A stretch of DNA of 64,000 nucleotides. Origin: Syntrophaceae bacterium UBA5744. GTDB taxonomy: Bacteria; Desulfobacterota; Syntrophia; Syntrophales; UBA2192. Location of the stretch: contig DIFQ01000001.1 in the NCBI GenBank assembly GCA_002419215.1, positions 53,143 through 117,142 of the forward strand, read 5' to 3'. This document shows, piece after piece, positions 1-64,000 of the stretch; the stretch's first letter is position 1; the number at the start of each line of letters is the position of its first letter. The notes beneath the pieces were generated by a model. The model had not been told where the DNA came from, made no database searches, and saw only the letters and a program-made list of their open reading frames with translations. A program made the translations under genes and the position numbers.

Positions 1-535
1 TGTCTTCGATTTGATACCCTTCACGCCTCGCCGGGATCTCTTCCCGGGTGGCGTGCTGCACGACGAGCACCCCCTCTGGAGACATCAGCGCCTGTGTCCG
101 GACCAGGCGCAGCGTTTCATCCATCAGGTTTCGCCCGTAAGGCGGGTCGGCAAAGATGACGTCAAAGCGCTCCCCCCTGTGGCCGAGAAGCCTGAGAGCA
201 CGCTCGACGGGGCAGTCGATCACCTCGACGTCCTGCACGCCGCCTTCCCCCGGTTCTTTCAGGGGCATATTGAGGAACCCGCAGCGTTCGATGTTCGTCC
301 GGATGGCATCGGCGCAGGCCCTCTGGCTCTCCACGAGGATCACCCGGGAGGCCCCGCGGCTCACGGCTTCGAGCCCTACACTGCCCGAGCCCGCAAAAAG
401 ATCCAGGAACCTTTTCCCCTCGACGAAGAGGATGTTGAAGAGGGATTCCTTGACGCGGTCCGTCGTCGGCCGGAGGATCTTGGCCTTCGGCGCGAGCAGC
501 GTCCTCCCCTTCGCCTTCCCCGCAATGATCCTCAT
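1..535 (-). CDS. rsmD: 16S rRNA (guanine966-N2)-methyltransferase RsmD; gene runs off the left edge
   Basis: Own minus-strand translation from ATG at 535: MRIIAGKAKGRTLLAPKAKILRPTTDRVKESLFNIL...LDLFAGSGSVGLEAVSRGA...DVIFADPPY. The SAM-binding loop and DPPY motif are typical of RsmD. Absent from the ORF track because it has no stop inside the window. Confidence 0.75.
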   Translation of the reverse strand, partial: MRIIAGKAKGRTLLAPKAKILRPTTDRVKESLFNILFVEGKRFLDLFAGSGSVGLEAVSRGASRVILVESQRACADAIRTNIERCGFLNMPLKEPGEGGVQDVEVIDCPVERALRLLGHRGERFDVIFADPPYGRNLMDETLRLVRTQALMSPEGVLVVQHATREEIPARREGYQIED

Positions 536-580
536 ATCAGGCCTGGCGATACAGGCGTAAGGCGACTGGCATCAGGGTTT

Positions 581-625
581 CACTTTCTTCCGAACCCGAT
601 ACCCGATACCCTATACCCGATACCC
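581..625 (-). repeat. G3-heptad array A1 (5 x GGGNNNN plus purine tail) abutting the asd stop codon
   Basis: CCC tracts on the + strand at 595, 602, 609, 616 and 623, an exact 7-nt period. The minus strand reads TAA-GGGTATCGGGTATAGGGTATCGGGTATCGGGTTCGGAAGAAAG. Confidence 0.9.
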
Positions 626-1645
626 TTATTTGAGATAGTCCTTTGCCAGGATCTCAGCGATCTGGACCGCGTTGAGGGCCGCCCCTTTGCGCAGGTTGTC
701 CGAGACAACCCACAGGTTGATCCCGTTTGCAATTGACTCGTCCTCCCGGATCCTGCCCACGTAGGTGGCATCCTGACCGGCGGCGGTTACGGCCAGGGGG
801 TACTCTTTTTTCGACGGCTCGTCGATGACGATGACACCGGGGGCTTTTTTGAGCAGCGCCTTCACCTCGGCCGCCGTGATTTTCTTTTCCGTCTCGATGT
901 TGACCGACTCGGAGTGGCAGCGCAGCACGGGCACACGGACCGTCGTTGCCGTTACGCCGATGGACTCGTCGCCGAAGATTTTCTGGGTCTCCCAGACCAT
1001 CTTCATCTCTTCTTTCGTGTAACCGTTCTCGAGAAAGATATCGATCTGGGGAAGGCAGTTGAAAGCGATCTGGTACGGGTAGACCTTGGCCACGGGCTCC
1101 TTGAAGCTGAGCAGGGCCCGGGTCTGGTCGATGAGCTCTTCCATCGCCTTCTTGCCGGTCCCCGAGACGGACTGGTACGTCGACACGACGATCCGTTTGA
1201 TGCGGGCCGCGTCATGGATCGGTTTCAACGCGACGACCATCTGGATCGTGGAGCAGTTCGGGTTTGCAATGATCCCGCGCTTCTTGTAGCCGGCGATTTT
1301 CTCCGGGTTCACCTCGGGCACGACGAGCGGGATGTCCGGCTCGTACCGGAAGGCGGCCGTGTTGTCGATGACCACGCATCCCGCCTTCGCGGCGATGGGG
1401 GCAAACTTCTGGCTGATGCTTCCCCCGGCCGAGAAGAGCCCGATCTCGATCCCCCCGAAGGAATCCTCCTTGAGCACCTGGACGGGATAGGACTTGCCCT
1501 TGAACTCCAGCTCCTTTCCCAGGGAACGCTCCGAGGCAAGCAGGGTCAGCTCGCCCACGGGGAAGTTGCGTTCCTCGAGAATGCTGAGCATCTCGTTTCC
1601 GACGGCGCCGGTGGCGCCGACGACGGCTACACGATACGTTCTCAT
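626..1645 (-). CDS. asd: aspartate-semialdehyde dehydrogenase
   Basis: 339 aa. N-terminal VAVVGATGAVG Rossmann loop and IANPNCSTI active-site Cys motif. Confidence 0.92.
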   Translation of the reverse strand: MRTYRVAVVGATGAVGNEMLSILEERNFPVGELTLLASERSLGKELEFKGKSYPVQVLKEDSFGGIEIGLFSAGGSISQKFAPIAAKAGCVVIDNTAAFRYEPDIPLVVPEVNPEKIAGYKKRGIIANPNCSTIQMVVALKPIHDAARIKRIVVSTYQSVSGTGKKAMEELIDQTRALLSFKEPVAKVYPYQIAFNCLPQIDIFLENGYTKEEMKMVWETQKIFGDESIGVTATTVRVPVLRCHSESVNIETEKKITAAEVKALLKKAPGVIVIDEPSKKEYPLAVTAAGQDATYVGRIREDESIANGINLWVVSDNLRKGAALNAVQIAEILAKDYLK

Positions 1646-1720
1646 GGAATCCGGCTCCTTTTCGAATGAATCAATCTCGCGATCCGCGGGGGACTCTGCC
1701 GTGACCGTTCCCGGGCACGC

Positions 1721-2560
1721 TCAAGGGGCTTCCCCGGTTTTTGTTTCTGTTTTGATCTCTCCACCCGGCGTCGGCTGCTTTTTCCCCGGGCTGAAGAGGC
1801 GCTTGACCAGCTTCAGGATCCCCCAGACAGGACCGGAGATCGCATAGCTCACGGCGAAGGTGAAAACCATGATCTGCGGCTCCGCCAGAACGACAATCAG
1901 CAAAATGACGGCCAGCACGACAGTCATGAAGGGTTCCCGCGTCAGGAAGTGCAGGTCCTTGAAGCTGTAGAACTTGATGCTGCTCACCATGAGAAGCGCA
2001 AGGGTCATCATCCCGACGAGGATCGACAGGTGCGGGAACGCCCCTTCATATCCCAGGTAGAAATAGAGTAGAACCGTCGAGGAAACCACGATGGCCGCAG
2101 CCGGGATGGCCAATCCGTTGAAGTAACGGCTGTCGATTACGCCGACCTGCACGTTGAACCGGGCAAGCCGCAGGGCGCCGCAGGTCACAAACATGGCCGC
2201 GGCGAGCCACCCCCACTTCCCGAAGGCGGCAAGCGACCAGTTGTAGGCCAGGATGGCCGGCGCCACGCCGAAGGCCACCAGGTCGGAGAGCGAGTCATAC
2301 TCCACGCCGAACTTCGATGTGGTGTGGGTCATGCGGGCGACCCGCCCGTCGAGCCCGTCGAGGATCAGGGAGATCGGGATGGCGATGGATGCGTGAATGA
2401 AATTGCCCTGGATGGAGGCGATGATCGCGTAGATCCCCGCAAAGAGGCTTGCCGTCGTGAAGAGATTCGGAAGGATGTAGATCCCCTTCTTCATCTGGTC
2501 CTTGCGGAAGAACTTCTCCCTTCGGATGAACCGCTCTCTCTTGAACTCTTTGCTCATCAC
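1721..2560 (-). CDS. pssA: CDP-diacylglycerol--serine O-phosphatidyltransferase
   Basis: CDP-alcohol phosphatidyltransferase motif DGLDGRVAR...D. Multi-pass membrane protein. 4-nt overlap with upstream psd. Confidence 0.85.
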   Translation of the reverse strand: MMSKEFKRERFIRREKFFRKDQMKKGIYILPNLFTTASLFAGIYAIIASIQGNFIHASIAIPISLILDGLDGRVARMTHTTSKFGVEYDSLSDLVAFGVAPAILAYNWSLAAFGKWGWLAAAMFVTCGALRLARFNVQVGVIDSRYFNGLAIPAAAIVVSSTVLLYFYLGYEGAFPHLSILVGMMTLALLMVSSIKFYSFKDLHFLTREPFMTVVLAVILLIVVLAEPQIMVFTFAVSYAISGPVWGILKLVKRLFSPGKKQPTPGGEIKTETKTGEAP

Positions 2561-3198
2561 AGGACCCCTATGGGTGTTTCCCCGGCGCGCACCTTCTGGC
2601 CCGCTTGAACCAGAATCTTCGATTCGAGAGGCAGGACCACCTCGAGACGCGAGCCGAAGCAGATCAGCCCGAATCGCTGACCCCTGGTGACCTCCAACCC
2701 CTCACCGACCCAGCAGACAATCCGTCGGGCAATGAGCCCCGCGATCTGGATGGTCAGGAACGCCTTGCCCTCTTCCGTCCGGATCAGGAGGCTGTTCTTC
2801 TCGTTGTCCGCGGAGGCCTTGTCCAGATTAGCCGAGAGGAACTTGCCGCCGTGATACTCGATCTTCTCCACACGCCCGGTAAAGGGGGCGCGGTTCACAT
2901 GCACGTTGAAGATGTTCATGAAGATGCTGACCTTCCTGAAGCGTCCCTTCAGCAGGCCGTCGAGTTGAACCTCTTCCACCTTCAGGACCCTGCCGTCTGC
3001 CGGCGAGACCAGGATGCCCTTCTCCCCGGGGACCGTCCGTTCCGGGTTTCGAAAGAAGAACACGACGAACAGCATGGCGGCAAAGGCCACAACGGCCACT
3101 GCCTTGAAACCCAGCCAGAAAAGGGCAACCGTCAGAATGCCCAATCCGCCGATGAAGGGGGCGCCTTCACGCACAATGTATCCGGTGTGCTGGTCCAT
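2557..3198 (-). CDS. psd: phosphatidylserine decarboxylase (short type)
   Basis: 213 aa with an N-terminal TM segment. C-terminal FGSRLEVV resembles the self-cleavage region. Translationally coupled to pssA. Confidence 0.8.
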   Translation of the reverse strand: MDQHTGYIVREGAPFIGGLGILTVALFWLGFKAVAVVAFAAMLFVVFFFRNPERTVPGEKGILVSPADGRVLKVEEVQLDGLLKGRFRKVSIFMNIFNVHVNRAPFTGRVEKIEYHGGKFLSANLDKASADNEKNSLLIRTEEGKAFLTIQIAGLIARRIVCWVGEGLEVTRGQRFGLICFGSRLEVVLPLESKILVQAGQKVRAGETPIGVL

Positions 3199-3224
3199 GC
3201 TCTCCAGATTGGCCCGGCCGTTTC

Positions 3225-3458
3225 TCAGGCGCTCTTTCTGTACTTCGCAAGAATGGCGTAAATCCGGTCCTTGCTCACGAGTTTCAGCTTCTGCAGCCTT
3301 TTCTTCTCGATCTCCTCCTGGGGTGTGAGGTAAATCCGCTTGTTGAAGTCCGCCAGGGCTGCCTCCAGTTTACGGTGGTCCTCCACGTTCTGTTTCAAAT
3401 CGCCGTCCTGCTGGATGTATCGTTCGATGAGCATTTCGTCGGATCGCTCCATACCCAC
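3225..3458 (-). CDS. DUF465 (YdcH-like) small coiled-coil protein
   Basis: 77 aa. The HRKLEAALADF...LTPQEEIEKKRLQKLKLVSKDRI pattern is typical of the YdcH/DUF465 family. Confidence 0.6.
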   Translation of the reverse strand: MGMERSDEMLIERYIQQDGDLKQNVEDHRKLEAALADFNKRIYLTPQEEIEKKRLQKLKLVSKDRIYAILAKYRKSA

Positions 3459-3553
3459 CTCCTGGCTCTGTCGAAAGAGCCTTGCTTATATCATAAACAT
3501 CCTGCGCAATCTAAAGAAATTTCCATCGCGTCAAATGCCTGTATCCCTTCTCA

Positions 3554-4246
3554 TCAGGGCCTCTCCGCATGCCGGATCTCCGCCTCCGAACGGCGCAGAT
3601 AGCGGGGAGTGAAGCTTGCCAGGTCGAGCCTTTCGCCCCGGCCGAACCTCTTCGCTCCAAGCAGGGCAACACTGGATGCCCGCACCCACTGCCGGTTCGG
3701 CGGCGCGAACCGGGCGCGCCCCTGGAGCCTCCCCCGGATGAACCCGGCGTGCTCCTCGAGCCCGTCGCCCAGGAAAAGGGCTTCCCCGTCGATGACGCCG
3801 AGAAGCTCCGCCGGGGTTGTGGCCTTTTCCTCCATCACCACGTCAAAGAGCCCTTCCCCGTTGGCGCGGTAAATCGCCGCGTAGACTTCCGCCTTGCGCG
3901 CATCGAGCATGGGGCAGATGAGCGCCGGGGTTTCGAAGGCATTGTAGGCGAGCGCCTCCAGTGTCGAAACGCCTACGACGGGCTTTCCGGTCGTGAGTGC
4001 CAGCCCCTTCACGGTGCTTGCGCCGATCCGCAGGCCCGTGAACGACCCGGGCCCGACGGTCAGCGCAAACAGATCCACCTCATCGATGCCGATCCCCGCC
4101 AGTGCCAGCCCCTGGTGGACGGCCGGCAGGACCGTCTCGGAGTGGTTGACGGACAGGTTGAAGAAGTACTCGACGAGGACGGTTTCACCGCGAAGCAGGG
4201 CAACGCCCGCCGTTTTCGTCGCCGTGTCGATGGCCAGTGTGATCAT
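3554..4246 (-). CDS. tsaB: tRNA threonylcarbamoyladenosine biosynthesis protein TsaB
   Basis: MITLAIDTATKTAGVALL N-terminus and the 230-aa length are typical of YeaZ/TsaB. Confidence 0.8.
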   Translation of the reverse strand: MITLAIDTATKTAGVALLRGETVLVEYFFNLSVNHSETVLPAVHQGLALAGIGIDEVDLFALTVGPGSFTGLRIGASTVKGLALTTGKPVVGVSTLEALAYNAFETPALICPMLDARKAEVYAAIYRANGEGLFDVVMEEKATTPAELLGVIDGEALFLGDGLEEHAGFIRGRLQGRARFAPPNRQWVRASSVALLGAKRFGRGERLDLASFTPRYLRRSEAEIRHAERP

Positions 4247-4323
4247 ATCCCCAACGATGAACGCCCTGTCGGACCTGCCGATGAAGCCTTATGGCAGGGC
4301 TGACGTTCTATGATGACGAACCA

Positions 4324-4423
4324 GGGAAGCACGGAAGAGCAGAAGAGCGGAATGAAAATATTTTCCCCGATCCTGTTCTGTTGTTCTGATCCGCTCTTCT
4401 TAACTCCCGATCTTCCGATCTTC
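4324..4423. repeat. GGAAG-octamer palindromic element B1
   Basis: Left arm GGGAAGCACGGAAGAGCAGAAGAGCGGA. Right arm TCCGCTCTTCT...CTTCCGATCTTC. Perfect 11-bp core pairing of AGAAGAGCGGA (4341-4351) with TCCGCTCTTCT (4390-4400), plus CGGAAG/CTTCCG. Confidence 0.85.
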
Positions 4424-4488
4424 ATGGTTTCGAAGCTCAAACCGTCGAATGCGGAGTGGAGACGGTTACCCTCCCGCCAGGCAGCGCA

Positions 4489-5553
4489 CTACTCGCCGAA
4501 GATCCGCATAATGTCGTTGTAGAAGACAAAAATCATCAGCATCGCCAGGATGAAGAAACCCACCTGCTGTGCCCGTTCCCGCCACTTGATGTTGACCTCT
4601 TTGCCCGTGACGAGTTCGATCAGGAAGAACATCAGGTGCCCCCCGTCCAGAATGGGGATGGGAAACAGGTTCAGGACGGCAAGGTTGATGCTGAGCAGGG
4701 CCATGAAGAACACAAAGTTCATGATCCCTTTCTTCACGTGGGCGCCGGCCATCTGGGCGATCAGGATGGGCCCGCCCAGGGAATCGGGCGAGACGATGCC
4801 CTGAACCATCTTGACGATGCTGATCAAGGTCAGCTCCGTGATGGCCCAGGTCTGCTCCGTCCCCGTCCACAGGGCCCGGATCGGGTTTTGCCGTTCGATG
4901 AAGGTGTTGCTCGAGGCGCCCACGCCGATCTTCCAGCTGTCCACGTCCTCCCCGAAGACGTTCTTTCCCTTCACGCTCTCCGGTTTCACGCGGACATCCT
5001 GCGAGGTTCCGTCCCGTTTCAGCTTCAGCGTGAGCTCCTGTCCGCCGCTCTTCGTGATGATCTCGGCCAGATCGCTCCAGCGGCCCACGCTTCTGCCATC
5101 GATGGACTGGACGCTGTCCCCTGCCCGGATGCCCGCCAGCTCCGCGGGGGATCCCGGCTGGATGCTGCCGATGTCCGTTGTGAGGCTCGGAACGCCCACC
5201 ATGAATATGACGGCAAATGCGAGGATGGCGAAGAGGAAGTTGAACAGGGGCCCCGCGACGACGATGGCGATCTTCTTCAGGACGTGCTGTTTCACGAAAG
5301 ACCGCCTCTGATCCTGCGGAAGCACGTCGTCCGTGTCGGACTCCCCGAGCAGCTTGACATAGCCCCCCAGGGGAACGAGGGAGATCATGTACTCTGTTTC
5401 ACCGAATTTTCTGCCGATCAGCTTCGGACCAAAACCCAGGGAAAACTTTAGAACCCCTACCCCGAGGGACTTGGCCAGAAGGAAATGCCCAAACTCGTGA
5501 ACGAAGATCAGGACTCCCAGCAGAATGACGACCGAAACGATGTTGACACCCAT
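4489..5553 (-). CDS. rseP: RIP metalloprotease RseP (site-2 protease)
   Basis: HEFGHFLLA zinc motif, central PDZ domain, multi-TM. Conserved position after dxr. Confidence 0.9.
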   Translation of the reverse strand: MGVNIVSVVILLGVLIFVHEFGHFLLAKSLGVGVLKFSLGFGPKLIGRKFGETEYMISLVPLGGYVKLLGESDTDDVLPQDQRRSFVKQHVLKKIAIVVAGPLFNFLFAILAFAVIFMVGVPSLTTDIGSIQPGSPAELAGIRAGDSVQSIDGRSVGRWSDLAEIITKSGGQELTLKLKRDGTSQDVRVKPESVKGKNVFGEDVDSWKIGVGASSNTFIERQNPIRALWTGTEQTWAITELTLISIVKMVQGIVSPDSLGGPILIAQMAGAHVKKGIMNFVFFMALLSINLAVLNLFPIPILDGGHLMFFLIELVTGKEVNIKWRERAQQVGFFILAMLMIFVFYNDIMRIFGE

Positions 5554-5560
5554 CCGAAGT

Positions 5561-6724
5561 TCACCCTATTCCTTTTTCCAGGATTTCCTCCGCCTGACGG
5601 CGGGCCTGTGAGTCGGCCGAGAGGACCGCCTCCAGGGAGGACACGCCTGCCGGAACATGCCGGCTCATGACCTCTTCAATCACCCGGGCGATCGATTGAA
5701 AAGGGATTTTCTCTTCCAGAAATGCGTTTACGGCCACCTCGTTTGCTGCATTCATCACGGCCGGCATCGTGCCGCCGGCCCTGCCCGCCTCGTAGCCCAG
5801 TCGCAGACAGGGGAACCGCTCGAGATCGGGCGGCTGGAATTCCAACCGGCCCACCTTCGAGAGGTCGAAAAGGGGAAACCCGCCCGGCTTCCTCTCCGGG
5901 TAAAACAGGGCGTAGGAGATAGGCCCCCTCATATCCGGAAGCCCCAGCTGCGCCAGCACCGACCCGTCAATGAACTCCACGAGGGAGTGAATGATGCTCT
6001 GGGGATGGATTACCACATCGATCCGCTCGTAATCGACCCCGAAAAGCCACCGTGCCTCGATCACCTCGAGCCCTTTGTTCATCATCGTCGCCGAGTCGAT
6101 GGTGATCTTCCTCCCCATCTTCCAGTTCGGGTGATTGAGCGCATCGGAAATCCGCACCGTTTCCAGTTCCGCCCGGCCGGCCCTCAGAAAGGGTCCACCC
6201 GATGCGGTCAGGATGACCCGGCCGACACTCTTTTCGCCGTTCCCCTCGATGCACTGGAACACGGCGCTGTGCTCGCTGTCGACGGGAATGATGCGGATGC
6301 CTTTCGAACGGGCGCGCTCGATGACCAGGGAGCCCGCCGTAACCAGGGTCTCCTTGTTGGCCAGGGCGATGTCCTTGCCCGCTTCGATGGCCTCGAGGGT
6401 CGGGACGAGGCCCGCCGCGCCGACGATGGCCGAAAGGACCATATCCGCCCCGGGTGCCGATGCCACGCTCCGGACCCCTTCTTCGCCCCAGAGGATCTCC
6501 GGTCGGGGCGCAGCACCGCACATCGCCTTCAGCCTCCCCGCGTGTTCTTTGTCGATTACCGAAACGGTCTTCGGCCTGAAACGCTCGATCTGACCCTTCA
6601 GGACATCGAGGTTTCTGCCTGCCGCCAGGGCGACAACCTCCAGCTGCTGGGGATTTTTCGACACCACGTCAAGGGCGTTGACCCCGATTGAGCCCGTCGA
6701 ACCGAGAATGGCGATCTTCTTCAC
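5561..6724 (-). CDS. dxr: 1-deoxy-D-xylulose 5-phosphate reductoisomerase
   Basis: KKIAILGSTGSIG NADPH loop and full-length Dxr similarity. Start moved from the track ATG (6778) to the GTG at 6724, which overlaps the cdsA stop (GTGA). Confidence 0.9.
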   Translation of the reverse strand: MKKIAILGSTGSIGVNALDVVSKNPQQLEVVALAAGRNLDVLKGQIERFRPKTVSVIDKEHAGRLKAMCGAAPRPEILWGEEGVRSVASAPGADMVLSAIVGAAGLVPTLEAIEAGKDIALANKETLVTAGSLVIERARSKGIRIIPVDSEHSAVFQCIEGNGEKSVGRVILTASGGPFLRAGRAELETVRISDALNHPNWKMGRKITIDSATMMNKGLEVIEARWLFGVDYERIDVVIHPQSIIHSLVEFIDGSVLAQLGLPDMRGPISYALFYPERKPGGFPLFDLSKVGRLEFQPPDLERFPCLRLGYEAGRAGGTMPAVMNAANEVAVNAFLEEKIPFQSIARVIEEVMSRHVPAGVSSLEAVLSADSQARRQAEEILEKGIG

Positions 6725-7533
6725 GCGATTACGTACGTCCTGTAGTAGTAAACAAAGGGCACGATGAACAACAGGCAATCCAAACGGTCGAGGATGCCTC
6801 CGTGACCCGGCAGGATCTCGCCGGAATCCTTTGCTCCCGAGGCCCTCTTGATCAACGATTCAAAAAGATCCCCCAACTGCCCGATCATCCCTCCTGCAAG
6901 CCCCACGATGACGATGTGTCCGACGGGGATCTCGGGCAGGAGGAAATGCCGATACACGAGACACCCGACGACACTCCCCACGGCAAGCCCCAGGAGCCCC
7001 TCCACCGTCTTGCCCGGGCTGACGTGCGGCATGAGCTTGCGCTTCCCGAAGGTCCTGCCCACGTAAAAAGCGGCAATGTCGCCGGAGAAGGCCAGGACGA
7101 TGACGAAAAAGATCCAAAGGATTCCTTTTTCGCCGCTTCTCAGGAGGATCAGATGCGACAGCATCACCGGCAGGTACAGGTAGCCCAGGACGTAGCGGCC
7201 GACCGGGTTGAGATCGAGCGCGCCCTCCCTCGTGCCGAACAGGTACAGGATGAAAACCATGAGGGACGACAGGACGGCTACGGCCAGGATGGCTCCCTGA
7301 CCGGACAGTGCCGCTGCCAGGGGCGCCAGGAGTCCGAACAGCAGCAACGCCCGCTGCAGCAGGTTGGATTCTTCGCCGAATGCGAGGCGGTTGTACTCCA
7401 GGATGGCAATGACGGTCACCACGAGTACGAAGCCCGCGAAAACCGCCTCCGTGCTGAAATAGATGATGGAAAAGAGGATGGGCACGGCGATCACGCCCGT
7501 GATCCATCTCTTGGCGTGTGAACTTTTCATCAT
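6721..7533 (-). CDS. cdsA: phosphatidate cytidylyltransferase
   Basis: C-terminal signature SLIKRASGAKDSGEILPGHGGILDRLD. Start moved to the ATG at 7533 (MMKSSHAKRW...), which overlaps the uppS stop (ATGA). Confidence 0.9.
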   Translation of the reverse strand: MMKSSHAKRWITGVIAVPILFSIIYFSTEAVFAGFVLVVTVIAILEYNRLAFGEESNLLQRALLLFGLLAPLAAALSGQGAILAVAVLSSLMVFILYLFGTREGALDLNPVGRYVLGYLYLPVMLSHLILLRSGEKGILWIFFVIVLAFSGDIAAFYVGRTFGKRKLMPHVSPGKTVEGLLGLAVGSVVGCLVYRHFLLPEIPVGHIVIVGLAGGMIGQLGDLFESLIKRASGAKDSGEILPGHGGILDRLDCLLFIVPFVYYYRTYVIA

Positions 7534-8270
7534 GCCTTCCTCTGCACCTGATCGCTCGTCAACCCGAAGCGACGCTCCCGCCTCTGATACTCGACGATGG
7601 CCTCGATGAGCTGCTTTTCCCTGAAATCGGGCCAGAGAATGTCCGTAAAGTAGAACTCCGTGTAGGCCATCTGCCACAGGAGAAAATTGCTCAGACGATA
7701 CTCCCCGCTCGTCCGGATGAGCAGATCCGGATCCGGAATGCCCCTTGTGAAGAGGCCGTCCGCGAATCGTTCCAGCGTGACGTCCGCCGCACCGATGTTT
7801 CCCTGGCGGGCTTCGTCGACCATCTTCCTCACCGCCCCCAGGATCTCGTCGTGGCTTCCGTAGTTGAGGGCGAGGATCAGCGTCATGGCCGTGTTGCCCG
7901 CCGTCTGCCCGATGGTGTCGCGGAGGATCGTTCGCACCTTCTCCGGAAGCGCCCCCGTGTCGCCGATCGTGAGAAGGCGGATATTGTTCTTCATCATGAC
8001 CTTGACTTCAGACTTCAGGTACCTCTCCAGAAGGGTCATGAGGGCCCGGACTTCTCTCTCGGGACGGCTCCAGTTTTCCGATGAGAACGCGTAAAGGGTC
8101 AGATAGGAAATCCCGATCTTTCGGCAGGCCTCGACGATGTTTCGAACCGATTCTGCCCCCTTCCGATGGCCGGCGATCCGCCCCAGGGAGTGATTCTGCG
8201 CCCACCGGCCGTTGCCGTCCATGATGATGGCGATGTGCCGGGGAAGATTGGTTTTGTCCAGCTGATCCAT
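7530..8270 (-). CDS. uppS: isoprenyl transferase (undecaprenyl diphosphate synthase)
   Basis: HIAIIMDGNGRWA and RTSGEYRLSNFLLWQ motifs. Confidence 0.95.
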   Translation of the reverse strand: MDQLDKTNLPRHIAIIMDGNGRWAQNHSLGRIAGHRKGAESVRNIVEACRKIGISYLTLYAFSSENWSRPEREVRALMTLLERYLKSEVKVMMKNNIRLLTIGDTGALPEKVRTILRDTIGQTAGNTAMTLILALNYGSHDEILGAVRKMVDEARQGNIGAADVTLERFADGLFTRGIPDPDLLIRTSGEYRLSNFLLWQMAYTEFYFTDILWPDFREKQLIEAIVEYQRRERRFGLTSDQVQRKA

Positions 8271-8365
8271 TCGGGGTCTATTTATCGATTTTCAATGATG
8301 AATTTTCGTTTGACTATCACAGCCCGCCGACATTTTCAAGGGATGTTTCTCCTCCCGCCAAAGCC

Positions 8366-8395
8366 CCAAAAAATAAGGAGCCCATTGGGCTCCTT
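8366..8395 (-). terminator. rho-independent terminator after frr
   Basis: The minus strand reads AAGGAGCCC-AAT-GGGCTCCTT followed by ATTTTTTGG. Confidence 0.8.
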
Positions 8396-8425
8396 TGTGT
8401 CTGTTCATGCTGTTTGTAAGGAGCA

Positions 8426-8992
8426 TCAGATCTCCATGATTTCCTTTTCCTTGGCCTGCGTAACCTTGTCGGCCTTCTCGATGTACTCGTCCGTCACCTT
8501 CTGCACATCGGCCTGATACTTGAACAGCTCGTCCTCGTTGATGTCGCTGTCCTTCTTCAGTTTCTTGAGTTCCTCGTTGGCATCGCGCCTGAGATTTCTC
8601 AGCTTGACCTTGCCCTCCTCGGCCATCTTCCGTACGACCTTGACCAGCTCCTTGCGCCGCTCTTCCGTGAGCTGAGGGATGTTGATCCTGACGATCTTGC
8701 CGTCGTTGGCCGGGTTGAGCCCCAACTCGGATTTCTGGATGGCCTTCTCGATGTTGGGAATGACGCTGGTGTCCCAGGGCGAGATCTGGATCAGGCGGGA
8801 CTCCGGCACGGAGAGCGACGCCACCTGGTTGAGCGGCGTGGGCACCCCGTAGTACTCGACCTTGATGCCGTCGAGCAGCGCCAGCGAAGCCCGGCCTGTC
8901 CGGAGTTTGCCGAAGGACTTTTCGAGAAACTTGATATTCTTCTCCATGTTGTCCTTCAACTCGGAAAAGACCAGATCCGTCATCTCGCTCAT
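8426..8992 (-). CDS. frr: ribosome recycling factor
   Basis: 188 aa with full-length Frr similarity ([20 protein letters not shown]...). Confidence 0.95.
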
Positions 8993-8993
8993 G

Positions 8994-9719
8994 TCAGCCT
9001 CCCACGATCGTCCCTACGTTTTTCCCGCATATGACGGACTTGATGTTGCCTCTCTTCGCGATGTTGAACACCCGTATGGGGATATTATTTTCCCTGCAAA
9101 GAGAAATGGCCGCTGCATCCATGACTTTAAGGTTTTTCGCCAAGGCCTCGGTGTAGCTCACCTTTTTATACAGAATGGCGTCGGCGTGTTTCACGGGATC
9201 CTTGTCATAGACCCCGTCGACCTTGGTGGCCTTCAGAATGACATCGGCCTGGATTTCAGCGGCACGAAGGGCCGCCGCCGTATCCGTCGTGAAGTAAGGG
9301 TTCCCGGTTCCACCCGCAAAAATGACCACCCTTCCCTTTTCCAGGTGGCGGGTGGCCCTTCTGCGAATGAAGGGCTCGGCCACTTCCCGCATCTCGATGG
9401 CAGTCTGGACCCTGCAACTCACCCCGAGCCTCTCGAGGACGCTCTGGATGGCCAGGCTGTTGATCACCGTTGCAAGCATGCCCATGTTGTCGGCCTGGGT
9501 GCGCTCCATGCCCCGGGCGCTGCCCTCGACGCCGCGGAAGATATTCCCCCCGCCGACAACGACACCGATCTCGACGCCCAGCCTTACGACATCGCGGATC
9601 TGCTCGGCGATGGTCTGGACGATATCGGGGTCTATGCCGAAGGAGCGGCCCCCCATCAGGGCCTCGCCGCTCAGCTTCAAAAGGACCCGCCTGTAGACGG
9701 CTTTTTTTGCGCCTTTCAT
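8994..9719 (-). CDS. pyrH: UMP kinase
   Basis: [11 protein letters not shown]...GGGNIFRG motifs. Confidence 0.95.
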
Positions 9720-9770
9720 CTCACCTGCAGCTTTCCGGACATTCCCGGCTTTTTCTAACAGGGCGTTTTC

Positions 9771-10373
9771 CTAGGACTCGTCCCCGCCGAGCTGGTAGCG
9801 CACAAAACGCTTCACGAGGATGTTCTCGCCCGTCTTGGCGATGGCTGCCTTGATGAGGTCCTCCACCGTCTTGTTCGTGTCCTTGATGAACTTCTGTTTC
9901 ACCAGACAGACTTCCTCGTAATACTTCTTGAGTTTTCCCTCGACGATCTTGTCGGCGATCTTCTCGGGCTTTCCTTCGGCAATGACCTGCTTGCGATAGA
10001 TGTCCTTCTCCCTCTGCAGGGCCGCCTCGGGCACGTCCTCGGGCTTCACATAGAGGGGGTTCATGGCGGCCACATGCATGGCAAGATCCCGGGTGAGGGT
10101 CTTGAAGTCGTCCGTCTTGGCCACGAAATCGGTCTCGCAGTTGACTTCGATCATGACGCCGACTTTGCCGCCCATGTGGATGTAGGAAGTCACCAGGCCG
10201 TCCTTTGTGGCACGGGAGGACTTCTTCGTTGCCGCAGACAGTCCCTTCTCCCTCAGAAAGTCGATCGCCTTTTCAAAATTGCCGCCCGCAACCTTCAGGG
10301 CCTCCTTGCAATCCATGATGCCGGCGCCCGTTTTGACTCTCAAATCCTTTACGATATCCGCCGAGATTTCCAA
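9771..10373 (-). CDS. tsf: translation elongation factor Ts (short form)
   Basis: N-terminal UBA-like VKDLRVKTGAGIMDCKEAL. 200 aa. Confidence 0.9.
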   Translation of the reverse strand: MEISADIVKDLRVKTGAGIMDCKEALKVAGGNFEKAIDFLREKGLSAATKKSSRATKDGLVTSYIHMGGKVGVMIEVNCETDFVAKTDDFKTLTRDLAMHVAAMNPLYVKPEDVPEAALQREKDIYRKQVIAEGKPEKIADKIVEGKLKKYYEEVCLVKQKFIKDTNKTVEDLIKAAIAKTGENILVKRFVRYQLGGDES

Positions 10374-10419
10374 TTGATCCGTACCTCCTCCTCATCATCA
10401 GAGATGTGTGTTGTTTCGT

Positions 10420-11238
10420 TTAGTTCGCGGTTTTCTCCGCTTCGACCCCGGTCCCCTTCATCTCGATGCTCTCCGGCACATCGGGCTCGCCGGCCTCTGC
10501 ATCCTTCACCTCGGGGGCCTGACTCTTGTCGCTTTCCGCCTGGATCTTCTCCTCGAACTTCTGCTTGCCTTCGAGGACCGCATCGGCAATCCTACCCGCG
10601 AAAAGCTTGATGGCCCGGATGGCATCGTCGTTGCCGGGGATGATGTAGTCCACCACATCGGGATCGCAGTTGGTGTCCACGATAGCGACCACGGGAACGC
10701 CCAGCTTCCGTGCCTCGTGAACGGCGATATCCTCCTTCTTGGGGTCTACGACGAAAATCGCCGCCGGGTGGCCCTTCATCCGTCGAATCCCGCCCAGCAC
10801 CTTGTCGAGCTTCTCTTTTTCCTTCTGGAAAAGGAGGATCTCCTTCTTCGGGAAGACGTTGATGGACTCGCTTCCGAAAAGGGAGTCGAGCTCGTTGAGG
10901 CGGTCGATGCGCTTCTTGATGGTCGAGAAGTTGGTGAGCATCCCACCCAACCAGCGGTAGTTCACGTAGGGCATCCCGCTGCGTTCGGCCTCCTCGCGGA
11001 TGGATTCCTGGGCCTGCTTCTTGGTTCCCACAAAAAGGATCTCGCCTCCGTTGGCAACGGTGTTGACAACAAAGCTGTAAGCCCCCTTGAACATCTCAAC
11101 CGTTTGTTGAAGGTCAATGATGTAAATGCCGTTGCGTGCGCCGAAAATGTAGGGTTTCATCTTGGGGTTCCACTTATTGGTCTGATGACCGAAGTGCACA
11201 CCCGACTCGAGCAGCAATTTCATCGATACGGTAGACAT
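10420..11238 (-). CDS. rpsB: 30S ribosomal protein S2
   Basis: [19 protein letters not shown]. Start moved to the ATG at 11238, which is preceded by AAGGAG. Confidence 0.95.
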
Positions 11239-11372
11239 AGAATTCTCCTTTCCTGTTTGTTTCCTCCACCCCTTCACCTTGCCGGGGAACTTTTCTCGCG
11301 AAAAGCAACAGGCCCGGCAATCCGAGGGTGTGAGAGATAGAACGGGTTTAGTTAGCACAAAGCGTTATATTT

Positions 11373-11426
11373 GGCAAATAAAAATTTAATCCCCCTGCCC
11401 CCTTTCGTGCAAGAGGGAGCCGGGGG
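11373..11426 (-). terminator. probable intrinsic terminator after argJ and array A2
   Basis: Imperfect 15-bp GC stem (CCCCCGGCTCCCTCT / AAAGGGGGCAGGGGG) followed by ATTAAATTTTTATTT on the minus strand. Confidence 0.5.
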
Positions 11427-11430
11427 ATCC

Positions 11431-11472
11431 TTTTCTTCCCCGATACCCTATACCCGAGACCCGATACCCGGT
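11431..11472 (-). repeat. G3-heptad array A2, 3 nt after the argJ stop
   Basis: The minus strand reads TGA-ACC-GGGTATCGGGTCTCGGGTATAGGGTATCGGGGAAGAAAAGG. C-tracts on the + strand at 11439, 11446, 11453, 11460 and 11467. Confidence 0.9.
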
Positions 11473-12669
11473 TCAGGTCGTGTAATGCGCGTTGATCTTG
11501 ACGTAATCGACGGTCAGATCCGAGCTGTAGACCCGGAAGCCCTTCGTGCCCTGCCCGAGTTTCACCAGGACCTTGATCTGTTCCTTCTTCATCACCTCGG
11601 CAAGCTCCTGCAGGTGGCTCGTAATCCCCCGGCCTTGCTTGAACAGCGGAAGCCCGTCGAAGTAGAGCTCCACGGCATCGCCGTTTATGGGCACGCCTGC
11701 CGCGCCAACGGCCGAAATCACCCGGCCCCAGTTCGGGTCCCCGCCGTAAAAGGCTGTCTTGACGAGGTTCGACCGGGCGATCTGGTAGGCAACGGCTTTT
11801 GCCTCCCCCGTCGTCTTCGCCCCCTCGATGACGATCTCGATGAGTTTCGTCGCACCTTCCCCGTCGCGGACGATGGATTTGGCGAGTTCCGTCATCACTT
11901 CGGTGAGCATCCCCGCAAAAACGGCAAAATCCCTTGTCGACGTTCGAATCTTGCGATTTCCGGCAAGGCCGTTTGCCAGGATCAGGACCGTGTCGTTCGT
12001 GCTCATGCACCCGTCGACGCTGATGGCATTGAAACTCTGGTCGACCGCCTCCCGAAGCGCCCTCTTCATGGCCTGGTCGTCGATGTCGGCGTCCGTCAGG
12101 ACGAAGGACAGCAGGGTCGCCATGCCGGGCTCGATCATACCCGCCCCCTTGGCAATCCCGCAGACACAGATGTCGCTTCCGCCGACAGGCCCCTCCCGGA
12201 ACTGGATCTTCGGGTAGCGGTCCGTCGTCATGATCGCCTGCGCCGCTTCGGGGATTCCATCGGGGGAGAGCCCCTTGACGAGCCGGCTCACGCTGCCGGC
12301 CACCTTGTCGATGGGCAGCTTGCGGCCGATGACGCCCGTCGAGGCCACGAGGACCTGGGATTCGTCGATCTGCAGCGCTCCGGCGCAGAAGCGCGCCATT
12401 TTCACGGCATCCTGATAGCCCTCGTCCCCGGTGGCCGCGTTGGCATTGCCGCTGTTGATGATGACGGCCCGCGATGTGCCGCTCTTGATGCGCTCGAGGT
12501 CGAGCAGCACCGGCGCCGCCTTGAAGACGTTCGTCGTGAAGACGCCTGCCGCCTTCGCGGGCGCCTCGGAATACAGGAGCGCCAAGTCCTTCCTGCCGTC
12601 CTCCTTGATCCCCGACGCGATCCCCGCGGCCTGAAACCCGGGAACCTCGAATTTTCCGTTTTCCGCCAT
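11473..12669 (-). CDS. argJ: bifunctional glutamate N-acetyltransferase / amino-acid acetyltransferase
   Basis: 398 aa with the ATLLSFVLTDA autoprocessing site. Confidence 0.9.
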   Translation of the reverse strand: MAENGKFEVPGFQAAGIASGIKEDGRKDLALLYSEAPAKAAGVFTTNVFKAAPVLLDLERIKSGTSRAVIINSGNANAATGDEGYQDAVKMARFCAGALQIDESQVLVASTGVIGRKLPIDKVAGSVSRLVKGLSPDGIPEAAQAIMTTDRYPKIQFREGPVGGSDICVCGIAKGAGMIEPGMATLLSFVLTDADIDDQAMKRALREAVDQSFNAISVDGCMSTNDTVLILANGLAGNRKIRTSTRDFAVFAGMLTEVMTELAKSIVRDGEGATKLIEIVIEGAKTTGEAKAVAYQIARSNLVKTAFYGGDPNWGRVISAVGAAGVPINGDAVELYFDGLPLFKQGRGITSHLQELAEVMKKEQIKVLVKLGQGTKGFRVYSSDLTVDYVKINAHYTT

Positions 12670-12726
12670 GCTTTTTCCCTTCCTCTCAAGGATGCATCGA
12701 TAAAGGTCTCTGAGCGAGCTTTTGAA

Positions 12727-12845
12727 GCGTTTCTCGTGAACCGCTCTTATCGAAGCGAAACGCCCGCAAACCCATATGTCTGAGCCTGAAGGGCGAGTTT
12801 ATGGGTTTGCAGTGAAGCAAGATCTAGAGCGGTCGAGAAACGGTT
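12727..12845 (-). other. nested stem-loop structure in the secA-argJ spacer
   Basis: Outer pairs: CGTTTCTCG (12728-36) with CGAGAAACG (12834-42), and CCGCTCT (12741-47) with AGAGCGG (12826-32). Inner perfect 11-bp stem: GCAAACCCATA (12766-76) with TATGGGTTTGC (12800-10). Confidence 0.7.
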
Positions 12846-12877
12846 CAGCGAGCGATGAGATCTTTTTCGATGCGACC

Positions 12878-15400
12878 TTATTTCCCGCAGCACTTCTTGT
12901 ACTTCTTCCCGCTCCCGCAGGGGCACGGGTCGTTGCGGCCGACCTTGTCGGCCGCCTCCCTCCTGACCTGCTTCACCGCAGCGCCTGCCGTACCGTGCGT
13001 CATCACCACATCGCGCTGTGTCTTGTCCCTGAAGGTCTCCACTTCCTCCTCCCGCTGGATCTGGACCAGGGAAAGCTTCTGGAGAGTGTCCTGCCGCACG
13101 CGGTACATCATGTCCAGGTACATCTCGTAGCCTTCCTTCTGGTACTCCCGGACAGGGTCTTTCTGGGCATAGCCCCGGAGCCCGATGCCTTCCCGGAGGT
13201 GATCCATCCCCAGGAGATGGTCTTTCCAGAAGGCATCGATGGACTGGAGCATAATGGCCTTCATCAGGTAGTCCCAGAGCGGCTTGCCGAAATTCTGCTC
13301 CTTGCGGTGCAGATGCGCCAGGACGGCGGAGCGGATCTCCTCGGTGATCGCGTCCGGGCTCAGCCGTTCCCGCCCCTCGTCACTGAAGCGAAGTTTGAGG
13401 GAGAAGAGCTGATACAGGATGTCATCGAGGCCCTTGAGGTTCCGCTCCTCGGGGTGCGTTTTCTCGTCCACGTATTCCCCGACGGTGGTTTCGACGACCT
13501 CGTCGAGCATCTCCTCGAGCATCCCCCAGGGATCCTCGCCCTTGAGGACGTCCTTGCGCTGGTCGTAAATGGCCACGCGCTGGGCGTTCATCACGTTGTC
13601 GTACTCCAGGAGGTGCTTGCGGATGTCGAAGTTGTGCGCCTCGACCCGTCTCTGTGCGTTCTCGATCGCCTTGCTCAGCAGGTTGGCTTCGATCGGCTGG
13701 CCCTCTTCGATGCCGATACGCTCCATGATGGACTGGATGCGCTCGCCTCCGAAGATCCGCAACAGATCGTCATCGAGGGAAAGGTAGAAACGCGAGGAGC
13801 CCGCATCGCCCTGGCGACCGGAGCGTCCCCGGAGCTGGTTGTCGATCCGCCGGCTCTCGTGGCGCTCCGTGCCGAGGATGTGCAGCCCGCCCAGCTGCGC
13901 GACCCCCTCCCCCAGCTTGATGTCGGTCCCGCGGCCGGCCATGTTCGTCGAAATGGTGACGCCGCCCCAATGTCCCGCCTGGCTGATGATCTCCGCTTCC
14001 CGCTCGTGGTGCTTGGCGTTGAGAACGTGATGTTTGACGCCTTTCCGGGTGAGCATGGCGCTCAGCTTTTCCGAGTTTTCGATGGAGATGGTGCCGACGA
14101 GTACGGGCCGCCCCTGCTTGTGCAGCTCCTTGATCTCCTCGATGGCGGCATCGTACTTTTCCTTCTCCGTCCGATAGATCACGTCGGCGTGATCCGTCCG
14201 GATCATGGGCATGTTCGTGGGGATCACCATGACCTCGAGGTCGTAGATCTCCTTGAACTCGGCCGCTTCCGTGTCCGCCGTTCCGGTCATCCCGGCCAGC
14301 TTCTCGTACATCCGGAAGTAGTTCTGGAAGGTGACGGAAGCCAGCGTCTGGTTCTCCCGCTCGATCTTGACGTTTTCCTTCGCCTCGAGGGCCTGGTGCA
14401 GCCCCTCGCTGTAGCGCCGTCCGGGCATGAGGCGGCCCGTGAACTCGTCGACGATGAGCACCTCGCCGTCCTTCACGACATAGTCCACGTCTCGTTTGAA
14501 CAGGGTGTGTGCCTTCAGGGCCTGGTTCACATGATGGAGCAGCTCGATGTTGCGCGGGTCGAAGAGGTTCTCGACCTTCAGGGATTTCTCAACCCGCGCC
14601 ACCCCCTCCTCGGTCAGGACGACGGTCCGGGCCTTCTCGTCGATCGTGTAATCCTTTTCCTTCCTGATCCCGGGGATGATCTGGTTGATCCGGTAGTACT
14701 TGTCCGTCGACTCCTCGGAAGGGCCCGAAATGATGAGCGGGGTCCTCGCCTCGTCGATGAGGATACTGTCGACCTCGTCGACGATGGCATAGTGGAAGTC
14801 CCTCTGGACGTAATCCTCGAGGGTGAACTTCATGTTGTCCCGCAGGTAGTCGAACCCGAACTCGTTGTTCGTGCCGTAGGTGATGTCGCAGCCATAGGCC
14901 TTGCGCCTTTCCTCGTCGGTCAGACCGTGCACGATGATGCCGACCGAGAGCCCCAGGAAATTGTAGATCGGCCCCATCCAGGAGGCGTCCCGCCGGGCCA
15001 GGTAGTCGTTCACGGTGACCAGCTGGGCCCCCTTGCCGGCGAGGGCATTCAGGTACAGGGGCATGGTGGCGGCAAGGGTCTTGCCTTCGCCCGTCTTCAT
15101 CTCGGCGATCTTGCCCTCGTGGAGCACAATCCCGCCGATGAGCTGCACGTCGAAGGGCCGCATCCCCACGGTCCTCCATGCCGCTTCCCGGACAACGGCG
15201 AAGGCCTCCGTCAGGATGTCGTCGGGGGAGGCCCCGTTTGCCAGCCTTTCCTTGAATGCGGCCGTCTTGGCCTTCAACTCGTCGTCGGAGAGCTTCTTGA
15301 TGGCGGGCTCGAGGCGGTTGATCGCGTCAACGAGAGGCGCAATGCGCTTCAACTCCCGCTCGTTCTTGGTTCCGAACATCTTCTGGATGAAATTCAACAT
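12878..15400 (-). CDS. secA: preprotein translocase ATPase SecA
   Basis: 840 aa. N-terminus [23 protein letters not shown]-like motor motifs, C-terminal zinc finger [14 protein letters not shown]. Confidence 0.97.
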
Positions 15401-15410
15401 GGCCCAACCT

Positions 15411-15436
15411 AAAAAAACCCGGTAAGTCCTTACCGG
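15411..15436 (-). terminator. canonical intrinsic terminator after the M23 gene, ending 11 nt before the secA ATG
   Basis: The minus strand reads CCGGTAAG-GA-CTTACCGG followed by GTTTTTTT, then AGGTTGGGCC-ATG (secA). Confidence 0.75.
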
Positions 15437-15472
15437 ATTTGAGTGTATACCTTATTTTTTCGAAAAAGGGAA

Positions 15473-16390
15473 TCAGCGGAGATAGTTCCTGGGGTTGACG
15501 TAAACTCCGTTCAGGCTCACGGAGTAGTGGAGGTGGGCGCCGGTGCTGCGGCCTGAATTCCCGACATACCCGATGACATCGCCCCTCTTGACGACCTGCC
15601 CCTTGCTCACGGCGGCCCGGAAAAGGTGCGCGTAGAGGGTCCCGATGCCCCTTCCGTGTTCGATCTGAATCATGAGACCCATGTCGGGCCGTTTCTCCAC
15701 GTTCGACACGATGCCGTTGGCCGGCGCCTTGATGGGGGCTCCCAGCTTGGTTGCAATGTCGATAGCCGAATGGAACTCGCTTCGCCCGCCGAAGGGGTTT
15801 GTCCTGCGCCCGAATTCGGAGGTCACCCAGCCCGTGACAGGCCAGACGGAGGGTGTAACCGCAGCAATCGATCGCTGTCCGTGGAGATATTCCTGCAGTT
15901 CAGCCAGGCTGCGCTCCCGCGCCGAGGCATCCTCGAGCAGCCGATCCATGTGCCGGTTCAGGTTCGTCAGCTTGTCGGGACCGGCCTCATCGGCCGGCAT
16001 CGGCCCGCCGACCCCGAGGACCTGCTCCCTCGCTTTTGGATCTTCCTTCCTGGAAAGCTTCCGGGACTTGCCGGTCAACTCGCTCGCCATGTTCCGGATT
16101 TTTTCATCGACCTTTTTGAGTTCGGCCAGCTGCCTGTCGAAGAAGGAAATCTTCTCGTGAAGCGTGTCGATCTGTTCCTGCTGTGTCGATGTCAGCTCAC
16201 GCAGGTTGTCCAGTTCCATCTGCTTCAGCTTTAGCGTCAGGTAATCGACTGCACAGTATCCGAAGAAACAGAAGAAGATTACCGCGAAGACGGCCGTAAG
16301 TTGGAAATGCCGAGGGGTGGCGAGGAACTTCTTGACGGAATCCTTTTTCTTGTGCGGAATGATCAAGAGGGTATAAAAATGCTTCGGCAT
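15473..16390 (-). CDS. M23 family metallopeptidase with coiled-coil N-terminal region
   Basis: HSAIDIA (HxxxD) and GNSGRSTGAHLHYSV (HxH) motifs. One N-terminal TM segment. Confidence 0.85.
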   Translation of the reverse strand: MPKHFYTLLIIPHKKKDSVKKFLATPRHFQLTAVFAVIFFCFFGYCAVDYLTLKLKQMELDNLRELTSTQQEQIDTLHEKISFFDRQLAELKKVDEKIRNMASELTGKSRKLSRKEDPKAREQVLGVGGPMPADEAGPDKLTNLNRHMDRLLEDASARERSLAELQEYLHGQRSIAAVTPSVWPVTGWVTSEFGRRTNPFGGRSEFHSAIDIATKLGAPIKAPANGIVSNVEKRPDMGLMIQIEHGRGIGTLYAHLFRAAVSKGQVVKRGDVIGYVGNSGRSTGAHLHYSVSLNGVYVNPRNYLR

Positions 16391-16573
16391 TGCTCATCCT
16401 CATCCTTGCGTTGTACTCGAAAAGCGGAAATCAGAGTCTCCGTTTTCCCCTACAAGTGCGGGAAGAAAGAAGTCGCGTGATGCCGAGGGACAATTCATAT
16501 CCCCCAAATCACAGCGTCGAAAAACGCCCCGTTCAGAACCTGGCAGCAGCCTGGTTTCAGAGGCAGGGCAACT

Positions 16574-16602
16574 ACATACCCGCAAAAAAACATCCTGTCA
16601 AG
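16574..16602 (-). promoter_or_regulatory. sigma-70-type promoter for the M23 peptidase (and possibly secA)
   Basis: The minus strand reads TTGACA-N17-TATGTA. Confidence 0.5.
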
Positions 16603-16669
16603 CCGAAATCGATGTTTTCGAGAATAAAATAACGATATCTGCTACTTATCGATAACTCCGGGTCAAATT

Positions 16670-18658
16670 TTACCCCTTCCCCGGGCGGGCGCCGTGACTT
16701 CCCACCTCTCCTTCAGGGGCCTTCTTGACGGTGATCAGCGGGTCGCCCACGTCGACCTGATCTCCGGGGTTTTTCAAAACCTCCAGGACTTTCCCGTTGA
16801 TGGCCGATACGACGTTATTGAGCATCTTCATGGCCTCGAGAACGATCAGCACCTGTCCGGCGGACACTTCGTCACCTTCCGAGACGGGTACCTCGTTGAT
16901 GGTGCCCTTGATGGGTGAGCGGATGTCGCCGTCCTTGGCCAGGGCCTCGATCTCCTTGGCCGTCAGCGTCATCTTCCTGGCCACCTTCTCGCCTTCCTGC
17001 TCCATCTCCGTCAGGATCGGCTCGGGATGATGGTCGATCACGAGATAGGTCACGGCATCGCCGCTCGAGGTTTTACGCTGGGGCCCGATGACGATGGAGT
17101 GAAGCTTGCCGTATGCATCGGGAAATTCGAAGGTGTCGCCCAGGTTGAAGCCGCCCTTTTTGAACCAGACCTTCGGCGGCAGGACCCAGACCTTCCCGTA
17201 CTTCTCCTCGAACTTGAAGAAGCTCACCGCATCGTTGGGGTGCTGGAGGTAGAGAACCAGCTCCTCCTCCGAGGCCTTGCGCTCGAGCCTCTTTTCCAGG
17301 ACCCTTTTCTCGATCGTGAGATCCACGTCCTCTATTTTCTGGTAGCCGTAGTCGCTATCGACGATCTTTTTCCAGTTGGCGCCGAAAACGGTCTCGTAGA
17401 TCCAGTCGGCCGGCTTGTGGAAGGGCAGCTCCCCGTAGCGGCCCAGCATGAGGTTCTTGAGGTCGTCGTTGGCGTCCTTGTACCGGGCCCGTTTCAGGAC
17501 GTTATTGACGGCCGTCGTCCAGAGGATCTGCGAGCCCGGGGTAACGCTCCACCAGTTGCCCAGCTCGACCTGAACCTTTGGAAGCTCCTGCTGAAGGATC
17601 TCCGGCATGAGGTGCAGGAAATTTCCTTTCACGGCCTGCTCGAAGCTCGAGCCGGTGGCCCCGCCGGGCAACTTGTGGATCTGCACGGTCGGGTCGAAGC
17701 CCAGGAACTGGGACTCGAAGTCCTTGTAGTACTCCCGCTCGGGCCGCAGCTTGTTGGACGTGTCGATGATGCCCTGCTTGTTGATCCCCACGCAGGGATA
17801 ACCGTAGTCCTCGAGGGTCTCGACGATCGTCAGGATGGGGGGAGGTCCGTAGAACCCCGAGAAGGAGTGGTCGCCGCCGTTGACGATCTTCGCGCCGTTC
17901 CGGACGGCCTCGACGGTGCGGCCGATGTCGTTTCCGTCGGTGTTGTGGCCGTGGTAGTGGATCAGCAGGCCGGGAAACCGGTCGAGAATGGCCTTCACCA
18001 GGTCTCCGATTCGTTTCTGCGTTCCGAGCCCCGCGTGATTCTTGATGCACAGGATGATGTCCTCGCCGGTCACGTCGAGGATCTCGCCCACCTTCTTCAC
18101 GTAGTAGTCGTCCGTGTGTTCCGGCCCCGTGGAAAAGCAGATGGCGGGCTCCAGAATACGGTCGGCCTTCTTGACCTCTTCGAACACGGGGACCATGTTC
18201 GGGATGTGGTTGAGGAAGTCGAAGACGCGGAAGACGTCGATCACCTCCGAGAAATGCTTCACGGTGAGGCGGATGACATTCTCCGGATAGGGCCGGTACC
18301 CGAAGAGGTTGATCCCCCGGACGAGCGTCTGGAAAAGGGTGTCCGGCATCATGGACTTGAGAACCCTGAGCTTCTCGAAGGGGTTGATCTGCTTTCGCAG
18401 CATGTCCACGTGGACAGAGGCCCCGCCGGAGATCTCGATGGAGAAATAGCCGCAGGCGTTTCTCTCCCCCGCCACGAGCATCTGCGTGTGGGGCATGACC
18501 CGGTTCTTGAAGTCAGACTGGGAGAGGTCCCTCTCGGTGTTCGTCATGTAATAGCCCTTCGACCGGCGGATCCTGTCGAGGACGGTTTTGACCCCGCGCT
18601 CTTTCAGCTCCCGGGGGGTGATTCTCTCGTCGGTGACTTTCAATGCTTTCTTCGCCAT
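16670..18658 (-). CDS. biotin-dependent 2-oxoacid carboxylase, carboxyltransferase + biotinyl-carrier subunit (PycB/OadA-like, divergent)
   Basis: Aligns by eye with the PycB carboxyltransferase domain (LVRGINLFGYRPYP, IDVFRVFDFLN, HYHGHNTDG). C-terminal biotinyl domain has EAMKM. Catalytic motifs diverge (TERDLSQS for TxRDAHQS; IKNHAG for IKDMAG). Confidence 0.75.
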   Translation of the reverse strand: MAKKALKVTDERITPRELKERGVKTVLDRIRRSKGYYMTNTERDLSQSDFKNRVMPHTQMLVAGERNACGYFSIEISGGASVHVDMLRKQINPFEKLRVLKSMMPDTLFQTLVRGINLFGYRPYPENVIRLTVKHFSEVIDVFRVFDFLNHIPNMVPVFEEVKKADRILEPAICFSTGPEHTDDYYVKKVGEILDVTGEDIILCIKNHAGLGTQKRIGDLVKAILDRFPGLLIHYHGHNTDGNDIGRTVEAVRNGAKIVNGGDHSFSGFYGPPPILTIVETLEDYGYPCVGINKQGIIDTSNKLRPEREYYKDFESQFLGFDPTVQIHKLPGGATGSSFEQAVKGNFLHLMPEILQQELPKVQVELGNWWSVTPGSQILWTTAVNNVLKRARYKDANDDLKNLMLGRYGELPFHKPADWIYETVFGANWKKIVDSDYGYQKIEDVDLTIEKRVLEKRLERKASEEELVLYLQHPNDAVSFFKFEEKYGKVWVLPPKVWFKKGGFNLGDTFEFPDAYGKLHSIVIGPQRKTSSGDAVTYLVIDHHPEPILTEMEQEGEKVARKMTLTAKEIEALAKDGDIRSPIKGTINEVPVSEGDEVSAGQVLIVLEAMKMLNNVVSAINGKVLEVLKNPGDQVDVGDPLITVKKAPEGEVGSHGARPGKG

Positions 18659-18708
18659 CTTCCTTCTCTTTTATCTCTTTCTGAACCCTGTACCCTGGAC
18701 CCTGTCCC
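18659..18708 (-). repeat. G3-heptad array A4 plus purine tract, immediately upstream of the pycB-like start
   Basis: The minus strand reads GGGACAGGGTCCAGGGTACAGGGTTCAGAAAGAGATAAAAGAGAAGGAAG-ATG. Confidence 0.85.
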
Positions 18709-18731
18709 AATCGCGGTGGTAAGGAATCAAT

Positions 18732-18777
18732 CCCCCTCACCCCAGCCGTCTCCCGCGGGGGGAGAGGGAGATGAAGG
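18732..18777. repeat. CCCTCACC...TCTCCC-loop-GGGAGA hairpin element D1
   Basis: CCCCCTCACCCCAGCCGTCTCCCGCGGGGGGAGAGGGAGATGAAGG. 6-bp stem TCTCCC/GGGAGA with a 5-nt loop. Similar to the copy at 27554-27602. Confidence 0.75.
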
Positions 18778-18787
18778 TGTTGTGCCG

Positions 18788-20257
18788 TCAATAGGCGTAG
18801 GGGTTGATCTTCTTCACATGGATTTCGGCAATGAGCTTGGCCAGCCGGGCCACCTCCCGCTCCGTTTCGGGGTATCCGAAGATCTCGGGGTGCGTCTCGA
18901 TATAGCCCGTGTCGAACCGTCCTGCCCGGAAATCAGGCTCGTCGCAGATTGCAAGGTAGAAGGGGATCGTCGTCTTCGGCCCCACGATGTTAAAGCCCAG
19001 CAGGGCCCTCTTGAGCCGGTCGATTGTCTCGTTCCAGTCGTAGCCGCGGCAGGTGAGCTTCACCATGAGCGAGTCGTATTCCGTGGGGATCTTGTAGCCC
19101 TGGTAGACGAGCCCGTCGAGGCGGATGCCCGGTCCGCCGGGGGAGTGGTAGACCTCGACGGTCTTGCCGCCCTCGGGCATGAAGTTGTTTTTGGGGTCCT
19201 CGGCATTGATCCGGACCTGGATGGCCTTGCCCATCATGTGAACGCGTTCGGCCGGGATGTCGATGGCCTCTCCCTGGGCGATCCGGATCTGCTGGCGGAC
19301 GATGTCCACACCCGTGAGTTCCTCCGTCACGGTATGCTCCACCTGGAGGCGCGTGTTCACTTCCATGAACCAGAAGTCGTTCGTCTTCGAGTCGACGAGG
19401 AACTCGACCGTCCCTGCGTTGACGTAGTTCGATCCTTTCGCCGCGGCAATGGCCGCGTCGTACATCCTGTCCAGGACGTCCTTCGGCAGATCCGCCGGGG
19501 CGATCTCGAGAAGCTTCTGGTGCCGGCGCTGGATCGAACAGTCCCGGGTGCCCAGGTGGATGACATTGCCGTGCTCGTCGGCCAGGATCTGGACCTCTAC
19601 GTGCCGGGGCGCCTCGATGCATTTCTCCACGTAGATGCTGTCGTTGTTGAAGGCGGACATCGCCTCGGTGCGGGCGATGGGGAGCTGCATGAGAAGATCC
19701 GAGTCGTTTTCCACCCTCCGGATCCCGCGGCCGCCTCCGCCGAGGGAGGCCTTCAGCATGATGGGGTAGCCTACTTTCTTTCCGAACTCGATAGCCTGCC
19801 GGATACCTGCTTCGCCCGGCTCGAGCGTTGACGTCCCCGGGACGAAGGGGATTTTCGTCTTCTCCATGATCTGCCGGGCCACGACCTTGTTGCCCAGGTC
19901 CCGGATCACTTCGGGCGGGGGGCCGATGAAAGCGATGCCCGCCTTTTCGCAGGCTGCTGAGAAGTCGGGGTTTTCCGCGAGGAAGCCGTAACCGGGGTGG
20001 ATGGCGTCGGCACCGCTTTTCCTGGCCGCCCAGACGTGCTTTTCCACGTCCAGGTAGTCTTTGCGGGGACCGTTGCCGATGAGAATGGCCTCGTCGGCAA
20101 GGCGGATGAAATACGCCTCGCTGTCGGGTTTCTCATAGACGGCCACGGTCTTGAGGCCCATTTCCATGGCCGTGCGGATGATCCGCAATGCGATCTCACC
20201 GCGGTTTGCGATCAGGATCTTGCGGATCCGTCTTTCCCTCGTTTTCCTCGCTGCCAT
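18788..20257 (-). CDS. biotin carboxylase subunit (PycA/AccC-like)
   Basis: KILIANRGEIALR start region and ATP-grasp motifs. Start moved to the ATG at 20257 (MAARKTRERRIRKILIAN), which is preceded by GAAGGAA. A strong promoter at 20327-20355 would place the track ATG (20317) at the transcription start. Confidence 0.85.
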   Translation of the reverse strand: MAARKTRERRIRKILIANRGEIALRIIRTAMEMGLKTVAVYEKPDSEAYFIRLADEAILIGNGPRKDYLDVEKHVWAARKSGADAIHPGYGFLAENPDFSAACEKAGIAFIGPPPEVIRDLGNKVVARQIMEKTKIPFVPGTSTLEPGEAGIRQAIEFGKKVGYPIMLKASLGGGGRGIRRVENDSDLLMQLPIARTEAMSAFNNDSIYVEKCIEAPRHVEVQILADEHGNVIHLGTRDCSIQRRHQKLLEIAPADLPKDVLDRMYDAAIAAAKGSNYVNAGTVEFLVDSKTNDFWFMEVNTRLQVEHTVTEELTGVDIVRQQIRIAQGEAIDIPAERVHMMGKAIQVRINAEDPKNNFMPEGGKTVEVYHSPGGPGIRLDGLVYQGYKIPTEYDSLMVKLTCRGYDWNETIDRLKRALLGFNIVGPKTTIPFYLAICDEPDFRAGRFDTGYIETHPEIFGYPETEREVARLAKLIAEIHVKKINPYAY

Positions 20258-20326
20258 CGGATTCCTTCTTGCGTCAGGAGGGCCGATTTCGGCCCCTGAC
20301 ATGCTGCTTTTTTTCATAAAGGTTTG

Positions 20327-20355
20327 CTTATACGGTCAACCCGGAAGCCTGTCAA
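20327..20355 (-). promoter_or_regulatory. sigma-70-type promoter for the biotin carboxylase operon
   Basis: The minus strand reads TTGACA-N17-TATAAG. Confidence 0.6.
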
Positions 20356-20459
20356 GGGCTTTGTTTCAGGGAATCCATAAATTGTCTTGACTTTAAAAGT
20401 TCCTTTGGGCTAAACGGTGCGGATATTAATTGATACGCGCAGCTCGGAAAGGAGCATCT

Positions 20460-22547
20460 ATGGCAAAGCACGACACGAAAGCCCTGAGAAACATCGCGAT
20501 CGTCGGTCACGGCGGCACCGGGAAGACGTCGATCGCCGAATCCATGCTCTTTGTCTCCGGGAAAACGGACCGACTGGGTCGCCCGGATGACGGCACGTCC
20601 ATCATGGACTGGGAGCCCGAAGAGCAGAAGCGCCGTATCTCCATCAGCGCCGCAGTGGCTTTCGTCGAGTGGGACAAGCACCGGATCAACATCCTCGACA
20701 CGCCGGGCGACGCCAACTTCGCCATGGACACCCAGAGCTGCCTCCGTGTCGCCGACGGGGCCGTCGTGATCGTCGATGCCGTGGGCGGAGTGGAATTCCA
20801 GACGGAAAAAGTCTGGGAGGCCTCAGACGAATACGCCCTGCCGCGCCTGATCTTCGTCAACAAAATGGACCGCGAAAGGGCCAATTTCAGCACCACACTG
20901 GACAGCATCAAAGCGAAGCTGGGCAAGAAGGGAACGCCCCTCTTTATCCCCATCGGCGCCGAGGACAAGCTCAAGGGCATCGTCGATCTCATGCAGATGA
21001 AGGCCCTCTTCTTCGACGACCCCAAGGGCAAGGTGAAGGCCGGCGATATCCCCGCGGAGCTCGCCGACGAGGCCAAGAAGTACCGCGAGGCCATGACCGA
21101 GGACATCGCCGAGTGCGACGAAGCCCTCATGGACAAATACCTCGAAAGCGGCGAGCTCACCCCGGAGGAACTGAAAACGGGGCTGCGCAAGGGTGTCGTC
21201 AGCGGGTCCCTGTTCCCCGTCGTCTGCGGTGTCGCCAACCGCAACATCGGCATTGCCCCGCTCATGGACCTCGTCGTGGCCGCCATGCCCGCTCCGCTGG
21301 ATCGCAGTGAAGCCAGAGGGAAAAACCCCTCGACGGGCGCCGACGAGGTTCGAAGCCCCGACGAGAAGGCCCCCTTCTCCGCTTACGTGTTCAAGACCAT
21401 CTCGGATCCCTTTGCGGGCCGTCTGACCCTTTTCAGGGTCTACTCCGGCACGGCCGGCTCCGACGGAACCTTCTTCAATCCCACCCGCAAGACGACGGAG
21501 CGCTTCGGCAACATCTTCTATCTCGACGGGAAAAGCCAGAAGCCGGCCGAATCGGTCGTTCCCGGAGACATCGCCGCCGTGTCGAAACTGAAGGAGACCT
21601 TCACGGGCGACACGATGACCGATGAGAAGAACCCCATCCAGTACGAGAAGGTCCAGCCGATCCCCGCCATCATCTCATTTGCCGTCCAGCCCAAGTCCAA
21701 GGGCGACGAGGAGAAGATCATGTCGGGGCTCAACCGCCTCGTCGAGGAGGACCCCACGCTCAATTACCGCCGCGACGAGCAGACCCGCGAGATCATTCTC
21801 TCGGGCATGGGCCAGGTCCACATCGAGATCGCCGTCGAAAAGATGAAGCGCAAGTTCGGCGTCGAGGTAACGCTGACGACGCCCAAGGTCCCCTACAAGG
21901 AAACCCTCAAGGGCAAGACGACCGTCCAGGGCCGCTACAAGAAGCAGTCCGGCGGACGCGGACAGTTCGGCGACACGTGGCTCGAGATCGAGCCGCTTCC
22001 CAGGGGCGGCGGGTTCGAGTTCGTCGACAGGATCGTCGGCGGTGCAATCCCCAGGAATTACATCCCCGCCGTCGAGAAGGGTATCGCCGAGGCCATGCTG
22101 GAAGGCGTGCTCGCAGGCTACCCCGTCGTGGACGTGAAGGTTTCTCTCTTTGACGGATCCTTCCACACGGTCGATTCCTCTGAAATGGCCTTCAAGATCG
22201 CCGGCTCCATGGGGTTCAAGAAGGGCGTGGAGCAGTGCAACCCGACGCTGCTCGAGCCCATCGTCAACATCGACATCGAGATCCCCGACGAATACATGGG
22301 CGACGTCATCGGCGATCTCAACTCTCGAAGAGGCCGTGTGATCGGCATGGAACCCAAGGGTCACAACCAGATCATCAAGGGACAGGTGCCGCTGGCCGAA
22401 ATCCTGCGATATGCCCCGGATCTGCGCTCGATCACGAGCGGGCGCGGGACCTTCACCTACAGCCACTCCCACTACGAGGAGGTGCCGCCCATGATCGCCG
22501 AGAAGGTCATCGCCGCCGCCCGGAGAGAAAAGGAAGAGAAGGGTTGA
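20460..22547 (+). CDS. elongation factor G paralog (EF-G2-like GTPase)
   Basis: 695 aa. G1 loop is GHGGTGKTS instead of AHIDAGKTT, as in Thermus-type EF-G2. EF-G domains II-V are present. Start at the ATG after GGAAAGGAG. Confidence 0.85.
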   Translation: MAKHDTKALRNIAIVGHGGTGKTSIAESMLFVSGKTDRLGRPDDGTSIMDWEPEEQKRRISISAAVAFVEWDKHRINILDTPGDANFAMDTQSCLRVADGAVVIVDAVGGVEFQTEKVWEASDEYALPRLIFVNKMDRERANFSTTLDSIKAKLGKKGTPLFIPIGAEDKLKGIVDLMQMKALFFDDPKGKVKAGDIPAELADEAKKYREAMTEDIAECDEALMDKYLESGELTPEELKTGLRKGVVSGSLFPVVCGVANRNIGIAPLMDLVVAAMPAPLDRSEARGKNPSTGADEVRSPDEKAPFSAYVFKTISDPFAGRLTLFRVYSGTAGSDGTFFNPTRKTTERFGNIFYLDGKSQKPAESVVPGDIAAVSKLKETFTGDTMTDEKNPIQYEKVQPIPAIISFAVQPKSKGDEEKIMSGLNRLVEEDPTLNYRRDEQTREIILSGMGQVHIEIAVEKMKRKFGVEVTLTTPKVPYKETLKGKTTVQGRYKKQSGGRGQFGDTWLEIEPLPRGGGFEFVDRIVGGAIPRNYIPAVEKGIAEAMLEGVLAGYPVVDVKVSLFDGSFHTVDSSEMAFKIAGSMGFKKGVEQCNPTLLEPIVNIDIEIPDEYMGDVIGDLNSRRGRVIGMEPKGHNQIIKGQVPLAEILRYAPDLRSITSGRGTFTYSHSHYEEVPPMIAEKVIAAARREKEEKG

Positions 22548-23032
22548 TCAAGGCAGGAGTTCTCACTCTCAGCGACAAGGGGTCCCGCGGCGAACGCGAG
22601 GACCTGAGCGGCCCGGAAGTGATCCGGATCCTGAAGGAAATCGGCATCGAGACCGAACGCTGCGAGATCGTCCCCGACGAGGCGGAGATCATCTCCCGGA
22701 AGCTCATCGAGTTCGTCGACGAGCGCAAACTGGATCTCGTCGTCACGACGGGCGGGACGGGCGTGAGTCCCCGCGATGTGACCCCGGAGGCCACCCTGAA
22801 GGTCGTCGACCGGGAGATCCCCGGCATGGCCGAAGCGATGCGCCGCGAAAGCATGCTGAAGACGCCCCACGCCATGATCTCGCGCGCCGTCGCGGGCATC
22901 CGCAAAACAACCCTCATCGTCAACCTTCCCGGCAGCCCCAGGGGAGTGCGGGAGAATCTCGCCGTGATCCTGCCGGCGTTGAAACACGCCATCGAGAAGA
23001 TCAAGGGGGACCCAGCCGACTGCGGAAGTTAG
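22544..23032 (+). CDS. mogA: molybdenum cofactor biosynthesis protein MogA/MoaB family
   Basis: LTLSDKGSRGERED...VVTTGGTGVSPRDVTPEA...INLPGSP. TTG start overlaps the EF-G2 stop (TTGA). Confidence 0.8.
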   Translation: MIKAGVLTLSDKGSRGEREDLSGPEVIRILKEIGIETERCEIVPDEAEIISRKLIEFVDERKLDLVVTTGGTGVSPRDVTPEATLKVVDREIPGMAEAMRRESMLKTPHAMISRAVAGIRKTTLIVNLPGSPRGVRENLAVILPALKHAIEKIKGDPADCGS

Positions 23033-23110
23033 GAAGATAGGAAGTCAGGAAGCTCGGAAAAAGCGTCTTTGTCCTATCCGATCTTCCGCTCTTCCTCACT
23101 TCCTACCTTC
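23024..23110. repeat. GGAAG-octamer palindromic element B2
   Basis: GGAAGTTA GGAAGATA GGAAGTCA GGAAGCTC ... CCGATCTTCCGCTCTTCCTCACTTCCTACCTTC. Overlaps the mogA stop. Sits between convergent genes. Confidence 0.85.
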
Positions 23111-23128
23111 GTGATCATCCATTCCCCG

Positions 23129-23602
23129 TCATCCGTTACCCTCCCCGCGATACAACACCCTCCGCAGCACGGAGAGGGCACGGGCGCGGTGCGTGCCGGG
23201 CCAGAACACCCCGCCGCATTTCGGGCACACCCGGAATGATTTTTGTGTCCTGAACACATAATCAGGAACGAGCGGACGAACCTTTTCCGGCGTGGCTTCC
23301 ACCAGGAATTCGTTGCAACGCAGGCACACGGAGAATAACTTGTCCGGTTCTGGCCTGAGGCCCAGCTTCCCGAGAACCTCGACGATCTGATCCTCCACCC
23401 GGTCGCTTTCCACGAAAAGAACGATGCCGGGGTGCTGCCGGGCCAGGAGATCCTTGCGTCTCGTCAGGACGGCCCTCCCCTGCCGCTCCGCCATCCGCAG
23501 AAACACGCGGTCGGCTTCCCCTCGCCAGTAGACCGTGTCATAGCCGAGGATCCTCAGCCACGTGGACAGACGTCCCAGGGAGCTGTCGACCAGGAACTTC
23601 AT
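23129..23602 (-). CDS. Mut7-C (DUF82) PIN-like RNase domain protein with C-terminal zinc ribbon
   Basis: MKFLVDSSLGRLSTWLRILGYDT N-terminus. Zinc ribbon CLRCN...CPKCG. Confidence 0.7.
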   Translation of the reverse strand: MKFLVDSSLGRLSTWLRILGYDTVYWRGEADRVFLRMAERQGRAVLTRRKDLLARQHPGIVLFVESDRVEDQIVEVLGKLGLRPEPDKLFSVCLRCNEFLVEATPEKVRPLVPDYVFRTQKSFRVCPKCGGVFWPGTHRARALSVLRRVLYRGEGNG

Positions 23603-23635
23603 CGCAGCCTTTCTTCAGGGGGAAACGGGAGGACT

Positions 23636-23953
23636 CTACATCATCCCCGTCGACTGGGGCGGGGGCGGCTGGTAGGAGGAGCCGCGCATCAGCGTGAGGT
23701 TCTTCTGCTCGAGCTCGTCGATCTTCCGGTAGAGCTTGTTCATCCGGAGTGTCATCCTGAGCTTGTCGATGGCGCCGAGGAGTGCCGCCATGACAAACCC
23801 GATCACGAAGAACGTAAAGACGAGAAAATAGATCGGAATTTCGTCATAGGCGTAGCCGAAGTATCGCAATTTGATCGGATCGCTGTTCTGCACGCCGAAC
23901 GTGACAAAGAAGAAGGCAAAAGCAAGGATGACGATCAAATAGATGAACCTCAT
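23636..23953 (-). CDS. LapA-domain (DUF1049) small membrane protein
   Basis: Two TM helices followed by a coiled-coil (LYRKIDELEQKN). 4-nt overlap with the upstream HIT gene. Confidence 0.55.
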   Translation of the reverse strand: MRFIYLIVILAFAFFFVTFGVQNSDPIKLRYFGYAYDEIPIYFLVFTFFVIGFVMAALLGAIDKLRMTLRMNKLYRKIDELEQKNLTLMRGSSYQPPPPQSTGMM

Positions 23954-24441
23954 GGTCTGACCTCCTCCTCGTATCTCCTGAAATGCGGCAGGAGCAACTC
24001 TTTCGTTTTCATGATGTCTTCGGAGATGATCCTCACCTCCCCGAAGACGGACAGGGAATTCGTGTCACCGACCCAGCGCGGCACGATGTGCATGTGCAGA
24101 TGGTCCTCCACGCCTGCACCGGCGGCCCGTCCCAGATTCATTCCCAGGTTGAAGCCCTGGGGGTCCATGGCTGCCTTGATTACTTTGACACACCGGGCCG
24201 TCAAATCGAACATCTCGCAGTGTTCCTCGAGTCGAAGCTCCTCGATGTTGCGCACGTGCCGGTGGGGCGCAACCATGAGGTGACCCGTGATATAGGGGTA
24301 GCGATTCATGATGATGAAGGCGTGCTTGCCGTCATGGAGCACAAATCCGTTGTCCCGGATGGAGTCCCTGCAGAAAATGCACCCTTCCACCTTCTTCCCC
24401 CTGATGTATTCCATTCGCCATGGCGCGTAAATGCTTTTCAT
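23950..24441 (-). CDS. HIT family nucleotide hydrolase/transferase (Ap4A phosphorylase-like)
   Basis: Histidine triad HLHMHIVPRW and N-terminal APWRMEYI. Confidence 0.8.
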   Translation of the reverse strand: MKSIYAPWRMEYIRGKKVEGCIFCRDSIRDNGFVLHDGKHAFIIMNRYPYITGHLMVAPHRHVRNIEELRLEEHCEMFDLTARCVKVIKAAMDPQGFNLGMNLGRAAGAGVEDHLHMHIVPRWVGDTNSLSVFGEVRIISEDIMKTKELLLPHFRRYEEEVRP

Positions 24442-24464
24442 GACCCTGTACCCGTGCTGCCGAT

Positions 24465-24953
24465 TCAGCCTTCGTCTATTGCGATGATCCGGCCCGTGAT
24501 CGCGTCCTCGCCGACATCCAGGACCCCGACCGTGTTGGATATGGAGTGACGCCTGTCGCAGGCCGTCCCCGGGTTGAAGAAAAGAATCCCCTCCCGGATG
24601 TGATTCGCCGGATAGTGGCTGTGGCCGTAGACGATGCAGTCCACGTCGTCGAATTCACTCCGGATCCGATCCTCCAGGTCCAACGGCGAGCCCCAACCGT
24701 GGATGAGGCCGATCCGGAAACGGCCGACCTGGAGAACGCGTTTGGCAGGGATCTCGTCCTCGATGCGGGATGAGTCCATGTTTCCGCAGACGGCGATGAC
24801 GTCCTTGTCCCCGAAGGCATCCAGGACCCTGAGATCGACGAGGTCGCCCGCATGGAGGATCAGTTCGGCATCGTGGAAGTGCTTTCGGACGATGGCGAGG
24901 AGCCTTTCGTCGGGTTCCCTGAGATGCGTGTCGGAGATAACGCCGATCTTCAA
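24465..24953 (-). CDS. YfcE-type metallophosphoesterase
   Basis: GVISDTHL, GDLVD, GNMD and YGHSH motifs. Start moved to the TTG at 24953 (LKIGVISDTHL), which is preceded by GGGAGGG. Confidence 0.75.
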   Translation of the reverse strand: MKIGVISDTHLREPDERLLAIVRKHFHDAELILHAGDLVDLRVLDAFGDKDVIAVCGNMDSSRIEDEIPAKRVLQVGRFRIGLIHGWGSPLDLEDRIRSEFDDVDCIVYGHSHYPANHIREGILFFNPGTACDRRHSISNTVGVLDVGEDAITGRIIAIDEG

Positions 24954-25046
24954 CCTGATCCCTCCCGGAACGAATGGAATTATATCGCCCATCGGCAAAA
25001 AGACAAGTCTTTTTTGGCATGTGCAAGGACCCGCCGTGCTTTCGGT

Positions 25047-25075
25047 TTGACTTTTCCGCGCCGGGATACTAAGAT
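25047..25075 (+). promoter_or_regulatory. sigma-70-type promoter for the 93-aa ORF and ligA operon
   Basis: TTGACT-N17-TAAGAT, about 20 nt upstream of the ORF start. Confidence 0.55.
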
Positions 25076-25096
25076 TGTCCAGGGCGAAAAGGAAGA

Positions 25097-25378
25097 ATGG
25101 CAATGCTCGAAAACACCCTCGAAAAGATCGCCGAGAAGATCCTGACTCTCGACGAGGCATCGCTTGCCTCCCTCTGGGATCAATACAAGCAGAAGATGGA
25201 AAAGTTCCAGCCCACGAGGGAGTGGGAACGCTCCGTCATCGTCTTCTTCATCATCAATTCCGTCCGAGTCAAGAATCATATCTTCAACGAGCGCATCCTT
25301 CAACATCAACAGCACGGTGAACCGAGGCCGGAAGAGCCGGCGCCGAAGGGGAAGCCGAACCTCAAGCTCGTCAAGTAG
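25097..25378 (+). CDS. hypothetical 93-aa protein, first gene of the ligA operon
   Basis: GC3-rich codon usage and an AAGGAAG ribosome-binding site. Its stop TAG abuts the ligA ATG. A strong promoter lies 20 nt upstream. No family recognised. Confidence 0.5.
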   Translation: MAMLENTLEKIAEKILTLDEASLASLWDQYKQKMEKFQPTREWERSVIVFFIINSVRVKNHIFNERILQHQQHGEPRPEEPAPKGKPNLKLVK

Positions 25379-27406
<2,028 letters not shown>

Positions 27407-27505
27407 GTGTCTCGTGTTATGCGTTATGGCCGTTCGTCTTGAGCCTTTTGCCTTTTGTCGTTCGATTTTCTCCTTTTAACCTTTAACCTTTTTCCTTTTG
27501 CCTGG
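27407..27505 (+). repeat. pyrimidine-rich heptad array C1 (GCCTTTT-type) after ligA
   Basis: About 13 consecutive 7-nt units: TGTTATG CGTTATG ... GCCTTTT GCCTTTT GTCGTTC GATTTTC TCCTTTT AACCTTT AACCTTT TTCCTTT TGCC. Confidence 0.7.
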
Positions 27506-27508
27506 AGA

Positions 27509-27636
27509 TGATTCACCTTCACCCCAACCCCGCCCAGCTATAGGAAGGGGAGCATTCACCCTCACCTCAATCCTCTCCCCTCAAGGGAGAGGATGATCGA
27601 GGAAAGGGTTTTTCACCGGGAGAGGGAGACTGAGGT
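27509..27636. repeat. D-type hairpin element D2 (one full copy flanked by partial copies)
   Basis: Full copy CACCCTCACCTCAATCCTCTCCCCTCAAGGGAGAGGATGATCGAGG, with an 8-bp stem (27572-27579 pairing with 27585-27592). The flanking TTCACCTTCACCCCAACCCCGCCC and GGGAGAGGGAGACTGAGG match the two halves of D1. Confidence 0.7.
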
Positions 27637-27641
27637 ACCCC

Positions 27642-27932
27642 ATGGGCGTTGACAGGAAACGCGTCCACGTCATCATCACCGGCAGGGTCCAGGGGGTGTT
27701 CTTCCGGGCCAAGACCCGTAACGAGGCCATCCGGAACAACGTAACGGGCTGGGTCAAAAACCTCCCCGACGGCCGCGTCGAAGCCGTCCTCGAAGGCAGA
27801 CCGGAAGACGTGGACCGTGTCGTCGGCTGGTGCCGCATCGGTCCGAGCCTGGCCGAGGTGAAAGGCGTCGAATCGGTTGAGGAACCTTACACGGGCGCAT
27901 TTGCGGAATTCGCGATCCGATACGGGCACTGA
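27642..27932 (+). CDS. acyP: acylphosphatase
   Basis: VHVIITGRVQGVFFR and GWVKNLPDGRVE motifs. 96 aa. Confidence 0.85.
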   Translation: MGVDRKRVHVIITGRVQGVFFRAKTRNEAIRNNVTGWVKNLPDGRVEAVLEGRPEDVDRVVGWCRIGPSLAEVKGVESVEEPYTGAFAEFAIRYGH

Positions 27933-28002
27933 GGGACGAGACGGTTTTCGGGCGACGAGTCCGCGAAAGCCGGCAAAATAAAACGATCAGGAGGGGAACA
28001 GG

Positions 28003-28869
28003 ATGAAAAGAACCAGACTTCTTTATGCGGCGTTGTTGAGCGTGCTGCTTGCTTTCGGCCTTTGCCATCATGCCCTGGCGGCCGGTGAGGGAACGAGGCT
28101 TGCCGATTTCTATCTGACGAAGCTGCCGGCACCGGCCCTGACCCCGGCCCCGACGCTGGATCAGGCCATGAAGATCCAGGCCGGGTTCAACAAGGCCATC
28201 ATGCCCGTATTCGGCAAGGTGGTGGGCTACAAGGCCGGGTTGACGAACCCCAGCGTCCAGAAGGTCTTCGGCGTCAACGCACCGGTGCGCGGGACCCTGA
28301 TGGAGAAGATGATCCTCAAATCCGGCACGACGATTGAGGCCGATTTCGGTGCACGCCCCCTCTACGAAGGGGACCTGATCCTTCGCGTGGGAAGCGATGC
28401 CATCAACGGCGCAAAGACACCGATGGAAGCTCTTCAGGGCATTGACGCGGCCATCCCCTTCATCGAACTTCCCGATCTGGTCTATGCCAAAGACGTGAAA
28501 ATCAACGGGGCATTGCTTGCCGCAGTCAACGTGGCCGCCCGGTACGGCATCGTGGGCGAGCCGATCCCCGTTCAGGCCACCCCGGAATGGATGGAACGGC
28601 TGAAGACGTTTAAATGCCAGATCTACAACGACAAGGGGGCCATGCTCATCGAAGCGCCGGGATCGAGCCTCCTGGAACATCCGATGAATGTAGTTCTGTG
28701 GATCAGGGATTCGCTCAAGGCGGACGGCATCGCGCTGAAGAAGGGGGATCTTCTGTCTCTCGGCACGATCACGAAGCTCACCCCCACGGCGCCGAACACG
28801 ACCGTCTTTGCGCGATACGTCGGCCTGGACCCGAAAGGCCATGTCGTCATCTCCGTGACCTTCAAGTAG
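28003..28869 (+). CDS. 2-oxopent-4-enoate hydratase/decarboxylase (MhpD-like) family protein with signal peptide
   Basis: GYKAGLTNPSVQKVFGV...PLYEGDLILRVG...AIPFIELPD...GDLLSLGT resembles the MhpD/XylJ family. The N-terminus MKRTRLLYAALLSVLLAFGLCHHALA looks like a Sec signal. Confidence 0.55.
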   Translation: MKRTRLLYAALLSVLLAFGLCHHALAAGEGTRLADFYLTKLPAPALTPAPTLDQAMKIQAGFNKAIMPVFGKVVGYKAGLTNPSVQKVFGVNAPVRGTLMEKMILKSGTTIEADFGARPLYEGDLILRVGSDAINGAKTPMEALQGIDAAIPFIELPDLVYAKDVKINGALLAAVNVAARYGIVGEPIPVQATPEWMERLKTFKCQIYNDKGAMLIEAPGSSLLEHPMNVVLWIRDSLKADGIALKKGDLLSLGTITKLTPTAPNTTVFARYVGLDPKGHVVISVTFK

Positions 28870-28887
28870 ACCGAACCGCTGTCCCGA

Positions 28888-28927
28888 TCCGCGGCCATGG
28901 CGCCATGATCAGGGCCATGGCCGCGGA
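28888..28927 (+). other. 14-bp GC-rich stem-loop after the hydratase gene (no U-tract)
   Basis: TCCGCGGCCATGGC (28888-28901) pairs with GCCATGGCCGCGGA (28914-28927), with a 12-nt loop. Confidence 0.5.
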
Positions 28928-28986
28928 CAGGGATCATCCGCGGGCGCCCGTGCACCGCGCAGATCCTTTCGTTTCACCATCCCTCC

Positions 28987-29015
28987 TTGACAGAACGGGT
29001 CATCTCTCTTACAGT
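28987..29015 (+). promoter_or_regulatory. sigma-70-type promoter for the PAS-LuxR regulator
   Basis: TTGACA-N17-TACAGT. Confidence 0.55.
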
Positions 29016-29140
29016 ATGCACGTCAACGTTGCGGAACGCAGGATCCGCGACCTCCCCGTGTCCGCTGTATCTTTCCTGCGCACGGCGCGGCAAAGAGGGG
29101 AAGGGCGACATGTTCCCAATACGGCAAAAAGGTCAACCGG

Positions 29141-30421
29141 ATGAGATCCACCCGAAGAGGCAATCCCGAAGCGGAGCCGGAAAAAGAGACAACTCCGGAG
29201 CCACCCTCCCCCGGCCGATCCCGGGACGGCGACAACATCTTCAAGACCCTCGCTGAAAAATCCTTTGTCGGGATGTACGTGGCACAGAACGGCCTGTTCG
29301 TCCGCGTCAACCCGATCGTCGCCTGCGTTTCGGGCTACGCAATCGAAGAGCTCGAGGGACGGAGCGCCGACAGCCTCATCCACCCCGAAGACGCAACCCA
29401 CGTCAAGCGAATGGCCCGGGAAATGATCCGGGGAAGACGCACGACGGCTCACGAATTCCGCATCGTCAGCCGCAGGGGGGAAATCCGTTGGGTGATGGAG
29501 GCGGTCACGCCGATCACCTACGCAGGCCGTCCCGCCCTGTTCGGCCACTTCATGGACATCACCGACCGCAAGGGGATGGGAGAAAAACTGCGCGAGTCGG
29601 AAACCCTCTACCGGGCCATTTTCGAAACGACGGGTACGGCCACGATCATCATCGAGGAGGACACAACCGTCGTCCTCGTCAACTCGGAGTTCGAGCGCCT
29701 CTCCGGGGCGCCCAAGGAATACTGGGAGGGAAAACGCAGCTGGCTGGAATTCGCAGCGGAGAGGGAGCGCGACCGGATGCTGCAGTATCACAACCTGAGG
29801 CGATTGGACCCAGGCGCCGCGCCCGGCCGTTACGAATTCCGTTTCGTCAACGTCAAGGGGGAGGTCAAGGACGTGCTCGTCACGATCTCCATGATCCCGG
29901 GGACACGCCGCAGTGTCTCCTCCTACGCCGATATCACCGAGTTGAAGCGCCAGGAGAAAGCCCTGATCGGGCGCGAGCGGGAGATCCAGGCCAAGTCCCG
30001 GAATCTCGAGGAGATGAATACGGCCTTGAAGGTCCTTCTCAAGCAGCGCGAACAGGACCAACAAGACATGGAGGACAAGGTCCTCGCCAACATCAAGCAC
30101 CTCGTGATCCCCTACCTGGGCAAGCTCAGGACGGGACGGCTCGGCGAAAAGGAGCTCTCCTGCGTCAAGGTGCTGGAGTCGAACCTGATGAGCATCATTT
30201 CGCCCTTTTCCCAGCGTCTCTCCTCCAAATTTCTCAACCTCACACCGAAGGAGCTCCAGGTGGCCAATCTCGTCAAGGAGGGCCGGACGAGCAAGGAGAT
30301 CGGCGATCTGCTGGACGTCTCGCCGGCGACGGTCGCCCTCTACCGGAACCGGATCCGGAAAAAGCTCGCCGTCACCGGCAAGAAGGTGAACCTCCGGACG
30401 TACCTCGCCTCCCTGAACTGA
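29141..30421 (+). CDS. PAS-domain LuxR-family transcriptional regulator
   Basis: Two PAS-like segments, a coiled-coil, and a C-terminal GerE/LuxR HTH (LTPKELQVANLVKEGRTSKEIGDLLDVSPATVALYRNRIRKKL). The N-terminal start is uncertain. Confidence 0.75.
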   Translation: MRSTRRGNPEAEPEKETTPEPPSPGRSRDGDNIFKTLAEKSFVGMYVAQNGLFVRVNPIVACVSGYAIEELEGRSADSLIHPEDATHVKRMAREMIRGRRTTAHEFRIVSRRGEIRWVMEAVTPITYAGRPALFGHFMDITDRKGMGEKLRESETLYRAIFETTGTATIIIEEDTTVVLVNSEFERLSGAPKEYWEGKRSWLEFAAERERDRMLQYHNLRRLDPGAAPGRYEFRFVNVKGEVKDVLVTISMIPGTRRSVSSYADITELKRQEKALIGREREIQAKSRNLEEMNTALKVLLKQREQDQQDMEDKVLANIKHLVIPYLGKLRTGRLGEKELSCVKVLESNLMSIISPFSQRLSSKFLNLTPKELQVANLVKEGRTSKEIGDLLDVSPATVALYRNRIRKKLAVTGKKVNLRTYLASLN

Positions 30422-30916
30422 GCATATATTTTTCATATACAGTTTATCTTCATTCTTATCCCATTGCCCTTCCGATTGAGCTGCCTTACACTGGGTCCCG
30501 ACATCGGACGTCAGGCTGCCCACCCGTTCAGAAGGCTCTCCTTCGGCGGCTCCCAAGTCACGAATCGTGACCTTCGGCCTGGCTTCCCGGCGTTGAGTCC
30601 CCACGCCAGGATGTCTAACAACGGAGGTCATCACTCCCATGCTCACGCTTTCCACCAAGGCCGGCATGTTGCCGCCGATCTGATCCCATACCTGCTCTTA
30701 TCCGGTTGACGGTCACTGCGAACGCACCGCCGATGCGATCGCAAGAAGAGCGGTCTTCCGCCAACAGGACGAAACCCGTCTTCACCAGGAACAGACTCGG
30801 GCACGTGCCGAAACGCGCTGCCTTGATGAACCATTTCCGCGGGATGCAGTCATCCCGCTGCCCGACGAAGTCGGGCGACATCTCACACCATCCATTCGAT
30901 TTCGTAAGGAGGTTCT

Positions 30917-32056
30917 ATGCTGAGTTTTCAACTGACCGAGGAACAGGAAGCCATCCGCGAGATGGCGAGGAAATTTGCCGAGCAGGAGATTGCTCCCCAT
31001 GCCATACACTACGACGAGCGGGACGAATTCCCCTGGGAGATCATCAAGAAGCTCCACGAGGTGGGGCTGCTCACTGCGGGGGTTCCCGAGGAATTCGGCG
31101 GGCCCGGGATCGACTACATCGGACAGGCTGTTGTCTGCGAAGAGCTTTCACGGGGAGACGCGGGCGTCGGGACGACGGTGCTGGCCAGCTGCATGCTCGG
31201 CGCCGACCCCGTCGTGATCGGCGGCAACGACGACCAGAAGAAGCGCTTCTTCGACGTTCTGAACAAGGGCGGCCTCGGGGCATTCTGCCTTACCGAACCG
31301 GGCGCGGGATCGGATGCCGCCGGCCTCTCCATGACGGCGAAGCTCGACGGCGACAGCTACATCCTCAACGGCACCAAGCAGTTCATCACCAACGGCGGCG
31401 TTGCGGACTACTACACCGTCTTCGCCACGACGGACAAGAAGCTCAAGCACAAGGGCATCGTGGGGTTCATGGTGGACCGCCACTCGCCGGGGGTGAGCAT
31501 CGGCAAGAAGGAGAACAAGCTCGGCATCCGCACCTCCGACACCGCGCAGGTCGTCTTCGAGGACGTCCGGGTGCCCGTCGCCAACCGCCTCTGGAACGAA
31601 GGCGAGGGCTTCAAGCTCTGCATGTTGACCCTGGACATGTCCCGGCCGTTGATCGCGGCCCTTGCCGTGGGAAACGCCCAGAGCGCCTTCGACTGTGCCC
31701 TGCGTTACGCCAAGGACCGCGTGGCCTTCGGGAAGCCCATCGCCACCCTGCAGGCCATCCAGTTCATGCTCGCCGACATGGCCATGGAGATCGAGGCGGC
31801 CCGCCTGCTTTCCTGGAATGCCTGCTGGCTCAAGATGCAGGGCAAGCCCTTCGGCCTCGCGGCCTCCATGGCGAAGGCCTATGCCGCCGACATGGGGATG
31901 AAGGTCACCACGGATGCCGTCCAGATCCTCGGCGGTTACGGCTACTCGAAGGAATACCCGGCGGAGAAATGCATGCGCGACGCCAAGATCATGCAGATCT
32001 ACGAGGGAACGAGCCAGATCCAGCGCGTCGTCATCGCCGCCAACCTGCTTCGCTAG
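30917..32056 (+). CDS. acyl-CoA dehydrogenase (short/medium-chain type)
   Basis: 379 aa with full-length ACAD similarity ([22 protein letters not shown]). AGGAGG ribosome-binding site. Confidence 0.9.
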
Positions 32057-32069
32057 GAGGATTCGATCA

Positions 32070-33440
32070 ATGAGCCATGCCGACGAATACCGGAAAAAGC
32101 GCGTGACGCCGGAAGAGGCCGTGCGGGTTGTCCGTTCGGGGGACTGGGTCGAGTACGGGCAGTTTGCCTTGTCCGCCGTTGTGCTGGACAAGGCGCTGGC
32201 GGCGCGCAGGGACGAGCTTCTCGACGTGAAGATCCGTGCGACGACCCGGGCCATCGGGATCCCCGAGACGGTCAAGGCCGACCCGACGACAGAGCACTTC
32301 GCCTATCACAACGTCCACTTCAGCGGACATGATCGCAAGGCCCACGACCAGGGACTTTGCTGGTTCATCCCCATCCTCTACCACGAAGTGCCGCGCTACT
32401 ACCGCGAAAACTGCGAAGTGGACGTGGCCATGATGCCCGTGTCGCCCATGGACCGCAACGGCTACTTCAATTTCAGCCTCTCGAACTCCCACTCCCGCGC
32501 CATCTGCGACAAGGCCAAGACGCTCATCGTCGAGGTCAACGCCGGACTTCCCGTGTGCCTCGGCGGCCGGGAGGAGAGCGTCCACGTCTCCGAGGTGGAC
32601 CTCATCGTAGAGAGCGACTGGAAGGTGCCGGAGCTTCCCTCCATCGCACCCAGCGAGGTGGACCGCAAGATTGCCTCGCTCATCGTCGACGAGTTGCGGA
32701 ACGACTGCTGCATCCAGCTCGGCATCGGCGGGATGCCAAACGCCGTGGGGTCGATGATCGCGCAGTCGGACCTCAAGAACCTCGGCATCCACACGGAGAT
32801 GTTCTGCGATTCCATGATGGAGATGGCCCTGGCGGGCCGCGTGACGGGCGCCTGCAAGGCAACGGACCGCGGCAAGATCGCCTACACGTTCTGCCTGGGC
32901 TCAAGGGACTGCTACGAGTTCCTGGATCGTAACCCGATGTGCGCTTCCTACCCCGTGGATTACACGAACGACCCCTTCATCATCTCACGCAACGACAACG
33001 TGATCGCCATCAACAACTGCGTGGAAATCGACCTGTTCGGGCAGGTCTGTTCGGAATCGTCGGGGACACGTCAAATCAGCGGTACGGGAGGGCAGGTCGA
33101 TTTCACCTACGGCGCCTACCGTTCGAAGGGAGGAAAGGCTTTCCTCTGCATGAGCTCCACCTTCGAAAAGAAGGGAACGGCTGTCTCACGAATCAAGCCC
33201 CTGCTTTCGGAAGGGGCCATCGTGACGGACCCGAGGGCACTGGTATCCTACGTCGTGACGGAATACGGGATCGTGAATCTCAAAGGCAAGTCGACATGGG
33301 AACGAGCCGAGGCCCTGATCTCGATCGCGCACCCCGACTTCCGCGACGAGCTCGTCCGCGAGGCGGAACGGATGGGAATCTGGAGGCGCTCCAACCGGGC
33401 AAACAGCTCAACGGCCACGGTCGTGGCGTTTCGACGCTGA
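32070..33440 (+). CDS. acetyl-CoA hydrolase/transferase family protein (4-hydroxybutyrate CoA-transferase-like)
   Basis: 456 aa, starting at the ATG at 32070 after AGGAGG. Family I CoA-transferase features ([20 protein letters not shown]). Confidence 0.8.
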
Positions 33441-33703
33441 CCCTCCCGGCTACGGCCCGCTGAAGCTTCCGCCCGTTGCGACGGGGGCATCGGGAGCGTC
33501 ACCTCTCCTCTCGAGAGGGTCGGCGTTTCGTCAGGACACCCGCGTCTCTTTTCGGACGGGACCCCATATCCCTCCGTCCTGCCGAAAAGGGATGCGGCCG
33601 TCCCTGTCCGGACCGCACGGCGAGCGGCGCGACATGGGCAGCGGTATGGGTTTCAGCGATGGGGCGGGCCGGGTGCCCGCCCCTCCCAACCGCACGCGTC
33701 GGA

Positions 33704-34081
33704 TCACGCCCCGCAGATCACGGAAATCTCGATGGCGGCATCGCGGGGGAGCTTGGCCACCTGGACGGTCTCCCGGGCGGGGGGCGCCTCCGCGAAATAC
33801 CGGCCGTAAATTTCGTTGAATGCCGCAAAATCGTTCATGTCCCTCAGGAATACCGTCGACTTGAGCACGTTTTGGAGGCTCATCCCGGCCTCCTCGACGA
33901 TGGCCTTCAGGTTTTCCAGAACCTGGACGGCCTGCGCCTCGATGCCGGCACCGGCAAATTCTCCCGTTTTCGGATTCATTCCGAGCGTACCCGACACGAA
34001 CAGAAGGTCTCCGAATCTCACGGCCTGGGAATAAGGCCCGATCGCCTTGGGCGCACCCGCCGTGTTGATGATCGTCTTCAT
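33704..34081 (-). CDS. ridA: RidA family reactive-intermediate deaminase
   Basis: APKAIGPYSQAV...LFVSGTLG... 125 aa. Confidence 0.9.
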   Translation of the reverse strand: MKTIINTAGAPKAIGPYSQAVRFGDLLFVSGTLGMNPKTGEFAGAGIEAQAVQVLENLKAIVEEAGMSLQNVLKSTVFLRDMNDFAAFNEIYGRYFAEAPPARETVQVAKLPRDAAIEISVICGA

Positions 34082-34185
34082 GCCGATCCCCCTTTCCCCT
34101 GGATGGATTATGGATCGGGATCATACCACGGATGGCCCGGACGACAAGCGAAAACTCGGTTCACGGGATCGGGTTTACTTTTCAG

Positions 34186-34214
34186 TTGACACCCCACGCC
34201 TTTCCCTATAGAAA
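34186..34214 (+). promoter_or_regulatory. possible sigma-70 promoter for the LIV-type transporter operon
   Basis: TTGACA, then TATAGA at 15-nt spacing or TAGAAA at 17-nt spacing. Confidence 0.4.
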
Positions 34215-34244
34215 AACGGTGATTTAAACGCTGGAGGGCCAAAC

Positions 34245-35363
34245 ATGAAAAAGCTTGCCGTGCTCGTTGCCGTCGTTGCAATGTTCGCATTTCTCGCAGT
34301 CCCGACCGCGCGGGCTGCCGAACCCATCAAGATCGGGGCCGCCTTCGCCCTTTCCGGAAGCATTGCCGTCTATGGCGAAGGATTCAAGAAGTGCATCGAT
34401 CTTGCCGTCGAGGAGATCAACGCGAGGGGCGGCATCAAGGGAAGGAAGATCGAGATCGTCTACGAGGACAACAAGAGCAACCCCAAGGACTGCGTCACCG
34501 CCGTTCGCAAGTTGATCACCGTCGACAAGGTCCCCGTGATCTTCGGACCGGCCGGCAGCTCCAACTTCATGGCCACGGCCCCCGTGGCCCAGGAAAACAA
34601 GGTGGTCCTGATGTCGGCCCAGGGCGCGGCGGTCGGCTTGACCAAGGCCGGGGATTACATCTTCCGGGTCTTTCCCTCTGACACCCTCCAGGGCCCACAC
34701 CTGGCAAAGCTCGCAATCGGCAAGGGATACAAAAAGGTCCCCGTCATGTACATCAACAACGACTGGGGCCTGGGATTGAAGAACGCCTTCGTCGATGCCT
34801 ACAAGAAGATGGGCGGCACCGTAACGGACCTCATCGCCTACGACGAAAAGAAGACGGACTACCGCACCGAGCTTCTGCGCGCGAGCAAGGGTGCGCCCCC
34901 GGCCATCGTCAACCTGACCTACATCAATGAGGGCGCCGTGCAGTTCAAGCAGGCCTTCGAGATGGGAATCAAGACCCAGTGGCTCTGCGGATCGGCCGCC
35001 AGGGCGCCCAAGATGGTGGAGCTGGCCGGTAAGGCCGCAGAAGGGGTCATGGGCACCTACCCCTCGGTCCCGCAGAACACGAAGGCCTACAAAACCTTCA
35101 AGGAAGCCTACAAGAAGAAGTACGGAGATGACAAGATCCCCATCTTCGGCGACTACAACTACGACATGGTCTATGTCGCGGCCAGGGCCATCGAGCGGGG
35201 CGGAACCACCGCCGACGGGATCCGCAAGGCCCTGCCCGCCGCCGCAAAGGGGTTCAAGGGGGTCACGGGCGACAAGTCCTTCGACAACGAACGAAGCCCG
35301 AAGTTCGCCGAGTACGGGATCTGGATCGTGAAGGACGGCAAGATCGAGGACTACAAGAAATAA
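34245..35363 (+). CDS. ABC transporter substrate-binding protein (branched-chain amino acid, LivK-like)
   Basis: Signal peptide plus type I periplasmic binding fold. Followed by livHMGF-type genes. Confidence 0.85.
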   Translation: MKKLAVLVAVVAMFAFLAVPTARAAEPIKIGAAFALSGSIAVYGEGFKKCIDLAVEEINARGGIKGRKIEIVYEDNKSNPKDCVTAVRKLITVDKVPVIFGPAGSSNFMATAPVAQENKVVLMSAQGAAVGLTKAGDYIFRVFPSDTLQGPHLAKLAIGKGYKKVPVMYINNDWGLGLKNAFVDAYKKMGGTVTDLIAYDEKKTDYRTELLRASKGAPPAIVNLTYINEGAVQFKQAFEMGIKTQWLCGSAARAPKMVELAGKAAEGVMGTYPSVPQNTKAYKTFKEAYKKKYGDDKIPIFGDYNYDMVYVAARAIERGGTTADGIRKALPAAAKGFKGVTGDKSFDNERSPKFAEYGIWIVKDGKIEDYKK

Positions 35364-35438
35364 CCGACAGGCAGACCATCATCGGATCGCGCTGGAAGGT
35401 TCCGGCCGTCACTTCGGCCGGAACCTCCTTTTTTTCGT

Positions 35439-36314
35439 ATGGATTCCATCAGCTACTACCTTCAGACCGTTCTCAACGGCATCCTCGCGGGTTGCATCTA
35501 CGCCCTGTTCGCCATGGGGCTCACCCTCATCTACGGCGTGCTCAACTTCGTGAACTTCGCCCATGGCGAGCTGATCATGTGGGGGGCCTACTTCCTTTTC
35601 CTCTTCATGGGAGAGCCTTTCGGACTGCCCCTCTATGTTGCGGTCTTCCCGGCCCTGGCCCTGACGGGGTGCCTCGGCCTTGCCATGGACTACTCCGTGT
35701 TCCGCCCCATCCGCAGGGCGAATCGCCTGACGCTCCTCATCGCCGCCATGGGTCTTTCCGTTTTCCTTCGCAACGCCGCCCAGTTCTTCTGGGGCGCCGA
35801 GGTGCGGACCTACGGGTTTGAAGTCAAGGCGGGAACGCAGTTTCTCGGCCTCTACCTCACGACGCAGCAGTTCGCCATCATCGGCGTGACGATCCTGTGC
35901 GTCATCGCGGTCTATCTTCTCTTTTTCAAGTCGCGGCTCGGCAAGTCGATGCGGGCCCTGTCGGACAACCTCGACCTGGCGCGGATCTCGGGGATCGACA
36001 CGAAGCGGGCAATCCTCGCCGCATGGGTCATCTCGGCTGTTCTGGCCGCCATCGGCGGCATCCTGCTCGCCCTCGACACGAACCTCCACCCCGAGATGGG
36101 CATCGCCAACCTCATCAAGGCCTTCGCCGCCACCCTCATCGGCGGCGTGGGAAATCTCTGGGGGGCTCTGCTGGGGGGGCTTCTCATCGGGCTGGCGGAA
36201 AACATCGGCGTGCTCTTCATCTCGCCGGGCTACAAGGACGGGATCGCCTTCGTGATCATGGTGCTGATCCTCCTGGCCCGTCCCTACGTCATCATCGGCG
36301 AAAGGAGCGACTGA
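35439..36314 (+). CDS. livH: branched-chain amino acid ABC transporter permease (LivH-type)
   Basis: 291-aa polytopic membrane protein with LNFVNFAHGEL and the typical LivH C-terminus. Confidence 0.85.
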   Translation: MDSISYYLQTVLNGILAGCIYALFAMGLTLIYGVLNFVNFAHGELIMWGAYFLFLFMGEPFGLPLYVAVFPALALTGCLGLAMDYSVFRPIRRANRLTLLIAAMGLSVFLRNAAQFFWGAEVRTYGFEVKAGTQFLGLYLTTQQFAIIGVTILCVIAVYLLFFKSRLGKSMRALSDNLDLARISGIDTKRAILAAWVISAVLAAIGGILLALDTNLHPEMGIANLIKAFAATLIGGVGNLWGALLGGLLIGLAENIGVLFISPGYKDGIAFVIMVLILLARPYVIIGERSD

Positions 36315-37192
36315 TGGACCTGCTCCTTCACCTCTGCGTCGTTATCGCCATCTACGCCATCTTCGCGCTGAGCCTGAATGTCGAGGTGGGCTACACGGGG
36401 CTCTTCAACTTCGGTCACGTGGCTTTCTTCGGCATCGGCGCCTACACGTCGGCGCTGCTGACGCTTGCGGGCATCCCGTTTATCTGGAGCCTTCCGGCGG
36501 CCCTGTTCATGGCAGGCCTGTGCGGGTTTCTCCTCAGCATCCCGGCCCTCAAGCTCCAGGGCGACTACTTCGGGATCGCGACACTGGGCTTCGGGGAGAT
36601 CCTCCGGATGATCGTCAACAATGAAGTCTGGCTCACCAAGGGACCCATGGGGCTTCCCGGGATCCCGAGGCCCGAGTTGTTCGGTATCGTCTTCGACAGC
36701 CTGCCCCGGTACCTGGTCCTCTCGTCGGGCTTTGCCCTGTTAACCTTTTCCATCCTGGCGTTCGTCGTCCTCAGCCCGTTCGGCAGGGCCCTGAAGGCCG
36801 TGCGGGACGACGAAACGGCGGCGGAGATCCTCGGCAAGAACGCCTACCGCTTCAAGATCAAGTCCTTCGCGATCGGATCCGTCTTTGCGGGTCTCGCGGG
36901 CGTGCTCTGGGCCCACTACACGACCTTCATCGGCCCCGGTGATTTCACGCTGACCGAGACGATCCTCGTGCTGCTCATCGTGGTCATGGGCGGAAAGGGC
37001 ACCTTCCTGGGCCCCGTGGCGGGGGCCGTGGTTCTCATCGTATTCCAGGAGTCGGTCCGTTTTCTGCGGCTCCCGCCCGAGTGGACACGACTGCTGGGTC
37101 CTCTGCAGCAGATGATCTTCGGGCTGCTGCTCGTCGTCCTCATGGTCTTTCGCCCCGAGGGGATCATCCGCGAAAAAGGGGCAAAGCGATGA
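36314..37192 (+). CDS. livM: branched-chain amino acid ABC transporter permease (LivM-type)
   Basis: Starts at the ATG at 36314, overlapping the livH stop (TGATG). GYTGLFNFGHVAFFGIGAY motif. Confidence 0.85.
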   Translation: MDLLLHLCVVIAIYAIFALSLNVEVGYTGLFNFGHVAFFGIGAYTSALLTLAGIPFIWSLPAALFMAGLCGFLLSIPALKLQGDYFGIATLGFGEILRMIVNNEVWLTKGPMGLPGIPRPELFGIVFDSLPRYLVLSSGFALLTFSILAFVVLSPFGRALKAVRDDETAAEILGKNAYRFKIKSFAIGSVFAGLAGVLWAHYTTFIGPGDFTLTETILVLLIVVMGGKGTFLGPVAGAVVLIVFQESVRFLRLPPEWTRLLGPLQQMIFGLLLVVLMVFRPEGIIREKGAKR

Positions 37193-37938
37193 TCGAGATC
37201 CGAAACGTGACGAAGGCCTTCGGCGGCACGCGCGCCGTCTCCGACTGCTCGATCAGCCTCGACGGCCTCGCGATCTCCGGACTCATCGGGCCCAACGGCA
37301 GCGGCAAGACAACCCTCTTCAACCTCATCACGGGTCTCCTCAAACCCGACAGCGGGGAAATCCGTTTCCTGGGAAACCGGATCGACGGCCGCCTGCCCCA
37401 TGAGATGGCGGCCCTGGGCCTCATCCGCACCTTTCAGCTCTCTCGTGTCTTCCCCCGGATGACGGTGCTGGATAACATGCTGCTCGCCCCCCAGGACCAG
37501 ACGGGGGAGAGCTTCCTTTCCCTGTGGACCCGCCTGCCGCGAATCCGGAAGGAGGAATCGGAAAACCGGGAACGGGCCGTCGAACTTCTCGATCTGCTGG
37601 GTCTCACCCGGCTCCACGACCAGTTCGCCGAGAACCTCTCCTACGGGCAGCAGAAGCTCCTGGAGCTGGGCCGGGCCCTCATGGCGAAACCGAAGATGAT
37701 TCTCCTGGACGAGCCCACGGCGGGGATCAACCCCACTCTCATCCGGACAATGATCGAGATGATCCTCGCGATGAGGGAGCGCGGCCAGACGTTTTTCATC
37801 ATCGAACACAACATGGACGTGGTCATCGAGGTCTGCGAGAAGGTCTTCGTCCTCGACCACGGCGAGAAGATCGCCGAGGGACGGCCGGAGGAAATCCAGA
37901 AAGACCCCCGCGTGATCGAGGCCTACCTGGGACTATGA
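37189..37938 (+). CDS. livG: ABC transporter ATP-binding protein (LivG-type)
   Basis: Walker A GPNGSGKTT, signature LSYGQQK, Walker B ILLDEP. ATGA overlap with livM. Confidence 0.9.
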   Translation: MIEIRNVTKAFGGTRAVSDCSISLDGLAISGLIGPNGSGKTTLFNLITGLLKPDSGEIRFLGNRIDGRLPHEMAALGLIRTFQLSRVFPRMTVLDNMLLAPQDQTGESFLSLWTRLPRIRKEESENRERAVELLDLLGLTRLHDQFAENLSYGQQKLLELGRALMAKPKMILLDEPTAGINPTLIRTMIEMILAMRERGQTFFIIEHNMDVVIEVCEKVFVLDHGEKIAEGRPEEIQKDPRVIEAYLGL

Positions 37939-38642
37939 GACTCGAAGCGAAAGACATCTACGCAGGCTACGGCAAGATCGAGGTCCTGCATGGCGCATCC
38001 ATCCGTGCGGCCGAGCGAGAGATCATCTGCATCATCGGCCCCAACGGCTCGGGGAAGTCCACCCTGCTGAAAGCGGTCTTCGGCCTCCTGAAGCCGACGA
38101 AGGGCACGGTGAGCTTCGACGGGAAGGACATCACGCGGCTCGAACCCGAGCAGAAGGTTCGCCTCGGGATCGCTTTCATCCCCCAGGGCCGGAACGTGTT
38201 CCCGTCTCTCACGGTCCGTGAGAACCTCGAGATGGGCGGCACGGTCCTCGGCGATGCAAAAGCCGTACAGCTGGCGATCGAGGAAGCCCTCGATTCGTAC
38301 CCCCTGCTGAGCCGGAAAATCCGGGACCGGGCGGGAAACCTCTCGGGGGGCGAAAAGCAGATCCTCTCCCTGGCGCGGGCTGACATGGTGAAGCCCGGCC
38401 TTATCCTCATGGACGAGCCCTCCATCGGTCTCTCCCCGAGAATGATCGACGAGGTCTACTCGAAGATCACGGAGATCAACCGCCGGGGCACCACCTTTGC
38501 CATCGTCGAGCAGAACGCCCGGAAGGCCCTCTCGATCGCCCATCGGGGCTACGTGCTGGACCTGGGGCAGACGCGCCTGGAGGACACGGGGGCGGAACTT
38601 CTGAACAACGAGGAAGTCAAGAAACTCTACCTCGGCGGCTGA
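37935..38642 (+). CDS. livF: ABC transporter ATP-binding protein (LivF-type)
   Basis: Walker A GPNGSGKST, signature LSGGEKQ, Walker B ILMDEP. ATGA overlap with livG. Confidence 0.9.
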   Translation: MRLEAKDIYAGYGKIEVLHGASIRAAEREIICIIGPNGSGKSTLLKAVFGLLKPTKGTVSFDGKDITRLEPEQKVRLGIAFIPQGRNVFPSLTVRENLEMGGTVLGDAKAVQLAIEEALDSYPLLSRKIRDRAGNLSGGEKQILSLARADMVKPGLILMDEPSIGLSPRMIDEVYSKITEINRRGTTFAIVEQNARKALSIAHRGYVLDLGQTRLEDTGAELLNNEEVKKLYLGG

Positions 38643-38680
38643 CGCCGCCGGGCATCGGGCATCCGGCTTCAGGCACCCGG
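38643..38680 (+). repeat. degenerate heptad array (GGGCATC type) just after the livF stop
   Basis: TGA-CGCCGCC-GGGCATCGGGCATCCGGCTTCAGGCACCCGG. G-runs occur about every 7 nt, but only two are full G3 tracts. Confidence 0.4.
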
Positions 38681-38723
38681 CCCATCCAACACCAACCCCA
38701 CGCACACCCCTCTATTACAGCGC

Positions 38724-38752
38724 TTTCCAACTGCCCGCTAACATGCTATAAA
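38724..38752 (+). promoter_or_regulatory. extended -10 promoter for the hemerythrin-like gene
   Basis: TTTCCA-N17-TATAAA, with TGC immediately upstream of the -10 (TGnTATAAA). Confidence 0.45.
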
Positions 38753-38819
38753 TGGCCATTGCGAACGTAAATCAATCATCCGCATGAACATCGACTGAAC
38801 GCATCGCTCTCTCTTCTCC

Positions 38820-38865
38820 AGACGAAACAGACCAAATAGACAAGACCAGATAGACCCAACAGACC
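38820..38865 (+). repeat. AGAC(C) short-period array in the hemerythrin gene leader
   Basis: AGACGAAAC AGACCAAAT AGACA AGACC AGAT AGACCCAAC AGACC. Six AGAC words, mostly 9 nt apart, lying 20-65 nt upstream of the ATG. Confidence 0.7.
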
Positions 38866-38885
38866 ATTCTACGGGAGGATCGAGC

Positions 38886-39449
38886 ATGAAACCCATCGGA
38901 CCTTTGATGTGGGAGCATCGGCTGATCGAGCAGATGGTGGCTCTGCTGCGCGGGGAAATCGACCGCATCACGAGCAAAAATACGGTCAATGTGATCCTTG
39001 TCGAGCAGGCCGTCGATTTCTTCCGGACCTACGCCGACCGGACCCACCACGGCAAGGAAGAGGAGATCCTGTTCCGCGACCTGGCGCAGAAAACAATGTC
39101 TCCGGAACACAGGAACATCATGGATGAGCTGGTGAGGGAGCACACTCACGGCAGGGAGCTGGTGCGCAAGCTCGTCGAGGCGAAGGATCTCTATGTGAAC
39201 GGCTATGCCGAAACCCTGCCGCACATTGCGAGGGAGCTCAAGGCGCTTGTCGATTTCTACCCGGGACACATCGAGAAGGAAGACAAGCGGTTCTTCTTCC
39301 CCTGTCTCGGTTATTTCACGCGGGCCGAGCAGGATCGCATGCTCGAGGAGTTCCACTCCTTCGACCGGAACATGATCCACGAGAAGTACCGCACGGTGGT
39401 GGAGAATTTCCTCGGGAAAAAAGTGTTGAGGCCGGCCCAATCCGCCTGA
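38886..39449 (+). CDS. hemerythrin-like cation-binding domain protein
   Basis: MWEHRLIE...HHGKEEEILF...H..E pattern of hemerythrin HHE domains. GGGAGG ribosome-binding site. Confidence 0.6.
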   Translation: MKPIGPLMWEHRLIEQMVALLRGEIDRITSKNTVNVILVEQAVDFFRTYADRTHHGKEEEILFRDLAQKTMSPEHRNIMDELVREHTHGRELVRKLVEAKDLYVNGYAETLPHIARELKALVDFYPGHIEKEDKRFFFPCLGYFTRAEQDRMLEEFHSFDRNMIHEKYRTVVENFLGKKVLRPAQSA

Positions 39450-39496
39450 GGTCCGTCGTTTGCACCACCATGAAAAACAGTCAGCGACAGGCTATC

Positions 39497-39605
39497 GGAA
39501 TGCGCTGACGAAGTTCGGAAGTGATGAAGAGCGGAAGATCGGAAACTGATTCTTCCATCCCTATGGATCCGCTCTTCCTAACTTCTGCTCTTCCGCTCTT
39601 CCCGA
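39497..39605. repeat. GGAAG-octamer palindromic element B3
   Basis: GAAGTTCG GAAGTGAT GAAGAGCG GAAGATCG GAAACTGA ... GGATCCGCTCTTCCTAACTTCTGCTCTTCCGCTCTTCCCGAACC. Sits between convergent genes. Confidence 0.85.
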
Positions 39606-39663
39606 ACCGGATGCGGGAAGGCAAACGCCGGGCCGTGCGAAGGTTGAGTCCGTTGATGTCCGC

Positions 39664-40425
39664 CTAGGATCGCCGCTTTCCGACGGAGGCCAGGTAGATC
39701 GTGAACTCGTCCTTCCCGTCCACTTTCAGAATATGGTCCATGGCCTGCTGGTCGTAGGCGGCGACGGCGCAGGTTCCCGCGCCGATGGCCTCGCAGGCCA
39801 GGTAGAGGTTCTGGCAGACGTGCCCGGCATCCAGCGCGATCACCTTGGCCGCCGCCAGGCTGTAGCGCCACTCCATGCGGTAGGGGATGGCCGTCCATAC
39901 AAACGTCACCGCCGCTTCCGCCGGGTAGGGCTGGCCGAAAATGGCCGCGACGATTTTCTCCGATGCTTTCTCGTCGGCGCGCACGAGCAGAAGCTGGTGC
40001 TCGACGGGCAGGTACCGGTAGATCCCCGCCAGAATCCCTTTCACATGATTGACGCACAGATAGGTTTCCAGTGCGTGACGGCACCCGGCCGACGGCACCG
40101 TCCTCAAGGCGTGCCCCTCGTCCATGCGCGTCCGGATCCCCTGGGTGGCCCAGAGAAGGAAGCTCAGCTCATCCAGGGTCATGGCTTCCCGGGTATAGAC
40201 TCGTCGGCTCTTTCGATTCCGGATGGCCTTCGTAAGGTCGATTGCCGGGATATCCTGCCACTTGCCGAATTTGGCCAGGTCGATCCGGACCGCGTCCGGC
40301 GGGAAAGGCTTTTCGATCGGGGGCGGGGCAACACCCCGGTTCTGATCGGTTTCCGAAAAATCGATCCTCTTGCGGATACTGTCCTTGAGGAAGAACCGAA
40401 ACTGCTCGATGTGCTTTTTTTCCAT
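39664..40425 (-). CDS. SagB/ThcOx-family dehydrogenase (nitroreductase superfamily)
   Basis: RKSRRVYT...LSFLLWATQG...PSAG...LDAGHVCQNLYL pattern. Confidence 0.7.
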   Translation of the reverse strand: MEKKHIEQFRFFLKDSIRKRIDFSETDQNRGVAPPPIEKPFPPDAVRIDLAKFGKWQDIPAIDLTKAIRNRKSRRVYTREAMTLDELSFLLWATQGIRTRMDEGHALRTVPSAGCRHALETYLCVNHVKGILAGIYRYLPVEHQLLLVRADEKASEKIVAAIFGQPYPAEAAVTFVWTAIPYRMEWRYSLAAAKVIALDAGHVCQNLYLACEAIGAGTCAVAAYDQQAMDHILKVDGKDEFTIYLASVGKRRS

Positions 40426-40457
40426 GTCAAACGCCTCCGCAGGTCGCAGGAAACACC

Positions 40458-41642
40458 CTATTTCCGGAACGCCCGGATGACCTCGCCAAAGCCTTTCATG
40501 GAGTTGACGATGGTGGCATCATCGACGCAGTAGGCGATCCGGAAGTAGCCGGGTGAGCCGAAGCCGCTTCCGGGCACCGTGAGGATGTTTCTTTTCTGCA
40601 GGGCCCGGACGAATTCCACGTCGTCGGCAACGGGCGACTTCGGGAACAGGTAGAAGGCCCCTTCGGGTTTCGTGAACTCGTAGCCGCAGGCGGCAAGACC
40701 GTTGCAGAGAAGATCCCGTTTGCGCTGGTATTCGCCGATGTTGACCGCGGCATCCAGGACCTTCGGCAGGACGCGCTGCATGAAGGCCGGCGCGTTGACG
40801 AACCCGAGCATGCGGTTGCACATGATGAGCCCGCCCAGCAGGATCTCCAGGCCTTCCGTCTCGGGGTTCACGGCGATGTAGCCCAGCCTCTCGCCCGGGA
40901 TGGAGAGGGTTTTCGAGTAGGAGCTGGCGATGAGGCTGTGACGATAAGCCTTCAGCAGGCTCGGGACCTCCACGCCGTCGTAGACGATCTTGTCGTAAGG
41001 CTCGTCGGAGATGAGGTAGAGGGCGCGACCCAGCTTCTTTCCCTTGTCTTCCAGAAGGGACGCCAGGGCCCGTATGGACGTTTCGTCGTAGACTCGGCCC
41101 GTGGGGTTGTTCGGCGAGTTGATGAGGATCACCTTCGTCTTCTCCGTGATGGCCTCCGCGATGGCCCAGAGGTCGAGGGAGAAGTCCTCCTTCGTCTTCA
41201 CCAGCTTCAGGACGCCGTTGTGGTTGTCCACATAGGCACGGTACTCGACGAAGTAGGGGGCGGGCACGATGACTTCATCGCCCGGGTCGAGGAGGGTCTT
41301 CAGGATCACATTGAGGGCCCCCGCGGCCCCGCAGGTCATGATGACGTGCTCCGCGGCGATCTTCACGCCGTGGTCCCGGCCAAGCTTTGACGCCAGGACG
41401 GCACGGGTCTCGGGAAAGCCCGCGTTGGGCATGTATGCGTGCACACCGGGCCTCTCGTCTTTTGCGACCGCGATCAAGGCCTTGAGCAGTTCCCTCGGCG
41501 GCGGAACATTCGGGTTCCCGAGGCTGAAATCGAAGACGTTTTCAGCGCCGAACTGCTGCTTGAGCCGGATACCGTCCTCGAACATCTTCCGGATCCATGA
41601 GGACTGCGTGATCATCCCTTCGATCTTCTTTGAAACCGCCAT
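40458..41642 (-). CDS. PLP-dependent aminotransferase (class I, aspartate/aromatic type)
   Basis: 394 aa. SYSKTLSIPGERLGY contains the PLP lysine motif. Confidence 0.85.
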   Translation of the reverse strand: MAVSKKIEGMITQSSWIRKMFEDGIRLKQQFGAENVFDFSLGNPNVPPPRELLKALIAVAKDERPGVHAYMPNAGFPETRAVLASKLGRDHGVKIAAEHVIMTCGAAGALNVILKTLLDPGDEVIVPAPYFVEYRAYVDNHNGVLKLVKTKEDFSLDLWAIAEAITEKTKVILINSPNNPTGRVYDETSIRALASLLEDKGKKLGRALYLISDEPYDKIVYDGVEVPSLLKAYRHSLIASSYSKTLSIPGERLGYIAVNPETEGLEILLGGLIMCNRMLGFVNAPAFMQRVLPKVLDAAVNIGEYQRKRDLLCNGLAACGYEFTKPEGAFYLFPKSPVADDVEFVRALQKRNILTVPGSGFGSPGYFRIAYCVDDATIVNSMKGFGEVIRAFRK

Positions 41643-41656
41643 GGTATCCTCCTTTC

Positions 41657-41739
41657 AAAAAAAGGCAGAAGGCTTATGACTAAAGGCAAAGGGCTTTTTT
41701 CGCTTCATTTGCCTTTCGCCTTACGCCTTAAGCCTAATG
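41657..41739. repeat. AAGGC/GCCTT heptad palindromic element C2
   Basis: Left arm AAAGGCAGAAGGC..TAAAGGCAAAGGGC. Right arm GCCTTTC GCCTTAC GCCTTAA GCCTAAT. The arms are complementary with small bulges. Confidence 0.7.
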
Positions 41740-41795
41740 CGTGTTTGACTAACACATCCGGCTCGCAGCCGTCAACAAGAGAGTCCCGAAACTGC

Positions 41796-41824
41796 TTGAC
41801 TTTTCGCACCCCTTCTTCTAATAT
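41796..41824 (+). promoter_or_regulatory. sigma-70-type promoter for the MBL hydrolase and adk
   Basis: TTGACT-N17-TAATAT, 31 nt upstream of the ATG. Confidence 0.6.
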
Positions 41825-41854
41825 GCCGACCGGTTCGGAGGGGGCACAGGGGCC

Positions 41855-42748
41855 ATGATCATCGAAAAAGCCGGGAGGATCACCGAGGGTCTCCACGCGC
41901 TGGCGGACATCGATCTGCCGGCCTGGCTCGTCGAGGCCGAAACGCCGGCCCTCTTCGATGCCGGCATCACCTTCATGGGGCCCTCATACCTCGAGGACAT
42001 CCGGCAAATTCTCGGCGACGTGAACCGCCTACGCTGGGTCTTCATCACCCACGCACACTTCGATCACAGCGGGACGGCCCCTTACCTCAAGCGGCGCATC
42101 CCCGGACTCAAGGTGGCCGCAAGCCGGCTCGCCTCCGAGATCTTCAAGAAACCCAATGCCGTCAACCTCATCCAGAGTCTCAGCCGCGATTACGAAGAGC
42201 AGCACAAAGCACTGTTCGGCAGCGAAGATATCCGGTTCGACAGCCTGGAGGTGGACCGGATCCTCGAGGACGGCGAGACCGTCGATCTCGGCGGCGGCTG
42301 GACGTTCAGGGTGATCGCCACGCCGGGCCACACCCGGGACGGCGTTTCGTTCTACTTCCCGGGCCTCAAGGCCCTCATCTGCGGCGAGGCAGCCGGCGTG
42401 CCCGACCGGAATTTCAGAATTCATCCGGAGTTCCTCGCCAGCTACAGGGATTATGTGTCTTCCCTGGAAAAGCTTGCCGCCCTGGACGTGGAGATCATCA
42501 TGCTCAGCCACCACTACGTCCTCACCGGCGCGGACGCGCGCAGCTACCTGGAGAAATCCCTGGAGAGCACCTTCGCGTTTTCGGACAGGATCCGGCGCTA
42601 CCTCGCCGAGGCCGACGGCAACCGGGAGAGCGTCGTGAAGCGGATCCTCAAGGAGGACTACCAGGACACGGGCGCCATCCAGCAGGCCGAAAGGCCCTAT
42701 CTGATCAACCTCTCCGCCAAGGTGAAGGCCGTGGCGGAGAACAAATAA
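41855..42748 (+). CDS. MBL-fold metallo-hydrolase
   Basis: THAHFDHSG metal-binding motif and ATPGHT. Confidence 0.75.
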   Translation: MIIEKAGRITEGLHALADIDLPAWLVEAETPALFDAGITFMGPSYLEDIRQILGDVNRLRWVFITHAHFDHSGTAPYLKRRIPGLKVAASRLASEIFKKPNAVNLIQSLSRDYEEQHKALFGSEDIRFDSLEVDRILEDGETVDLGGGWTFRVIATPGHTRDGVSFYFPGLKALICGEAAGVPDRNFRIHPEFLASYRDYVSSLEKLAALDVEIIMLSHHYVLTGADARSYLEKSLESTFAFSDRIRRYLAEADGNRESVVKRILKEDYQDTGAIQQAERPYLINLSAKVKAVAENK

Positions 42749-42789
42749 GGGAGAGAGCGAAAGACCTACACGAAAGGAGTCAGAGGCAT

Positions 42790-43464
42790 ATGAACATCTT
42801 GATATTCGGACCCAATGGCAGCGGCAAGGGGACCCAGGGCGCCATCGTCCAGAAAAAATACGGCGTCCCCCACATCGAGACAGGGGTGATCTTCCGCGAG
42901 AACATCTCCAAGGGAACGGAACTCGGGAAGAAGGCAAAAGTCTTTATCGACAAGGGCGACCTGGTTCCCGATGACATCACGATCCCCATGATCCTGGACC
43001 GCCTGCAGGAGCCCGACTGCGCCAAGGGCTGGCTCCTCGACGGCTTCCCCCGCAACCTCGCCCAGGCCGAGGCCATGTGGAAGGCCCTCCAGGAGCGCAA
43101 CATGAAGCTCGACTTCGTCGTCGAGATCCTGCTCGCCCGCGAGATCGCCAAGAAACGCATCATGGGCCGGAGGCTCTGCCCCGCCGACAACAACCACCCG
43201 AACAACATCTTCATCGACGCCATCAAGCCCGCCGAGAAGGGCGGAAAGATGGTCTGCCGCGTATGCGGCGCCGACAACCTCAAGGCCCGCGCCGACGACC
43301 AGGACGAGGGTGCCATCGACAAGCGCCACGGCATCTACTACGACACCAGGACGGGCTCACTTGCCGCCGTGAACTTCTTCAAGCAGCGGGTGAAGGTAAT
43401 CGAAGTGGACGGAACCCCCGGCGTGAAGGAGGTCTCCGAAGACCTCATGAAAAAACTGGGTTGA
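42790..43464 (+). CDS. adk: adenylate kinase (long-lid variant)
   Basis: P-loop GPNGSGKGTQ. The extended lid contains CPAD...CRVCG. Confidence 0.9.
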   Translation: MNILIFGPNGSGKGTQGAIVQKKYGVPHIETGVIFRENISKGTELGKKAKVFIDKGDLVPDDITIPMILDRLQEPDCAKGWLLDGFPRNLAQAEAMWKALQERNMKLDFVVEILLAREIAKKRIMGRRLCPADNNHPNNIFIDAIKPAEKGGKMVCRVCGADNLKARADDQDEGAIDKRHGIYYDTRTGSLAAVNFFKQRVKVIEVDGTPGVKEVSEDLMKKLG

Positions 43465-43495
43465 TTTTTTAATCATTTCAATGTATAAGCATAAA

Positions 43496-43534
43496 CCTCC
43501 CGTCGGGATGGCTCCCGGCGGGAGGATTTTTTTA
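43496..43534 (+). terminator. rho-independent terminator after adk
   Basis: CCTCCCGTCGGG-ATGGCT-CCCGGCGGGAGG (one mismatch) followed by ATTTTTTTA. Confidence 0.8.
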
Positions 43535-43560
43535 TCCAGATTGATAACTAGATTAACGCT

Positions 43561-45357
43561 ATGAAAAACATCCGCAACTTCAGCATCATCGCCCACATCG
43601 ACCACGGCAAGTCGACCCTTGCCGATCGGCTCATCCAGCACACGGGCATGGTCGAGGATCGCAATTTCCGGGACCAGATCCTGGACAACATGGACATCGA
43701 GCGAGAGCGGGGGATCACCATCAAGAGCCAGGCCATCACCCTTCCCTACCGCGCAAAGAACGGACAGGACTACATTCTCAACCTCATCGACACGCCGGGA
43801 CACGTGGACTTCACTTATGAGGTCTCCCGTTCGCTTGCATCCTGCGAGGGGGTCCTCCTTCTCATCGACGCCTCCCAGGGCGTGCAGGCCCAGACGATCG
43901 CCAACCTGTACCTGGCCATGGAGAACAACCTGGCGATCATCCCCGTCGTCAACAAGATCGACCTTCTGACGGCGGATGTGGACCGGGTCCTTGAACAGAT
44001 CGACGCCGAACTGGGGCTCGACCCCTTCAGCCACATCAAGTGCTCGGCCAAGCAGGGGATCGGCATCGAGGATGTTCTAGAAGCCATCGTGGAACGGATC
44101 CCTCCCCCGAAGGGCGACGCCGCAAAGGCCCTGTCCGCCCTCATCTTCGATGCCAAATACGACTCCTTCCGGGGAACCGTCATCCACTGCCGGGTCTTCG
44201 ACGGAGAGGTCAAGCCGGGCGACATCATCCGCTTCATGTCCAGCGGCAGCACCTACAAGGTGGAGGAAGTGGGTTGTTTCGGCATCGCTCGATTGCGGAA
44301 GGACACCCTTGCGGCGGGAGATGTGGGCTACATCATCGCCGGTGTCAAGACCGTCGCCGATGTGCACATCGGCGACACGATCACCCACGACAATCGGCCT
44401 GCGGACCAGGCGCTCCCCGGGTTCAAGGAGATCAAGCCCGTCGTCTTCTCGTCGATCTACCCCATCTCCTCGGAGGACTACGAGGACCTCGCGGTCTCGC
44501 TGGAGAAGTACAAGCTCAACGACGCCGCCCTCGTGTACCAGAAGGACTCCTCCGTCGCCCTCGGGCTGGGTTTCCGCTGCGGTTTCCTGGGGCTGCTGCA
44601 CCTGGAGATCGTCCAGGAGCGCCTTGAAAGGGAGTTCGACCAGTCCATTATCCTCTCCGTGCCCAGCGTTCGCTACCGCTTCACCCTGAAGGACGGCAGC
44701 GTCGTCCAGGTGGACAACCCGTCCAACTACCCGGACCCCTCTTCGATCGAGAAGGCCGAGGAGCCCTTCATCCGGGCCACCATGATCATGCCCGAGAAAT
44801 ACCTCGGCGCCGTCATGAAGCTCTGCACGGAGAAGCGCGGCGCCAACTCGACGATGAACTACCTGAGCCCCGGCCGCGTGGAGCTCATCTACGAGATGCC
44901 GCTTGCCGAGGTCCTCTTCGATTTCTACGACCGATTCAAGACGGTGACCCAGGGCTACGGCTCCTTCGACTACGACATCATCGACTACCGGGAGGGCAAA
45001 CTCGTGCTGCTGGACATCCTCGTCAACGGCGAGAAGGTGGATGCCCTCTCCCAGATCGTCCACCGCGACAACGCCCGCCAGCGTGGCGTTCACGCCTGCG
45101 ACAAGCTCAAGGACGAGATCCCGCGCCAGCAGTTCAAGATCGCCATCCAGGGTGCGATCGGGGGCGAGATCATCTCCCGTTCCACGATCAGCCCCTTCCG
45201 CAAGGACGTGACGGCCAAGTGCTACGGTGGCGACATCACGCGCAAGCGAAAGCTTTTGGAGAAGCAGAAAAAGGGCAAGAAGCGGATGAAGATGGTGGGC
45301 ACCGTGAGCATCCCCCAGAGTGCCTTCCTGGCCGTCCTGCAGTCGGACAATGACTGA
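43561..45357 (+). CDS. lepA: translation elongation factor 4
   Basis: NFSIIAHIDHGKSTL, 598 aa, LepA-specific C-terminal domain. Confidence 0.95.
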   Translation: MKNIRNFSIIAHIDHGKSTLADRLIQHTGMVEDRNFRDQILDNMDIERERGITIKSQAITLPYRAKNGQDYILNLIDTPGHVDFTYEVSRSLASCEGVLLLIDASQGVQAQTIANLYLAMENNLAIIPVVNKIDLLTADVDRVLEQIDAELGLDPFSHIKCSAKQGIGIEDVLEAIVERIPPPKGDAAKALSALIFDAKYDSFRGTVIHCRVFDGEVKPGDIIRFMSSGSTYKVEEVGCFGIARLRKDTLAAGDVGYIIAGVKTVADVHIGDTITHDNRPADQALPGFKEIKPVVFSSIYPISSEDYEDLAVSLEKYKLNDAALVYQKDSSVALGLGFRCGFLGLLHLEIVQERLEREFDQSIILSVPSVRYRFTLKDGSVVQVDNPSNYPDPSSIEKAEEPFIRATMIMPEKYLGAVMKLCTEKRGANSTMNYLSPGRVELIYEMPLAEVLFDFYDRFKTVTQGYGSFDYDIIDYREGKLVLLDILVNGEKVDALSQIVHRDNARQRGVHACDKLKDEIPRQQFKIAIQGAIGGEIISRSTISPFRKDVTAKCYGGDITRKRKLLEKQKKGKKRMKMVGTVSIPQSAFLAVLQSDND

Positions 45358-45446
45358 AAGGAAGGAAGTCAGGAAGATCGGAAGCGCAGAAGATCAGACG
45401 AATAAATACTCCATCCACTCCGCTCTTCCGATGTTCCGCTCTTCCC
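45358..45446. repeat. GGAAG-octamer palindromic element B4
   Basis: GGAAGTCA GGAAGATC GGAAGCGC AGAAGATC ... CTCCGCTCTTCCGATGTTCCGCTCTTCCC. Sits between lepA and hemW. Confidence 0.85.
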
Positions 45447-45473
45447 ATGCAGAGCGCCGAGATCGAGTGAAAC

Positions 45474-46622
45474 ATGAATAGCATCAAGACAATGGAAAAT
45501 AGCGCTCCAGCGGGGTTGTACATCTACGTCCCGTTCTGCCGGTCGAAGTGCGCCTATTGCGATTTCTACTCGATCACGGACGGCTCGCAGGCGGCAGGCT
45601 ATCTCCATGCACTCTCCCGGGAAATGGAGCATTACCGTGAATTCGCCCCCCTCTTTGACACGGTTTATGTGGGAGGCGGAACGCCCTCGTGCCTCGACAC
45701 AGGGCAGTTGGAGGAACTCCTCCACCGGGTCCGCGAGGCCTTCCCGATCGCCCCGAACTCCGAGATCACCGTGGAGGTCAACCCGGGGGACGTCGACACG
45801 GTTTTCATGAGAGGGCTGCGCGACGCCGGGGTCAACCGGGTCAGCGTCGGCGTGCAGTCTTTCGACGACAGCATCCTGAAATCCCTTGGAAGGCGTCACA
45901 ACGGGCGCGAAGGCCGGGAGGCCGTCGAGGCTGCAAGGGCCGCCGGTTTTGCCAACGTCGGGGTCGACCTCATATACGGTGTCCCCGGCCAGTCACACGA
46001 TCTGTGGCAGGAAACCATGGAAACCGCCCTCGTGTTCAACCCCGAGCACCTGTCCTGCTACGAGCTGACCCTCGAGGAAGGCACACCGTTCCACCGCCGG
46101 ATGGAACGGGGCGAGTTCAGCCTGCCCGGGGAAGAGGAGGCATACCGGTTCTTCTCCATGACCTCTGCTTTTCTCGAACAGAGGGGGTACACCCATTACG
46201 AGGTTTCCAATTTTGCCCGGGAGCGCGCCCTCATCTCCAGGCACAACCACAAGTACTGGGACCACACCCCCTGCCTGGGACTCGGCCCTGCAGCCCATTC
46301 TTTTAACGGGACCCGGCGCTGGTGGAACCACCGCAGCCTCGAAGGATACGGGCGGGATGTCGCGAGCGGCCTCGCCCCCGTGGCAGGGGCGGAGGACCTG
46401 ACACCGGAGGAGCTCCGCCTGGAGGCCCTCTATTTCGGTTTCAGGACCAAACGGGGCATCCATGGTCCCGAGTTCAGGGAGCGATACGGCATCGATCTGT
46501 TCCGGGAGAAAGGCCCTGCCCTGCGTTGCCTTCGGGATGAAGGGCTCGTCACCCTGGACGACGAATTTATGGCACCGACCCGGAGGGGGCTGGCCCTGGC
46601 GGACCGCCTGTGCCTGCTGTAA
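45474..46622 (+). CDS. hemW: radical SAM heme chaperone HemW (HemN-like)
   Basis: YIYVPFCRSKCAYCDF radical SAM cluster motif. The start could instead be the ATG at 45492. Confidence 0.85.
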   Translation: MNSIKTMENSAPAGLYIYVPFCRSKCAYCDFYSITDGSQAAGYLHALSREMEHYREFAPLFDTVYVGGGTPSCLDTGQLEELLHRVREAFPIAPNSEITVEVNPGDVDTVFMRGLRDAGVNRVSVGVQSFDDSILKSLGRRHNGREGREAVEAARAAGFANVGVDLIYGVPGQSHDLWQETMETALVFNPEHLSCYELTLEEGTPFHRRMERGEFSLPGEEEAYRFFSMTSAFLEQRGYTHYEVSNFARERALISRHNHKYWDHTPCLGLGPAAHSFNGTRRWWNHRSLEGYGRDVASGLAPVAGAEDLTPEELRLEALYFGFRTKRGIHGPEFRERYGIDLFREKGPALRCLRDEGLVTLDDEFMAPTRRGLALADRLCLL

Positions 46623-46711
46623 TTTTTTCAAGGAATTGCTTGATTCCTGTCGAAGAATGTGAGAATAAATAACGCTTCTGAATCGGCATGATAACTCTCA
46701 TGAGGTGAAGT

Positions 46712-46801
46712 ATGGGCAGTGTCGTCAAGAAACGAAGGAAGAAGATCAGCAAGCACAAGTACCGCAAGCGCCTGAAGGCCAATCGCCACAAGAAGCGCTA
46801 A
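46712..46801 (+). CDS. 29-aa highly basic small protein (AURKAIP1/COX24-domain-like family)
   Basis: Own translation: MGSVVKKRRKKISKHKYRKRLKANRHKKR*. A GAGGTGAAG ribosome-binding site lies 4 nt upstream. Too short for the ORF track. Resembles the MGSV(I/V)KKRRK..KHK.RK family of small bacterial proteins. Confidence 0.7.
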   Translation: MGSVVKKRRKKISKHKYRKRLKANRHKKR

Positions 46802-46997
46802 CGCCTTCAGGGGAATCCCCTCGGGGTGATCCGTGGGGAGTCCCCCTTAACCGCATCCCGCCTGAAGAAGGCCCGGGCAATGGACATGCAGCGGTCGTGG
46901 ACAATCCGCCGGCGCAGTTCCCGGCCCCGCAGACCATGATCCGGCCACATCGGGATCATCGCGCGGGCGCTCGCCCGGTCGAAGCTGCCGAGCCGGA

Positions 46998-48518
46998 TTG
47001 ATCGGGATTGGGTCCATGGTTTTCACGCCCCGCGACAAACTGATCCTGTCCGCCATCGTCGCCCTCTTTGCCTTTCGGCTTCTCACGATCCACGCGATTC
47101 AACTCTCCCCCGACGAAGCGTATTACTGGAACTGGGGCCAGCACCCCTCGCTTGCCTACTCCGACCACCCGCCCATGGTGGCCTGGGTGATGGCATTCTT
47201 CACGGCGCTGGGCGGCAACTCGGAGTTGTTCGTCCGCCTGGGCGGCTTTCTTCTCTCGGCTGCGGCTCTTTTCTTTCTCTTTGCCGCCGCGCGGACCCTT
47301 TTTCCCGACCGCAGGGACCTTTCCTGGGACATTCTTCTCGCATTCAACGTGACGTTGCTCTTTCCCGCAGGATGCATCATCCAGACGCCGGACACGCCCA
47401 TGCTCTTCTTCTGGGCGGCCGCCGCCTGGTGCGGAAGCCGGATCGTGTCGGGCGGGCCCGGTTGGTGGTGGTACATCTGGGGCGCGGCCCTGGGCCTGGG
47501 TCTTCTCAGCAAGTACACCATGATCCTTCTGGTTCCGTGCACCTTCGGGTTTCTTCTCTTCTGCCCTCCGCTGCGACACTGGCTTGCCCGGAAAGAACCC
47601 TGGCTCGGTCTTCTGATCGCATTCGCCCTCTTCTCGCCCGTCCTCTACTGGAACTCCCAGCACGAGTGGCTCTCTTTCACGTATCAACTCCGTCAGGGAT
47701 TCTCGCCGAAGCAGAAGGCCGTACCCCTGAAACTCCTGGAATATCTCGGCGGACAGGCCGGTGTCATCACCCCGATTCTCTTTGTCGCTTTCACCGGTTA
47801 CAGTGTGAAGGCGTTGCGCATCATCCGGCGGGAATCGAACCCTTCCTATCTCTACCTGCTTTTCCTGTCATGGCCTGTTTTGATATTCTTCGGCTTCTCC
47901 ACGGCCATGGGGAAGGTGGCCGAGGCAAACTGGCCCGCCCCGGCCTACATCGCCGGATTCATCCTCGCAGGCGCCGTTTACCATGACGTTTATGCGGCCA
48001 GGCCTGCTCACCGGCGCTTCATCGCCGCAGGTCTCGTCGTCGGTCTCCTCTTGAGTCTCGTCGTCCAGGTGCACCTGCTGAAGCCCTTTCTTCCCATCCC
48101 CCCCGCGTCCGACCAGACTCGGCAGTTCCACGGCTGGCGGCAGCTCGGCGGGCAGGTTTCCGGCATCGTCGATCAGCGGCCGACCGATCGAGGCTACTTC
48201 CTGGTGTCGGACAAGGGAACCACGGCGGCCGAATCCGTTTTCTACAGCGGGGCACGGCTGACGGGCGTCGACCTCTTCCAGCCCGAGCGATACGTCTTCC
48301 TGGGGGAGCTGTCCGGCCTGAGGGGAAAGGATGCCGTCCTGGTGCTTCATGGCGCAAGCGAGGCAGGCCTGAAGCGATATGAGGGGGTTTTCGACTCGAT
48401 CGAACCTGCCGGCTCCCACGACTGCCTTTTCCGGGGCGTCAAGATAGACGGCCTCAGCGTGCATCTCTTCATCGGGAGGGGTTTCCGGGGAAGCTGGACC
48501 GCCGCGGGCGGCAAGTAG
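46998..48518 (+). CDS. glycosyltransferase family 39 (ArnT/PMT-like) membrane protein
   Basis: PDEAYYWNWG...SDHPPMVAW motif near the N-terminus. About 11 TM segments and a C-terminal soluble domain. Confidence 0.75.
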   Translation: MIGIGSMVFTPRDKLILSAIVALFAFRLLTIHAIQLSPDEAYYWNWGQHPSLAYSDHPPMVAWVMAFFTALGGNSELFVRLGGFLLSAAALFFLFAAARTLFPDRRDLSWDILLAFNVTLLFPAGCIIQTPDTPMLFFWAAAAWCGSRIVSGGPGWWWYIWGAALGLGLLSKYTMILLVPCTFGFLLFCPPLRHWLARKEPWLGLLIAFALFSPVLYWNSQHEWLSFTYQLRQGFSPKQKAVPLKLLEYLGGQAGVITPILFVAFTGYSVKALRIIRRESNPSYLYLLFLSWPVLIFFGFSTAMGKVAEANWPAPAYIAGFILAGAVYHDVYAARPAHRRFIAAGLVVGLLLSLVVQVHLLKPFLPIPPASDQTRQFHGWRQLGGQVSGIVDQRPTDRGYFLVSDKGTTAAESVFYSGARLTGVDLFQPERYVFLGELSGLRGKDAVLVLHGASEAGLKRYEGVFDSIEPAGSHDCLFRGVKIDGLSVHLFIGRGFRGSWTAAGGK

Positions 48519-48620
48519 CCGCCCTGCGGCAGTGACCAGTGTCCAGTGAAAACAAGGAAATCGACAGCTTTCTTCACAAGCCACAAACCACTAGCCACTT
48601 CTTTCACTGCCGCGAAGCGG
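48519..48620. repeat. intergenic long hairpin built from GTG/CAC heptads, flush with two convergent stop codons
   Basis: Outer stem GCGGCAGTGA (48526-48535) pairs with TCACTGCCGC (48604-48613), plus 4 more outer bp. The interior holds CCAGTGT CCAGTGA and AGCCACA AACCACT AGCCACT heptads, about 9 of 12 complementary. Confidence 0.75.
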
Positions 48621-49100
48621 CTACTTGCGTGCCTTGAATGTCCAGGCGTGGTTGATGAGGTAGTTCATCACGGCTGTAATGCCGATCGCGAGGAAATTGG
48701 CCAGCAGGTAGTACATATATCGCTTCAGAAAATTCGTGAAAACGAACTGGAGAGCAATGGCGAGCCAGCAGGCCGCACAATACTGCATGAACTGGACGGC
48801 GATGGACTTGCTGATGAGGGCTTTCCGGTCCCCCCAGGTCCAGGCCCTGTTCCAGATGAAGTTGTGCAGAGTGGCGAAAAAAATAGCCGTGGCGAGTGAC
48901 AGGTTGAATCTCAAACCGCCGGAATCGATCCCGGGATACACAAATTCCTGGGCAATATAAAGAACGGCCAGATTGACGAGAGTCCCTGAAAATCCAACGG
49001 CACCGAATTTTGCGAAGCGCTGCTTTACCAGCCACTCCCCGCCGGGCAGCCGGGATACGGCGTCCTTGACGGTCTGCTTGAACCGCAACAAGCCGCTCAT
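48621..49100 (-). CDS. GtrA family membrane protein
   Basis: 159 aa, four TM segments. FAKFGAVGFSGTLVNL and HNFIWNRAWTW motifs. Confidence 0.75.
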   Translation of the reverse strand: MSGLLRFKQTVKDAVSRLPGGEWLVKQRFAKFGAVGFSGTLVNLAVLYIAQEFVYPGIDSGGLRFNLSLATAIFFATLHNFIWNRAWTWGDRKALISKSIAVQFMQYCAACWLAIALQFVFTNFLKRYMYYLLANFLAIGITAVMNYLINHAWTFKARK

Positions 49101-50302
49101 CGAACCGCTTCCTTCCCCAGCATCTCAAGGGCGCACTCCAGCACCGACTCCGGGGCGATGACCTTCAGGCACTGGTTGTCCCCGTCACAGGGCGAATTGC
49201 GGTGATTGTAGGCCGTCAGGCAGGGCGAGCAGGCGATCCCGCTGAAAAATACCTTCGCTGAGGGGCTGTTCGGCCCGTAGAGATCCGGGGTCTCCGGACC
49301 GAAAAAGAGGATCGACCGGATCGGCGTCATGACGGCGAATTGCCCGGGACCGCCGTCGTTTGTGATCAGCAGAGACGAGAAATGGAACAACACCAGCAGC
49401 TCCCGGATCGTCTTCGTGTAACCGGTCAGGTCGATGCACAGGGGGCTTCTGCAATGGTTCAGGATAGCCGCGGCGAGACCCTTGTCGGCGGGCAGCCCGA
49501 TGACCGCCACGGCAATGCCCCTGTCGATGAGGTCCTTCGCAGTCCGGCAGAAATATTCCAGGGGCCAGGCCCGGATCGGCAGGATGCCCCCGCTGGGGTA
49601 GATCAGCACGAGTTTTTTCCCCGCCACCGCCGGGAAATCTGCGAGGAGCCTCTCTTGCATCGCCTCCTGCTCGCCTTCCTTCAGTTGCAGCCTCGGGGCC
49701 TCCTTGGGGACAGTCTCGATGGACACCCGCTTGTTTTTCGGCACGGACCTCGACTCGATGGCGTCCACGAGGGCCAGGAACTGATCGCTGATGTGGCGAT
49801 AGGGGTTGTACAGGACGGGCCGGTTGATGAAATCGCCCCGGTAGAGCCCTTCCATCGTATGCCGGTGGAATCCGACCCGGACAGGCGCCCCGCTGAAAAA
49901 GGAGAAGATGCTGCTCACACGGGCAAAGAGCTCGCAGTCGATCACGACGTCGAAGCGCAGCTCCCGCATTTTTCGAAGGACAAAAAGGCTGTCGCCGACG
50001 AGACCCCCGAGAGAGCGGTCGCTGAGTGTCATCACGTTTTCAGGGGGAATGACTTCGAGCAGATCCAGGATCTCGCGGTTCTTCTCGAAGACGAGGGCGT
50101 GGATCGAGGCCTGCGGGTACTTTTCCCGGATTCTCCGGAACAGGGAACAGCCCAGCACGAGGCTGCCCATTTCGGACAGCAGGATGATCAGGATGCGCCG
50201 AGGCGTCCCCGCCGGCTCGCGCTTTCCCGCAAAGAGGGACAGGGCCCGGCAGAGGAGAGGCCCAACCCCCTGATCGATCTTTCTCTGTAGTCCTACATCC
50301 AT
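49097..50302 (-). CDS. glycosyltransferase family 9 (heptosyltransferase-like)
   Basis: RILIILLSEMGS...NDGGPGQFA pattern. 4-nt overlap with gtrA. Confidence 0.75.
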   Translation of the reverse strand: MDVGLQRKIDQGVGPLLCRALSLFAGKREPAGTPRRILIILLSEMGSLVLGCSLFRRIREKYPQASIHALVFEKNREILDLLEVIPPENVMTLSDRSLGGLVGDSLFVLRKMRELRFDVVIDCELFARVSSIFSFFSGAPVRVGFHRHTMEGLYRGDFINRPVLYNPYRHISDQFLALVDAIESRSVPKNKRVSIETVPKEAPRLQLKEGEQEAMQERLLADFPAVAGKKLVLIYPSGGILPIRAWPLEYFCRTAKDLIDRGIAVAVIGLPADKGLAAAILNHCRSPLCIDLTGYTKTIRELLVLFHFSSLLITNDGGPGQFAVMTPIRSILFFGPETPDLYGPNSPSAKVFFSGIACSPCLTAYNHRNSPCDGDNQCLKVIAPESVLECALEMLGKEAVR

Positions 50303-50394
50303 TTCCGATCGTTTTCCTTGTCGGCGCGACGGTCAGGCGTTCGAGGTTTCCCGCCGACCCTTCCTGATCGATGTCCGGTGCTTCCGCATTGCAG

Positions 50395-51090
50395 TCATGC
50401 CGTTGCCCGACGTTCCGTCAACCCTTCCCGATCGAGACGGAAAAGGTAATAAAGGATGAGCCCCGTGAGATAGACCAGGATACCCGACCAGATCACGTCG
50501 GTCAGGAAATGGCCGCCCTGGACCATCCTGCCCAGGCCCATCAGAGAGCCATAGAAAATGCCGGCCGCCAGGGCCCTTCCTGCCCATCGGGGCGCCCTGC
50601 GCCTGAGCACGAAAAAGGGGGCCATGAGGAAAAACCCGACGGCCGCGTGGCCCGACGGAAAGGATCGTCCCTGCCCCGTTGTCCCCGGGTTCCAGCAGGG
50701 CCGGTAGGTTTCCGACCCGCCGAACTGGACGATGTCCGCAGGCCTCGGTCTTCCCCAGTGATCCTTGAACACCGTGTTGACGACCAGGCCGGGTCCCAGG
50801 GCCAGAAGGGCGACCACGAACAGGGCCGCCATCCTGTCGGGGCGAAACCGCTCTTTAAAAAAGCTCAACACGAAAGCAATGGCCCCCATCGCCCCAAGAG
50901 CGAAGGCGGGAAGATTGCCGAAATGGTAGAGGAAGGCCCATGGTTCCCGATCACCCAGGGACCAGCCACGGCCCGGGCTGTAGAACAGGGACTGGACCGC
51001 CAGATCTGCGCCGGCCAGATCAATCGCCCCCGTGGCCGCCACGGCGGCCAGCAATGGGATCAGAAAGTCGGCAAGGATGCCTCTTCTCAT
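50395..51090 (-). CDS. PAP2 superfamily lipid phosphatase
   Basis: KDHWGRPRP, SFPSGHAA and GGHFLTDV (the three PAP2 motifs). Multi-TM. Confidence 0.8.
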   Translation of the reverse strand: MRRGILADFLIPLLAAVAATGAIDLAGADLAVQSLFYSPGRGWSLGDREPWAFLYHFGNLPAFALGAMGAIAFVLSFFKERFRPDRMAALFVVALLALGPGLVVNTVFKDHWGRPRPADIVQFGGSETYRPCWNPGTTGQGRSFPSGHAAVGFFLMAPFFVLRRRAPRWAGRALAAGIFYGSLMGLGRMVQGGHFLTDVIWSGILVYLTGLILYYLFRLDREGLTERRATA

Positions 51091-51359
51091 ATCCGCTCAA
51101 TGAAAAATGGCCTCGCGGGAGGCACTCGAAAGATGGGCAAATAAAGCACACCTGCGGCGCCGAGTCAACTTCTTTACCGTGGGATTCCGGTATTTTACAG
51201 TCTCAGCGCCCATCCCTGCCACACTCCTTCCTTCTTGACAAGCGATCCGATTTCCCTCAGATTGGTTCAACTTGGCCTGGTGGATCGATGACGCGTGTTT
51301 TTCAGGCACGAAACGGGCAGCAGGGACCATTGCACAGGACACAACAAAGGAGTCCTCCC

Positions 51360-52424
51360 ATGACAAGCCCCCCTCCCTCACGGGACCTGACCCGCACGAC
51401 GCTGGCGGTTCTCTTTATCGGTGTTCTCATCGCAGCCAATTTCTTCATTCTGAAGCCGTTTATTCCCGCTTTCGTCTGGGCAGTGACGATCGTCGTGGCA
51501 ACCTGGCCGATCATGCTTCGCATGCAGGCATGGCTCGGGGGTAAACGCTCGCTCGCCGTGGCCGCCATGACGCTGGTGCTTTTACTGCTTTTTGTCGTTC
51601 CCTTTACGTTTGCCGTGGTGACCCTCGTCGAGAATTCTGACAGGATCACGGGCGGGCTCAAGTCCCTCGAAACGCAAGGGCTGCCGCCTCCTCCCGACTG
51701 GGTTGCCCGGGTGCCGCTGGCCGGACGCAGGCTTTCGGAGTCGTGGCGGGAGCTTGCCTCCGGAGGCCCGGAAGGTCTATCGGCCCAATTGGTCCCGTAT
51801 GCGAAGCAGATCGTTACCTGGTTCGTCGACCAGGCCGGCAGCATCGGGATGATGCTCGTCCAGTTTCTGCTCACCGTCGTCATTTCTGCGATCCTGTATG
51901 CCAGCGGCGAATCCGCGGCGGTTGCCTTCCGCAGATTTGTCCGGCGCATTGCCGGGCAGCAGGGCGACGATGTGACCGTATTGGCCGCCCACGCGATCCG
52001 GGGGGTCGCATTGGGGGTTGGCGTCACCGCCCTCGTTCAGTCCGCCTTGGGAGGCATCGGCCTCGCCGTGGCCGGCGTGCCTGCCGCGATGGTGCTGACG
52101 GCGGTGATGTTCATCCTCTGCATCGCACAACTGGGTCCCGCGCTTATCCTTTTCCCTGCGGTGGTCTGGCTCTTCTGGAGTGACCAGACCGTCTGGGGCA
52201 GCGTTCTTCTGGTCTGGTCGCTTGCCGTCGCCAGCCTGGACAATTTCCTCAGGCCCATTCTCATCAAGAAGGGAGCGGATCTTCCCCTGCTGCTGATCTT
52301 CGCCGGCGTGATCGGGGGCCTCATCGCCTTCGGCATCATCGGCCTCTTCATTGGTCCCGTGGTTCTTGCAGTAACCCATTCCCTTCTCGGGGCCTGGGTG
52401 AAAGGGGGCGTTGAGGCGAAATAA
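51360..52424 (+). CDS. AI-2E family transporter (PerM-like permease)
   Basis: Starts at the ATG at 51360 after AAAGGAG. Eight TM segments. FLRPILIKKGADLP resembles the AI-2E family. Confidence 0.8.
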   Translation: MTSPPPSRDLTRTTLAVLFIGVLIAANFFILKPFIPAFVWAVTIVVATWPIMLRMQAWLGGKRSLAVAAMTLVLLLLFVVPFTFAVVTLVENSDRITGGLKSLETQGLPPPPDWVARVPLAGRRLSESWRELASGGPEGLSAQLVPYAKQIVTWFVDQAGSIGMMLVQFLLTVVISAILYASGESAAVAFRRFVRRIAGQQGDDVTVLAAHAIRGVALGVGVTALVQSALGGIGLAVAGVPAAMVLTAVMFILCIAQLGPALILFPAVVWLFWSDQTVWGSVLLVWSLAVASLDNFLRPILIKKGADLPLLLIFAGVIGGLIAFGIIGLFIGPVVLAVTHSLLGAWVKGGVEAK

Positions 52425-52466
52425 AAAGACCTGCCGCGCATCGAATGACTCGACACGCGGCAGGTC
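52421..52466 (-). terminator. terminator hairpin between the convergent AI-2E and HAD genes
   Basis: Perfect 11-bp stem: GACCTGCCGCG (52428-38) with CGCGGCAGGTC (52456-66). The minus strand continues TTTTTATTT. There is no U-run on the + side. Confidence 0.6.
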
Positions 52467-52514
52467 CTTGCCGGCGCTCACGGCCCGACCCCGGGTCTTA
52501 TCTGCTGAGTCCGT

Positions 52515-53189
52515 TTACCGACCGGGGTGAAAACCGTTGTCCGACAGAAAATCCCTTACATCCCTGAAGGTGCGGTATTTGCGAAGACCCTGCTGCTTCT
52601 TCTGTGCCATGCGCGTCCAGAGGATCCCTTTGGCGAAGACGAGATCCGCTTTCCGGGCGGGGCACAGGTCGGAATACCCGTCTCCGACGTAGAGGATCTT
52701 CCCGAACCGGTCCCTGCTGGCCTGCAGGATGTTGCTCTTGCAGGTCCCGCACTTGTTGCACGCCTCGTTGGCGTGGGGAAATTCGATCGACAGGGGCCTC
52801 CCGTCATGGAAGGTCATCACGTTGGAATAGAAGGGGATGTCGGCAAACCCGTGTTTCCGGAGAACAAAGTCGATGTAGAAATCCAAACCGTCGGAGACGA
52901 CTTTCACATCGATGCCGTGCTCCCGGCAGAAGGCGTAGAATTCCTTGAAGTGGGGGTCGACGACGGTGTTTTCCGCCACGAACCGCAGCATGTCCTCCCG
53001 GGTCCCTCCCAGGATCGCGACGATGCGGCCATAGGCCTCCCTGGATCCGATCCGGCCCTCGCAGTAGTCCCGGTCGATGTCGTCCCAGCCCTGGCCGCTG
53101 AATTTCAGGAGCACCTCGTAGCCCACGTCGGTGAGGCTCAGGGTTCCGTCAAAATCGGTGATGACCAGAAGCGGTTTCTTTGTTGCCAT
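52515..53189 (-). CDS. HAD-IB family phosphatase (MtnX-like)
   Basis: LLVITDFDGTL (DxDxT motif) and YVGDGYSD. Start moved to the ATG at 53189. Confidence 0.65.
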   Translation of the reverse strand: MATKKPLLVITDFDGTLSLTDVGYEVLLKFSGQGWDDIDRDYCEGRIGSREAYGRIVAILGGTREDMLRFVAENTVVDPHFKEFYAFCREHGIDVKVVSDGLDFYIDFVLRKHGFADIPFYSNVMTFHDGRPLSIEFPHANEACNKCGTCKSNILQASRDRFGKILYVGDGYSDLCPARKADLVFAKGILWTRMAQKKQQGLRKYRTFRDVRDFLSDNGFHPGR

Positions 53190-53206
53190 CCCGTCGATTC
53201 TTTCCC

Positions 53207-53530
53207 TCAGGATTCCTTTTTCCGCATGGTCTTGAACAGGAAAAACGCCACGACGATGAGAAGCGCCGATCGCACCAGGTTCATGGTCATCGCCCCCACC
53301 TGGTCGAACCAGTTCTCGAAGAACAGAAACAGCAGCCCCGCCGCCCCGATGATCCATCCGCCCGCGTCCTTCGGGCTCTGGACCAGGGTAAACAGGGCAA
53401 ACACGATGATCAGGATGGGCCAGCTCCTGTCCAGGCCGTAGATGCCGAAGGAGCTCAGCAGCACGAGCACCCCCAGGGTCAACAGGATCACCGCACCGGA
53501 TGCAATTCTCATCCTCTCTTTCGCTTCCAT
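53207..53530 (-). CDS. hypothetical small membrane protein
   Basis: 107 aa with three or four hydrophobic helices. Tightly packed between flanking genes. No family recognised. Confidence 0.4.
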   Translation of the reverse strand: MEAKERMRIASGAVILLTLGVLVLLSSFGIYGLDRSWPILIIVFALFTLVQSPKDAGGWIIGAAGLLFLFFENWFDQVGAMTMNLVRSALLIVVAFFLFKTMRKKES

Positions 53531-53571
53531 GCTCTCTGCTCCTTTCCGTAAATCAGATCATGGGTGAAGTC

Positions 53572-54324
53572 TCAACCCTTGTCCTCCCTTTTGAACAAGA
53601 TGTTCAGCATGTCGATGGGGATGGGGAAGACCGTCGTCGTGTTGTTTTCCGTCCCGATCTGGACCAGCGTCTGAAGATAGCGCAGCTGGAGCGCCATCGG
53701 CTGCTGCTGCATGACGGCGGCGGCTTCGGAGAGCTTCTGGGCGGCCTGGAACTCGCCCTCTGCGGCGATGACCTTGGCGCGCCGCTCGCGCTCCGCCTCG
53801 GCCTGCTTCGCCATGGCCCGCTGCATCTCCTGCGGCAGATCGATGTATTTCACCTCCACGTGGGTCACCTTGATCCCCCAGGGGTCTGTGCTGCGGTCCA
53901 GGATCTCCTGGATGTGGATATTGACCTTTTCCCGGGATGCCAAAATCTCGTCGAGCTCTACCTGCCCGCAGACGCTTCGGAGCGTCGTCTGGGCGAGCTG
54001 TGAGGTGGCATAGAGGTAGTTCTCCACCTCGACGATGGCATTCATGGAGTCGACCACGCGGAAGTATACGACGGCGTTGACCTTGATGGAGACGTTGTCG
54101 CGGGTGATGACGTCCTGCGACGGCACGTCCATGGTGATCGTGCGCGTGTCCACTCGGACCATGCGGTCCACGACGGGAATGAGGATGATCAGGCCGGGCC
54201 CCTTCGTGGGAATGATCCGTCCCAGGCGGAAGATGACGGCCCGTTCGTATTCGTTGAGGATCCGGATGGAAGCGGCCAGGAACATGATGACAAGAACGAC
54301 AAGCACGAGAATGGTATACATCAT
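53572..54324 (-). CDS. SPFH/band 7 (stomatin-like, slipin) protein
   Basis: N-terminal [14 protein letters not shown], coiled-coil [14 protein letters not shown]. Confidence 0.85.
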
Positions 54325-54335
54325 GGAAACCCCCT

Positions 54336-55655
54336 TTATGAGCGTTCTTCGACTTCGATTTTCAGTTCTTTGACGCCGACGACTTCGACGCGCTTGCCCT
54401 TTCCGATGGGCGCCTTGCTGAAGGCATTCCAGTACTCTCCCCGGATGAGCACCTTGCCCTGCTCGTGGATGTCCGACAGGGACTCCCCGATCGCGCCGAT
54501 CATGCCTTCCCCCCCGGTGTGAACCTTGCGCATCTGGGCCCGGACGGCGATTGAGATGACGGCGATGAAGAACAGGGAAACGATCGTCACGGCCGGAATC
54601 AGAACGCTCCAGGAGACCCGGAGGGCCGGGTCGGGCGACTCGAAGAGCATGATGGAGCCCAGGACGAGCGAGACGACGCCCCCCATGGTGAGGATCCCGT
54701 GGCTGACCACCTTGATCTCGGCGACAAAAAGGATCACGGCGAAGATGATCAGCAGGATTCCTGCATAATTCACAGGCAGGGTCTGGAAGGCGAAGAAGGC
54801 CAGGATCAGCGAGATCCCGCCGATGATTCCCGGCAGGACGACCCCCGGCGAGGAAAACTCGAAGTACAGCCCTGCAAGCCCCAGGAGGAACAGGATGAAT
54901 GCGATGTTGGGGTTCGAGATGGTGATGAGCACCTTCTCGCGGAATCCCATCTCCTTGCGATTGACCTCGGCCCCTTTCGTTTTTAAGACTCTGCTGCCGG
55001 AAACAAGTTTCACTTCCCGCCCGTCGATCTTCGCCAGGAGATCAGCCATGTCCGTTGCGATCAGGTCGATCACTTTCAGCTTCAGGGCCTCCTCGGCCGT
55101 CACGGAGACGCTCTTGCGGATGGCCTCCTCGATCCAGTCGGCGTTGCGGCCCTTCTGTTCGGCGATGCCCCTGCCGTAGGCCACGGCGTCATTCTCGACC
55201 TTCTCCATCATCGTCTCGTCGGCCTTGCCCATACCCATGGCCACGGGATGGGCCGCGCCGATGTTGGTCCCGGGGGCCATGGCCGCCACGTGGGCCGAGA
55301 TCGTGATGAGCACGCCGGCCGAGGCCGCCCGCGCGCCCGAGGGGGACACGTAGACGATGACGGGAACGGGGGCGTTGAGGCACTCCTTGATGATGTCCCG
55401 CATGGAGAGGTCGAGCCCCCCCGGCGTGTCGAGCTGGATGACGATGGCCTCGGAGCCCGACTCGGCGGCCTGCTTCACGCTTTTCAGGATATACTCGCCG
55501 ATGGGCGGCGTGATGACCTCGTTGACGGTGATGACATCGACGACGCGCTTCTCCTCGGCGGCCTGAAGAACGAAACCGGGGGCCATGGCCGCAAGGATCA
55601 GCGCGGCCGCAATGGCCAGCAGCACAGGAGTTTTCTTATCCGGGGTTTTCTTCAT
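54336..55655 (-). CDS. NfeD-family membrane-bound serine protease (ClpP-class, stomatin operon partner)
   Basis: Signal peptide, ClpP-like domain, TM bundle and C-terminal OB (NfeD) domain. Immediately upstream of the SPFH gene. Confidence 0.8.
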
Positions 55656-55664
55656 GGCTTGTCC

Positions 55665-56408
55665 TCACAGGATCTTCATGATTTTCTGCACATCTTCCCA
55701 GACCAGCTTTTTCGCGTCGGGGTTGCGAAGAAGGTACGCCGGGTGATAGGTCGGCATGAGCTTGCGGCCGTGGTAGTCGTGGAACTTACCCCGGATCGAT
55801 GAGATGGGCGCTTCGGTACGAAGCAGCGTCTTCGCCGCGAAGGTCCCCAACGCGCAGATGATCTCCGGGTTGATGGCCTCCAGCTGCTTCACCAGGAAGG
55901 GCTCGCAGGTGGCGATTTCGTCCTCCTTCGGGTTGCGGTTGCCGGGCGGCCGGCATTTCAGGATGTTGCAGATGTACACGTCTTCCCGCGCAAGCCCCAT
56001 GGCGCTGATGATCTTCGTCAGAAGCTGGCCCGCCCGGCCCACGAACGGCCGGCCCTGGTTGTCTTCCTCTTCACCGGGGGCCTCGCCGACGAAGACGAGC
56101 TTCGCCCCGGGGCTTCCCTCGCCGAAGACGAGGTTTCTGCGCGTGCGGTGAAGCGGGCACCGGGCACAGTCGCCCAGTTCTTCCCGGACCGCAGCCAGCG
56201 ACAGGGGCACTTTGCGGACGCCGGCTTGGGCCGCGGCCTTTACGGACCGATGAGCCTCCTTGCCCCCTTCCTCCCGGCGGGGAAGCCCTGCGCCTTTCAG
56301 GATCAGGCGCGAGACGGGGTTGTAGGCATCCCGTTCGTTCGCAACGTGATTTCTCAGGGCGCCCACGAGATTCCGCAGCTCGCTGTGGAGATCATCTTTT
56401 TTTTGCAC
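55665..56408 (-). CDS. uracil-DNA glycosylase, family 4
   Basis: CxxCPL...VFGEGSPGAKLVFVGEAPGEEEDNQGRPFVGRAGQLL motif. The proposed GTG start at 56408 overlaps the coaBC end by 17 nt; the exact start is uncertain. Confidence 0.78.
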   Translation of the reverse strand: MQKKDDLHSELRNLVGALRNHVANERDAYNPVSRLILKGAGLPRREEGGKEAHRSVKAAAQAGVRKVPLSLAAVREELGDCARCPLHRTRRNLVFGEGSPGAKLVFVGEAPGEEEDNQGRPFVGRAGQLLTKIISAMGLAREDVYICNILKCRPPGNRNPKEDEIATCEPFLVKQLEAINPEIICALGTFAAKTLLRTEAPISSIRGKFHDYHGRKLMPTYHPAYLLRNPDAKKLVWEDVQKIMKIL

Positions 56409-57612
56409 GCGAGGCCCCTTTTCTCTTCCCCGTAAGCTCCAGCACCCGATCCAGGATCCGGGCGGCAACGTCCATCTTGTCCATCAGGGGCAGGTCCACC
56501 GAGCCCCCGTCGCGATCGAGGATCTTGACGATGTTCGTCTCCGCCGCAAAACCCGCGCCGGCCTGGGTGATGTCATTTGCCACGATGAGGTCCATGTTCT
56601 TTTCCATCATCTTCTCCGTGGCGTACCCGATCAGGTTGTCCGTTTCTACGGCAAACCCCACCAGGATCCGGTTGCCTTTGACGCGGCCCACCTCGGAGAT
56701 GATGTCGGGGTTGCGCTCGAGGCGGAACTCCAAAGGCTTCTGAGCCTTCTTGATCTTCGATTCGGAGAATTCCGCCGGCCGATAATCGGCCACGGCGGCG
56801 GATTTGACGACGACGGTGGCCTTCTCCAGATGGGCCATGACGGCGTCCCGCATCTGTCGCGCCGAGGAGACGGACACAAATTCCACGCCCCGCGGCTGCG
56901 GAAGGCTGGTGGGGCCGCTGACGAGCGTGACCGTCGCCCCGCGGCGCTTGGCCACGAGGGCCACGGCGTAGCCCATCTTGCCCGTGGAGTAGTTCGTGAT
57001 GAACCGGACGGGATCGAAGGCTTCCCGGGTGGGCCCCGCAGTGACGAGGACATGCTGCCCCGACAGATCCTTCTCCGTGAGGATGTCTTCCGCGTCCTCG
57101 ACGATGTCTTCCAGGCAAGCAAGCCGGCCATAGCCTTCCGTCTTGCACGCCAGCTCGCCGTAGCCGGCATCGACGAACCGGTATCCCGTCGCTGCCAGCT
57201 TCTCCCTGTTCTGCCGCACGATGGGGTTTGCGTACATGTTCACGTTCATGGCGGGGCAGATGAGGACAGGGGCCCGGGTGGCCATGATCGTCGTCGTCAA
57301 CAGATCGTCGGCGATCCCATGGGCGATCTTCCCGATCACGTTTGCCGTTGCCGGAGCCACGACAACGATGTGGGCGCTCTCGGCCAGCGAGATGTGCCCG
57401 ATCTCCCATTCTCCCGTCAGCTGGAATGTGTCCACGTAGACGGGGTTTCCCGTGAGGGTCTGGAAGGTAAGCGGTGCGACGAACTCCGTTGCGTTTTTCG
57501 TCATGATGACGTGGACGCCTGCCCCGCGTTTGATGAATTCCCGGGCCAGCTCTGCCGCTTTGTATGCCGCAATGCCGCCGGTCACCCCGAGGACGATCTT
57601 CTTGCCTTTCAT
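56392..57612 (-). CDS. coaBC: bifunctional phosphopantothenoylcysteine decarboxylase / phosphopantothenate-cysteine ligase
   Basis: KKIVLGVTGGIAAYKA flavoprotein N-terminus and CoaB C-terminal half. 406 aa. Confidence 0.9.
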   Translation of the reverse strand: MKGKKIVLGVTGGIAAYKAAELAREFIKRGAGVHVIMTKNATEFVAPLTFQTLTGNPVYVDTFQLTGEWEIGHISLAESAHIVVVAPATANVIGKIAHGIADDLLTTTIMATRAPVLICPAMNVNMYANPIVRQNREKLAATGYRFVDAGYGELACKTEGYGRLACLEDIVEDAEDILTEKDLSGQHVLVTAGPTREAFDPVRFITNYSTGKMGYAVALVAKRRGATVTLVSGPTSLPQPRGVEFVSVSSARQMRDAVMAHLEKATVVVKSAAVADYRPAEFSESKIKKAQKPLEFRLERNPDIISEVGRVKGNRILVGFAVETDNLIGYATEKMMEKNMDLIVANDITQAGAGFAAETNIVKILDRDGGSVDLPLMDKMDVAARILDRVLELTGKRKGASRAKKR

Positions 57613-57905
57613 CCGTTTCGCTCTCCGTATCTTTTTTTCCGGCTCCCCGGCACGGTCGCCGATCCGTCAACCACAACGAGAGGCCGATCCCCCTCAGGCC
57701 CCTGCAGGAATGCCCCGGAAAGTCAGATGTCAGGCGATGGACCCGAAATCGGGCAGCAGGTTCCGGAAACCCGCAAGCCGCTCCCGGAGCCGCGACCGGA
57801 CGAGCGGAAACCCTGCATTCTGAATATAACAAATCATGTGGAACGTCAAGGAATGAAAGCCTTTTTGGACTTTCGCCCCTTCCGGCCGCGGCAGGGTCAT
57901 GGGAC

Positions 57906-57933
57906 TTGAATTTTTTTTGATTCGGGGTATGAT
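57906..57933 (+). promoter_or_regulatory. sigma-70-type promoter for the second M23 peptidase
   Basis: TTGAAT-N16-TATGAT. Confidence 0.5.
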
Positions 57934-57998
57934 GGGCCACGATTCGGGCTCATTCGCAGGATCCCCGAAGCCAGTCCACCCATGGAGTACAAGCCGTC

Positions 57999-59396
57999 AT
58001 GAACCGAATGTACCTGCTGCTTTTCGGCCTCGCAATCGCTCTTGCGGGGACCGCGCTCTGGGCCTTTAACACGGTCCTCGAGTTCGAAAAACCCGCCATT
58101 GACCTGAAGGAGGATCTCTCCACGATCGGCCAGGGCAGATTCATTGCGCTGAGCGTCTCCGATCAGAAGAGCGGGATCCGGAGTGTCTCCGCCACGATCA
58201 GCCAGGACGGCAAGGACCACGTTGTTCTGTCTGAAAACTACCCCGGGGGTACGAGGGAACAGGCGCTGAGCCCCGAGCTGAACCTGCGCGGGCTCCATCT
58301 CAAAGACGGCCCGGCGACGATCACCATCACGGCCGAGGATCATTCGTGGCTGAAGAACCGGACAACGCTCGCCGTGGAGACGTCCATCGACACCGTGCCG
58401 CCGCAGATCGGCCTGATCAGTTCGGCTCACAACGTCAATGCCGGAGGCACCGGTGTCGCCCTGTACCGGGTTTCGGAAGAAGTGACCCGAACGGGCATCC
58501 GTGTGGGGGATCGCTTCTTCCAGGGCTACCCTTACGCCATCCAGGCCAAACCGTGCCACATCGCCTATTTCGCCATCCCGGTCTCGGCCTCCAAAGGGGG
58601 ACTCAAGATCCTGATCACGGCACGGGACAAGGCGGGAAACGAATCGTCCGTGATTCTTCCCCATCTCGTGAGAGAAAAGAAATTCAAAGATGACAAGATC
58701 ACTCTGAGCCGCGCGTTCCTGGAACAGAAAATGCCGGAGTTCAGGCAGCATGATTCCCGGGTCCCTGCCACGCCTCTGGAAGCCTTCCTGTTCGTCAACG
58801 AGACGTTGCGCGTCGAGAACGCCAGGACGATCCAGGCAGCCGGCAGCAAGACCCAGCCGAAGGCGCTCTGGGAGGGCACGTTCCTGCGCATGAAGAACGC
58901 GGCACCCATGGCCGGCTTCGCCCAGGAAAGGACCTATCTCTTCGAGGGGATGGCCGTGAGCAAGAGCACCCACCTGGGTGTGGACCTCGCCTCGACGGAG
59001 CGAGCCCCCATCGAGTCGGCAAACAGCGGCGTGGTGGTTCATGCCGGATACCTGGGGATCTACGGCAACACCGTCATTGTGGATCACGGCCTGGGCCTTT
59101 CCAGCCTTTACGCGCATCTGTCGGATATCAGCGTGAAAATCGGACAGAACGTGGCCAGGGGAGAAACACTGGGCTCAAGCGGCAGCACGGGCCTTGCAGG
59201 CGGCGACCACCTGCACTTCAGCATCCTCGTCGGAGGCGAGTTCGTGAACCCCACGGAGTGGTGGGACGCCCACTGGATCCGGGACAACGTGACGGGCAAG
59301 CTGACCGAGACGGCATCGCAGGAAGCCCCCGCAACCCAGAAGGCACAGCCGGCAAAGGCCAAGGCGAAGGGGAAAAAGAAAAAGGCCAGGGGTTAA
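57999..59396 (+). CDS. M23 family metallopeptidase with N-terminal TM and Lys/Ala-rich tail
   Basis: HLGVDLA (HxxxD) and GSSGSTGLAGGDHLHFSI (HxH). C-terminal AKAKAKGKKKKARG. Confidence 0.8.
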   Translation: MNRMYLLLFGLAIALAGTALWAFNTVLEFEKPAIDLKEDLSTIGQGRFIALSVSDQKSGIRSVSATISQDGKDHVVLSENYPGGTREQALSPELNLRGLHLKDGPATITITAEDHSWLKNRTTLAVETSIDTVPPQIGLISSAHNVNAGGTGVALYRVSEEVTRTGIRVGDRFFQGYPYAIQAKPCHIAYFAIPVSASKGGLKILITARDKAGNESSVILPHLVREKKFKDDKITLSRAFLEQKMPEFRQHDSRVPATPLEAFLFVNETLRVENARTIQAAGSKTQPKALWEGTFLRMKNAAPMAGFAQERTYLFEGMAVSKSTHLGVDLASTERAPIESANSGVVVHAGYLGIYGNTVIVDHGLGLSSLYAHLSDISVKIGQNVARGETLGSSGSTGLAGGDHLHFSILVGGEFVNPTEWWDAHWIRDNVTGKLTETASQEAPATQKAQPAKAKAKGKKKKARG

Positions 59397-59420
59397 GGGT
59401 ATCGGGTAAGGAAAAGAAGC
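59397..59420 (+). repeat. truncated G3-heptad copy A5 abutting the M23 peptidase stop
   Basis: The + strand reads TAA-GGGTATCGGGTAAGGAAAAGAAG, with the same unit and purine tail as A1-A3. Confidence 0.7.
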
Positions 59421-59433
59421 GTCTCATATGAAG

Positions 59434-59480
59434 AAAACCCCCTGTCAGCAGTGCTGCAGGGGGTTTGTTATTCTTTTTTC
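59434..59480. terminator. bidirectional terminator between the convergent M23 and rapZ genes
   Basis: CCCCCTG(T)CAGC-AGT-GCTGCAGGGGG stem, flanked by AAGAAAA on the left and TTTGTTATTCTTTTTT on the right. Confidence 0.75.
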
Positions 59481-59526
59481 ATTTTCTCTTTTACCCTAGA
59501 CCCGATCCCCGAGACCCGATACCCTA
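59471..59526 (-). repeat. G3-heptad array A3 overlapping the rapZ stop codon
   Basis: The minus strand reads TAGGGTATCGGGTCTCGGGGATCGGGTCTAGGGTAAAAGAGAAAATG. C-tracts on the + strand at 59494, 59501, 59508, 59515 and 59522. Confidence 0.9.
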
Positions 59527-60390
59527 TGATCGGTGTATGTCGCGATGCGTTGCGTTGACCAGGTAATTTTCGCCGGAGAAGTACAGGGCCAGTCGGTTGG
59601 CCATGACGACGGAACGGTGCTTGCCGCCTGTGCAGCCCAGTGCCACGTTGAGGCTCGACTTTCCCTCCTTCTCGTAGAGAGGGATCAGGAATTCCATCAT
59701 GTTCAGCAACTGCTCCAGGAAGGTCCTGCTCTCCTCCCACCCCATGACATATTCCTGGATTTTTTCGTCTTGCCCGTTGAGGTGCTTCAATTCTTCGATG
59801 AAGTAGGGATTGGGCAGGAAACGCACGTCCAGCACGATGTCCGCTTCGGGAGGAAGCCCGTAGCGGTAACCGAACGACATCAGGTTGATCACGAGGCGCT
59901 TTTCGGTCGTCGACGTCATGAAATGTCTCTGGACGACTTCCTTGAGCTGGTGGACATTGAACGAGGAGGTGTCGACCACCTTGTCCGCCATCGCACGCAG
60001 GGCCGAGAGTCTCTCCCGCTCCAGCGAAATCCCCTCCATCACGGTCCCCCGCTCACAGAGCGGGTGCGCCCGCCTCGTCTCGCTGAACCTTCGAAGCAGA
60101 GACTCGTCGCTGGCGTCCAGAAAGAGGATCTCGATCCGGTGCCCCTCCTCCTTGAGTCTGGCGAAGATCTCCGCATACTTCTCCAGGAAGTACCGTTCCC
60201 GCAGATCCATGACGAGGGCAACCTTGCTGATTTCGCTGGCAGCGTCGGTCTGGATCTCGAGAAGTTTCGGAAGAAGGACGACGGGAAGGTTGTCGACGCA
60301 GAAGAAACCCACGTCCTCAAGCGCCCGAAGGGCCGTGCTCTTGCCGGAGCCGGACATGCCGGTGACGATGATGACTCTGAGGTTCTGCAT
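59524..60390 (-). CDS. rapZ: RNase adapter protein RapZ
   Basis: [31 protein letters not shown]. 288 aa. Located in the rpoN cluster. Confidence 0.9.
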
Positions 60391-60485
60391 TCAGCACCCC
60401 GGGAAAGGCGCATGCGCTGGAAGTGTGGAAGACCGGGATCGCGTACCGCAACACCGTTTGACAGGTGCCGATGACTCGCGTGGTT

Positions 60486-60947
60486 TTAATAGGACTCGTC
60501 TTTATCGGCGATTTTCCGGTAGAGTTCCTCCGCGTTGTTAGCCGACAGGAGGTCGTTTCGGAATTCCGGGTCCTTGAGCATGCGCGAAATCTTCGCCAGG
60601 GCCTTGAGGTGCTGGCCCGTCGAGCTCTCCGGGGCCATCAGCAGGAAAAAGATGTGCGCGGGCCTGCCGTCAATGGAATCGAAGTCGATGCCCTCCCGGC
60701 TGCGCCCGAAGGAAATGACCAGGCTGTCCAGGCCCTTGAGTTTTCCGTGCGGAATGGCGATGCCGTCACCGATCCCCGTGCTGCCGAGCTTTTCCCGCTC
60801 CAGCAGGACTTCGATCATCGCCTCGGGATGGATGCCCGCGTGATCGCGGGTGAAGATCTCCGACAATTCCGCCAGTACGGCTCGCTTGGATTTCGCCTTC
60901 AAGGCCTCGATGATATATTCCTTCTTGAACATGTCGGTGATCTGCAT
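60486..60947 (-). CDS. ptsN: PTS IIA-like nitrogen regulatory protein PtsN
   Basis: Starts at the ATG at 60947 (MQITDMFKKEYII...). GIGDGIAIPHGK carries the phosphorylatable His. Confidence 0.85.
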   Translation of the reverse strand: MQITDMFKKEYIIEALKAKSKRAVLAELSEIFTRDHAGIHPEAMIEVLLEREKLGSTGIGDGIAIPHGKLKGLDSLVISFGRSREGIDFDSIDGRPAHIFFLLMAPESSTGQHLKALAKISRMLKDPEFRNDLLSANNAEELYRKIADKDESY

Positions 60948-60960
60948 GGGGCCCCTCCGC

Positions 60961-61500
60961 TCAGCTGTTTGCCTCGAGCAGTGCGAAGTTCCCGTCATCC
61001 CGGCGGTAGATGACGCTGATGTTTTCCGAGTTGATGTCCCGGTAGATGACGAACCGGTTTCGGGAACCCTCCAGGGTGATGATGGCCTCCTCCAGGGACA
61101 TGGGCTCCAGGACGACCCTGCGGGTCTCCACGACCCTGAGCCTCGATTCCTCTTCGAATGGCGCCGGCGCCGTCCGGGGCTCCCCCTTCTCCTCGGAGCG
61201 GTTCGGACTGGCCTTGTGGTCCCGGCTTTTCTCCTTGTGCTTCTTGATCTGGCGCTCAATCTTGTCGATGACATTGTCGATGGCCAATTGCATGTCCTTG
61301 GCCTCCTCCTTCCCGACGAGGTTGATGCCCTTGGCCATGATGTTGATTTCGGCCACGTTCCTGAATTTTTCAACGGAAAGGACGACGTGGGCTTCCACGG
61401 GTTTGTCGATGTACTTCTGGAGCTTGCTCAGCCGCTCCGTCGCATAGTCCTTGAACCAACTTTCCGACCCTGTATTCCGAAAGGTCACGGAAACCTGCAT
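60961..61500 (-). CDS. hpf: ribosome hibernation promoting factor (long HPF)
   Basis: Starts at the ATG at 61500, 8 nt after AGGAGG. MQVSVTFRN...EINIMAKG...IDKIERQIKKHKEK plus the C-terminal dimerisation domain. Confidence 0.9.
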   Translation of the reverse strand: MQVSVTFRNTGSESWFKDYATERLSKLQKYIDKPVEAHVVLSVEKFRNVAEINIMAKGINLVGKEEAKDMQLAIDNVIDKIERQIKKHKEKSRDHKASPNRSEEKGEPRTAPAPFEEESRLRVVETRRVVLEPMSLEEAIITLEGSRNRFVIYRDINSENISVIYRRDDGNFALLEANS

Positions 61501-61706
61501 GCTCTGTTTCCTCCTCATCCTTGCTCAACTAAAGATTGTGGTTGCCCCCTGCCTCCATCCCGGTGTTCTTGCAAGATTGACGCCCCGGGGAGGGCATGAC
61601 GACCGGCGGGATACTGTCACGCGGTAGTTCGCACAGCGGCTGTCCATCGAGTCCCGATGACCGCCGCGGGAATGGCTGCCGGGGCCGTTCGAAAAATAAG
61701 CAATGC

Positions 61707-61735
61707 TCTATAGGCCAGAACCGGATGCTTGTCAA
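61707..61735 (-). promoter_or_regulatory. sigma-70-type promoter abutting the rpoN stop codon, driving hpf with a leader of about 200 nt
   Basis: The minus strand reads TAA-TTGACA-N17-TATAGA. Confidence 0.5.
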
Positions 61736-63196
61736 TTAATTTTTAGCTTTCAGGATGTATTTCTTCCTCTTCGAAGACGGGAGGATCCCCATCATCTCCC
61801 TGTACTTGGCGACGGTCCGCCTGGCAATGGAGATGCCCTGTCGGCTCAGGATGTCGACGATCTCGCTGTCGCTCAGCGGCTTGCGGGCGTCTTCGCCGCT
61901 GATGATTTTCCGGATCTCTTCCTGGACGCTCTTCGATGCGATGGCATCGCCGCTGGTCTTGCTGATGCTGCTGTTGAAGAAATACTTCAACTCGAAGATC
62001 CCCCGGGGCGTATGCATATACTTGTTGGTCGTCACGCGGCTGATGGTGGACTCGTGCATCTCCACGTCATCGGCGACGTCGCGCAACACCAGGGGCTTCA
62101 GAAACTGGATCCCCTGGTCGAAGAATTCCCGCTGGAATTTGACGATACTCTCCGTGACCCGGAAGATGGTTCGCTGGCGCTGCTGGATGCTCTTGATGAG
62201 CCAGGTGGCCGACTGGAGACGCTCCTTGATATATTTTTTGCACTCGTCGGCGCTCTGGGCCCCTTCCGACCCTCCTCCCAGGATCTCCCGGTAGAAGTTG
62301 CTGATCCGGAGCCTCGGCAGTCCTTCGTCATTGAGGATGATCTTGTACTCGTCGCTCACCTTGAAGACGAACACATCGGGGATGATGTACTGGGGACCCT
62401 CATCGCTGTATACCAGTCCCGGCTTCGGGTCCATCCGGCTGATGAGGAAGATGGCGTCCAGGATGTCCGCCAGCGGAATCTTCAGTTTCTTGGCGATGTT
62501 ATTGTAGTTCTTGGTCTCCAGGTCGTGGAGGTGGTCCCGGATGATGGTTTCGACCAGGGCGTTCTGAACCCCGAGGACCTTTGCCTGCGCCATCAGGCAT
62601 TCCTTGAGGTCCCTGGCCGCTATTCCCGGCGGGTCGAATTCCTGGATCTTGGCCAGCACTTTTTCGACAACCTCGTGGCTGACCTTCTCCTGTTCGCCGA
62701 TCTCCTCGACAGTGGCCGCAAGGTACCCGCTCGAATCGAGGTTGCCGATGATCTGTTCGGCGACTTTCCGCTCCGCCTCCGACAGCGTGGAGAGCCTCAG
62801 CTGCCACATGAGATGGTCCGAGAGGGTCGTCTTCCGGGTGAGCATGTTCTCCCAGGATGGCCCCTCGTCCTCCTCGCGGTCGTAGGTCACCCTCATGGGG
62901 CCGTAATCTTCGAGGTAGCTGTCCCAGTCGAAATCCTCCTTGCCGTCGCCCTCCCCCGTCACCTCGCCTGTCCGCTCCGCCGTCTTGACCTCGCTGACTT
63001 CGGGTGCCGGGGCCCCCTCTTCTCCGAATTCCTCGGTGGCCCGCTCCTCGAGCAGGGGGTTCTCTTCCATCTCCTGCTGGATCATGTCGATGAGCTCGAT
63101 CCGGGAGAGCTGCAGGAGCTTGATGGCCTGCTGCAGCTGAGGCGTCATGATCAGCTGCTGGCTCAGTTTGAGGCTCTGTTTGAGTTCGAACGTCAT
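61736..63196 (-). CDS. rpoN: RNA polymerase sigma-54 factor
   Basis: N-terminus LKLSQQLIMTPQLQQAIKLLQLS and C-terminal RpoN box ARRTVAKYRE. Confidence 0.95.
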   Translation of the reverse strand: MTFELKQSLKLSQQLIMTPQLQQAIKLLQLSRIELIDMIQQEMEENPLLEERATEEFGEEGAPAPEVSEVKTAERTGEVTGEGDGKEDFDWDSYLEDYGPMRVTYDREEDEGPSWENMLTRKTTLSDHLMWQLRLSTLSEAERKVAEQIIGNLDSSGYLAATVEEIGEQEKVSHEVVEKVLAKIQEFDPPGIAARDLKECLMAQAKVLGVQNALVETIIRDHLHDLETKNYNNIAKKLKIPLADILDAIFLISRMDPKPGLVYSDEGPQYIIPDVFVFKVSDEYKIILNDEGLPRLRISNFYREILGGGSEGAQSADECKKYIKERLQSATWLIKSIQQRQRTIFRVTESIVKFQREFFDQGIQFLKPLVLRDVADDVEMHESTISRVTTNKYMHTPRGIFELKYFFNSSISKTSGDAIASKSVQEEIRKIISGEDARKPLSDSEIVDILSRQGISIARRTVAKYREMMGILPSSKRKKYILKAKN

Positions 63197-63267
63197 TCCC
63201 TTTTCCCTGAGACTCTTTCTCCACGAATGTCGATAAAAACCGGGTTAAAGGCTTCCGTCAACATCCG

Positions 63268-63990
63268 TTAAAATCGGAAATCATCACCCAGGTAAAATTT
63301 ACGGGCGATTTTACTCTCTGCGATCATCTCCGGCAAGCCCTCAATGAGCACCGTCCCCTCGTTGAGAATGTAGGCCCGATCGCAGACCGAGAGGGTCTCC
63401 CTCACGTTGTGGTCCGAGATCACCACCCCGATGCCCTTGGACTTGAGCTTCTGGATGATCTTCTGGATATCGGCCACGGCCAGCGGGTCGATCCCCGCGA
63501 AGGGCTCGTCGAGAAGGATGAACCGCGGCGAGGTCACCAGCGCCCGGGTGATCTCCACCCGCCTTCTCTCCCCTCCCGAAAGGGAGTAGGCCTTGCTTCC
63601 CGCAAGATCGGTGAGATCGAGCTCGCCGAGCAATTGTTTGAGCCTATTCTTCCTCTCCTCGCTTTCGATGTCAAGCGTTTCGAGAATGGCCAGGATATTT
63701 TCCTCGACGGTCAGTTTCCTGAATACGGAGGGTTCCTGGGGCAGGTAATTGATCCCCTTGCGAGCCCTCACAAACATGGGGTCCCGGGTGATTTCCTCGG
63801 AGTCGAGGAAAATTCGACCGTCGTCGGGCTTGATGAGCCCGACGATCATGTAGAAGGTAGTCGTCTTTCCGGCCCCGTTGGGACCGAGAAGGCCCACAAC
63901 TTCCCCGGGGCGGATCTCGAGGTCCACGCCGCTGACGACCTTCCGTCCCCCGTACACCTTTGTCAATGCCCTGGCTTCGAGTATTTCCAT
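63268..63990 (-). CDS. lptB: LPS export ABC transporter ATP-binding protein
   Basis: Walker A GPNGAGKTT, signature LSGGERRR, Walker B ILLDEP. Immediately upstream of rpoN. Confidence 0.9.
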   Translation of the reverse strand: MEILEARALTKVYGGRKVVSGVDLEIRPGEVVGLLGPNGAGKTTTFYMIVGLIKPDDGRIFLDSEEITRDPMFVRARKGINYLPQEPSVFRKLTVEENILAILETLDIESEERKNRLKQLLGELDLTDLAGSKAYSLSGGERRRVEITRALVTSPRFILLDEPFAGIDPLAVADIQKIIQKLKSKGIGVVISDHNVRETLSVCDRAYILNEGTVLIEGLPEMIAESKIARKFYLGDDFRF

Positions 63991-64000
63991 GGACTGCGCA

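Follow-up and report, generated by a model that had tools for sequence, protein, structure and literature searches.

The window analysed here, a 64,000-nucleotide stretch of the genome of an uncultured Syntrophales bacterium, carries several members of a family of G-rich tandem heptads that tend to follow stop codons on the sense strand. The family has the unit GGGT[A/C]T[C/A], usually five G-tracts and a purine tail of about 8 nt, and its members stand alone or form the 5′ arm of a convergent G-array/C-array palindrome. Our preferred interpretation, held tentatively and at somewhat less than an even chance, is that these arrays are a Syntrophales-specific family of a known class of G-rich heptamers that would act in RNA as gene-end punctuation, folding as a G-quadruplex (G4) or, where a complementary arm is present, as a hairpin.

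Array 1 (595–625, minus strand; GGGTATC GGGTATA GGGTATC GGGTATC GGG) reads as five G3 tracts at an exact 7-nt period. It adjoins with zero spacing the TAA (628–626) of asd, a minus-strand gene at 626–1645 (NCBIfam asd), and lies in the 90-nt asd–rsmD intercistronic region, where it runs into the purine-rich tail TTCGGAAGAAAG (583–594, minus strand). This array is 100% identical in five independent metagenome contigs. Array 2 (11438–11469, minus strand; GGGTATC GGGTCTC GGGTATA GGGTATC GGGG) starts 3 nt after the argJ TGA (11473–11475) and is followed by AAGAAAAGGA. Downstream of it, the sequence reads as a GC-rich hairpin, CCCCCGGCTCCCTC...GGGGGCAGGGGG, with a T-rich run (11372–11428, minus strand; RNA-fold z = −2.3). 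This hairpin is probably the intrinsic terminator of argJ, so that array 2 would form part of the transcribed 3′ UTR; a simple consensus terminator scan passed it over, since 6 nt separate the stem from the T-run.

The spacer between the convergent rapZ and M23 peptidase genes holds two copies facing each other. Array 3 (59494–59524, minus strand; GGGTATC GGGTCTC GGGGATC GGGTCTA GGG) overlaps the rapZ TAG (59524–59526) by one base, its first G doubling as the final base of that codon, and an A-rich purine tail follows at 59465–59493. The short array 5, GGGTATCGGG (59397–59406, plus strand), lies directly after the M23 peptidase TAA (59394–59396); it is preceded by a GGGG inside the end of the M23 ORF (59389–59392) and its tail is TAAGGAAAAGAAG. 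In relatives, this arm has five tracts, with the ORF running into the array. The two convergent arrays form the outer arms of a 133-nt palindrome centred on a GC-rich hairpin, CCCCCTGCAGCACTGCTGACAGGGGG (59438–59463), with T-rich runs on both strands, and the whole spacer folds as one palindrome (minimum free energy −54.3 kcal/mol, z = −5.8, matched by 0 of 200 shuffles). The central hairpin is probably a bidirectional terminator, missed by the consensus scan because its stem is bulged.

The remaining copies are less regular. Array 4 (18686–18708, minus strand; GGGACA GGGTCCA GGGTACA GGG) is degenerate; a biotin-carboxylase stop lies 80 nt upstream of it and the ATG of a pyruvate-carboxylase-B-like (pycB-like) gene 27 nt downstream, and its purine tail (18659–18685) includes the ribosome-binding site. 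A two-tract copy, GGGCATC GGGCATC, is present on the plus strand at 38650–38663, 7 nt after a TGA at 38640–38642; it is marginal, being by itself too short to tell from chance. The initial annotation of this DNA assigned that TGA to a putative livF; the next ORF upstream, at 37081–37938, matches LivG-type ABC ATPases (NCBIfam). A sixth full copy lies in the same genome just outside the window (L115:20274–20304), 2 nt after the relA/spoT TAA; it has a degenerate partner arm and is unique to the source among the relatives compared.

Much of what the initial annotation had described holds. The coordinates of all the arrays it named are correct, and NCBIfam confirmed the gene identities that it had assigned next to arrays 1–5. 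The G-richness that it had placed on the sense strand of the adjacent gene is borne out. A purine tract was said to follow each full copy, and a purine-rich tail does lie 3′ of all five good copies; in a set of 104 array copies from metagenomes, which we used for the unit logo, placement, tail and pairing, the purine fraction is 68–91% at positions 4–11 past the last GGG. The four copies described as full indeed obey the classical quadruplex rule: arrays 1–4, and the relA copy with them, have four or more G3 tracts with loops of 1–7 nt, and the M23 and livF copies lack such a canonical motif. The genes next to the arrays are unrelated housekeeping genes (NCBIfam). Across the source and its closest relatives, arrays are found after the stops of argJ, asd, relA, rapZ and the M23 peptidase gene, and before the starts of the pycB-like and LysE-family genes; their orientation is sense throughout, apart from a single exception, which has three tracts. 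Three-tract copies include the M23 copy, the argJ copy of relative L121 and L243:6292.

Several lines of evidence set the arrays apart from background. Allowing up to two mismatches, GGGTATCGGGTNTNGGG has 9 overlapping matches in the window against 0.2 expected, and exact-period arrays with at least four tracts number 3 against 0.1 expected from first-order Markov simulations, compared with 7 against 7.15 expected for generic quadruplex motifs, (G3N1–7)×3G3; it is therefore a particular repeat family that is enriched in the window, and not G4 motifs generally. The unit logo of the 104 metagenome copies is G G G T(0.94) A/C T(0.98) C/A. In 250 kb ascertained by synteny, we counted 13 arrays with three tracts (9.9 expected), 2 with four (0.5), 7 with five (0) and 1 with six, a peak at five that is unlike the decaying distribution of a microsatellite and that recurs as the mode of the metagenome set. 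Tract numbers differ between orthologous metagenome loci (4 versus 5, 5 versus 8), which shows unit slippage. About 21 of the 104 metagenome copies share a conserved spacer of roughly 45 nt between their G- and C-arms; this spacer is absent from the window, and Rfam covariance models gave no match at gathering thresholds anywhere in the window.

Placement relative to stop codons is a statistically strong property of the Syntrophales arrays. Gene 3′ ends were taken from a composition-scored caller (precision 94%, sensitivity 77% against pipeline calls); longest-ORF calling, which misassigned the strand of even argJ and rapZ, was dropped in its favour. Within 15 nt after a stop, 35 of the 104 metagenome arrays are in sense orientation and 2 in antisense (p = 1e-8), and for solo arrays near a stop the counts are 26 and 0. 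The stop-abutting, strand-locked placement claimed from the handful of copies in the window thus extends to the metagenome set, and the antisense comparison proposed together with that claim, run on these 104 arrays, finds that copies are not equally common on the antisense strand. The distance from stop to array falls between −6 and +9 nt in 33 of 48 cases, and the linkers at array 5′ ends are short and rich in A, such as AACA, AGAA and ACA. Two thirds of the arrays are solo; 35 of 104 have a C-array partner within 200 nt downstream and 3 have one upstream, and about 8 of 104 adjoin a start codon on the antisense strand. A cross-phylum sample shows the same tendency as the Syntrophales arrays, at 20 versus 4 among the matches listed; by class, again among the matches listed, 20 lie after a stop in sense, 9 before a start in antisense and 0 before a start in sense.

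Other regularities that might have accompanied this placement were rejected. Stop codons next to arrays (13 TAG, 13 TAA and 9 TGA, against a background of 130, 130 and 177) reveal no preference, distances to the downstream start codon range from 1 to more than 1,000 nt rather than being fixed, and the in-frame extensions past the stop, 4, 10 or many codons long, share nothing that would mark a conserved readthrough product. Nor are the arrays linked to intrinsic terminators, terminator-like hairpins being found downstream of 13 of 87 arrays and 10 of 87 controls.

The arrays are almost certainly transcribed, as the start of a 3′ UTR or of intercistronic RNA, because sites 2 and 3/5 lie upstream of probable terminator hairpins and sites 1 and 4 between co-oriented genes. 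Arrays 2, 3 and 5 are each located, by RNA folding, between a stop codon and a GC-rich hairpin with a T-run; the arrays themselves contain no GC-rich hairpin with a U-run, and the hairpins that follow arrays 2 and 3/5 are separate from them. The predicted fold of the transcribed array depends on context. ViennaRNA assigns −8.4 kcal/mol to the G4 and −4.8 to −9.8 kcal/mol to canonical hairpins of the array alone, the lower value coming from GGUAUC self-pairing in array 1, so that the G4 is the predicted optimum in three of four isolated arrays. With flanks included, sites 1, 2 and 3/5 are predicted to favour canonical folds, leaving site 4 as the only one with a G4 in its optimum. In paired arrays (35 of 104), the G4 would lose out to a hairpin of about −54 to −60 kcal/mol if the whole spacer were transcribed. 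Among analogues, (GGGAATC)3GGG DNA forms a K+-dependent G4 with a T1/2 of 50 °C that is abolished by G-to-T mutation, and both G4 and i-motif folding have been demonstrated for DNA of such analogues (PMC4692102). A G-quadruplex role at gene 3′ ends, as the initial annotation had proposed, is plausible but unproven.

Comparison of orthologous sites separates what is kept from what drifts. At the rapZ site in three species, 15 of 15 G positions are invariant, and of the 12 loop positions 3 are invariant and 9 variable (p = 5e-5). At the argJ site, a relative with 93% asd identity keeps five G-tracts with every loop changed (from TATC/TCTC/TATA/TATC to TTCA/TAA/TCAC/TAGCA), and a relative with 90% asd identity has three tracts. 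The asd site carries AGGNNNN heptads in relatives L121 and L123 and a looser AAGG-type array in L120, in each case without G3 tracts. In relatives with 82–84% asd identity, arrays are absent from the argJ, asd and relA sites, and relatives with 86–87% RapZ identity have none on the rapZ side of the rapZ–M23 spacer; on the M23 side, a five-tract array persists in the 87% relative. Arrays turn over quickly between close relatives. Their absence from relatives, together with the relA copy found only in the source, indicates that any benefit they confer is weak or generic.

The initial annotation knew of no described bacterial element of this kind, a statement contradicted by two reports. Rehm et al. 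(2015) described GGGNATC heptamers, with GGGAATC in Xanthomonas and GGGGA(C/T)T in Nostoc (PMC4692102). The Syntrophales unit shares with them a G3 tract and a 4-nt loop, GGGTATC literally fitting GGGNATC, and five window copies consist of tandem GGGNNTN heptamers of at least two units with the consensus unit present. The repeats of that class are intergenic, with a length optimum of around four units, in line with the preference for at least four tracts seen here; most lie 0–50 nt after a stop on the coding strand, stop-codon overlap included; convergent plus/minus pairs are frequent (70–75 in Xanthomonas); and the neighbouring genes have no common function (PMC4692102). Variation in length and sequence at the same locus between close relatives is also shared, here at argJ, asd, relA and rapZ. 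The Syntrophales arrays differ in coming from another phylum (Desulfobacterota), in having mixed units with T[A/C]T[C/A] loops and a mode of five tracts rather than four, and in their purine-rich tail and, in many copies, conserved 45-nt spacer. Their solo copies are almost exclusively in sense orientation, whereas Xanthomonas arrays between co-oriented genes are about evenly divided between coding and non-coding strands, at 30–35% each (PMC4692102), and the in vitro folding data of that class are for GGGAATC, not GGGTATC. The other precedent is Gmet_H4, an element annotated at 49 sites in Geobacter metallireducens and made of four GGGACCG heptanucleotides in tandem (Aklujkar et al. 2009, PMC2700814). 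Like the Syntrophales copies, these are multicopy four-heptad arrays with initial GGG, from a related deltaproteobacterial lineage, and were proposed to be regulatory RNA elements; they differ in their GC-rich unit without T, their location both within and between genes and the lack of a reported stop-codon rule (PMC2700814).

Other repeat systems are more distant. When a REP element lies closer than 16 nt to a stop codon, ribosomes stall and translation is reduced (Liang, Rudd and Deutscher 2015, as cited in PMC12306157), and a switch between G4, hairpin and duplex has been described for REPs (Kaplan et al. 2016, PMC5100583). REP, REPIN and BIME sequences resemble the arrays as short, high-copy extragenic repeats at gene 3′ ends, single or in inverted doublets, that are transcribed into the 3′ UTR with potential competition between G4 and hairpin. 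REPs differ in being palindromes with a 5′ GTAG and in owing their mobility to a RAYT/TnpA-REP transposase; the solo heptad arrays lack a palindrome, change length in whole units and have no known transposase. A solo array is a direct repeat rather than a palindromic unit of about 20–40 nt, only paired copies being palindromic; no GTAG occurs at array 5′ ends, and no RAYT/TnpA-REP transposase was seen in the 83 kb of source sequence. Mycobacterial MIRU units, at 46–101 bp and with small translation-coupling ORFs, are not G-tract arrays. Supply and co-workers reportedly described them in 1997 as intercistronic tandem repeats that share the orientation of the operon and overlap the stop codon upstream. 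STRR repeats are tandem heptamers dispersed in intergenic DNA, some of them G/C-rich, in arrays that are usually longer. We know of no documented stop-codon abutment for STRR repeats, which belong to a different lineage from the Syntrophales arrays. These cyanobacterial heptanucleotides (Calothrix/Nostoc) are cited by Rehm et al. (PMC4692102).

The arrays might instead be selfish or neutral repeats, born by 7-nt replication slippage and/or spread in the manner of REP or MITE elements and retained where they do least harm, immediately beyond ORFs and on the strand that leaves RNA polymerase and ribosome binding unobstructed, without a function of their own; we find this doubtful, though it has a real chance of being right. 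Rapid turnover, unit-number polymorphism between close relatives and unrelated housekeeping neighbours all suit it, and the conserved spacer of about 45 nt in some 21 of 104 metagenome copies is what a dispersed element would show. The source genome also has other tandem families of 7–8 nt in its spacers (GGAAGNNN, GCCTTTT and CCGACAG), suggestive of a general mutational source, and heptamer repeats are over-represented in many bacteria (PMC4692102). Tolerance alone, however, leaves unexplained why arrays hug the stop codon (0–9 nt) within spacers of 90–130 nt and why the antisense orientation is nearly absent after stops. A five-tract peak with almost none at four is not a slippage equilibrium, the imperfection of the arrays (TATC, TCTC, TCTA and TATA mixed) damps slippage, and G positions stay invariant while loops drift. 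Invariant GGG with free loops is likewise not predicted, and neither is a five-tract optimum, by a hairpin model in which the palindrome would be the functional unit, the G-array and purine tail forming one (the 5′) arm of a long hairpin that would terminate transcription in both directions or stabilise mRNA between genes, and solo arrays being half-sites that have lost their partner arm. We judge this reading unlikely, given that the stop-codon rule is strongest (26 versus 0) among solo arrays, which make up two thirds of the total, that the site 1 spacer has no significant canonical structure by RNA folding (z = −1.8) and that strict complementarity is not kept between the arms of relative L239 (GGGTACA versus TGGACCC). 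In its favour are the excess of downstream over upstream C-array partners (35 of 104 against 3), the rapZ–M23 spacer that forms a single palindrome (z = −5.8), the degenerate partner of the relA copy, the pairing of purine tail with pyrimidine tract in composites, the GGAAGNNN octamer family in the window, whose architecture is that of the array palindromes, and the 70–75 convergent pairs of Xanthomonas (PMC4692102).

The strand rule is equally a non-template-strand rule, and the arrays could in principle act at the DNA level or during transcription, through an R-loop or non-template G4 just past the stop after the ribosome's departure, which would pause RNA polymerase before the terminator or serve as a replication or repair mark at gene ends. 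The 5′ end of the G-strand abuts the ORF in either ORF orientation and analogues fold as DNA G4 and i-motif (PMC4692102), and the cross-phylum counts of 20, 9 and 0 among the matches listed fit a DNA polarity. We nevertheless hold such a role very unlikely: the arrays have no association with terminators (13/87 versus 10/87), the antisense class before starts is minor in the Syntrophales subtype (8 versus 35), and sequence does not distinguish DNA from RNA folding. Least probable in our estimation is a periodic binding site, read as GGGT every 7 nt by a multimeric RNA- or DNA-binding protein like TRAP or HutP, for which the purine tail would provide a second contact, for example to Hfq or CsrA. 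Conservation of GGG, T4 and T6, the strict 7-nt spacing in the source and an ARN/GGA-rich tail are compatible with such a site. The class recurs in many phyla with different loops, making a single specific protein unlikely, and the relative with 93% asd identity has loops of 3–5 nt that break the period while its G-tracts are kept; moreover, no candidate protein is linked to the arrays.

If the arrays are, as we tentatively prefer, punctuation in RNA, the array transcript would form a three-tetrad G-quadruplex or, with a complementary arm, a long hairpin instead. Because the structure starts 0–9 nt past the stop codon, a terminating ribosome would have to melt the first tract to reach the stop, and the other four could fold again where the mRNA enters its channel. 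This might slow or destabilise termination on the gene upstream, by analogy with E. coli REP elements no more than 15 nt from the stop, and after ribosome release the compact 3′ structure could shield the upstream cistron from 3′–5′ decay. Such an array would be a generic structural punctuation mark, not a gene-specific regulator, and would be renewed by unit slippage. A bolder and quite improbable extension is that of a ‘stop-codon cap’ common to many phyla, an RNA quadruplex inside the footprint of the terminating ribosome that would tune termination, recycling and 3′ decay of the upstream cistron. Five tracts would in that case leave four free at the entrance of the mRNA channel with the first engulfed, and the cap may be tuned by K+ or by RNA helicase activity; if it existed, it would amount to a layer of post-transcriptional control that is general and physically encoded, in uncultured anaerobes and elsewhere.

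Should the arrays act as proposed, quadruplex-prone repeats would be generic gene-end punctuation and the arrays a natural bacterial system for rG4 biology, one that offers a position rule (0–9 nt after the stop, on the sense strand), a five-tract optimum and many natural variants. Because its solo copies are in sense orientation almost without exception, the Syntrophales subtype is the cleanest form of the GGGNATC class and therefore a good test bed. The arrays also mark true 3′ gene ends and their strand, can mislead ORF callers because some ORFs run into them, and, in metagenome bins, are likely to be hotspots of polymorphism in assembly and length.

On the minus strand, asd (626–1645, its identity backed by NCBIfam) is followed, with no gap after its TAA, by array 1 (625–595; GGGTATC GGGTATA GGGTATC GGGTATC GGG) and then TTCGGAAGAAAG. 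The TGA of argJ (11473–12669) is followed by ACC, array 2 (11469–11438, minus; GGGTATC GGGTCTC GGGTATA GGGTATC GGGG) and AAGAAAAGGA, and in array 3 (59524–59494, minus; GGGTATC GGGTCTC GGGGATC GGGTCTA GGG) the first G is that of the TAG of rapZ (59524–60390). Array 4 (18708–18686, minus), a looser copy, reads GGGACA GGGTCCA GGGTACA GGG, 27 nt upstream of the pycB-like ATG. The initial annotation had noticed these four main sites from the sequence alone, and read on the minus strand their coordinates and architecture are reproduced exactly. A short copy on the plus strand, array 5 (59397–59406), carries GGGTATCGGG after the M23 peptidase TAA, and the livF copy (38650) has two tracts only; a regular-expression scan of both strands found no further comparable arrays in the window. 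Overlapping matches to the array pattern number 9 against 0.2 expected, exact-period arrays with at least four tracts 3 against 0.1 (Markov simulations) and generic G-quadruplex motifs, not enriched, 7 against 7.15, so that it is a specific repeat family that is enriched.

Beyond the window, the source contig holds two additional copies. The five-tract relA/spoT copy (locus L115:20274–20348, including its partner) starts 2 nt after the TAA and has a degenerate complementary partner 27 nt downstream, and a three-tract copy, GGGACTAGGGCACAGGG (L243:6292–6308, around 3 kb past the window end), overlaps the TAG of a 670-amino-acid gene. There, GGGACTAGGGCACAGGG is succeeded by AAGAAG and four CCGACAG heptads (L243:6292–6340), that is, by a C-rich heptad array directly 3′ of the G-array on the sense strand. 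Asd and RapZ have their closest homologues in MAGs labelled Syntrophales or Syntrophaceae; the asd locus is identical in five metagenome assemblies, in every one of which array 1 is 100% identical.

The view that no such element had been described proved wrong, because Rehm et al. 2015 (PMC4692102) reported GGGNATC-type heptamer repeats in Xanthomonas and Nostoc, and Aklujkar et al. 2009 annotated 49 GGGACCG four-heptad elements in Geobacter metallireducens. The repeats of Rehm et al. occur in around 185 copies per genome, are 89–93% intergenic, form 70–75 convergent plus/minus pairs and lie at a mean distance of 28 nt from the 5′-neighbouring ORF; copies downstream of an ORF, including all stop-overlapping repeats, are mostly 0–50 nt past the stop on the coding strand. 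As DNA, (GGGAATC)3GGG forms a K+-dependent quadruplex (T1/2 50 °C) that is lost on G-to-T mutation, and the authors were unable to assign a function to the repeats. Judged at the sequence level, our arrays have every defining feature of this class, of which the Syntrophales arrays are a new lineage-specific member, set apart by mixed T[A/C]T[C/A] loops, a five-tract mode and a purine tail. The finding is confirmatory, extending the class to Syntrophales and, through a genome scan, to many phyla, and it sharpens the question of function. The arrays are not REP elements, since solo arrays (those without a complementary C-array) are not palindromes and GTAG is absent; nor are they themselves terminators, and Rfam has no match anywhere in the window.

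For the strand analysis, genes were called with a composition-based score, at a precision of 94% for 3′ ends. Across phyla, with one genome per species, the pattern GGGTATCGGGTNTNGGGTNTNGGG matched at least 114 stretches; those listed come from Planctomycetota, Bacteroidota, Acidobacteriota, Chloroflexota, Cyanobacteria, Nitrospirota, Syntrophales and others, so the format is widespread. Among the matches listed, those no more than 15 nt from a gene boundary comprise 20 after a stop on the sense strand against 4 on the antisense strand, and 9 before a start on the antisense strand against 0 on the sense strand, the pattern of Rehm et al. in which the G-strand has its 5′ end against the gene. 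For the Syntrophales subtype, a metagenome scan with GGGTATCGGGTCTMGGGTMTMGGG gave 115 stretches and 104 non-redundant arrays. The proposed sense-strand placement at stop codons is borne out here: arrays starting ≤15 nt after a stop are sense in 35 cases and antisense in 2 (p = 1 × 10−8), and among the 66 solo arrays the counts are 26 and 0, a near-exclusive orientation that is distinctive within the class. The stop-to-array distance is −6 to +9 nt in 33 of 48, the linker being short and A-rich; stop-codon identity shows no bias in the metagenome set. Eight of the 104 lie 3–13 nt from an opposite-strand start codon. At L131, L155, L186, L195, L196 and L200 (metagenome loci) the C-rich strand stands 3–13 nt 5′ of an opposite-strand ATG, where a ribosome-binding site is expected, which suggests mis-called starts or unusual translation initiation.

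The unit is G G G T (0.94) A/C (0.48/0.43) T (0.98) C/A (0.75/0.21), and positions 4–11 past the last GGG are 68–91% purine. Palindromic pairing is frequent: a complementary C-array within 200 nt lies downstream in 35 of 104 arrays and upstream in 3 (p = 7 × 10−8), so that paired elements are always G-first on both strands. This layout accounts for the G-array found past the stop of either gene in a convergent pair, and also for the second preferred position of Rehm et al., on the antisense strand upstream of a start. The rapZ–M23 spacer in the window is built as a composite of this kind, with a G-array and purine tract on one side, a pyrimidine tract and C-array on the other, and between them a GC hairpin bearing T-runs on both strands; it folds at −54.3 kcal/mol (z = −5.8). 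Array 2 has its own GC hairpin and T-run downstream; for array 1, no canonical structure reaches significance (z = −1.8). Around 21 metagenome elements have a common conserved spacer, AAGGAAGCAGATTTCGTTTATAAAAATCTT..TACCTTCAGACC, which is absent from the window. Many metagenomes carry a dispersed composite of around 100 nt (loci L128, L139, L142, L145, L147, L155, L167, L188, L190, L193, L197, L202, L209, L222, L233 and others), in which a conserved 45-nt spacer (inner stem AGATTT...AAATCT) separates a G-heptad array from the C-heptad array that follows; it was not found in the window and may represent a unit of REPIN or MITE type.

Synteny at asd is unbroken in relatives at 93, 90, 84 and 82% Asd identity. 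At argJ, the 93% relative keeps five G-tracts but has a different sequence in every loop and, in some, a different length (TTCA, TAA, TCAC, TAGCA); there are three tracts in the 90% relative and none in the other two. At asd, GGG tracts are absent from three relatives: L121 and L123 have AGGNNNN heptads and L120 a looser AAGG-type array, with a complementary CCTTT arm downstream in L120 and L121. The relA array occurs in the source and in none of the compared relatives. The rapZ–M23 composite is retained at 92 and 91% RapZ identity (rapZ-side arrays of seven and six tracts, loops TACA or mixed), reduced to the M23 arm at 87% and without arrays at 86%; persistence is limited to about 8–10% protein divergence. 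G-tracts are conserved: in a three-species rapZ alignment none of the 15 G positions varies, and of the 12 loop positions just 3 are fixed (p = 5 × 10−5). Between orthologous metagenome loci the number of whole units varies (4 versus 5, 5 versus 8), and in 250 kb ascertained by synteny only, tract numbers peak at five: 13 arrays of three (9.9 expected), 2 of four (0.5), 7 of five (0) and 1 of six. Together, these data show slippage-type dynamics under a constraint that keeps the G-tracts and a length near five. Three relatives have an M23 peptidase ORF that enters the G-array (L239:11020–11056, L240:11031–11066, L241:10981–11012), the repeat thus encoding a C-terminal tail (...KKKGSRVKGSGSRG, then the stop); the first G-tract past rapZ also lies within the rapZ coding end there, so an array can set the stop codon or move it.

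The stop codon at sites 2 and 3/5 is followed first by the array and then by a hairpin and its T-rich run, a putative terminator; at sites 1 and 4 the array lies between co-oriented genes. Our tentative preference is for a structural role in the 3′ UTR close to the stop, in which array RNA would fold into a quadruplex, or into a hairpin when paired. A ribosome with its A site on the stop codon holds 12–15 nt of mRNA. An array beginning 0–9 nt past the stop would fall within the mRNA held by the terminating ribosome, so that its first tract would have to be unfolded; tracts 2–5 could still form a quadruplex at the channel entrance, which would give a reason for having five. The best experimental parallel is with REP elements <16 nt from a stop, which, in the summary of Liang et al. 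2015 given by PMC12306157, cause ribosome stalling and cleavage and reduce translation; a second is the stabilization of upstream cistrons by classical REP elements (same source). The ViennaRNA quadruplex energy (−8.4 kcal/mol) is, except at site 4, not better than GGUAUC self-pairing or flanking folds, and terminators are not enriched downstream of arrays in the metagenome set.

Further caveats for the stop-proximal role are the existence of three-tract and AGG-type copies and the fast turnover. Among rival readings, it seems rather unlikely that the arrays are selfish or neutral repeats that are simply tolerated, and we give little credence to the palindrome as the sole functional unit. A role at the DNA or R-loop level appears very improbable, and a periodic protein-binding site marginally more so.

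The window contains other repeats as well. A second family (4320–4425, 23022–23110, 39513–39603 and 45358–45445) consists of tandem GGAAGNNN octamers followed by their complement, NNNCTTCC; these form long hairpins in spacers, several directly after stops (for example, the TGA of 43561–45357, plus), and are purine-first on both strands, like the paired G-heptad elements. About 8.6 copies of a GCCTTTT-like heptamer (27443–27503), pyrimidine-rich on the sense strand, lie 3′ of the gene at 25379–27406 (plus), and related CCTTTNN/AAAGGNN heptads fill the asd–rsmD spacer of L120 and L121. AGACCAAATAGACA-like 9/14-nt repeats (38819–38866) stand immediately 5′ of a gene (38886–39449, plus) without an NCBIfam match. 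The entire spacer (48519–48620) between convergent genes at 46998–48518 (plus) and 48621–49100 (minus) is a single palindrome (−33.6 kcal/mol) containing CAGTGAC and CACAAGC heptads, and both genes end in TAGCCGC(N4)GCGGCAGTGA. Finally, an CTCCCTCTCCCC...GGGGTGAGGGGG hairpin (18735–18775) between the biotin-carboxylase stop and array 4 recurs nearly identically after an integrase-family gene elsewhere in the source genome (L243:4190–4235) and is probably another dispersed palindromic element.
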